A stretch of 64,000 bases of DNA from Octopus vulgaris (lineage: Eukaryota). The translations under genes and the position numbers were made by a program. The notes below the pieces were generated by a model. That model saw only the letters and a program-made list of their open reading frames with translations. It was not told where the DNA came from and made no database searches. The stretch lies in NCBI GenBank assembly GCA_951406725.2, contig OX597827.1, positions 63,116,001 through 63,180,000 of the forward strand, given 5' to 3'. Positions 1 through 64,000 of this stretch are shown here, in pieces. Position 1 is the stretch's first letter; each line of letters opens with the position of its first letter.

Positions 1-26
1 TATATATATATATGTATATATATATT

Positions 27-87
<61 letters not shown>

Positions 88-492
88 CTAGACAGATAGA
101 GAGACAAGCAGGCAGACAAACAGACAAACAGACAAACAGACAGACAGAGGGCATAGACATGTGGAGGTATTGATATGTACTAAGAAACAAAGTTTGTTAT
201 ATATGTGTATACGCGCTCACATACATACTTATGTGTGTTTGTGCGTGTGTATACATAAATATACGTATGGGAAGCGTAGAAATTAAGTACTTACATATAC
301 ACACACATAACACAAATATACTGCTGTTTTGGTTTTTTTTTTCTCTCTCTCTAGTCTAGGGGAATCATGAAATTCTAATTTCGGATCACCTGCTCACTTT
401 TATTTGGGATCTGTTTGAAGTTAGTGTTCAGGTACATATTTAAATAAAATCGAATGTGTACAATGTTGACAATATATATGTGTGTGTATACA

Positions 493-558
<66 letters not shown>

Positions 559-790
559 GAGAGATAGAGAGAGCGACATAGATTGGTAGATACATAAACA
601 CATAGATAGTTATATATGCACACATACATATATGTCGCACATACATATATTTATACATATATATGTATATATATACATATATTGGAATATATATATATAT
701 GTACATATACATGCATACATACATACGTACATATATATATATATATATGTATGTATGTATGTATTTAAATACATATATGTACATGTATTT
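1..790. repeat. Compound (TA)n/(GACA)n/(TACA)n microsatellite block
   Basis: Direct runs of TA, GACA and CATA units. Confidence 0.9.
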
Positions 791-799
791 ACAAATTAA

Positions 800-935
800 G
801 AGGAATGACAACCAAAATGGATTCCTAATACGCCAGAGGTAGACGTCAAATTGCCTTACCACGAAGAGTGTGTTCTCAAGGAAATCAGCAAACGCCAGAA
901 TGTAAAAATGAGCAAGACAAATGAAAATATACGAA
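800..935 (-). mobile_element. Diverged copy of the post-hammerhead tail found at 26074-26170
   Basis: Reverse complement reads ttttcatttgtcttgctc...ttctggcgtttgctgatttccttgagaaca, matching ttttcatttgtcttgctc...ttctggcatttgctaaattttcttgagaaca at 26074. Confidence 0.7.
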
Positions 936-1286
936 ATAAAAAACGATAACCTACGTACCAATTTTGTACATATATATATATACATACATATATATATGTA
1001 TTTAAAATATATATATGTGGATACGCTTATGTTCTATATATACATGAATACAGACGCATACATACACATATGTATAGATGCATATATATCTCTCTATATA
1101 TATACCTTTATATATATATATATATTCATATCAGGTGCAGTCCAAGGAATTACGCCAAAGGAAAACACAAAATCAAAAGGGTATGCAATTTGCGGAGAAA
1201 AGGGTGTAATAACATTATTTAGTAAGGTGCACATCTGTTCTTGTGTAGGTGGACGTATCCTTCAGGCCACCTCTTGTCTAAGCCCC

Positions 1287-1321
<35 letters not shown>

Positions 1322-1326
<5 letters not shown>

Positions 1327-1925
1327 AAAAATAGGATAAAATCTTTATAAGAATTTATCAAGTAGTCAGCATGAAAAACCTTATAAGAGAAAAAAACTCT
1401 ACCAATTTTTTCACTTAAATATATTTATATTATATAGAGGGCATCACTACAAATAAATTCCACACGCTAGGAGGGACTCTTAAAGTCAAAACTACTAAAA
1501 TAAATAAACATATCGTACCGAATACAACTCTCGAAGCAAGTCATTTAAAAACAGAATTTAGCTGCAGATCACTGTGATTTCATAATCAGTGCAGTGGTGC
1601 ACTCTTTACTCATCAGTACAAGCATAATTCAAGATTTGTAATGAATGAACAAAATCAACATGCCAGACGAAAAACCATCGTATCCAACATAGTATATAGA
1701 AATGTTAATCCCTTATACATCTATGTTGCATTCGGTACAATATGTTTATTTATTTTAGTAGTTTTGACTTTAAGAGTCCCTCCTAGCGTGTGGCATTTAT
1801 GAGTAGCAATGACCTCTATATAATATAAATAAACATATTTAAGTGAAAAAATTGATGGATATGAGGTTTTTCACGCTAACTACATGATAAATTCTTAAAG
1901 ATTTTATCCTATTTTTAAATTGTAA
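1322..1925. mobile_element. Foldback element: ~200 bp diverged inverted arms (1322-1528 / 1725-1925) with a hammerhead in the spacer; Penelope pLTR-like
   Basis: cacacgctaggagggactcttaaagtcaaaactactaaaataaataaacata is inverted as tatgtttatttattttagtagttttgactttaagagtccctcctagcgtgtg; abuts (TA)n at 1290-1321. Confidence 0.8.
1561..1623 (-). ncRNA. Type I hammerhead ribozyme, canonical core
   Basis: Minus strand: gcttgta-CTGATGA-gtaa(ag agtgca ccac tgcact ga)ttat-GAAA-tcac a gtga-TC-tgcagc; stems I, II and III pair; AUC triplet. Confidence 0.85.
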
Positions 1926-2129
1926 ATTTAACCGGAGAATATTCAGTACTGAATTTTTATTCCGAATAAGCACGTTGTTACCGGTGTCGATTTTACAATT
2001 CTGTAAATAATAATAATAAAAATATTTTATAAGTTTAAAGCTTATATGCGATCACCGTGAATTAATTAAGGTAAATAGTCTGATACTGGGACATATTAGC
2101 CCAAGACGGAAAAAAAAGGTAGGATTTTC

Positions 2130-2201
2130 CGTACGCGTGGGACTTGAACCGACACTCCTATGTTTTCGGGACAGGTGTACTACTATTACACCAAAGTACG
2201 C
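2130..2201 (-). pseudogene. tRNA-like pseudogene or tRNA-derived SINE head
   Basis: Minus strand has A-box TGGTGTAATAGT, D stem GTGTA/TACAC, B-box GGTTCAAGTCC, partial acceptor CGTAC/GTACG; T8 run just downstream (A8 at 2110-2117). Confidence 0.6.
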
Positions 2202-2475
2202 ACCCCCCGCTTCTTTCCGTCAGATTTATGAAATTATAGTTTTTCAAATTATAGTTCCTAAATCTGACGGAAAAAGCGAGGGATAATAGAAATACATTTC
2301 GTAGCACATGCGGGCGAAAGTCAACCAGATACTCTTTAAAACTAGGTTGGATTATGCCTTCGGTTTTTTTTTTTGATTTTCGTTCGATTTCCGCTTACCA
2401 AATACTAATCTTAAGATATATACATCCTAACATACGTGAATACATACATACATACGTACATACAAGAATACATAC

Positions 2476-2830
2476 ATCATCATCATCATCATCATCGTTT
2501 AACGTCCGTTTTCCGCGCTAGCACGGGTTGGACGGTTCGACCGGGGTCTGGGGAGCCAGGGGCTGCTCCAGGCTCCAGTCTGATCTGGCAGTGTTTCTAC
2601 AGCTGGATGCCCTTCCTAACGCCAACCACTCCGCGAGTGTAGTGGGTGCTTTTTACGTGCCACCTGCACAGGTGCCAGAGGGGTCTGGCATCGGCCACGA
2701 TCGGTTGGTGCTTTTTATGTGTCACCGGCACAGAAGCCAGTCGAGGCGGAGCTGGCATCGGCCACGTTCGGATGGTGCTTTTTATGTGCCACCGGCACAG
2801 AAGCCATTCGAGGCGGGGTTGGCATCGGTC
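2476..2830 (-). mobile_element. Retroposon 3' part with (GAT)n tail and three internal ~65 bp tandem units
   Basis: (CAT)n then cgtttaacgtccg...ggatgcccttcctaacgccaacc; unit ggtgcttttta(c/t)gtg(c/t)cacc...ggcatcgg starts near 2645, 2707 and 2774. Confidence 0.7.
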
Positions 2831-3084
2831 CATACATAAACATATAAATATATGTATGGCTATATATTTTGATATATATATATGTTAGAATGCTTGAAGT
2901 GATGTACAGATATTGTTTATTGAGAAAAAGCAGGAAGTCGGAATTTTGGATAATTCTCTATTGGCGCTTTCTTTCGCTTATTGAACTCGTCAAGACAAAT
3001 TTAAAATGGTTTATTTGCTTCGTTTAGAAGAGGATAAAAATATTTGGGGGTAGGGGGAAAAGAGAATGAAAATCAAAAGGGGAA

Positions 3085-3217
3085 GAGAGAGGTTTCAGGA
3101 CAATCAAGAAAGGGGGAAAGAAAGAAAGAAAGAAAAGCAATGAGGGAGCAGAAAAAAAAATAGTCTGAGACAGAAGTACAATCAAGAACCTTTCTTGATT
3201 GTCCTGAAACCTCTCTC
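3085..3217. repeat. 29 bp perfect inverted repeat (3085-3113 / 3189-3217)
   Basis: gagagaggtttcaggacaatcaagaaagg versus cctttcttgattgtcctgaaacctctctc. Confidence 0.85.
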
Positions 3218-3419
3218 ACTTTCTCTTTGTCTATTTTTTCTCCCTACGCATGGTTTTTCTTTCTCGCTTTAACCCTTTTTTGTAGAATAAAAAAAAATAT
3301 TTATTTTCCTTTTCTAAACAAAGCAAAAAAAAAACATCTGATTCATATAAATGAACAACGAAATTTTGTTTTTAACCATTTTGATTTTGTCTTGGCGAGT
3401 TCGACAAACGAACTGACGA

Positions 3420-3600
3420 TTGCAGGATCGTGGGTTCGATTACCAGATAGATCGACTCGTTGTATTCTTGAGCAAAACATTACATTTCACGTTGTTTGAG
3501 TTCGCGTTCGTTCAGCTGGAAAAATAATTCTTCAACGGACTGGTGTATATACGCCAGCAAAACCGGAAAACCGGGCCTATGCTCCATAGGGTATACTGTG
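3420..3600 (+). mobile_element. Degenerate CORE-type tRNA-derived SINE
   Basis: gggttcgattacc B-box, then ttcttgagcaaaacattacatttcacgttg resembling 63320-63350. Confidence 0.5.
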
Positions 3601-3606
3601 TGTGTA

Positions 3607-4020
3607 TACTCTTTTACTCTTTTACATGTTTCAGTCATTTGACTGCGGCTACGCTGGAGCACCGCCTTTAGTCGAACAAATCGACCCCAGGACTTATTCT
3701 TTGTAAGCCTAGTACTTATTCTATCGGACTCTTTTGCCGAACCGCTAAGTTACGGAGACGTAAACATACCACCATCGGTTGTCAAGCAATGCTCGGGGGA
3801 CAAACACAGTCACACAAACATATACACACACATACATACATACATACATTTATATATATATATACATATATACGACGTGCTTCTTTCAGGTTCCATCCAC
3901 CAAATCCACTCACAAGGCTTTGGTCGGCCCGAGGCTATAGTAGAAGACACTTCACCAAGGTGCCACACAGTGGGACTGAACCCGTAACCATGTGGTTGGT
4001 AAGCAAGCTTCTTACCACAC
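3607..4020 (-). mobile_element. tRNA-derived SINE family A (bipartite, internal CA/TA microsatellite)
   Basis: Matches the copies at 25320, 36620, 43354 and 54304; B-box ggttcagtccc. Confidence 0.9.
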
Positions 4021-4754
4021 TCAGTTTATTCATTTTACTTTATGTAGTCTTAGAGACCTTTCAGGATCACGAAATTCAAATTTCTGATCACTTGATCTCA
4101 ATTATTTGGGTTTTAAAGTAATAGTGTCTTCACAGTATATGGTGGAGAGCATATATGAGAGCATAAAGTGTCACACGCTCGATTATTCAAACAGTCACTA
4201 TATCTGGCATATCAAACTTCAAGATTAGTAGTATTTTGCTGCTATGAGATTCTATCCGCGTTACTGTGTGGGGGCACGTGTATTTCAATGAACCTGAGAG
4301 CTATGCCAACAAAGCACAATCTCTTGGTAGAATCTACAACGTTTTGGCGTATCAAAGTATAGAGACCATCCTAATAGGGATCACCGTTCCCTAGGTGTAA
4401 AAGTTGGTTTGCGTGAGGCCAACGCCTGGGGCAATTCAAATTTACAGACTCATCAAAGATAATTCAAAACCAAATGGGCTTGAGAGAAGAGGGTTTTATA
4501 GTCAAGGGTTTCGAACAATGGAAAAAAGTTCGATGGCCTATGTTTATATAGTGTGGTGAGTTTAACCCTTTAGCATTTAAACAAGTCATGTAGGGCCCAA
4601 ATACTCTACCTGTTTAATGTTCCGTCACAACTTGGCCTCTTACACCTACTCTACAATATCATTCTAAAAATATACAAGCACATAACGGAAATCTCAAAGC
4701 TTCAAGATAATGCGTAATTAATTCAAAATAATGTAAATTACTATATATACATAT

Positions 4755-4922
4755 ATACGGCAGGCTTCATTCAGTTTCCGTCTACTAAATCCACTCACAA
4801 GGCTTTGGTCGGCCCGCGGCTATAGTAGAAGACACTTGCCCTAGGTGCCACGCAATGGGAATGAACTCGGAACCATGTGGTTGGTAAGTAAGCTACATAC
4901 CAAATAGCCACTCCTGCGCCTA
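4755..4922 (-). mobile_element. SINE family A, 5' half
   Basis: tcagtttccgtctac...gccactcctgcgcc. Confidence 0.85.
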
Positions 4923-4929
4923 TGAGGGA

Positions 4930-5250
4930 CTTTTTTGAAAGAATGAAAGGAATAAGTAAATGAAAGGAAATTAAAGGAAAGAAAAGAGGAAATGTTATAT
5001 GGAAGGGATTAAAAAAGAAAACACTCAAGTTTGGGAGAGAGGTGAAGTAATAGAGATTGAACAGAAGAAAGGGAAGAGAAGGAAGGAAGAAAAATAAAGA
5101 AGGAAAGGAATAAAGAAAGATAGATAGGAAGGAGTGTAGAAACAAAGAAACAAACAAACAACCTAGAAGGAAAGAAAGAAAGAAAGAAAGAAAGAAACAT
5201 AGAAAGAAAGAAAGAAAAGGAGGAAGGAAAGAAAGGAGGAAGGAAAATGT

Positions 5251-5297
<47 letters not shown>

Positions 5298-5520
5298 AAT
5301 ATGGCTGAAAAGACAAATGAACAAGTGAACGAAATAAGGAGAACGAACAGAAAGAAAATGAAAAAGACGAAAATAATGATAAGAAAGTAAAAAAAGGATA
5401 GAATATAAGATGAAACGAAGGAAGGAAGGAAGGAGAGAAGGAAGGTGGGAAGAAAGGCACGAAGGAAAGTAGATAAAAGAGAAAGGTGGGAAGAGAGAGG
5501 GGAGGTGGGAGAGGCGGTGC
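4930..5520. repeat. Purine-rich (GAAA/GGAA)n low-complexity tract
   Basis: Direct composition. Confidence 0.85.
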
Positions 5521-5585
5521 TCTCGAATATAAAACAGCGACGACAGCATCTACAACAACGTCAAGAACCGAAACAACATCAACAA

Positions 5586-5649
5586 CTATAATAATAATAA
5601 TAATAATGATAATAATAATGATAATAATAATAATAATAACAATAATAAC

Positions 5650-5738
<89 letters not shown>

Positions 5739-5883
5739 TAATAAAAATAATAATAAAAGCTAAAACCATCATCTACCACTGAACACAACAAACACAACAA
5801 AAAACCATGGAAACCAGTCATTTATAGAAATAGAAGAAAAAAATACTCGATCTGACTTAGTACTACTACTACTACTACGACTG

Positions 5884-5950
<67 letters not shown>
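5586..5950. repeat. (AAT)n and (ACT)n microsatellites
   Basis: AAT 5586-5755; ACT 5862-5950. Confidence 0.9.
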
Positions 5951-6263
5951 CAACTGAAGATTGCTTTCATTTGGAAGAGATCGTTGATCAAAGAACTTTT
6001 CAGAAAGCAATTCCAGACTATTTAGGATTCACTATTTTTTTTTTAATTTTACTAATTTTTTTTTATATATTTTTATTTGTATTGTTATATATGTTTTTTT
6101 ATTTTTTGTCTTCAGTTCAGTTCTTTAAGCAGACAAGAATGAGTGTCCATTTAGTTTTCATCTTTCGGTCAAGTAGAATAAGATGTAAATGGCGATGCAG
6201 TGTAATTTGCAATGAGATGGTCGACCTATCTTGCCTGTCTTGATAACCCGAAACTTGCAATAC

Positions 6264-6318
<55 letters not shown>

Positions 6319-6393
6319 GTAGTAGTAGTAGTAATAGTAATAATAATGATGATAATAGTAATAATAATTCTGGTAATAGCAATAGTAGTAATA

Positions 6394-6473
<80 letters not shown>

Positions 6474-6476
<3 letters not shown>

Positions 6477-6958
6477 GTCCCAATCGATATAAACGTATCT
6501 GTCAAGACCTACCAAAAACTGAGCAAATATAAAGATCTTGAAATAGAAATCAGCAAAATGTGGAAGCTGAAGACTAAAACAATACCTGTTGTCATAGGTG
6601 CCCTGGGAATGATAGCAAAAGGGGCTGATAGCTACCTAACTCAGATACCAGGAAACCCAAAAATGGCAGAAGTTCAAAAGATAGTGCTCATGGGAACTGC
6701 TCATATCCTACGCAAAATACTCTCTATGTAATCTCAAGGTTTAAAACAAACATAATTTTCGGTTTAAAAAAAAAAAAAAAAAAAAAAACCTTTTTTTTTT
6801 TTCTTTTTAGACATTCATTAGTACAACATCCCCACCCCCCAAATATATGGCACACTAGGCATAACAACAACATGAACTTCCAACCCTGTTGTCTCTTGAG
6901 GTCTCTGGGTGAGACTTGGAGCCAACTTGTACAAATATAAAGCAAAAGTCAAACATAG
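6474..6958 (+). mobile_element. 5'-truncated RLE-type LINE (R4/Dong-like), family 1, in (AAT)n
   Basis: Encodes KLSKYKDLEIEISKMWKLKTKTIPVVIGALG...LMGTAHILRKIL (restriction-like endonuclease C-terminus, stop at 6731), then 3' UTR; AAT on both sides. Confidence 0.85.
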
Positions 6959-6978
6959 AATAATAATAATAATAATAA

Positions 6979-7490
<512 letters not shown>

Positions 7491-8557
7491 ATCTTCGTCT
7501 ACTGGAGTGTTTATTTGGACAGTAAGAATGAATAGACTACAGAATAGCAGAATAGCAGACATTTGAGTTTATTAAAGAAACAATAGGTTATATAACTAAC
7601 GAATTTATTAATCAAACAAAAGTATATTTAATGCTTAAATCATTGAATAAAGCTAACCGGAAATAAATGACAGTATGGAATACGAAATAGAAATTAGTTA
7701 TCACTGGTTGAATTATATTTTTATTTCATGACAAGTATTAGAGGCAACGAAACAACTTCATACATGTTTGGATATTATTCTGATCTCATCAACAAAGTGT
7801 TCTTTGTAGGCGCCAAAATGATATAGACGGCTCTACGTAAAAGTTCAAGATTGAGAATAAGATAGAAATATGGTAAGAATTGTTTCATGTTGCTCTCGGC
7901 ATTTACACGTATTTCTGTTTAACTATTGTGTGTGTCTGCTTAAAATAGTTATTTTCTTTCAAGGGTACGGTATAATGCAATGAGTTTCTTCATTATGCAT
8001 TTATATTTTCCAGCAGATTTAGTTAATGATTCTTTCGTTACTTTATCAAATACGTTGAGGATATGTTTCGCCGATGAGATCAAAATAAAATTGAAATAAT
8101 CCAAAGTTACTATCCATACTTTCAGAAAAATATAAACAATTTTAGAAATTGAATGGCATATTTTTACCTCATTGAATATCTATTGCAAATTAATTTTTCT
8201 AATGTTCCCAGCAATACACATTTTTTTTTTGGCTTTTGTATTTCGCTTGCAAAACACTTGATATGAACTTGTGTGTTGAAACAGATTTTATTTTTTCTTC
8301 AAAATGTCATTTAGACAAAAATAGATATCTAAGTTCAGTTTCTCTTTTATAAAAAAGACTGCATCATCTGCAGACCGTATACCAACTCAATCAATTTGGC
8401 GATGAGAAAACTCAAACTCTTGAAATACCAAGTAGGATAAATGGTTAATTATTTGACTAATCATAATAAAAGAAGTGAAAATGAACCAATGTGTGTGCTT
8501 TTATTGGCACGATTACCCATCTGAACTACAACAAAATTATAAAATTTTCAAAATGTG

Positions 8558-11157
8558 GTTAATACAAAGATTTTATTCAATAATAAAATGGACCACATCA
8601 TGTTGCAGACTTTCTGAATACTATAGAATTTCAATGCCCGAAAATCTAAGTTTCAAGAACGGTAAACTTAAGAAATTTAAATAGTAGAATTAAGAAAAAT
8701 AAAAGTATTTGAATACAGAATACCAACTTTCTAGAAGAACAGGATATCTGAAAACTTAAGATGCCAAAATCTGCAAAAATTAGAAATTTTAAACTTCCAA
8801 AATATTAAAATATATGTAATTAAGACGATTCTTAATATTCATGATAATAAGATATGAAGCTTACATATTCGTCTTCCCAGTGCTTTAAAGAGTGTGGAAA
8901 GTCAAATTATCGATTTCCAGAATACTGGAAGGAACCAGGGTTGTAAATTCTAACCTTCCAATATATTTGAACAGATGAAACTAGAATTTCAAATTTCAAA
9001 TTTTCAAAAGAATGTGGAAATAATCGTAGAGATTAAACTTCCAGAATATGTGAACACTTGATATTTTTAATATTAATATAATAAAAATATATTACGAGGA
9101 TAATCTACACATTTTCAATTTCAAGAATATTTCATGCAATATGTGAAAGAAATATGAAATCTTCAAAGCATAATTAAGCGAAAATAAGAAACACAATATT
9201 TTTAGAATCTCAGAATAGGTGAAAACCGGAAATTAAAATTTTCCAGAACATTGAAATACGGGAAAACGAGAAAATTCATATTCCTCCAGAATACGTAATA
9301 ATATATGGAATAAATAGCTTAAAATTGAAATTTCAGAATACGTGAAACTGAAGATTCTAAACTATTTTTAAAGAATTTAAAATATCAATTCCAATATTCT
9401 AGAATATCTGGAACTAGAAATATCACATTGTCAAACAAGAAATTATGATATTCCAGAATATTAATATATTTAATTAGAAATTTTAATTTTTTTGAACATT
9501 ATAATTTCGTGAACCATAGAGATACAAAATTTCTCGAACATTAGAATATGAGAAGACCAGAAATTTCAATTTCCTAGAATTTTAAAATATTGGAAAAATA
9601 GAAAATTCATATTCACCAGAATACGTAATAATATATGGAATAAATAGTTTAAAATCAAAATTTCAGAATACGTGAAACTGAAGATTCTGAACTATTTTTA
9701 AAGAATTTAAAATGTCAATTCCAATATTCCAGAATATCTGAAACTAGAAATATCACATTTTCAAACAAGAAATTATGATATTCCAGAATATTATATTTAA
9801 TTAGAAATTTTAATTTTTCCGAACATTATAATTTCGTGAACATTAGAGATACAAAATTTCTCGAACATTAGAATATGAGAAGACTAGAAATTTCAATTTC
9901 CTAGAATTAAAAAAATTTCCAAAACTAGGAAATTTATATTCACCAGAAGAATAAATTATAGAATAAGTAGCTTGAAATTAAAATTTCAGAATGCGTAAAC
10001 ACTAGAGATTCTAAGCAATTAAAATTATTAGAAATATTAGATTTCGAGGAATTACTTTTAAAATCTTAATTTCCAGTATTGTGGGGTATACAAAAATAGA
10101 AATATCACATTTCCAAACAATAAATTGTAAAATTCCAGAATATTAGAATGTGTGAATTAGAAATTCTAACCTTCCAATATAATTTTGTGAACACCAGAGA
10201 TACAAAATTTCTCGAACATTAGACTGAGAAGACCAAACATTTCAATTTCCTAGAATTTTAAAATATTGGAAAACTAGAAAATTCATTTTCGCCACAAGAA
10301 TAAGATATGAAATAAGTAACTTGAATTTAAAATTTCAGAATGCGTGAACACTAAAGATTCTAAGCAATTAATATTATAAGAAATATTAGATTTCGAGGAA
10401 TTACTTTTAAAATCTTAATTTCCAGTATTGTGGGATATATGAATATAGAAATATCACATTTCCAAACAAGGAATTGTAAAATTCCAGAATATTAGAATTT
10501 GTGAATTAGGAATTTAGATTTTCTTGAACATTAGAAAATCAGTGATAGAAAATTTCTTAGACATTAAAATATAAGAAAATTGGAAATTCAAATTTTCCAG
10601 AACATTATAACATTGGAAAACTAGAAAATTCACCAGGAGAATAAAATATGGAATGCGTAGCTTCAAATTAAAATTTCAGAAACTAGAGATTTTAAGCATT
10701 TAAACTATAAGAAATATTAGATGTTAAAAAAGAAACACTTAAAATCTCAACTTCCAGCATATTTGAAACTAGAAATGTCACATTTCCAAATAGGAAATTG
10801 TAAAATTCCAGCAGATTAGAATATGTGGATTAGCAATTCTAATTTTCCCTGACATAATTTCGTGAAAATCAGAAATACGAAATTTCTAGAACATTACAGT
10901 ATGAGAAAACCAGAAATTAAATTTTCTAGAATTTTAAAATATTGGGTGGGAGTGGGGAATCCGTTTTAGTAGAATAAGAAATAAAATAAATAGAAATACA
11001 TGAACGCATTTACTGTCAATATGTAGTTAATACAAAGATTTTAATCAATAATAAAATGGACCACATCATGTTGCAGACTTTCGGAATACTACAGAATTTC
11101 AATGCTCGAAAATCAAAGTTTCAAGAACGGTAAACCTAAAAAATTTAAATAGTAGAA
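8558..11157. repeat. AT-rich hierarchical satellite (~38-40 bp subunits, ~330-350 bp higher-order unit) bounded by 132 bp direct repeats
   Basis: aaattcatattc(c/a)...cagaa landmark recurs near 9270, 9602, 9930, 10279 and 10625; 8558-8689 matches 11026-11157. Confidence 0.8.
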
Positions 11158-11884
11158 ATAATAAAATAATTAAAAATACGGTAAAATATTAAATCACTTT
11201 AATTTTGCTGTGGCAATACTGGAGGAGTGCCTTTAGTGTTGGTATGTTTAACTCAGGGTTAACCCGATTGGAGCAGACTTATAATCAAAGTCGTTCCAAC
11301 CGTGAATATCCCAGCTGTTTCCTATGTGTATAAAACTCAGCACCACATACTTGTCCTTTTCTAAGGCGATAGTGTTGCAATCGAGCAAGGTTTGGCAGCT
11401 GTATGTAACATTTCGAAAGAATTCAAAGAGGAGTTTTATTCTCAGTGATTGCCACAAACTAGAAATTTTTAAGAACTTCCTGGTAAGTAAGCCACAAAAA
11501 AATTAATTAAATTAAATACGTTTCACTACGAATCTCTTTGTTCTTTAATTTCAAATTTAAACTTCTAATCCCACCAAATGTTATGGAACAATAATCATCT
11601 TCCTTATATTAAATATCCTTTAAGTAATACGACGTACTACTACAATAGTTTCAAATTTTCGCTCAGGACCAGCAGATTTTTGAAGGGAGGAGGAAATCGA
11701 TTAGATTTGATTGGTACTTATTTTAACATCATTTGACTAGTACTTATTTTAAGCAAAGGCGAAAATATGAAAGAAAATTGGACCTCGGTGGAATATGAGT
11801 TCAGTTAAAACTGATGAAATACGGCTAAGCATTTTCTATCTGCTTTTTTCTACTCTAGGGGCAAGACACGAAATTTCTTTTTTT

Positions 11885-12250
11885 GGTGAGGGGACAGTCG
11901 ATGAGATCGACCCCAGTACGCAACTGGTACTTTATTTATCGACTCCGAAAGGATGAAAGGTATAGTCGGTCTCAGCGGAACTTGATCTCAGAACGTAAAG
12001 ATAGACGATATACCTATTTCTTTACTACCCACAAGGGGCTAAACACAGAGAGGACAAACAAGGACAGACAAACGGATTAAGTCGATTACATCGACCCCAG
12101 TGCGTAACTGGTACTCAATTTATCGACCCCGAAAGGATGAAAGTCAAAAATCGACCTCGGCGGAATTTGAACTCAGAACGTAACGGCAGACGTTATACGG
12201 CTACGCATTTCGCCCGGCTAGCAGACGTTTCTGCCAGTTCGCTGCCTTAG
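11885..12250 (-). mobile_element. tRNA-derived SINE family B, tandem partial dimer
   Basis: cgaccccgaaaggatgaaag...gacctcggcggaatttgaactcagaacgta occurs twice; degenerate neighbours at 11650-11830 and 12270-12400. Confidence 0.85.
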
Positions 12251-12618
12251 AAATCATCCTCTCTACTTCTACTACAAACACATGGGCTGAAATTATTCAA
12301 AGGAGCGGACTAGTCGATTCCATCGACTGCAATGCTTAACTGGTACTTATTTTATCGACTCAAGAAGTCGATTTTGGAGGACTTTGAGCTCAGAAAGTAA
12401 AGACAAACAATGAAATTTGGATGGATATTCGTATTATAATGACTCATTGAAATATTGGAGTTAAATTTCTACTGTTCCAATTAATTTATCCACCCCCTGT
12501 ACCTATATATATATTACACTCATAAATAAATATTACACTCACTTTTTAATTTGTAATTTGTCCAAAAAGATCACAATAATGATGTTAATATTACTGTGCT
12601 TTTTACTCACTTTTGCTT

Positions 12619-12745
<127 letters not shown>

Positions 12746-12935
12746 GTATATAAAAATGTTTGAACAAAAGACTGCCCCAAAGAGACAGCCAGATATATTG
12801 CAGGGATCACATAGATACGTAGATAGATAAATTACTACATTTTATGCAATGAGTGGGTAACCGGACTTTGTTTTCAGGCTTGACATAAATATTTAAGTGC
12901 GTACATTGGCATTTTTAGTAAAAGATATACAAAAG

Positions 12936-12968
<33 letters not shown>

Positions 12969-13079
12969 TGTATACATCCAAGTAGTACGTGAATATGAGC
13001 TTACTCGTCCCTGGAAGTGTATCGGAATTACCATTAAGTCAAAGAAATCGTTTGTCAACTATGCAAGCGTGCCTTATAT

Positions 13080-14640
13080 TCCTTAATAAATAGTCTTTCT
13101 TTATCCAATCTTTGATGTTCTGTGGTTAGCTCCAAGTATTTGTAAAATGGAAATATTTTAGGATTCAGCGGTTCCCTCTCGCAGCATATTGCTATATGTC
13201 CACTTAACAGGTATTATCATGTTATTATTTAATTTTTCTTTTTTCCGTTTTTGTTTCGCTATTCATCCGTCAATCTTCTTCGAAGGGATAACCTCATGTG
13301 TCCGATGTAGTTTTTGCAAGCATCCAAAACATATTATAACATAAATTAAATTTTGGGAGTTGCAAGTGAAATTTTCTTTTATGCTGAAGATTTGTCTGCC
13401 CTTAAATATGAATCTCGAGTCTTCACTTAAGTACAGATATGTACTACAGTTTGTTCTACTACATTTGGTGACCATGAGATTGGGCGCTTGTTTGATAATC
13501 TTCGTCGAAGTTAGAATATTCTTCAAAGTCTTCGGTTGTCATTTACTTTTGATGATAAGTTGATTCTCTGATCATTATTTCATTGTTTTTCCAAGCAGTT
13601 TAGGTCTGTTGCTTTTTATTTTGTAAAATATATCATTATTTCTTGGATTAAAGTAGCGACATAGGATAAAACAATTTTTTTTTTTACTTTGTATTTATTT
13701 TTCCTTTAACTAATGGGGTTCTAAACGTTTTGTCATTTCCATTCCATTTACAATAAGATTGAGTGGAAACGCAGTTTGAATTAGTGTTTTTTAAAGTTCT
13801 TCCAATCTTTGTTTATGTATTGTAATGTTTTTCGCAATTGTGCAAATCATTTTTGTTGAGTTGACGGTAACTTTTACTTTTGTCTGTTTAGGATTGTAGG
13901 GTGTTAAAAGAATGTAATTTCCAGTTTTCTTTTAAATACAAGTAGAATATGTCGAAATATACGAGTACAATCTTCGTAAATTTTCTACTCGTGGTAACCC
14001 ATTATTACATTGGCATATATAGGGAAAACTTTGGTTCCCAAAGCCGTCCCAGACATTTGACTGTACGTTAAATCATCGAATGAGAAATAATCATTTTGTT
14101 GCATGAATGTCAGACCTTCAATGATAAAGATTTTCTTAGGCGGTGAGTGGCAGAAACGTTAGCATGCCGGGCGAAATGCGTAGCCGTATTTCGTCTGCCG
14201 TTACGTTCTGAGTTCAAATTCCGCCGAGGTCCACTTTGCCTTTCATTCTTTCGGGGTCGATAAATTAAGTACCAGTTAGGCACTGGCGTCGATGTAATCG
14301 ACTTAATCCGTTTGTCTGTCCTCGTTTGTCCCTTCTATGTTTAGCCCCTTGTGGGTAGTAAAGAAACAGATAAAGATTCTTCGACGCTGTCTGTGAATTC
14401 GACTTGGTATATACATCTAAACAATATTTTATGGCATTGGTTTCACAGACATGGAAAATATTGGTGAATAGATTAACAAAAACCCAAAATAATTGCATTT
14501 TGACTCACTGTGATTGGTATGTGATTAAGTAAATCCAAATAATCTGAAACAAAACTCTGTATGAGCTTTAAGAAAAGTTTGACTACGATGGCTAGAAAAT
14601 AATTTAGCCTCTGTGTTTCACATACAAAGCCCGCTAAAAT
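13080..14640 (-). mobile_element. Decayed Penelope-like retroelement (RT + GIY-YIG), interrupted by a SINE
   Basis: GTALGTKVFPIYANVIMGY (RT) near 14010-14050; FSIKENFTCNSQNLIYVIICFGC (GIY-YIG N-terminus) in ORF 13263-13526; frameshifts. Confidence 0.8.
14139..14368 (+). mobile_element. SINE family B, full length, inserted in the Penelope RT
   Basis: ggcggtgagtggcagaaacgttagc...gggtagtaaagaaa; flanks gataaagattttctt and gataaagattctt form an imperfect TSD. Confidence 0.9.
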
Positions 14641-14737
14641 TCGTCTGTTAAACAGATGCTATTTTCATATTCTCAGACTTAATATTTTTACAAACGTCAG
14701 TTTATTATACTTTTATTTTACCGTATTTATTTGAGCA

Positions 14738-15120
14738 CTAGCAGTATCGCCCGGCGTTGCTCGGGTTTGTAAGGGAAATAACTATAAAGCATTTTTAGAG
14801 AGTTATAGCCAAAAAATAGCAAAAAAATGGAAGAAAAAAATGGTTAATTTTTTTTGAGAGTTAAAAAGGTCGAGTTGCGTCCCCTAGACAGTCTGTGGTT
14901 TGTGTTTCTGATTCTCGACCCCATGTCGAATTTATCGATTTTTTTCAGAACTGGGGGAACTTTTCAAAATTTTCGCTGCGTTAGTTTTGAATTATGACAT
15001 TGGGCTATGTGTGTGTCAAGTTTCATCAGAATCGGTTGAAAGCCGTGGTCAGGGTGAGGGTACAACCTAACAGACACACAGAAACACACACAGACAAACT
15101 GCCGTTTATATATAGAGAGA
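14738..15120 (-). mobile_element. Non-autonomous Helitron
   Basis: Minus strand: 5' TC, subterminal hairpin cccgagcaacgccggg, 3' CTAG, inserted between A and T with no TSD. Confidence 0.8.
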
Positions 15121-15679
15121 TTAGTCTCACTATTTTATAATTGATCTGAACTGAAAATCTAGGTTGCGACTTGTCCACTGGGTAAAGTTAAAATTTTCGT
15201 TTCAATAGGTTTGAATACGAAGGCGAAAATGCTGTAACAAGATTTAGCAGTAAACAAAGAGTGTGACTAGTAAACGAATAAGAGATAGTAATAATATTTT
15301 TTTTCACATAAGCAAAATTCTACGCGTCTTCTGAGCTAGAGAGAAAAGAAAAAAACAGAGACAGATAGCAACTTGTTCAGTGGTACATTATATATCAACA
15401 CAGAATATGTGAAACTCAGTTGACTGCGGTAGAATTTAAACAAAGACACTTAATCAAACATAACTGAAGGCTGAAAGATATTCTGTCCGAGTTGCTATAA
15501 TTTCACCCTCGTTACGGCCTTAAATTTAGCTATGAGATATAACAATACACCGAGTCTAACACGTTCTGTCGAAGATAACGTTTCAATGACACAGACAAAA
15601 GACTTTAAGTATTAAGAGACTAGTTTGCGTCTCTAGACGCAGCTTACTCTATGAAGATACGTACGTTTGTATAAGTGAG

Positions 15680-18659
<2,980 letters not shown>

Positions 18660-18660
<1 letters not shown>

Positions 18661-18810
18661 TTCTCTCACACTTAATTACTCTTTCTCACTTCTCTCACTC
18701 TCTCTCTTCCTCCGTCACGCTTCTTTTTAGAACTCTCTCTCTCTCTTTATCTCTCCCTTTTTCTCTTTCTTTTTCTTTGTCTTTCTCCCCTCTCAACCCT
18801 TCCCCATCCC

Positions 18811-18854
<44 letters not shown>

Positions 18855-19218
18855 TTCCCCTCTCTGATCCACCCTCTTTTCTTCTATATATTTCATTCTG
18901 ATATCTGCATACTCCCACATTGAATCTTCTTTCTCTCTAACTTTATTCCTTTCTATCTTTCTCTTTTTCTTCCTTCTTTCTTTCTTTCTTCCTCTTTCAC
19001 TCTTTCTTTCGTTTTTTCTTTCATTCTCTTTTTCTTTCCTTCGTTCGTTCTTTCTTTTTCTCTCTTTCTCTCTCTTACTCTCTTCTTCCTTCCTTTATCC
19101 CTTTCTTTCTTTCTTTCCTACTTTCTTTCCGTCTTTCTTTCTTCCTTCCTTCCTTCCTTCCTTTCTTTCTTTCTTTCTCTCTTTCCTTCTTTCTTTCTCT
19201 CTCACTTGCTCTTTTTCT

Positions 19219-19265
<47 letters not shown>

Positions 19266-19439
19266 CTCCTTCCTTCCTTCTTTCTTTCCGTCTTTCTTTT
19301 ACAGTCTTGTCTTTCTCCAACTCAGCTGTATTTCCCTTCTCTTTTCCTTTCCAAGTTCCCATCTTCTAAACATCTCATGTGTCTAACCACATCTTTCTTT
19401 CTCTCACTCTCTTTCTCTCTGTCTGTCTCTTTACGCATA

Positions 19440-19480
<41 letters not shown>
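18660..19480. repeat. ~820 bp polypyrimidine (CT/CTTT) tract
   Basis: Direct composition. Confidence 0.9.
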
Positions 19481-19482
<2 letters not shown>

Positions 19483-19595
19483 CATTCATCTCTCTTTTGA
19501 TATATATACATACAGAGAGAGACTAAAAATATCAATTAAATATATATATGTATGTATATATTATATATATATTGTATATATATATGTATATATAT

Positions 19596-19693
<98 letters not shown>

Positions 19694-19707
19694 TGTGAGT
19701 GTGTCCC

Positions 19708-19754
<47 letters not shown>

Positions 19755-19999
19755 TACGCATATATATCTATCTATACAAAATATATGCACACCAATACAC
19801 GCGCACACATGCAATATATACACAAAGAAATACAAATTTTTTTTTCGTATGTAAAGAAGGAGGCTGAAATATATAAGAAATTACAAATATTAAAACAAAC
19901 TCACACACACGTGCGTGCGCACACACATTACATATAGAGTTTTATGTGTGTGTGTTTATGCGTGCAAGTTTGTGCGCATTTTGTATATTGTACGTAGTT

Positions 20000-20415
20000 T
20001 ACTCTCTATTATCTGTTTCAGTCATTTGACTGTGGCCATGCTGGAGCACCGCCTTTAATCGAGCAACTCGACCCCGGGACTTATTCTTTTGTAAGCCCAG
20101 TACTTATTCTATCGTCTCTTTTGCCGAACCGCTAAGTAACGGGGACGTAAACACATCAGCATCGGTTGTCAAGCAATGCTAGAGGGACAAACACAGACAA
20201 ACACACACACACATACACATACATATATATATATATATATGTAAATATATACGACAGGCTTCTTTTAGTTTCCGTCTACCAAATCCACTCACAAGGCATT
20301 GGTCGGCCCGGGGCTATAGCAGAAGACACTTGCCCAAGGTGCCACGCAGTGGGACTGAACCCGGAACCATGTGGTTGGTTAGCAAGCTACTTACCACACA
20401 GCCACTCCTGCGCCT
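20000..20415 (-). mobile_element. SINE family A, full length
   Basis: Family match. Confidence 0.9.
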
Positions 20416-20442
20416 ATATATGTATATATGTATATATTTTTT

Positions 20443-20574
20443 ATTAATATTTAGCAGAAGCAACAGAGTGACTCAATGACCAAGAGTTTCGTGAAACTTT
20501 GATAAGTTTGATAAATGCCAACGCACGAAACTCCCGGCCCCTGAGTCACTCTGTTGCTTCTGCTAAATATTAAT
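20443..20574. mobile_element. Foldback with a degenerate hammerhead (about 20507-20553, + strand)
   Basis: 33 bp perfect arms attaatatttagcagaagcaacagagtgactca / tgagtcactctgttgcttctgctaaatattaat; agt-TTGATAA-atgc caac gcac-GAAA-ctc...gag-TC-act. Confidence 0.65.
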
Positions 20575-24470
<3,896 letters not shown>

Positions 24471-24774
24471 CATTGACGCAAAGTCGACATAATATGGAAA
24501 GATCATGTGATTTTTGTCTTCATATTCCCATATATTCGTAATATTACTGTAAAACACTGCTAGCATTGTATAATTCGATATCTAAAATATACTAGTTTGT
24601 CCATTAATTAACAAATTTCTATACTTCCAGATGGCATACTGCAGACATTCACTGTTATAGAGACAGTGTAATCAACGCGACATTGCCCGCTTCTCAACGA
24701 ACGGGCTATCGAATTGGATCGATCAAATCTAAATCGCAGTGCTTTAGCATTGGAAAGTTCTTTTTACTCTCTGA

Positions 24775-25158
24775 AAGCATCACCATGGCGTAAATTTAGA
24801 TGAACCGCAAAGGTCGTTTAAAATTTCTACGTCCCCTGCCCAATTCAAGATCACAACATACATGTACACTGCAACATAATTTCTTTTCCTCAACGGGCCC
24901 TGCCCTATTTAACATTATCCCGAGGGAGATCAAAGAGGAAAAGGATCCCATCAACTTTAAACGGAGTCTGGATAGATTCCTTCAAAGAATACCAGATAAG
25001 CCACCCATAATTGGATACAACTCACCCAACAAGAACTCACTACTTGAACAAAACTTGACTTAAACAGGATTCGAATAATCCTATCAGGTGGTGCTATTAA
25101 GTTAGACATGGCCTGGACCAATATTTGGTCGAAACATATCTAAGTTTATCTAAGTTTA
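24775..25158 (+). mobile_element. 3' end of a CR1/L2-group LINE
   Basis: ORF2 C-terminus FFSSTGPALFNIIPREIK...FKRSLDRFLQRIPDKP..GY...NSL; ends in tandem tatctaagtt units. Confidence 0.75.
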
Positions 25159-25159
25159 T

Positions 25160-25318
25160 ATGGGGTCAACCAGATCGGACTATCTCAAGAGTAACTACCC
25201 CAAATAGTCGTGATTTCTGTGACTTGACTGATGAAAGAAAGATAAGAATGACCCGTTATTTTTGCTTGTCCTTCTAATTGATGTTTTTCTTGTCCGCCAT
25301 TGTATCGTCTATCTGTCT
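25160..25318 (+). repeat. ~160 bp dispersed repeat, second copy at 26668-26815
   Basis: agatcg..c.atctcaa..gtaact.ccc.aaat.gtcgtga.ttctg.gacttgactgatgaaagaaag is shared. Confidence 0.7.
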
Positions 25319-25319
25319 C

Positions 25320-25720
25320 TTTTACTCTTTTACTCTTTTACTTGTTTCAGTCATTTGACTGCGGCCATGCTGGAGCACCACCTTTAATCGAGCAACTCGA
25401 CCCGGGACTTATTCTTTGTAAGCCCAGTACTTATTCTATCGTTCTCATTTACCGAACCGCTAAGTGACGGAGACATAAACACACCAGCATCGGTTGTCAA
25501 GCAATACTAGGGGGACAAACACAGACACACAAACACATATATATATATATATATACGACGGGCTTCTTTCAGTTTCCGTCTACCAAATCCACTCACAAGG
25601 CTTTGGTCGGCCCGCGGCTATAGTAGAAGACACTTGCCCAAGGTGCCACGCAGTGGGACTGAACCCGGAACCATGTGGTTGGTAATCAATCTACTTCCCA
25701 CACAGCCACTCCTGCGCCTA
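25320..25720 (-). mobile_element. SINE family A, full length
   Basis: Family match. Confidence 0.9.
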
Positions 25721-25981
25721 TTGATTTTAAATTGATATTAATGAAATTAATATTTAATTTTTCAGCCTTATTATTTTAAATTTAAATTTAAATAACTATG
25801 TTCTCTAACCGGCAAAATTCACTGCAGAGAATTATTTTTTGCAGAATTATTTCCGGTATTTTAGAGCGCCGAAACGAAGACTTTTGAAAGATAACCCCTA
25901 GTGTAATTGGTAGAACTGAATGTATGTCCAATCTCATGCAGACATCTCGTGTATAGTTCTGCAAATTATATTTGCAATGAC

Positions 25982-26056
25982 GATCATACTGAAGAGCTAC
26001 GGACAGTTACGTTAGCAAATTTGCGTAAGTGTCACTAGCGAAATTAATTTATGATT
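25982..26056 (+). ncRNA. Type I hammerhead ribozyme, canonical core, long stem II
   Basis: atcata-CTGAAGA-gcta(cggacagttacgt...tgcgtaagtgtcac)tagc-GAAA-ttaa-TT-tatgat; palindromic minimal stem III. Confidence 0.8.
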
Positions 26057-26834
26057 AATCTCTATTTTCTTTCTTTTCATTTGTCTTGCTCGCTTACGTT
26101 CTGGCATTTGCTAAATTTTCTTGAGAACATTCCTTTCTTAGCGGTAAGATCATAGCGGATGTACATCTAGCATAATGGATGTCCGGGTAGAGGTCATCCG
26201 TCTTATATATATATATCGTGGCGTACATACACCGCTGTGCTCACCTTATAGAAGGTATGTATCTAAATTTCGTACGACTCTCATATTTTATTTCCCTTCT
26301 CATTTCCTTCCTTTTTCCTTCCTTTGTCCCACTCCTTCAATCACGCTGTCCTCTAATTATCTCTCCTTTTTCCACGTGACCGGTGTCCGGCCAGCCATGA
26401 CCTTTCTTCCTTGGACTGACTGCTGACCAACACCTCTTGTGTCCATCTCCCATGTTCCTGCTCTTATGCTTTCACTTCATACATGCCAGCTCAATTTGAT
26501 TTGTTCTCAGTCGAAAGACACCTGTTATTTCTTGTTGTTTGTATTCGTAATAGTGTACCGTGTTCTCCGTTATATATTTGTTTTTGTTTATTTGTTTTTT
26601 GTCTTTGTTGCCATACACATTTGCTAGCTTTCTTACAAAGGGGTTTAATGCTCTTAGCTTTGACATTTTGGGGGACAACAAGATCGAACCATCTCAACTG
26701 TAACTGCCCGAAATGGTCGTGACTTCTGGGACTTGACTGATGAAAGAAAGCATTTTTTTTTTGCCTGTCCTAATTGATATTTCTCTTGTCCGCCTTAGTA
26801 CCGTCCATCTGTCCATTATATATACACATAATCT

Positions 26835-26964
26835 TTTATTTATTTCAGGTATTTGACTGTGGCCATGCTGGAGCTACCGTCTTTAGTCGAACAAATCGGC
26901 CCCAGGACTTATTCTTTGAAAGCCTAGTACTTATTCTATCGGTTTCTTTCGCAGAACCGCTACG

Positions 26965-27002
<38 letters not shown>

Positions 27003-27230
27003 CTGTTTTAATAATAATAATGATCTTTTCTACTGGAGGTACAAAGCCTCAAGTTTATGGGGAGGAGACTAGTTGATTATATTGAACCCAGTGTTTCACT
27101 AGTATTTATTTTATCAACCTCCAAAGTATGGAAGACAATGTCGACCTCGGCGGAACTTGAACTCAGAACGTATAGACAGACTAAATGCCGCTAAGCATTT
27201 TGCCCGGCATGCTAACGATTCTGTCAGCTC
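26835..27230 (-). mobile_element. SINE family A 3' half (26835-26965) and degenerate family B copy (27030-27230)
   Basis: Family matches. Confidence 0.75.
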
Positions 27231-27254
27231 ACAGCGTTAATAATAATAATAATG

Positions 27255-27305
<51 letters not shown>

Positions 27306-27306
27306 T

Positions 27307-27370
<64 letters not shown>

Positions 27371-27390
27371 TATCAATAATAATAATAATA

Positions 27391-27752
27391 AGTATCAATA
27401 CCGGCAGATGACAACGTGTCTCTAAAAGAAATGGAGAAACTCTCAAAATACAAAGACCTGGAAATAGAGGTAACTAGAATGTGGAACCTGAAAACAGAAA
27501 CAATTCCTATCATAGTAGGTGCATTAGGCATGATAAAAAAATATTCAGACAAATACATAACAAAAACACCAGGACTTACAAACACATATAACATACAGAA
27601 AATTGCACTACTAGGCACTGCACACATCCTACGCAGAACACTTCCCATACAATAACCATCAGAGCATCACAACAAATCACAGCACATACCCAAGGCACAC
27701 AGAGCTGCGCTCGGTAGTGAAGTGAAAGCACGCTATAAAAATAAAAATACTG
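27391..27752 (+). mobile_element. 5'-truncated RLE-type LINE family 2 (R4/Dong-like) in (AAT)n
   Basis: VSIPADDNVSLKEMEKLSKYKDLEIEVTRMWNLKTETIPIIVGALG...LLGTAHILRR, stop at 27655; AAT on both sides. Confidence 0.88.
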
Positions 27753-31700
<3,948 letters not shown>

Positions 31701-32029
31701 GAGCATCATGGCCATGTGTTGAGAGGGATTCTTTGGAGTTTGAATGGTTCACCTCTGGAAACATAGGTGTTTCGTTCAACATCCTAAAGCAACCCTTATT
31801 CAGGGACCGTTTGAGCAGGATGGGCTACTCAACCTGAAGAAAATTCTAACTGGGCCCCACCTGCAAGGTCATGTGCTGTTTATCTTGATATGAGATCACC
31901 ATGTCGTGCACATATGGTTGTGATGCATGTGCCTGGTGTACCTTTATCAGACGGGTAGTCATGATGGGTATATTGGGCTTCGTATATTTTACCCCAGTGT
32001 CACTTTGATGGCATGAACTGCTCTCTCAC

Positions 32030-32030
<1 letters not shown>
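31701..32030 (+). mobile_element. Retroposon 3' end (third AAT-embedded family)
   Basis: AAT on both sides; parts recur at 45190-45303 (again followed by AAT) and 45493-45582. Confidence 0.7.
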
Positions 32031-32073
<43 letters not shown>

Positions 32074-32097
32074 TATAATAATGATAATAATAATAAT

Positions 32098-32138
<41 letters not shown>

Positions 32139-32151
32139 TAATAATAATAAT

Positions 32152-32234
<83 letters not shown>

Positions 32235-32319
32235 TAATAATAATAATAATGATAATAATGATAGTAATAATTCAGCCAGCTCGCATCCATATGTTGCTAT
32301 TATATTTTATTTCTTACGT

Positions 32320-32545
32320 TTTCAGTCATTAGACTACGGCCATGCTGGGGTACCGCCTTGAAGCGTTCTAGTCGAACGACTAGACCACAATACTTATATA
32401 TTTTTAAAGCCTTGGTCTTATTCAATCGATTTCGTTTTGCCGAAACACTAGGTTACGGGGACGTAAACAAACCACCACCAGTTGCCAAACATTAATAGAA
32501 AACAAATACAAAAAGAAAAACAAGACAGACACACGTACACACACG

Positions 32546-32589
<44 letters not shown>

Positions 32590-32735
32590 TACACATAGCT
32601 ATATATTGGCAAACTGAAATATATTCGAGAAGTTTCTATATGTTTCTGATTACCACATTCATTCCCAAGGCCTTTGTTGACCCTGGTACTATAGCTGAAG
32701 ACACACGCACAATGTGCCACGTAGAAATTAAACAC
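32320..32735 (-). mobile_element. Degenerate SINE family A
   Basis: tttcagtcatt.gact.cggccatgctgg and aaggc.tttg.t.gaccc. Confidence 0.7.
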
Positions 32736-33095
32736 CAGGACAAAATACCTGTTTGGGGTTTACATGGTCAAAAAACTACGTGATTGCTATGAATTAGTTT
32801 AGTGTCATGTCCAATCTACTCAAAATAATAATGGTCATAATTTTTTTCTATGACAGACATACAAAGGAGGTTATATTTTCCTGAACATGTTATTTTTCGT
32901 TGCGTAATGCTGTATGTAATTCAACGTCTGACTTCAAACAATTCCTGATACCTGTTGCTAATTTGATTTATAGTACCTTCAATTAGAGGGTGTATAAGTT
33001 ATATATCGAATATGTGAACAGCAATATCTAAATACATACGCAAGAGCAGGCACAATTACCTATCTATCTATGTGTCTGTGTATGTAAATATGTAT

Positions 33096-33156
<61 letters not shown>

Positions 33157-33158
33157 CA

Positions 33159-33219
<61 letters not shown>

Positions 33220-33223
<4 letters not shown>

Positions 33224-33400
33224 GAAATTTACAGAAAAGACGAAGACAGGTGTATAAACAAGAAGCAGGTGCATTAGTTTGACGCTCGGAAAGATGAGAA
33301 AGTCTTTTATGTTTCGAGCCGACGCTCTTCAACAGAAAGAAACACGAGGAAAGAATTAGAGGGAGAATAAATAAAAGACTTGTAGATTTAGCGGTCAATC
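33220..33400 (-). mobile_element. Short hammerhead-bearing element ending at (TA)n
   Basis: Minus: cttt-CTGTTGA-a-gagc gtcg gctc-GAAA-ca-TA-aaag (33304-33339); homologous to 57375-57580. Confidence 0.7.
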
Positions 33401-33504
33401 AATTTATGGATATAAAACACACTCAGGGACAGTCATATACACCATATATATGTGTGTGTGTGTGAGTGTGTGTGTGTGTGTGTGCGCGCGCGTGCAGACA
33501 CACG

Positions 33505-33730
33505 TGCAGGCGTATCTACGTAATATTAAGTTTACTTCCCGACGACAAGCTTCCAGGTTCAGTCCCACTGTGTGGCACCTTGGGCAATTTCCTACTACTA
33601 TAGCCACGGGCAGACCAAAGTCTTGTGAGTGGAAAGAAGTCCGTTTTATATATATATATAAATTTTTGTCCGTGCATTCGCGCACGCGTGTGTGTACGTT
33701 TACGTGTATGTGTGTCTGTGTTTGTCCCCG
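33505..33730 (+). mobile_element. Degenerate SINE family A
   Basis: ggttcagtcccactgtgtggcaccttgggcaa. Confidence 0.7.
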
Positions 33731-33832
33731 GCAATTCTGCCTCCGAAAAAGTCTCTTTGTACGTGCAATACACATTTCGACGCTTCTAAGAACAACAAAT
33801 GTTAATTTGTTTATATTTATACATTTACACAC

Positions 33833-33864
<32 letters not shown>

Positions 33865-34055
33865 CACCGTGATCACCGTGATCGACCAGGCTACTAGATG
33901 TTACTGCACATCGGTGGTCACAATGCGCTTCGCATTGTTATTAGCCTTCGAATGACGCCACCCCACTGACTAAGCGAGCAGGCCAGGAGAAGAAAGAGTG
34001 AGAGAAAATTGTGTCGAAAGAGTACAGCAAGGATCGCCACCACCTCCCCTGCCGT
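33865..34055 (-). mobile_element. SINE-related fragment sharing a domain with 42625-42920
   Basis: gaaagagtgagagaaa.ttgtg.cgaaa.agt.cagca is shared. Confidence 0.55.
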
Positions 34056-34399
34056 ATATCAAACGTTGAAAATGGTCGATATGATTTCTTTATTTGTGAA
34101 TTAAGGCTACCATTGGTTTTATGTTAAGAAAACTAGGAAAATATCTTAGTGGTTTAACAATTTTCAAGCCAATGACATGGAGAAAGATGCTCGCCTCCAT
34201 TTGAAAAACACAGCCCCGTTTAGTTCGCGGAGATCCTCGTGAATTCAAATGAATAAAACAATGAACAATGAATCAAGAGACGTTACTCTCGAGTAGAATC
34301 TTTTTTATGTCTGTCTCCCTTGGATTTGTCTTGTGGGCAAATTGTGTGGTCAACATGATTGCACTATTTTGTTTGTGTTCTGGGAATGGTATTCTTATA

Positions 34400-35350
34400 C
34401 TTGATTGCTGAGGTAGTTCGTCTTTGAGGAATATTTCTTCAGTATGTGGAGTCTGTGTGCTATGTACGTTTAGATATCACGTTTAGGAAAGTAGTAATCC
34501 TGGTGGGATTACCGTTGCAGAAAGTAGCTCTTCCTTTAAAATATTTGAGTGTAAAATATTGCTTGTGTATGCTGGGAGAGAAGGTTGCACCCCTAATATT
34601 TAGGATGTTTTCTGTTGATTTTATGTTTAACTTTTCAATACTAGAGAGTTTATACTTGGTATCCCGTCTTCTATATTTTTTGGCTTTAGCATTAATTTTC
34701 CATTCTATCTGGGGCTGCTTATTCCACCTTCTTTCAATATCCATATCATATTTGACAAGGATATTGCATGTTTTATAATTTTGACGCCAGAATTGTGTAT
34801 ACCTTTCATCGAACAAGTTGCCAGTCATTCAGATATACATCTTGGCTATCCCGTTGGGGTCGGTAATCTTGCCCTTGTATACGAGTTCTTTTTCGATACA
34901 GGTGCTGTTTAGAGGGCAGCAGTTTGGGGATCTACAGCTGCATTGTCTTTCGGGTATGTTTCTGGTGTGTTTATATTTATTGTGATTGAGTATTATTGAG
35001 CTTATATTGGGGAGGCAACTATAGATAACTAACAGTATTTCTATTGAAGAGCTTGTGTTATTTGTGTGAACGTGGAAAGTGTTTCCTAGTTATGTTAGTA
35101 GCTACATTCCGGTTATAAGATGGGTTATACCACAAGATTTTCTTCTGTCTGCATTTTCTTGGTCTATTTATATTTGGTGCAATGTAGTATATGCTATTCA
35201 TCAAGTTGGACCTTTCTAATCCATTATAATATGGGGCGGCGTTTTCAAAAGTGTCTTTGTCAGCGGATAAATTGGAGACGTGCCGGCTAATGTTGGTAAG
35301 CATTTGCTTAATTACTGCTGGTGGTTGTTTGGAACGTATGTCTATGTAGG
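34400..35350 (-). mobile_element. Decayed Penelope-like element, second lineage (RT C-terminus + GIY-YIG)
   Basis: KKILWYNPSYNRNVATNI..KHFPRSHK, then CSCRSPNCCPLNSTCIEKELVYKGKI and ...MTGNLFDERY; frameshifted. Confidence 0.8.
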
Positions 35351-35950
35351 GTTTTTATATTTTCTTGTGTCAAACTTTATGTTATGTTAATTATCATGAA
35401 AGAGTAATGACTTCCTAGCATTTATAATTGTATCTACATCAGTATTAGTTATAGTGACATATGCCTTACTAAATTCAACTAAATTAAAATGACTTCTGAA
35501 GCAAACTTTTGGAAATCGAGCGGTAGAATTCTACGATATCGTATTTGCATTTCGGTTTATCTTCTACTTTTTTAAACCATTCAATATCCATTGAGTAAGA
35601 ATTGAGTGTGCTCTGATATGTCGTATAATATTGTATAATATGGAGTTACTAATAATTTCTATTTCGCTTTTGTGGGAATCCTACCGCTAGAATTTTTATG
35701 ATGTTTCAGTTATAAAAAGATTTCGTGCGATAAGCTTTTCTATTTTGTCTTCTATTTTAAACTTTGTGACAAAAGTTTTTGCTTGTACACAAATTGAATT
35801 ATAAGTGGTGGGGTTTTTTTTTTCTTGTATGATTCTTGTATATGATTGGCTTGAAAAATTAAGACTCTAGGATATTATCCTACTTTTCTTAACATGAAAC
35901 CGATGATAGCTTTAATTCACTAATAAAAAGATTTACACACACACACACAT

Positions 35951-36058
<108 letters not shown>

Positions 36059-36499
36059 CTTTTTATGATATATATGAACTTCAAAGATTTGACAAAAACA
36101 TAACGGAATATTCGTCGCTAAATCCTCATCTGTCAATGTTGAAAAGGTGCTCAGAATTTCGCGCGTGTTATCGTTGGTATTGTTCACTTTTGCCGAATAG
36201 CTAACAAGTGTAAACGACAGTGACGAAAACAAACACAAACTAAAATAATTATGATAACTATACATATACAACCCCACCTCCAAAAAAGCCCTGCGGTTGC
36301 CAGACAGACGAGTGTGCGGCAACACAAAAGAGAATGGAAATGTCCTGTCGCTCTAGAGATGGAAGGGGATAAATAGAAAGTTAGAACGAAGCAGTAAACA
36401 AACCGTGTAGGAATTAGGTGGAGAGTTTAACTACGGTCCTTCCATAGCACTTACATAGCGTTACCTGTCATGTTGGGTCTTCTGGATACCAATACCTCT

Positions 36500-36600
<101 letters not shown>

Positions 36601-36619
36601 TCTTTCTTTCTTTCTTTTT

Positions 36620-37020
36620 CTTTTTTACTTGTTTCAGTCATTTGACTGCGGCCATGCTGGAGCACCGCCTTTAATCGAGCAAATCGACCCCGGGACTTAT
36701 TCTTTGTAAGCCCAGTACTTAATCTATCGGTCTCTTTTGCCAAACCGCTGAGTGACGGGGACGTAAACACACCAGTATCGGTTGTCAAGCAATGCTAGGG
36801 GGACAAACACAGACACACACATACATACATACATATATATATATACATACATATATACGACAGGCTTCCTTCAGTTTCCGTCTACCAAATCCACTCACAA
36901 GGCATTGGTCGGCCCGGGGCTATAGCAGAAGACACTTGCCCAAGATGCCACGCAGTGGGACTGAACCAGGAACTATGTGGTTGGTTAGCAAGCTACTTAC
37001 CACACAGCTACTCCTGCGCC
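36620..37020 (-). mobile_element. SINE family A, full length
   Basis: Family match. Confidence 0.9.
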
Positions 37021-37028
37021 TATATATA

Positions 37029-37097
37029 TATAACTCTCTAAAAATGCTTTATAGTTATTTCCCTTACAAACCCGAGCAACGCCGGGCGATACTGCTA

Positions 37098-37098
<1 letters not shown>
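37029..37098 (+). mobile_element. Isolated Helitron 3' terminus
   Basis: Identical to 37462-37531, ends in hairpin + CTAG. Confidence 0.8.
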
Positions 37099-37136
<38 letters not shown>

Positions 37137-37139
<3 letters not shown>

Positions 37140-37531
37140 TTATATATAAAAGTAAGGTTGTGTCTGTCTACTCCGATTTAGATTCCTAACTACTCCCACA
37201 TTTTGCGGTGCAGTTTAACCAAAACCGGGTATCTTATAGTCGTGATTCATATCGAGCCCTTTTGGGTATTGGCGCGCGTCTACGACGAGTCTACAATTTT
37301 GAAAATAATTTACCATCATTTTTTCCATTTTAATGCATATTCTTTTTAAATATAAGGGAAGTAACTCTCTAAAAATGTCTACGATGAGTCAACGATTTTT
37401 AAAAAATATTTACCATCATACTTTTTTCCATTTTTAATGCATTTTTTTGCTATTTTTTGGCTATAACTCTCTAAAAATGCTTTATAGTTATTTCCCTTAC
37501 AAACCCGAGCAACGCCGGGCGATACTGCTAG
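37137..37531 (+). mobile_element. Non-autonomous Helitron in (TA)n
   Basis: 5' TCTTTATATATAAA, 3' cccgagcaacgccgggcgatactgCTAG, A|T insertion site. Confidence 0.85.
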
Positions 37532-37789
37532 TATATATATATATATTTATTACTGGATATTCATGAATGATATTGGCGTATCAGACTGAAACACGCCGGA
37601 AATGAGCTAAAGAGAATGACGGAAAACAAGACAGTTAAATAATTCATTATCATAGCACGGAATGTCTCAGTGGAAAGAAGTCTGTTGTTAGGTAATGCAA
37701 AACGCCAATAGTATCCAAAGTATCCAGCTTGTTCATACGTTTATTTGATCAGCCTGATGAGTTGAGAGCTACACACAACACAAACTTAC

Positions 37790-37970
37790 ACACACACACA
37801 CATACACACACACAAGTATGACCAGTTTCCACTATTAAATTTACTCGCAGAGCATTTGTCGGCCGGTGTTATGGTAGACACATCCACGTTATCACACACA
37901 GTGGGGCTGAACCCAAAACCACGTGGTTGCAAAGCAAGTATCTTAACCACACATCCACACCTGTGCCTAT
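37790..37970 (-). mobile_element. Degenerate SINE family A head
   Basis: cagtggggctgaaccc...acgtggttg. Confidence 0.6.
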
Positions 37971-38779
37971 CAATGTAGTCGGACGTACAAGACGTGAATG
38001 TCCAAATGTCCCAAATGGAAAGCATTTAATCGTGTGTCTACTCGATCAGAGCTGATTAACACATGATGGATGATATCGGAAGGAAGTAAGTTCAATTTCG
38101 ATCGAATGATTCCACGACCTGGTTCTGTTAGATTTGCATTTTTTATTTTTTTGTTGTAGTTTAAAAATTCTTTTTTTTTAATTTATTATTTCTTTTACAT
38201 TTTTTTTTTTGCTTTGGATTTTGGTATTGTTTTTTTTTAAACTTTTGTGCGTAAGTCTATAATTACATTTCCCATTGCTACCTCGGCTATAATTCCATGG
38301 AGGATGTTTTGTATCCATTGGGATATCTACATGAAACTATGGTATAGATTTAATTATAGAGTTAGCTAAACAGAGAGAAGACAAGCGAAAATGGCAGAAA
38401 GAAGAAAGAAGAAAGACAAGAGGGGAAACGATAACGCAGACATAGATTAAGAGGAAGAGAAAGTGGGCGAGAGAGGACGAAAAAGAGAGAGAGAGAGACA
38501 AAACAGAGAGATAACGCAGAAACAGATGAAGAAGAGAGATGGAATAAAAACATCCCTGTCATTACATGCGTCTATGTTTTCACTAAAATGGAACTGGAGA
38601 TGTACAAGTGTAAGACTGATGAAGGGTATACAGGAAGGACGTGCATAGCTATACACACAGACGCACAGACACTGGTATACACGCACCTATATCTGCACAA
38701 ATGTAAAGAAAGAGAAAGAGAGAGAGAGACAGAGAGTGATTAAAACGCAAGATTGATGCACATTCACTCACTTTGTTTC

Positions 38780-41820
<3,041 letters not shown>

Positions 41821-42147
41821 TTATGTATTCACAGCTGTATTTGTACATAAGTGTATATATGTACGAATGTTTGTGTTAGTATGAATGGCTGTTTAAAGAA
41901 ATTAGAAGACACGTAGGCATACAAATACCTGCACATGTATGTATATTTTTGCACTCTTTTGCATATGTATGCACATATATGCAGTTTTAAAACAGTACAG
42001 TTTACGTAGCGCTTTTCGGCAAAAAAAAAAATATTGCTTCCATAATCGACCGACATCATCATCACCGCAAATATGAGCAAAAATAGCCAGCAATAGTAAA
42101 ACATATACTAATAACATTTTCATAATAATCCACAATTTACATTATTT

Positions 42148-42283
42148 ACATCACCACCACCATCATCATCATCATCATTGTCATCGACTTAGTCATCATC
42201 TTCATCATCATCATCATCAACTTCATCCTCATCACCTACATTACCATCATCATCATCATCACATCATCATCATCATCATCATC

Positions 42284-42326
<43 letters not shown>

Positions 42327-42445
42327 GCATCATCATCAACACCATCATCAACTTCCTTATCATCATCATCATCATTATCATAATCAACTTCATCATCACC
42401 ACCAGCACCATCATTGTCATCATCATCATCAGCAGCAGCAGCATC
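42148..42445. repeat. Imperfect (CAT)n
   Basis: Direct. Confidence 0.9.
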
Positions 42446-42624
42446 TTTGATTAATACGGTAGCGTTCGTTATGCAATAAGATAACAACGATTACGTGATG
42501 AACATCGTCGCCGATGTCGCTTACGATAATCTTTATCTCAGATATTACAGGATTAGTCTATGATCAGATTATAATAGACTAAGTTAGTCCGTCATCGTGT
42601 TTTCAACACATCACTTATTTGTTC

Positions 42625-42920
42625 TTTCTCAAGTCATGCCTAGCACATAAGGGCCGGTTTCCCGGTTTCCTTGGCGTATAGGTTCCCCAACTGGACGGGA
42701 CGCCGGTCCGTCGCAGGTGAGCTGCAAGATGCAGGAGGAAAGAGTGAGAGAAAGTTGTGGCGAAAAAGTCAGCAGAAGTTCGCCATTATCTTCGACCGGA
42801 GCCGCGTGGAGCTTAGGTGTTTCGCTCATAAACACACACATCGGCCGGTCTGAGATTCGAACCAGCGATCCCTCGACCGCGAGTCTGCTACTCTAACCAC
42901 TAGGTCATGTGCCTCCACAT
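42625..42920 (-). mobile_element. tRNA-derived SINE family C
   Basis: Minus: ggaggcacatgacctagtggttagag...ggttcgaatctc; central ctgcgacggaccggcgtcccgtccag resembles a V-SINE-type domain. Confidence 0.8.
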
Positions 42921-43139
42921 CACTTACCGTATCGTATCTGGGCAAGAATTCTCACTCCTCGAAACAATGATATTTGTCACCATGTTTATTAGATTTTAGA
43001 GATCATAGGCATAAACTCAGTGCTTTTGGCAACGTCCGAATTGGTTACATTTATTTTCCCTTAGAACTTTGTGAATGATTTGAGTACAATGTTTTCTTCG
43101 TATATTTCTTTTAGATATTAATGGCACAGGTGCGGATAT

Positions 43140-43494
43140 AAGCGCAAGCGAGGTAGTACGGTAAGAAGTTTGCTTCGAGAATAAATGGTTCAGCTTTCAG
43201 TGGCAGGACTTAGTACGTTGGGCAAAGGTTTTCTTCTATGGTCCCTGGCCGACTAAAGCTTTGTAAGAGCATATGATAGCCAGAAATGGAAAGGATCCCG
43301 TCACGTATATGCGTGTGTATGTGTGTATATATATATATATTCTTATATATAATAGGCGCAGGAGTGGCTGTATGGTAAGTAGCTGCTTACCAGCCATGGG
43401 TTCAGTCCCATTGCGCGGCACCTTCTACTATAGCTTCGGCCGACCAAAGCCTTGTGAGTAGATTTGGCAGACAGAAACTGAAAGAAGCCCGTTG

Positions 43495-43570
<76 letters not shown>

Positions 43571-43760
43571 TGTGTTTGTCCCCCCAACATCGCTCGACAA
43601 CCGATGCTAGTGTGTTTACGTCCTAGTAACTTAGCGATTCGGTACAAGAGACCCGTAGATAAAAAAAAATTTCTAAGTGTCGATTCCTTCGACTAAAACT
43701 TTTTCAATGCGTTGCTCCAGCATGACCGCACTCCAATGACTGAAACAAGTAAAGGCCGAA
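43140..43760 (+). mobile_element. SINE family A: degenerate head (43140-43310) plus full copy (43354-43760)
   Basis: Family match. Confidence 0.8.
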
Positions 43761-43879
43761 AGTTGATGTTACCATGCGGTCTTCCGTTCGTCTTCACGTT
43801 CCACGTCCAAGCTATTTATGGAAAAAGACGAAGTTGGTCCTATATCCAAACTTCTATCGTTACTTTCATTTGACAAAGC

Positions 43880-44490
43880 TCATGCGTCTTGTTTGCGTGT
43901 GTACGTGTGCCTGCGGATTCGTATGATTATGTGTGTGGGGGGATTGTGTGTGCGTGTGAGTGTGTGAATTTGTGTGTTTGTGTACGTGTGAGAATGCGTT
44001 TGTGTATATGTGCGTGTGTGAATGTGTGTGTGTGTGTGTGAATTTCGGTGTGTGTGTATGCGCGCATGAATTTGTATGGGTGTGTGTGTGGTGTGAATCT
44101 GTGTGCGTGTGTGTGCGTGTAGGAATGTGTGTGTGTATGTGCATGTGTTAATTTGTGTGTGTATGTGAATTTGTGTATGTGTGTGTGAATTTGTGTATGT
44201 GTGTGTGTGGATTTGGGTGTGTACGTGAATTTGTGTATGCGCGCGTGAATTAGTGTGTGCCTGCGTGGTGTGTGAATCTGTGTGCGTGTAGGAATGTGTG
44301 TGTGTGTATGTGCATGTGTGAATTTGTGTGTGTGTGTGTGTATATATATATGCGCGCGTGAATTTGTGTGTGCGTGTGTTGTATGTGAATCTGTTTACGT
44401 GTAGGAATGTGTGTCTGTATGTGCATGTGTGAATTTGTGTGTGTGTGTGTGCATGTATGTGTGTGTGTGAGTGATTCTGTATGTGTGTAC
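43880..44490. repeat. (GT)-derived minisatellite punctuated by GAATTT/GAATCT
   Basis: gtgaatttgtgt recurs many times; block gtgaatctgt..cgtgtaggaatgtgtg..tatgtgcatgtgt occurs three times. Confidence 0.8.
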
Positions 44491-44979
44491 GTTGTTATTG
44501 TTGTTCTTTCTATTCTCTGTGCCAAAAGTATTGCCAGAATCGTTCTGAAGAGAGAAACCTTCCTCTCTTAATTTACATGGATTTTTTATAAAAGCATTGT
44601 TTGTTTTTTTTCTATTTTCATCCGTGTTTAGAACCCTTAGAGACGCATTCAGATTCAAATAATGTAGATTTTAGTGGATGTTGTGAGTTGTTGTCATTTT
44701 ATACATGTCTGTAAACAAGTTAAGCGAAAAATATAATTTGTCTAATAAGAGCGCCCATTTCTAGCCATCTGAAAGCAGTATGGGCAAACTTCCAATGCTG
44801 CAATAACTTCCTGTATGAAACTAATCCAAGCAAAAATCATCCTTTCATGCCAGTTTAGAGCTGTTAGGATCCAACCTCGAGGGACGAAATGAGAAACATG
44901 TCTGAACAGGTCAGCAACAAACAGCAAACAACAACAACAACAATAGCAGCAGTAGTAACAACAAAACCAACTGCAATGA

Positions 44980-44990
44980 AAATAGTAATG

Positions 44991-45066
<76 letters not shown>

Positions 45067-45107
45067 TAATAATAATAATTAAAATAATAATAATAATAAT
45101 AATAATA

Positions 45108-45189
<82 letters not shown>

Positions 45190-45375
45190 TGCATGTGCAT
45201 GTGCCTAGTGTACCCTTATCAGACGAGTAATCATGATGGGTATACTGGGCTTCGTATATTTTACCCCAGTGTCACTTTGATGGCATGCCCTTCTCTCTCA
45301 CTCAATAATAATGATAATAGTAATAATCATCATCATCATCATCATCATAATAATAATAATAATAATAATAATAAA
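44980..45375. repeat. (AAT)n array containing a 113 bp retroposon 3' tip (45190-45303)
   Basis: Matches about 31922-32030. Confidence 0.8.
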
Positions 45376-45723
45376 ATGGAAAATTAGTATAAAAGATGGG
45401 CTACAGCAAATATTCTGCTCAATACCACAGATTTGCTTGTCAGTTGTTTGACCTTAACCAGTTGAGCATGTCCCTTAGTGGCTGACGATATTGGGGGACC
45501 TTTTGAGCGGGATGGGTTACTCGATCAGAAGAAAATTCTAACTGGGCCCCACCTTCAAGGTCATGTGCTGTTTATCTTGATGCTGGGCTCATTAGCTTTT
45601 CAATGGCAGTCAGCCACTCTGGTTTCAAAACCAGAGGAGTAAGGCCTCTCTCGCCTTGCTGGTAAATCTTGCTAGAGATGGTCTCTCAATAAATATACCG
45701 GTTGGTGGTAACCTGAAAACGCA

Positions 45724-45954
45724 GGCGGCGAGCTGGCAGAATCGTTAGAACGCCGGGCGAAATGCTTAGCGGTATTTCGTCTGCCGCTACGTTCTGAGTT
45801 CAAATTCCGCCGAGGTCGACTTTGCCTTTCATCCTTTCGGGGTCGATTAAATAAGTACCAGTTACGCACTGGTGTCGATATAAACGACTTAATCCATTTG
45901 TCTGTCCTTGTATGTCCCTTCTGTGTTTAGTCCCTTGTGGGTAGTAAAGAAATA
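45724..45954 (+). mobile_element. SINE family B, full length, 17 bp TSD
   Basis: ggtaacctgaaaacgca at 45707-45723 and 45955-45971. Confidence 0.93.
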
Positions 45955-46398
45955 GGTAACCTGAAAACGCACCTCATTTATGAGTGAATATAGCTAACGG
46001 TAATGGTGAAAATAAAGGAAAATAGCTAACGACAATGGGGTGAACTGGACTGGAACAGATGATAAAAGTGCCACAGCCAGCACCTTGACAAAAAATTAAA
46101 GATATTCAATTTATTATTTTGCTACCAAAAGCGGAAATATGCAAATTATACTGTCCACTAATGTACTAGCGTAACTTATGATTGCTTTCTATAACAACTT
46201 ATGCTAATGAGGACAGAATGAAGTCATCTTAACTCAGCGATAGGAAATAAACTGTACAACATACTTCAGGAGATCCCTCACTGTCTTTTTATAGGCCAAC
46301 AATAATTTTAAAATGGCATGTTTACATTTTTAATTAACTCACTATGAGGTTTTATTAAATTTGTAATTATTTCATTTCTGATAATAACTATTGTTTTT

Positions 46399-46575
46399 CA
46401 TGACATATATTCGCCATTTAAATATGGCTAACCCCTAAGGGTGGATGCTACTGTAGTTTGTAGCCCCAGGAGGACACCTCCTCCAGCTGGCTATAGGTGT
46501 CATCCTGGGGCTACAAACTACAGTAGCATCCACCCTTAGAGGTTAGCCATATTTAAATGGCAAATATACGTCACG
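46399..46575. repeat. Near-perfect 177 bp palindrome (MITE-like or hairpin)
   Basis: gccatttaaatatggctaacccctaagggtggatgctactgtagtttgtagccccagga is inverted across a ~15 nt loop. Confidence 0.9.
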
Positions 46576-47489
46576 ATGTGTTGCAGCTACTGTTTATAAC
46601 TCGCTCTAAGATTTATTATTTATTGTTTTTCACTTAAGCAAGAAGGGCTGAAATTTGTGACAGAATTGTGACTTAAATCAACTGAAGATTTGATTTCTAA
46701 TCATACGACATTTTATCAACACTACGAGGATGAAAGGTAAAAGTTACCTCACCAGACTTTGTACTCAGCATGACATACGGACACGCGATGATTAACTATA
46801 TATATGATCATATATTATATAACAATATAATGAACAATATTATAAGTCAGTTGTTATTGAGCAGAAAGCTACAGGAATGACACCATTAGAGAAGTTAACG
46901 AAAGCGTATATTATCTTATGTATAAGTTGTGCAACCGTAATAATGCACAACCACGACTTTACAGACATTGACAGATTGTCTTTGAGGACAGATATACAAA
47001 AATAAGAAAAGAAATGTGTGTTTTTCAAAGCACTTATTTAATTTTAAAAATGTTTGTTTATTTATAAATTTTTAACGATGTCTTCTTTTTCGTTTGACAT
47101 AGCGTTGAGAGGTAATATCGAACAAGGAAGTAGCAGCCATGACGTCCCCCAAGTGTCTTGAAAATGTTTTCGAAAATTTTGTAAACAAAAACAGCTTTTA
47201 TTTTATTTCTCATATTATTTTGTTGTTGCAAATTTACAAACAAGAAGGAAAAAATAATATTTAAACAATCAAGTAGAGACATACGTTATAGTAAAAACTA
47301 CAGTTGTTACAAAAGGGAATTAAACACAAAGGAAACGGTAAAGGCTGTAAGTCCTTCACTAATCTGCAAATAAGGAGTTTTGTATTTGTCTAAACTCTCA
47401 GGAAAATGAATTGTGGGGCAGGCGTCTTCTTCTTTACTAACTTGATGACTTAAACCCCATCCACCCCATGAACGAGAAAACTGGAATAA

Positions 47490-48110
<621 letters not shown>

Positions 48111-48279
48111 AGAAAGAAATTAACGATAAAGGAAGATGACTCTGTCTGTGCAGCTTAACAGATCCTTCAGTATTATGTGGTAATTCTGGTTGTCAAGCGG
48201 TGGTGGGAGACAAATACACACACGCGCGCTCATACAACCACACACACCTACACACATGCACCTCCCACCATATATATAT

Positions 48280-48482
48280 GTGATCGCGTGTGTATCATTG
48301 GCGATTTTCTTTCTCCGTCTTCCCTTCCTTGGATCTTTCCGTTTCCTATGTTTTTGACGAAGAGCTCCGCTCGAAACGTTAAATCTTCCTTCGTTCTTTC
48401 CTTTCCTGAGCGTCCAATAACACTATACTTGTTCCACGTACTCGTGTTGTTAGGTTTTCTATTTGTTCATGTTTGGATTGAC
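48280..48482 (+). mobile_element. Short hammerhead-bearing element between (TA)n runs
   Basis: ttt-TTGACGA-a-gagc tcc gctc-GAAA-cg-TT-aaa at 48351-48383; same layout as the 33220 and 57375 elements. Confidence 0.7.
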
Positions 48483-48506
48483 TATATATATATATATATA
48501 TATATT

Positions 48507-48638
48507 GCGAACCACATGGTTCCGGGTTCAGTCCCACCCACTTCGTGGCACCTTGGTCAAATGTCTTCTACTATAGTCTCGGGCCAACCAAAGCCTTGTG
48601 AGTGGATTTGGTAGACGGAAACTGAAAAAAGCCCATCG

Positions 48639-48677
<39 letters not shown>

Positions 48678-48897
48678 ATGTCTGTGCGCCTGTGTTTGTC
48701 CCCACACCATCGCTTGACAACCGATGCTGGTGTGTTTACGTCCCCGTAACTTAGCGGTTCTGCAAAACAGAACAATAGAATAAGTACTAGGCCTACAAAG
48801 AATAAGTCCTGGGGTCGATTTTCTCGACTAAAGGTGGTGCTCCAGCATGGCCGCAGTTAAATGACTGAAACAAATAGAAGAATAAAAGACTAAAAGA

Positions 48898-48937
<40 letters not shown>

Positions 48938-49075
48938 GAGGGTAACCTTTCAGTTTCTGTTTACCAAACTCTCTTAAAGGTTTTGGTCGGTTCCACTTGC
49001 CCAATGTGTCATGCAATGCAATTGAGGCCGGAATTTTGTGGTTGGGAAACAAACTTCTTACCATACAGCTACGCC
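48507..49075. mobile_element. SINE family A (+, 48507-48895) and degenerate head (-, 48935-49075)
   Basis: Family match. Confidence 0.8.
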
Positions 49076-49729
49076 TTTCTCATTCTTTTTACCATTTTTT
49101 CTATTTATTATGCAAATTTATCAAAGACGCGCAGTATATTCCAGCTGACATTAGCAATGTTCTTCTCCAATTTTATGCTTCACAACAACAGTACCGCGTT
49201 CCCAATCGTTGAATTTTGACGCAACGAAAAAAGATTCTTTCTTCTGCTTATAGATATCCAACGACTCGATGGTAAGTGTTGCAACTATTCACATTTTACA
49301 AACTTGCTATTCCCCGTTTTACATTTGAATAATGAGTTAGCTGAATTCCACGTCTATGGTTTTTCTCCTTCGTCATACACGCATAGGAAGTATTCAAAAA
49401 GTTCCGATCGTGGTTTTAGTAATTCTGTGGTCCATTGAGAATCTAGAAGTCTACTGTATATAGCAAGTACGTTCCGTGTTCCATAGTCCTAGCTCTGTCA
49501 AAATATGTTCATAAATCACGTTAACAGTTTCTTGGTTACTGAATTACTAATAGTTCAGTAGTAGAAATAGCTTGTGTGTCTGCAACTGAGGAATCAGGTG
49601 AAGAATTGGTTGCAGAAGTGGAAATAAGCGTTGTATTGTTGAAAAATCAGTAACTGCTGTCGCAGGTGTGAAAAGAGACGATTACACTGGAATTGCGCAA
49701 ACGTTTCCTTTTTTTCCTCTGCATCAATA

Positions 49730-49896
49730 GGCGTAGGAGTGGCTGTGTGGTAAGTAGCTTGCTTACGAACCTCGTGGTTCCGGGTTCAGTTCCACTGCGT
49801 GGCACTTTGGGCAAATGTCTTCTACTCTAGCCTCGGGCCACCAGAGTCTTGTAAGTGGATTTGGTAGACGGAAACTGAAAGCAGCCCGTCGTGTCG

Positions 49897-49952
<56 letters not shown>

Positions 49953-50292
49953 AAATAGAAAGATGAATAATCTTGTTGCAGATTAATCAAAAGTTTAACC
50001 GATACCTTGGTAGCAAAAATCACAGCAGAAGACAGCACGGTTGGAGGTACAACCATATGGTGTTGCAACCGTGCGTTGGTGCGGATAATTGAATTTTAAT
50101 ATTATTAGTGAATTGAAGAAATGGAGTTGAACGAAGATTGAACAGAAATCGTTTTATTGCATTCTACACGTGACACAATATGGTCTCATTATTCAATCGG
50201 AATTTGGTAAATTGTGCCTTTCGAAACACGTGTAGAATGCAATAAAACGATTTCTGTTCAATCTTCGTTCAACTCCATTTCTTCAATTCACT

Positions 50293-50348
<56 letters not shown>

Positions 50349-50575
50349 GGGTGTATATATGTTTGTGTGTCTGTTTGTCCCCCCAACATCGCTTGACAAC
50401 CGATGCTGGTGTGTATACGTCATCGTAACTTAGTGTTTCGGCAAAAGAGACCGATAGAACAAGTACTAAGCTTACAAAGAATAAGTCCTGTGGTCGATTT
50501 GCTCGACTAAAGGCGATGCTCCAGCATGGCCACAGTCAAATGACTGAAAGAAGTAAAAGAGTAATGAGTAAAAGA
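49730..50575 (+). mobile_element. SINE family A split by a ~350 bp insert in its internal (TA)n
   Basis: Head 49730-49897, tail 50360-50575. Confidence 0.85.
50099..50300. mobile_element. 74 bp perfect inverted repeat with the 3' half of a hammerhead
   Basis: 50099-50172 is the reverse complement of 50227-50300; GAAA-cacgtg-TA-gaat starts at 50223. Confidence 0.8.
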
Positions 50576-50643
50576 GTATCTCTTTTCCTTTTTCAGTACT
50601 CTACTAGCATACGTACATTTCGATTAAGCAACAAACAAAATTA

Positions 50644-50860
50644 CGAGAAGGTGGTGAAAGATACTTACCTTTAACGGTATCACGAAAGGCTTGGCTGGAG
50701 GCCCAAGATTCCGAGTTCTTTTACAGGACTTAGAATAACTGACAGGCCGCTGTAATAAGTTTGAGACTATGAGAGGGGAATATGTTGAATAAAATCATAA
50801 TTCACTGACATTCCTGTATATTCTTTTACGAAAGCCAGGAAATTTTCAGTACCCACCTCG
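50644..50860. mobile_element. Mariner-type MITE
   Basis: TA-cgagaaggtggtgaaa ... tttcagtacccacctcg-TA, imperfect TIRs. Confidence 0.65.
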
Positions 50861-50879
50861 TATATACATTTTATATATG

Positions 50880-50951
<72 letters not shown>

Positions 50952-50954
<3 letters not shown>

Positions 50955-51848
50955 GGGTTGGACAAAATAATAGAAACACCTTAAAATTTATTTTAATATC
51001 GGGTAAGACTATCTTTTGCAGTAATTACCGCTGGAATTCTACGAGGTATGGACTCGTACAAAGTTTGAATTGTTCCCAAAGGAATTTTTGTCCATTCTTC
51101 AGCTAAAACAGTCTCCAGTTCTTGTAGTGATGATGGTCGAAGATATCGACTCGTTACTTGTTTTCCTAAAATGCACCATAAATATGCAGCCGGTGGTCGG
51201 AAATAAAGTAAAGGATGGATCGTCCGAGAAAATAGCATTCTTCCACTGCTCTAGGGACCAATTCTGTAGGTTTGTACTCCATTCTAAACACTTTGCAACG
51301 TTTGTTTTTGAAAGTAGTGGTATTTGCAGCCCTCCCGTGAAATCCAGCCTTGTGCAGCTCCCGGCGAACAGTTTTGTGGAAACTGGGTTCTCGAGGTTGT
51401 CATTAAGCTCTGCAGTAATTTTGGATGTTGTACTTTTGTGATAATTTTTCTACAATTGGCGTGAAAGTCCAACGTCCTTATCTGAAAGTTTTAGTTTTCT
51501 TCTGGAGTTTTGTTTCAACGAGGATGTATTTTCCTCTTTCTCACAGGCTGTCATTACATTCGAGACAGTTCCTCTTGATACACCAAATATTTCGGCTGTT
51601 TCGTTATGCTAGCCCCTACCAACAATTTGACTTCTTTGAAAGTCCGATAGATCTATCATTTGAATAAATTTTAATTACCTTTTTCTGATGATATCTGAAA
51701 AGAAACAGCAATTTTAGCAAAACATATTCAGCAACACTAATAATAAATAAAAAAAAACATAAAAATAAACAAGCATTTGACGGTTTTATAAATATTTTAA
51801 AATTATGATACTATGATGCTAGGTGTTTCCAATATTTTGTCAAACCCC

Positions 51849-51850
<2 letters not shown>
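50952..51850 (-). mobile_element. Internally deleted Tc1 transposon
   Basis: TIRs caggggttggacaaaataatagaaacacc / ggtgtttccaatattttgtcaaaccccgg in (TA)n; transposase remnants WKNAIFSDD and LQELETVLAEEWTKIP...SIPRRIPAVITAK; mid-catalytic region missing. Confidence 0.9.
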
Positions 51851-51886
<36 letters not shown>

Positions 51887-51903
51887 TAGATAGATATATA
51901 GAT

Positions 51904-51950
<47 letters not shown>

Positions 51951-51962
51951 TGTATGTACATG

Positions 51963-52024
<62 letters not shown>

Positions 52025-52227
52025 CATACATACGTACATATATATGTGTGTGTGTGTATGTACGCATATATATAGATAGATATAGTTATTACGGAGATGT
52101 ACTTGCATAGCAAGTGACCTGATCTGAGATCGTATACTGGAACGAAAATAATTGCAGCGTGGAAAGTGTTTATAAGCCATTTAAGAAACACACAAAATCC
52201 GTTAGATTCACTTCAACATTTAAATTT

Positions 52228-52283
52228 AATTTGTCAAAATATTTTCGTTGCTTTGAAACGGCGACCTGTTCACTGACAAAATT
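52228..52283 (-). ncRNA. Hammerhead-fold variant with G3:C8 core
   Basis: Minus: tttgtca-GTGAACA-g-gtcgc cgtttcaaa gcaac-GAAA-atat-TT-tgacaaa. Confidence 0.65.
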
Positions 52284-52539
52284 CCGTGCTTTATTTAAAG
52301 GACACAATATATGTATTAAAGCGCTACTAATAGTTTCATATGTTGAATGAACTCAAACATATTCTTCGGGCGCAAACCATATATCATAACGTATTAAAAA
52401 CTTGAATAATTAGAAGAAAGGCAATGAAGCTGAGAATGTAGTATATAGAAAACGCAGACAATAAACAACGGAAAACGAAAAAACGGAAAACGAAACTAAA
52501 ATGTCAAAAGGTAAAAATGTGCTATCCTCCTTTATTAAG

Positions 52540-53040
52540 TAGCAGTTACGCACTGGGGTCGATGTAATCGACTTAATCCCGTTGTCTGTCCTTGTTTGTC
52601 CCCTCTATGTTTAGCCCCTTGTGGGCAATAAAGAAATAAGAAACGTTAGCACGCCCGGCGAAATGCTTTGCGGTATTTCGTTCGCCGCTACGTTCTGAGT
52701 TCAAATTCCGCCGAGGTCGACTTTGCCTTTCATCCTTTCGGGGTCGATAAATTAAGTACCAGTTACGCACTGGCGTCGATATAATCGACTTAATCCCTTT
52801 GTCTGTCTTTGTGTGTCCTCTCTGTCTTTAGCCCCTTGTGGGTAGTAAAGAAATAGGTATTTCATCTGCTGCTATGTTCTGAGTTCAAATTCCGCCGAGG
52901 TCGACTTTGCCTTTCATCCTTTCGGGGTCGATAAATTAAGTACCAGTTACGCACTGGAGTCGATATAATCGACTTAATCCGTTTGTCTGTCCTTGTTTGT
53001 CCTCTCTATGTTTAGCCCCTTGTGGGCAATAAAGAAATAA
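52540..53040 (+). mobile_element. SINE family B head-to-tail trimer
   Basis: Three 3' ends gtggg(c/t)a(a/g)taaagaaata near 52640, 52855 and 53040. Confidence 0.9.
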
Positions 53041-54242
53041 GACGATGGTGTTGTATCTCGTACTGTGCATAAAGGATAGATTTGATATGAATCATGTTAT
53101 AATAAATAAAAAAAGTTAGATGCCGAAAAGGAATGGCAAAATGTCTAGACTATGCTTCTACTTTAGGTAGGGTGGCATTTTGTGTAATTGCTTTTTCCGC
53201 ATTTATTAATGACTTTGAGAAGCGTTTTGCCATCAATTTAGAATCATATTTCTGTTCGCTTCACATAGTATGCAAAGGAACATATAAATTGTAATTGACG
53301 GAAATAAAATGATGGATAGAGAGAATTAGCGTGAGAATTTATTAGGTTACATGCTAGTTTATGCTATTTGCCATATTAAGTTAAATGTTATGATATTTGA
53401 GTATCGTATCTGCCAGCATTTGTTTACACTATTAAATGCTTGTTTAACCTATTCCCCATTAATGGAAAACTTGGAAAACTCAAGAAAAATATAGTATTTG
53501 ATAATCCCTTGTCCTTAAGTTTCAAATTCAAAGAGAATTTTACGTATGAAGCACGTTTAGAGTATGTCCCCTTGAGAGTAAACTAAATATTTCCTGTGTA
53601 TTCAAAATACGTTAGAGAATGGACAAAACATACTAGGTTAGTCAAACTTTTTCTATTAGATACGTAAATTCAAGCATGGATTATGTAGGTGCAGTCTGGC
53701 AAAAGGTTATTTCAGATAACGAAATCAAAAGTTACGAAGATTGATGAAGGACGAGCCAGATATATCACCGGATGTCACAGCAGGACGTTATAAATTTATT
53801 AATTCACGAAGCTGGATTGTTACCAACAGATATCAATGCCAAAATATTAGCCGAAAAATATAGCGGAAATGCCAAAGAGATAATAACAACGCAAACACAA
53901 ATATTTGTTTGTACGACGATAAATTTGAGAAACGACAGACGAGATATATGTGTAACCACATATGTACAGAGGTATAGAGAGAAGATTACGTAACGATCTT
54001 GGAGGACCTGCGACGGCTATGGGCACAACAGCTTCTTCCAGACGAAGCTGATTAAAAAAAGAAGATACAAAATCTATATAACATAACAACATACATAAGA
54101 ATTAAACGAAGATTATTATTTATTAGAAAAGAATCAACAGTGTTCAAAGCATACATGTCGCAAGCAGGTATGTATGTGTGTGTGTGTTTATGTTTGTGTA
54201 AGTGTTTGTGTGTCTAAGTGTCTGGGTGTGTGTATACATATA

Positions 54243-54303
<61 letters not shown>

Positions 54304-54306
<3 letters not shown>

Positions 54307-54715
54307 TGAAGGAGTGGCGGTATGGTAAGTAGCTTGCTTGCGAACCAAATTGTTCCGGGTTCAGTCCCTCTACGTGGCAACTTGCGCAACTGTCTTCTAC
54401 TATAGCTTCGGGTCGACCAAAGACTTGTGAGCGGATTTGGTAGACGGAAACTGAAAGAAGACCGTCGTATACATGTACATATATATATTTATGTATGTGT
54501 GTGTATACGTTTGTGTGTCTGTGTTTGTCTCCCCAACATCACTTGACAGCCGATGCTGGTGTGTTTACGTCTCCGTCACTTAGCGGTTCGGCAAAGAGGC
54601 CGATAGAATAAGTACTAGGCTCAGAAAGAATAAGTCCCGGGGTCGATTTGCTCGAATAAAGGCGGTGCTCCACCATGGCCACAATCAAATGACTGAAACA
54701 AGTAAAAGAGTAAAA
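54304..54715 (+). mobile_element. SINE family A, full length
   Basis: Family match. Confidence 0.9.
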
Positions 54716-55099
54716 TAGTATATATAAAGAGAAAGAGAAACAGAGAGAGATAGAGAAGAGGTGATATATGGAATTGTTCATATTTTAAATTTTTTAATGG
54801 AAACTAGACATATACTGTTCATTTAACATGTCTGATAGTGACTCTATTGTATTCTGTTGGGAAAAGAGAACATAAATTTCGATTATATTAGACGTACTAA
54901 TATATTATATCGGAAGAAAATCCATCAATCAATTTTTATTCCCATCCTTCTATTCCTGAGAATGTCATGGGGGGAGGGGAGTCCTTTGGTACCTTACCTC
55001 CTCCATAGGGTCCTATGAGAAGCAATGGTTATTAAACTTTTCTGATGGACTCCCAAGCGTGACTAACAGGCTGAGTATATTATTCAACTATTCTCACTC

Positions 55100-56000
55100 G
55101 AGTCCTATTCCTAACTCTCATGCCGGTAGGATCGGTTTGAAGGAATCGCCCTTCATTTATTTCTGATTTTTTTTTTATGCTGCATTCTAACCATGTGTCT
55201 GTAGTACCGGAGCTGTGGCCTTTCAAAGCGAAGTAGTGGCTTGATCTTGAGAGATGCCCTGATCGCAGAGGCATCGTATTCTGTGGAGTAACATTACTCC
55301 GGTGATCCATTAGAGGACACCACATATTGGCCTCTTGTGTTTACGATCTTGTTCTTTCGGTCGTGATCGAACACTCTGACCATACTTGAAGATAAGTGCA
55401 AAGGCTGTACTGAATATAGATTGGATTTTTACCAGTCTCATATTTTTGAATATATAATTGTTAAAAATCCGAGGGGCAATGTGAGGAATTATTTCCAAAT
55501 ATTATGCATATTTTTCAGGAGGCAAATTTTGTTGTTTTCTTAACTTGAGGACTGCTGTAATTGAATAGGTCTATAAATGAAGGCATTTTATCATTATCGT
55601 CTGCGCAGGGGTTTCGAACCACATTATCTAATGTTTTTTTTCTTTTTATTTACATAAAACGGTTGGGTGTGAATTTAGCATGATCCAACTGCTATTTTTA
55701 GCTTATCTAGCGAATATGCTCAGGCACCATCTTACTTTAAGACTGGTGGGGAAAACAAATTACTAAAGCAGACTTCTCGTGGGCTATCTAAGCACAGAAC
55801 ATTTTTGCCATGGAGAGGGCTCAGCTGAAGGTACCTAAGTGTTGGAAAGTCATGCTGCATCTAATTCAAACATGTTAGCGATAGATGCCGTATTAATATC
55901 GAGATGTAACATTTATCCCCACTTAAACGAGCGTCCATTATTGACAATACCAAGGAAGGTCGAAATCACGAGATCTGGTGGTCTCAGCGCTGGAGATGTT
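55100..56000 (-). pseudogene. Possible highly decayed LINE reverse transcriptase
   Basis: Frameshifted VP..EP/LSMA..VLCLD near 55830 precedes PCADD near 55600, in RT motif order. Confidence 0.3.
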
Positions 56001-56884
56001 GGAGATTTATCTCTCCACTACCGATATAAATCTTGTTGAATTTTGCACCAAATGTCAATATGAAAGTTGCATCTACCGCAATATAGTTTGTTCTGAGAGA
56101 ACATCCAGGTTTAAGTGGAATAAATATTACAACTAAAAAAAATCAAAATCCAGAATCAGATATTTTAGTATTGCAGCAACTTTCAATCGGCTTTGTCTCC
56201 GATCATTATCAAGATTTTTTTTTTTCATTTCATTTTTTAATGCCTGGATATGTAGCAACCTGGGACCATGCTACCCGTCTTATTACAATTGGTTCTCATG
56301 AACTGCTCTGAATTACATCTATTCAGACGCAATCCATTATGAGTATGTAAACATGCATCGTCTTGCTGTGAAAACAACTCTTGTTTACACACACACATAA
56401 TATCCTAAGTTACGTCATATACTTCGTGGTGCGAAAGAGTTATTAACATCGATCACGTTTCGTTAGAATGACGCCATTTTCTGTACATGACAAAACGTTT
56501 ATAAAACATTCGCAACTAAACTTCTATTAAGAGTATATTGAGTCCTAGGAGGGCTTAAGAAAACTGGAAATCGTGATAGTCTACTTACTATTCACCTGCT
56601 CTTGTACACATGAATTTCAAACCGGAAATAATCTTCACAGCAACATTAAGTTTATTTACATAAGTATAATAATAGAGTGATTGCATCATGCGCTGGGAGG
56701 CTTAATGAGAAAGAATACTAAAGGTGTGCTGTTGTGTTTATGTAAACTTCTCTGCACGAATTAGTGTATTTATAAACGGTACTTCAGCATGGTCTTAGCT
56801 TTGACAGTTAAACGCGAAGGATGTAACTACAGAACATACAATAAAATGTAAATGTCGTTTAATGAAGTTTCTTTATCTTCCGAG

Positions 56885-57120
56885 GTTGCTTGGTCTAGTG
56901 GTTAAGATATTGCACTCACGATCTCTAGGTCGTGGTTTCAGTTTCCGAACTGGAAGCTGCGTGGCGTTCTTGAGCAAAAATGAGTCATTCCAATTTGCTC
57001 TGCGATCACATAGACATCTGACGTGTGGCACGTCTTGTACCTGTAGAGGTAATGTCGATCAGATAGAGGCTATGAGGTTACGTCCAGTGCAGACATTTGA
57101 TCACTATAAACATATCATCA
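56885..57120 (+). mobile_element. Degenerate CORE-type SINE
   Basis: tggtctagtggttaag A-box; gttcttgagcaa. Confidence 0.55.
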
Positions 57121-57124
57121 TTTA

Positions 57125-57332
57125 TTCTTTTATTATTTTGTTCTTTCACTTGATTCAGTCAGTTGGCTGCGGCCATGTTGTAGCACCGCATTTAGTCGAA
57201 CAAATCGATCCCAGGAATTATACTTTGTAAGCCTATTACTTATTTTATCGTTCGCTTTTGCTTACCGCTACGTTACAAGGATATAAACACACCAACATCG
57301 GTTGTCAAGCGATGGTGGGGTGACAAACACAG

Positions 57333-57375
<43 letters not shown>

Positions 57376-57780
57376 ATGAGAATTTACAATAAAACAAAAG
57401 ACGAAGACGGGTGTGTAAACAACAAACAGATGTATTAGTTTAATGCTCGGGAAGTGAGAAAGCCTTTTACGTTTCGAGCCTACGCTCTTCTACAGAAAGG
57501 AACACAAAAATAAACAGGGAGAGAAAATAGAAAATAGAAAAAGGTTTAATGGCTACCGATCTATCATGGCGAATAATCTCTCTCTCTCTCTTTCTCTCTC
57601 GCTCTCTTTCTCTATATATATACGACGGGCTTCTTTCAGTTTCCGTCTACCAAATCCACACACAAGGCTTTGGTCGGCCCGAGGTTTACTAGATGTCACT
57701 TGCTCAAGGAAATGGACCCTCGCAGTGGAAATGGACCCGGAACCAGGTGGTTGGGAAGAAAGCTTGTTACCAACCACGCA
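57125..57780 (-). mobile_element. SINE family A split by a hammerhead-bearing insert
   Basis: Tail 57125-57345, head 57620-57780. Confidence 0.8.
57375..57580 (-). mobile_element. Short hammerhead-bearing element ending at (TA)n
   Basis: Minus: cttt-CTGTAGA-a-gagc gtag gctc-GAAA-cg-TA-aaag (57464-57499). Confidence 0.72.
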
Positions 57781-57849
57781 AGTTGGTTGTTCAGTAAGAA
57801 ATCAAAAAAGTAAAAACAAAATACATTATATTCCGTTTGTTATATTCGT

Positions 57850-58320
57850 TTGGCTATGCTGGAGCACCGTCTTTAGTCGAAAAAAAATCAACCTTGTACT
57901 TATTCTGTTGGTCTCCTTTGCTGAACTGTTAGTTTACGGTGACGTAAAAGCACCAACATCGGTTGTCAAGCGATGATGGGGGCGGAGAAACACAAACACA
58001 CAAGCTTATACATATATATATATAAATACATGCACACACCCGGCAACATCAACGCATTCACACACGTGTGACCTCGCCTCACACCCACATACTCACACGC
58101 ACACATATGCACACACATCCACACAAACATGCACACACACACACACACACACAAACACAAATATATACGATGGGCTTCTTTCAGTTTCCGTCTACCAAAT
58201 CCATTCACAATGTCTTTGGTCGGCCCGAGGCTATAGTAGAAGGTGTCACAAAGTGGGACTGAACCCGGAATCATGTGGTTGGTAAGCAAGCTACTTACCA
58301 CACAGCCACTCCTGTACCTA
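57850..58320 (-). mobile_element. SINE family A
   Basis: Family match. Confidence 0.8.
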
Positions 58321-59144
58321 TGTGTGTGTGTATCCTAGATATGTATATCTTTTATCCATGAGGTCGTGTGTAGGGACGTGTGTGTGTGTATGTGTGTGTG
58401 TGTGCGAGTGTGTATGTGCGTGTGTGTGGGGTGAGTGTACTTGTGTATGTGGGTGTGTGAGGCGAGGTGACAAGTGTGTGAGGGCGTTGATGTTGCCGAG
58501 TGTGTATATGTATGTTTATGTATGCGTGTATGTGGGTGCGTGCTGTGCGTGCGTGCATGCCTGTGTGCGTGTATGTGTATATGCGTATGAGTGTGTGTGA
58601 GGCCGCATGTGTGTGGACGTGTTCATGTGCATGTGTGTGTGTCTGTGTATGTGCGTTAGTGTGAGTGTGCATGCTTGTGTGTGTGTGTGTGCGAACGTGT
58701 GTATATGGGGGTGAACGTGAGATGCGATGCATCACGTGTGAGTCAGTTGGTATTACTGTTTCTGTGTATGTTTCTTTGTGTTAGTGTGTATGTGTATGCG
58801 GATGTGTGTATATAAATGTGTGTATGAGTGTGTGTGACGGTGTGTGACCGTGTGTGTTTGGCCATGTGTGTGCATGGGTGTGTGTGCATATGTATGTGTA
58901 TACGTATGTGTGCGTGTTTGTATATACGTTTGCGCGTAAAGCCAACAGATAATGCATCGATGGTACGCAGATAATTCTTTGTGTTCAGTACGGAGAATGT
59001 ATATATTTCTACCGCTTTAAGACAGTTTTTATTTCCCGATGATATATAACGCAATAGAGCTTCATTCCCTCGACGCACGGCGTTCTTGACCGATATATAA
59101 ATCAACCACCCGTAATGTCAGTAAGCATAATGTATATATATATA

Positions 59145-59443
59145 CTAGCAGTATCGCCCGGCGTTGCTCGGGTTTGTAAGGGAAATAACAATATAAGCAT
59201 TTTTAGAGAGTTACTTCCCTTATACAAACCGAGCAAAAATGCATTAATAATGCGGAAAAATGATGGTAATTTTTTTTTTAATCGTAGACTCATCGTAGAC
59301 GCGCGCTAATACCCAGAAGGGCTCGATATGAATCACGACTATAAGATACCCGCTTTTGGTTAAACTGCACCGCAAAATGTGGGAGTAGTTAGGAATCTAA
59401 ATCGGAGTAGACAGACACACAACTTCAGTTTTATATATAAAAG
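59145..59443 (-). mobile_element. Non-autonomous Helitron, same family as 37137-37531
   Basis: ctagcagtatcgcccggcgttgctcggg...aatcggagtagacagacac. Confidence 0.85.
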
Positions 59444-59639
59444 TGTTTGTGTGTTGCGTGGTTAAGCGATTAAACATCGTCACCTGAATAGTGGATGACA
59501 AAATAATTAGTCTCCGAAACATCTAGATGTCTTCCGAGGTAAGTTGTGGTTAATATTACACATTACATTTTTGTTATCCGGTCTATTTAAGAGCCTATTG
59601 TGTCTTCCATTTGGTTAATTAGCATTGACGTACGCTATC

Positions 59640-59820
59640 CCTCTCTCCCTCTCTCTCTCTTTTCGCACTCACATTATTCTCTCTTTCCCTCTATTCTCTC
59701 TCTTTCTCTCTATTCTCTCTCTTTCTATCTCTCTATTCTCTTCCTCCCTCTCTCTCTCTCTCTTTTCGCTCTATCATTATTCTCTCTTTCCCTCTATTCT
59801 CTCTCTTTCTATCTCTCTAT

Positions 59821-59851
<31 letters not shown>

Positions 59852-59915
59852 TTTCGCTCTCTCATTATTCTCTCTTTCCCTCTATTCTCTCTCTTTCTAT
59901 CTCTCTATTCTCTCC

Positions 59916-59940
<25 letters not shown>
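59640..59940. repeat. CT-rich minisatellite, three ~90-100 bp units
   Basis: cttttcgc...cattattctctctttccctctattctctct occurs three times. Confidence 0.8.
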
Positions 59941-59950
<10 letters not shown>

Positions 59951-59954
<4 letters not shown>

Positions 59955-60603
59955 ATCATATCAAAAGGGAAATGGAATTTAATTAAATTTAAAATATTCA
60001 ATCAAAATTTACATTTCCAGTGGTCTAATATTAAATGGTAAATGTTTTTCATTTCCAAATTTTGTTCCTGTCGAATCTTATCCGTTATTTTTGTGGTTCT
60101 ATGTGTTGAATTTCACCCTAAGTGTGGATTCCTTATGTGTATAAATATACACTATCGTATGACTAATATATAGTCTTCTTGACTATTTTTTTACACGTTA
60201 GACCACTGGAAATGTAAGTTTTGATCGAATATTTTAAATTTAATTAAATTCCATTTCCCTTTTGATATGATTAAACATTATAACATTTTGGATAATTTTC
60301 GGTTAAAGTTGGCGGTTTATTATAGCTACCGATAGGACTGCGATTGCGCAGAAAAATTTGAAAAGTTACTTCGTATAAACAGTAGACAGATAGCAGTCCT
60401 TGTCTTCTGTCTTATGTTTTAACCCAAGGTTGGCCCTCGCCGATGAAGATCAGACCTTGTGAGTTACCCTGACTTGCTAAAGAAGATCAGAAACCAATTT
60501 TGGTCCGGGGTATTAAATGGTAAATGTTTTTCATTTCCAAATTTTGTTCCTGTCGAATCTTATCCGTTATTTTTGTGGTTCTATGTGTTGAATTTCACCC
60601 TAA
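59951..60603 (+). mobile_element. Retrozyme-like / mini-Penelope element: 5' inversion + 482 nt monomer + partial second monomer, in (TA)n
   Basis: 60029-60121 equals 60511-60603; 59953-60028 is an inverted copy of 60198-60273; hammerhead at the monomer junction. Confidence 0.8.
60435..60510 (+). ncRNA. Type I hammerhead ribozyme (C at core position 4)
   Basis: cctcg-CCGATGA-a-gatc...gatc-a-GAAA-ccaa tt ttgg-TC-cgggg; GUC triplet at 60503-60505. Confidence 0.7.
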
Positions 60604-60743
60604 ATATATATATATATATTTGAAACATAGATGAAACATTCCTGTCACAACTTGGGTCCTTGAAGACTGCTTAAATGCAAGAAAGTATACTAGTCCCTTA
60701 ATATTTAATATTCAATAATTCCTCTATACACAATCATACAAAC

Positions 60744-60779
<36 letters not shown>

Positions 60780-60934
60780 GTATGTATATATGTATGTATG
60801 TGTTTGTGTGCATGTGTGTGTATGTAAGCATGTATGTATTCATGCATGTGTGTAAGCATGTATTTATCTATGCGTGTATCTATACATGCATGAGGACATA
60901 ATATTAAAGATAAAAAAACGGAAACCGCTTTCGT

Positions 60935-61275
60935 AGTCTTTAAAATCATGTCAACATCTTCTGAGCAACTGATTTCTATCAGAGTCGACGATTTCTTTTC
61001 TTTATACCAGATCAATATTTCTAGATTGTTGCGCACCATACATTTCACAGGAACATTCCGCCAGAATTCTTTTACAATATGGATGAGATTGTCCTTAACA
61101 TCACTGAAACATCTCATATACTGACCTTTTGAAATTATTATTTCTACGATTTGAAATGTGAAATGTATAATCGTTACATCAAGCCTCATTGCTCGATAAA
61201 ATCTCGATGACATTTCAGACAGCTGTTTATGATGTAAGACACATCTTCAAAGTGAACTCCACAGAGTCTGTATAG
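60935..61275 (-). mobile_element. Decayed RLE-type LINE (zinc knuckle + endonuclease)
   Basis: RLCGVHFEDVSYIINSC, then EFWRNVPVK..RNNLEILIWYKEKKSSTLIEISCSEDVD resembling the RPD..D/E motif region. Confidence 0.7.
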
Positions 61276-61664
61276 TTATGTTTTTTTTTCACGTATGCAC
61301 TATTTCCCGCCGTACAAGTCGATGTTTTCAGGCTAAAATTTACAGCCAAGAAAGGTAGGTCGATTTATATACTCCAAGATGAATTATGAGAACCAAGCAT
61401 TTGGAAAGATTGTGACTATGTGTGATTGTTTACATTACATGCTTAGAAAATATTTTATGCTGAATTGTTGGGCGGAAAATGCTTTAAGTGTTTTTCCCGC
61501 ATCACTAACATTTTTCGTGCATCTGGCATATTGTCTTTGTTTCAATTGTCCGGATTGCAAAAGCGTACTCTACAAAAAAAAAAAAAAGAGCTGACAAAAC
61601 GGCCCTTTAAACCAAGATTTTCAATATACACCACTCTGTTTATCAATATTACCCTCACTATTAA

Positions 61665-61880
61665 AGCAGCGAACTGGCAGAATCGTTACCACGCCGGGCA
61701 AAACGCATAACGGCTTTTCGGTCATCTTTACAAACTGAGTTCAAATTCTGCTGGGGTCAACTTTATCTTTCATCCTTTTGGGGGGTCGATAAAATAAGTA
61801 CCAATTGAGCACTGGAGTTGATGCAATCAACTTGCCCTCTCCTCCGAAATCGTTGGTCTTGTGCCAAAATTTGTAACCAT
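61665..61880 (+). mobile_element. Degenerate SINE family B
   Basis: gcgaactggcagaatcgtta...gagttcaaattc...ggggtcgataaaataagtacc. Confidence 0.8.
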
Positions 61881-61963
61881 TATTATCCTCATTTTGAATA
61901 TTTCCTGACTCTGAAACAAGTAATGTAAGATACATGAATGAAACGGGAAAAGTGAGAGCGAGA

Positions 61964-62045
<82 letters not shown>

Positions 62046-62599
62046 TTCAAATTTAAATTTAATTAAAAAGGAAAACAATTCTTTCAGACTTATAAAGGTA
62101 AGCTCAGAAAACGTTATATCTCTTCGTATGGGAAACTAAAGTGTACAACTCCCAAATGCTTTTTTTTAAATTTTGCTATGAATCTGTAGTTATCATTTGA
62201 TTTCATTTTATTATGCAAGAATTGATTACGATAGTAAGATACAAATTTTAAAAGATACTAGGCACTAAGTTTATCTCAGCATTTCGTAGTTTACAGAGAA
62301 TAACTAATGAGGCCCCCGGAGGATATTTGTACCGCTTTCTCTATCTGTAATCACATAAAACGCTGGAGTACAATAGCTCATTTAGTTACTTGCATTGATT
62401 TGTAACTCCCTTAATTACATAAAAACAGTAAGGGATGGTCATTTGTCTTATATAGAGACAAGATGGCTGAAGGGATGGTTTATTAGATTATCTGTATCAT
62501 GTCGTGAACATATCTAAATCTATTGTAGGTGTTTAATAATATTTTGAAACACAACTCTCTTTTGCTCGACGTCTCACTTCACTTACATAAATTTGACCA

Positions 62600-63230
62600 A
62601 GCTTCCATCCGGTCCTAGAAGACAAAGCTGTTACGCCAGTTCATGTGTAGAATTCAATCCTGCGTGGCCCTAACTACAGATTGTCGATAAATGTCAAACA
62701 ACGTCTCTCACGCTTGGCGGTACCATGCTGTGCTTCTTTCTCCTGGTGCCGCATGGAATTACTTGATATGCGAAGGCGTTGTTCAGTGAACTTGTAGATC
62801 ATTTTTGGAAGAATTCCACAGTGAATGCTGCCATTTCGCATCCAGGGCCATTCGTAGAATTCTTGTGTAACAGCCATCTATTATTTCGCTACTATACGAG
62901 AGCACTGACTCCACAGTGGCAAGGAAGAGTCCCCTTGAGTCTTGACCTCTATATTCTCATGCGTTCGTCACACACTGTCCAAGTTTGTGCTTTTCTTATA
63001 TAAAGATTAGCTGCGAATATACCTCTCCAAACCGAACGCAAGTTAACCTTTGGAAAGGGATAGACCAAGACTTCGGAAACCACCCTACACGGGTTACGAT
63101 ATGCTTATTCAGAAGAGTAAACTTCAATGTTTAATATTGTGAGAACTTGTATGCAACTGGTGCTGGTTTCAAAAAAAATAATTACGTCCTGGATATCTAC
63201 ATTATCCACTGCGTGCTTGTCTTTTAAATA
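62600..63230 (-). mobile_element. Decayed RTE-type LINE, ORF2 C-terminus
   Basis: GILPKMIYKFTEQRLRISSNSMRH...HGTAKRERRCLTFIDNL resembles the RTE RRLR..GH..R..GR...D tail. Confidence 0.6.
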
Positions 63231-63239
63231 TTTAGAGTG

Positions 63240-63562
63240 AAGGCGCGTGGTTTAGTGGTTAGGAGCATTCAGCTCATGATCGTATGGTCGTGAGTTCAAT
63301 TCCCGGCGGCGCATTGTGTCCTTGAGCAAGACACTTTATTTCACGTTGCTCCAATCCGCTCAGCTTGAAAAAATGAGTAGTACCTGTCTTTCAAAGGGCC
63401 AACCTTGTCACACTCTGTGTCATGCTGAATCTCCCCGAGAACTACGTTAAGGGTACACGTGTTTGTGGAGTGCTCAGCCACTTACACGTTAATTTCACGA
63501 GCAAGCTGTTCCGTTGATCGTATCAGCTGGGACCCTCGTCGTCGCAACCGACGGAGTGCTCC
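63240..63562 (+). mobile_element. tRNA-derived CORE-type SINE family D
   Basis: tggtttagtggttag A-box, gagttcaattccc B-box, tgtgtccttgagcaagacacttt CORE-like motif. Confidence 0.85.
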
Positions 63563-63934
63563 TTATAAATATCTAGAAAAGAACATGTCCCAGTTAGCGA
63601 TAATCTGCAATCTGCAAGGGGTGTATGCAACCCCTGTTAGTTTCAACTAATGAAAATCCAAAATGGCCAAAGTTCATTAAAATGTCGCACAAATAGTCGT
63701 GACAATCATCAGACGGGTACTATGAACATCATTCAACAGGACAGGAAGGAAATGTAAAACAAATGTTGTGCTTTATTGCATCTGTCTCCTTTAACAACAC
63801 ATTCAGTACCGCACGAGCCAAACTGGGAGACCCCGAACTGGTCGCTCGGTCCACTAGAAATAAGACCCAAATTTCCTCCAAGAAAATCACACCCTAGAGT
63901 GTGGTCTCAAGTTACCTGCAAATATTTTATATTT

Positions 63935-64000
63935 AATTCATTTCAGTCAATGGACAGCGGCCATGATGGAGCACTGCCTTCAAGGCTTTCGTCGAACAAA
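63935..64000 (-). mobile_element. SINE family A 3' end, cut by the window edge
   Basis: tttcagtca..gac.gcggccatg.tggagcac. Confidence 0.7.

Follow-up and report, generated by a model that had tools for sequence, protein, structure and literature searches.

An ORF-less hammerhead unit in the Octopus vulgaris genome with the insertion anatomy of a non-autonomous Penelope-like element

The element in the window

The window analysed here, a stretch of 64,000 nucleotides from Octopus vulgaris contig OX597827.1, holds one copy of a 482-nt unit with a single hammerhead motif and a low GC content of 34%. Unit positions are counted from 60506, the first base after the predicted cut. The copy is composed as follows.

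59937..59954, no strand: left (TA)n tract, the target microsatellite, recognised from the sequence and because family members end at TA repeats
59953..60028, minus strand: inverted arm, unit 175 to about 250-259; its outer end lies in the far (distal) start zone of the family
60029..60603, plus strand: forward arm of 1.19 units, i.e. unit 6-482 followed by 1-98, from repeat and unit alignment
60029..60121, plus strand: direct repeat copy 1, whose left edge is the 5' truncation/inversion junction
60149..60172, plus strand: near (proximal) zone, unit 126-149, TA-rich, with the commonest arm ends of the family; putative start of reverse transcription
60271..60282, plus strand: far (distal) zone, unit 248-259, TA-rich, with further family arm ends; putative second start
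60435..60510, plus strand: type I hammerhead motif with a C4 core and a predicted cut after 60505, from motif, fold and covariation
60511..60603, plus strand: direct repeat copy 2, the 3' tail past the ribozyme, which stops at unit 98
60604..60619, no strand: right (TA)n tract, common to this copy and to another, separate repeat with a hammerhead, beginning at about 60622

The direct repeats (60029-60121 and 60511-60603) comprise 93 nt each, are 100% identical and are offset by 482 nt, and the forward arm amounts to 575/482 units. The inverted arms (59948-60028 and 60198-60278) are 95% complementary over 81 nt, with a core of 76 nt at 97.4% identity; at the 2 sites where the left arm differs from 60198-60273, it carries the alleles which are commoner in the family (17/19 arms). 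The forward arm ends atypically at unit 98, short of the family's usual near zone. The first-pass annotation of this DNA had described identical repeats of 93 bp at this spacing, starting 6 nt after a predicted GUC cut and amounting to about 1.2 turns of a unit, together with a 5' inverted copy of an internal segment, (TA)n on both sides and missing coding capacity. This anatomy could be confirmed in full: the second repeat begins at 60511, the sixth base after the cut at 60505, and Met-started frames of the doubled unit reach at most 43 aa. No linked ORF with RT and GIY-YIG domains, as expected for an autonomous Penelope-like element (PLE), was found.

Other repeats occur in the same window. 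The right TA tract also holds a second, unrelated hammerhead-like repeat (60622-60748). In its relatives, stem I is GGGAC/GUCCC, stem III is palindromic, and the core has 8 nt, one base more than usual. The genome contains 1168 candidates for this repeat; at 12 loci, a PLE ORF was absent from the adjacent 1.5 kb. The final 20 nt of the repeat are similar to the tail of the coding PLE loci L067 and L072. Hammerhead-like motifs with canonical CUGANGA cores are present at 25989-26049 (plus strand) and at 1616-1567 (minus strand), the latter resembling a motif in L072. An (ATA)n-type array of 4 kb, which shows higher-order variation, occupies 27735-31700, and very high-copy short interspersed repeats, heavily covered in RNA-like and DNA runs, lie at 61666-61929 and 63250-63645.

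A dispersed family of non-coding units

The surveyed genome comprises 2.8 Gb in 227 contigs. Exact family motifs gave 128, 667, 299 and 426 genome matches, compared to 1, 0, 0 and 0 for the controls; the first value refers to the stem III/cut motif with its reversed control and the second to the tail 16-mer, i.e. these matches are not due to chance. The family consists of several hundred or more dispersed, ORF-less units of 478-509 nt that are joined head-to-tail. From score-ranked searches (with the full stretch, the best 40 of 1383 candidates were scored) and first-listed motif matches, we collected 236 loci and parsed them into 253 insertions, 186 of them distinct; 30 further loci looked alike and were left out of the counts, and a small number of loci (L084/L094, L199/L200) have the appearance of segmental duplicates. 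For parsing, we used three natural reference units (482, 509 and 478 nt), the most distant of which are approximately 65-68% alike.

Head-to-tail joining without an ORF was observed in all three subfamilies, and the non-coding unit with one hammerhead per unit corresponds to that of non-LTR retrozymes. Insertions span 0.1-1.8 units. Nine arms cross two cut sites, some of them with two whole ribozymes (L009, L247, L268), and the longest arm reaches 886 nt; in all these arms a single unit lies between the cuts. An array of two or more full units was not present among the 186 insertions. The further copies that the first-pass annotation suggested looking for exist in large number; of the tandem multimers it also named, none with two or more full units was encountered in this set.

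The hammerhead motif

The motif has the three stems of a type I hammerhead around a CUGANGA/GAAA/NUH core, and these stems pair and covary. In the window copy, stem I (60435-39/60506-10) adjoins the core CCGAUGA (60440-46), which is followed by the extended stem II (60448-51/60485-88) with A-A at 10.1-11.1, by GAAA at 60490-93 and by stem III (60493-96/60501-04), with the GUC ending at 60505. A scan of the window against Rfam at the gathering score found nothing. The hammerhead fold of this copy has -14.2 kcal/mol (constrained -16.4) versus -19.6 for the minimum-energy fold, i.e. it lies 3-5 kcal/mol above it.

Covariation was analysed in 44 of 125 extracted copies, hand-picked across subfamilies. 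The predicted ribozyme pairing is kept in 96.7% of the cells, compared to 21-48% for slid controls, and 7 of 19 ribozyme pairs show two-sided changes; shuffle counts on these 44 rows are not probabilities, because the sequences are related. The core pair 3-8 is C-G in 31, U-G in 7 and U-A in 6 rows, and U3-A8, a compensatory change from C3-G8, is present in two different subfamilies; natural U3/A8 covariation is known from hammerheads (PMC3088659). The C at core position 4, which the first-pass annotation had pointed out in the window copy, is indeed there, though not specific to this copy: it occurs in 28 of the 125 cores overall and in 17/31 cores of the query's own subfamily, so that it was inherited and does not represent private damage. 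Most older copies retain the canonical core (52/71 o-type cores). The U4C exchange has been reported as a natural variant with reduced activity in vitro, and a viroid hammerhead carrying it is described as weak in vitro with activity sufficient in vivo (PMC3088659). Altogether, the hammerhead cores of the family form a natural series of variants, which would escape a search restricted to CUGANGA. Self-cleavage at the predicted site is putative, with the core covariation and the excess of 5' ends near the cut (see below) as indirect signs.

Stem III varies as well. It is a perfect palindrome in the older subfamilies (columns 83-94 of alignment A1) and gains 1-2 U in the query's subfamily, which results in a 4-bp hairpin. 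This change may reflect a shift from dimeric to monomeric folding.

Insertion boundaries

The reproducible boundaries of the family are 3' ends at TA-rich internal sites and not the ribozyme cut. Almost all outer 3' ends (270/286) fall into two zones, 139 into the near and 131 into the far zone, which were set after the data had been seen and whose BLAST ends are fuzzy within TA repeats. The near-zone peaks are at unit 132, 137 and 149, those of the far zone at 254, 255 and 259; the zones lie approximately 125-150 and 245-260 nt past the cut, about 105 nt apart, and both are TA-rich. TA-type repeats adjoin 206/286 outer ends compared to 350/4720 (7.4%) in the background.

The 5' ends represent scattered truncations with a modest excess at the cut. 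In 140 arms sampled by their tail motifs, the stop rate per nt was 0.8% downstream of the cut, 1.4% at -6 to +12 and 0.3% just upstream. The 14 stops at -6 to +12 compare with 8.4 (p 0.05) or 2.8 (p 2e-6) predicted by the rates on either side. Around the second cut, 4 stops were found versus 1.2 expected (p 0.03, window copy left out). Hence, the 5' end of the window copy at +6 may reflect a cut RNA. Nevertheless, 52/64 arms that reach the cut region, in a sample drawn regardless of the ribozyme, run through it, and the length of the direct repeats differs between copies from 55 to 377 nt. The boundary at the cut is a minority effect. The first-pass annotation had proposed that the ribozyme delimits the repeat; at the family level this does not hold, since the left repeat edge is a truncation/inversion junction and the 5' ends are scattered, and what is left of the proposed link is the modest excess of stops near the cut. 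Two apparent 5'-end clusters were discarded: the one at unit 449-451 was a reference artefact and mostly disappeared with the third reference, and the one at unit 73 results in part from a 21-nt indel.

Two-armed insertions

A head-to-head inverted arm is present in 100 of the 186 insertions. The two outer ends pair near with far in 81 cases, near with near in 6 and far with far in 2, and 11 insertions have an unclassifiable end. Near-far pairing in 81/89 classifiable cases compares with 50% expected (binomial p about 1e-16), a large effect, albeit with zones defined post hoc and a few probable segmental duplicates. Of the 73 clean cases, 36 have a near arm that is contained in the far arm, and in 32 neither arm contains the other; in the remaining 5, which include the window copy, the far arm is contained in the near arm's upstream unit. 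Coinciding 5' ends of the two sister arms were found in 10/73 cases (7.1 by chance, p 0.16).

At 19 loci, sister arms diverge at 191/3048 sites (6.3%) and the repeats within one arm at 192/3120 (6.2%). Equal divergence is compatible with one template or one source, and two different RNA molecules per insertion are not supported by this test of 19 loci. The sister arm was the best match in only 15/55 cases. Taken together, partial tandem, inverted 5' arm, one-sided tail and microsatellite target, i.e. the insertion anatomy of PLEs, are all present, and the Penelope signature of an inverted pLTR plus a one-sided tail points to dual target-primed reverse transcription. The family is non-autonomous, Penelope-type and retrozyme-like.

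Coding Penelope-like elements in the genome

Intact RT+GIY-YIG elements are abundant in the genome, many of them with 781-aa frames. These elements terminate in (TA)n as well and have alternative ends with an extended tail. The search for an autonomous parent covered part of 6136 candidates. Real likeness to the unit was absent from 42 GIY-YIG loci (30 with 1.5-kb flanks, 12 longer), and alignment of the unit with five coding 3' regions gave a best local-alignment z of 2.0 in 15 comparisons. A tblastn search of four PLE frames on the family loci detected adjacent remnants. Several loci were rejected as coding parents: L247/L273, L085/L274, L139/L275 and L166/L278 are separate insertions beyond the (TA)n or wrongly oriented, and L002, L140, L226, L242, L168, L266, L302 and L315 were rejected on position and strand only. 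The widely spaced motif pairs at L233 and L234, considered as frames around an ORF, turned out to be independent short insertions.

Some observations concern the coding elements themselves. One very abundant PLE family (L061-L066) was probably active recently; its RT+GIY-YIG frames of 781 aa are intact, and a further frame of up to 479 aa lies upstream. Minimal hammerhead-like motifs occur in coding RT+GIY-YIG elements at L067 (4806-4840), L247 (about 4140-4100, minus strand) and L061 (about 5590-5630). Their cores are variant, with C4 in L067/L069, U3-A8 in L247/L273 and possibly U3-A8 in L061, and escape a strict CUGANGA search.

RNA evidence

Among the sequencing runs that contain the exact stretch, none is recorded as RNA. 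In three small runs that we guess to be RNA (X1, X4 and X5, from two studies of organism A, a relative), one contig of 421-476 nt each was obtained at a depth of 86-114; these contigs consist almost wholly of unit sequence, cross the cut and have the C4 core. Reads of X1 and X5 cover the unit at flat depth and leave its single-copy flanks empty. Two genome-size DNA runs of other organisms have covered flanks and an approximately 15-fold skew to the tail, and X13, guessed to be RNA from organism B, gave mixed short contigs. These read patterns are hints of a specifically transcribed unit in the relative, and the contigs would fit a circle or an uncut linear RNA alike.

Proposed mechanism and alternative explanations

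We consider it likely, with a probability of about three in four, that the ORF-less hammerhead unit is mobilised in trans by a Penelope-like RT/GIY-YIG protein, with two-site priming into (TA)n; mobilisation by a PLE is suggested by the insertion anatomy. The protein is predicted to nick both strands of the (TA)n target, and reverse transcription would start at two internal TA-rich RNA sites, the near site priming one DNA strand and the far site the other. These two priming events, one per target strand, would use one RNA or RNAs of one source, and the two cDNAs would be joined at their truncated ends. The template could be circular, or it could be a linear read-through RNA of more than one unit. 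In most templates the ribozyme junction would be uncut or religated, hence the arms run through and the direct repeats are of variable length, and a minority of templates would begin at the cut. In the window copy, the far-primed arm would have stopped after approximately 80 nt, and the other arm would have run for 1.19 units and stopped 5 nt before the next cut. However, several points do not fit smoothly. The near-far spacing of approximately 105 nt is far longer than the 30-40-bp tails of PLEs, there is no coding element resembling the unit among those compared, and the putative hammerhead is not the minimum-energy fold in the window copy. Moreover, the initiation site described in PMC11167929 is not homologous to the target, whereas the ends observed here lie on TA-rich sequence.

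Three other readings have to be weighed against this mechanism or as a refinement of it. Self-priming, as proposed for PLE inverted repeats (PMC3846280), could have produced the inverted arm by fold-back or template switching on the first cDNA, without a second RNA priming. Such a route is geometrically possible in 41/73 two-arm cases, the window copy included, which also counts against the preferred mechanism, and the junctions often have a few bases of overlap. But in 32/73 cases fold-back copying could not have produced either arm from the other, so fold-back is not the general route; palindromic junctions are not in excess, and fold-back by itself leaves the other-zone end of the second arm in 81/89 cases unexplained. 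We regard it as unlikely. It is more improbable still that the copies represent nothing but truncated pseudo-LTR tandems derived from a coding Penelope and have no independent life, the alternative that the first-pass annotation had raised against its own reading. The insertion anatomy is the same as in coding PLEs, and the search for a parent was partial, with only the top candidates scored. Nevertheless, this reading is already largely refuted: ORF-less head-to-tail joining in all three subfamilies, with one unit between two cuts, shows the copies to be more than the end of a coding element, no coding parent was found, and the RT/endonuclease matches near family loci lie beyond the (TA)n or are unsuitably oriented or placed.

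The classical retrozyme cycle, in which the hammerhead cuts twice and ligation gives a circle of 480-510 nt as template, would refine the trans-mobilisation mechanism, and we rate its chances at slightly below even. Since the two start zones are located downstream of the cut, arms copied from a cut linear monomer could not exceed 259 nt, yet most arms cross the junction and some, as mentioned above, extend over two cut sites. There is no clear asymmetry between unit and tail (the rarer allele is located upstream in 154 instances and in the tail in 169), the circular unit folds better than shuffled sequences (z -3.3, -2.3 and -1.5), and the probable RNA runs of the relative are dominated by one contig across the cut. 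On the other hand, none of these contigs closes into a circle, that they are RNA is a guess, and they come from another organism. The lack of full-unit arrays also speaks against a circle, although the truncation rate alone could explain it. Furthermore, the stops enriched at the first and weakly at the second cut indicate that some templates were linear and cut, and shared repeat differences run 54 times in the same and 38 times in the opposite direction, partly in noisy columns. A more far-reaching version is doubtful on present evidence, namely that a long-lived, ribozyme-delimited circular RNA of approximately 480-510 nt serves as template for a dimeric Penelope-type enzyme that uses two fixed sites of this RNA, about 105 nt apart, one for priming each strand of the (TA)n target. 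The hammerhead would then have been tuned down via C4, U3-G8 and U3-A8 cores, as the majority of templates need to remain uncut or religated. If true, this version would provide a direct link between the circles of animal retrozymes and the integration chemistry of Penelope, and it would account for the structure of inverted repeat plus one-sided tail.

Comparison with known systems

The family works like a non-autonomous Penelope element and has the unit of a non-LTR retrozyme, not yet its arrays or its circular RNA. Tandem type I hammerhead retrozymes are expressed as circles, and PLEs have been named as their likely mobilisers (PMC7229834). Recently, metazoan retrozymes were argued to be non-autonomous PLE derivatives, in a sample of vertebrates, three insects and one coral; there, the proposed mobilisation rests on co-occurrence and terminal-repeat similarity (bioRxiv 10.64898/2026.07.22.740005). 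The octopus family shares with metazoan non-LTR retrozymes the non-coding, low-GC head-to-tail unit with one type I hammerhead, the co-occurrence with PLEs and the proposed mobilisation by them. However, theirs are dimers to long arrays and the octopus copies are insertions of 0.1-1.8 units with inverted arms, the octopus unit is larger than the 220-390-bp monomers of coral, mussel and axolotl, and no homologous PLE terminal repeat was found for it among the coding elements compared. Moreover, non-LTR retrozymes are expressed as monomeric linear and circular RNA; for the octopus family a circular RNA is plausible and self-cleavage putative.

In the openly accessible literature we found no published description of the octopus family or of the one-of-each pairing rule. 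Taken alone, the single window copy is unremarkable; of value is the insertion rule at the family level, where hundreds of insertions of a tiny non-coding substrate record the Penelope signature. Near-far pairing suggests how a Penelope enzyme likely copies RNA onto both DNA strands, and the near-strict rule of one near and one far end offers a short RNA and a precise prediction for in vitro testing.

Endonuclease-bearing PLEs are described with an inverted arm and a tail of 30-40 bp, often at one end only (PMC8557442, PMC3846280), and the origin of their tandem and inverted insertions is stated as unresolved (PMC8557442). According to these accounts, they resemble the octopus family in 5' truncation, head-to-head inverted arm, one-end extension, (TA)n bias and a hammerhead near the 3' end. 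Unlike them, the octopus unit has no ORF and its extension comprises approximately 105 nt, and for the octopus family the one-of-each pairing could be quantified (81/89). The non-autonomous Chlamys elements, e.g. MRC1, are likewise non-coding PLE parasites with pLTRs and head-to-tail insertions, but as portrayed in PMC8557442 their 3' end is generally similar to that of an autonomous family, and hammerheads are mostly missing from their clade. Related in mechanism is Poseidon of Anolis, the protein of which nicks and extends both strands in vitro, with two internal RNA sites and use of uncut RNA (PMC11167929). In both systems, that of the octopus as proposed here, two internal start sites lie downstream of the hammerhead, both strands are used, uncut RNA appears as the main template and the targets are AT-rich. 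The Poseidon sites are adjacent, AC-rich, not homologous to the target and without a strand difference, whereas those of the octopus family are TA-rich, approximately 105 nt apart and used one per arm.
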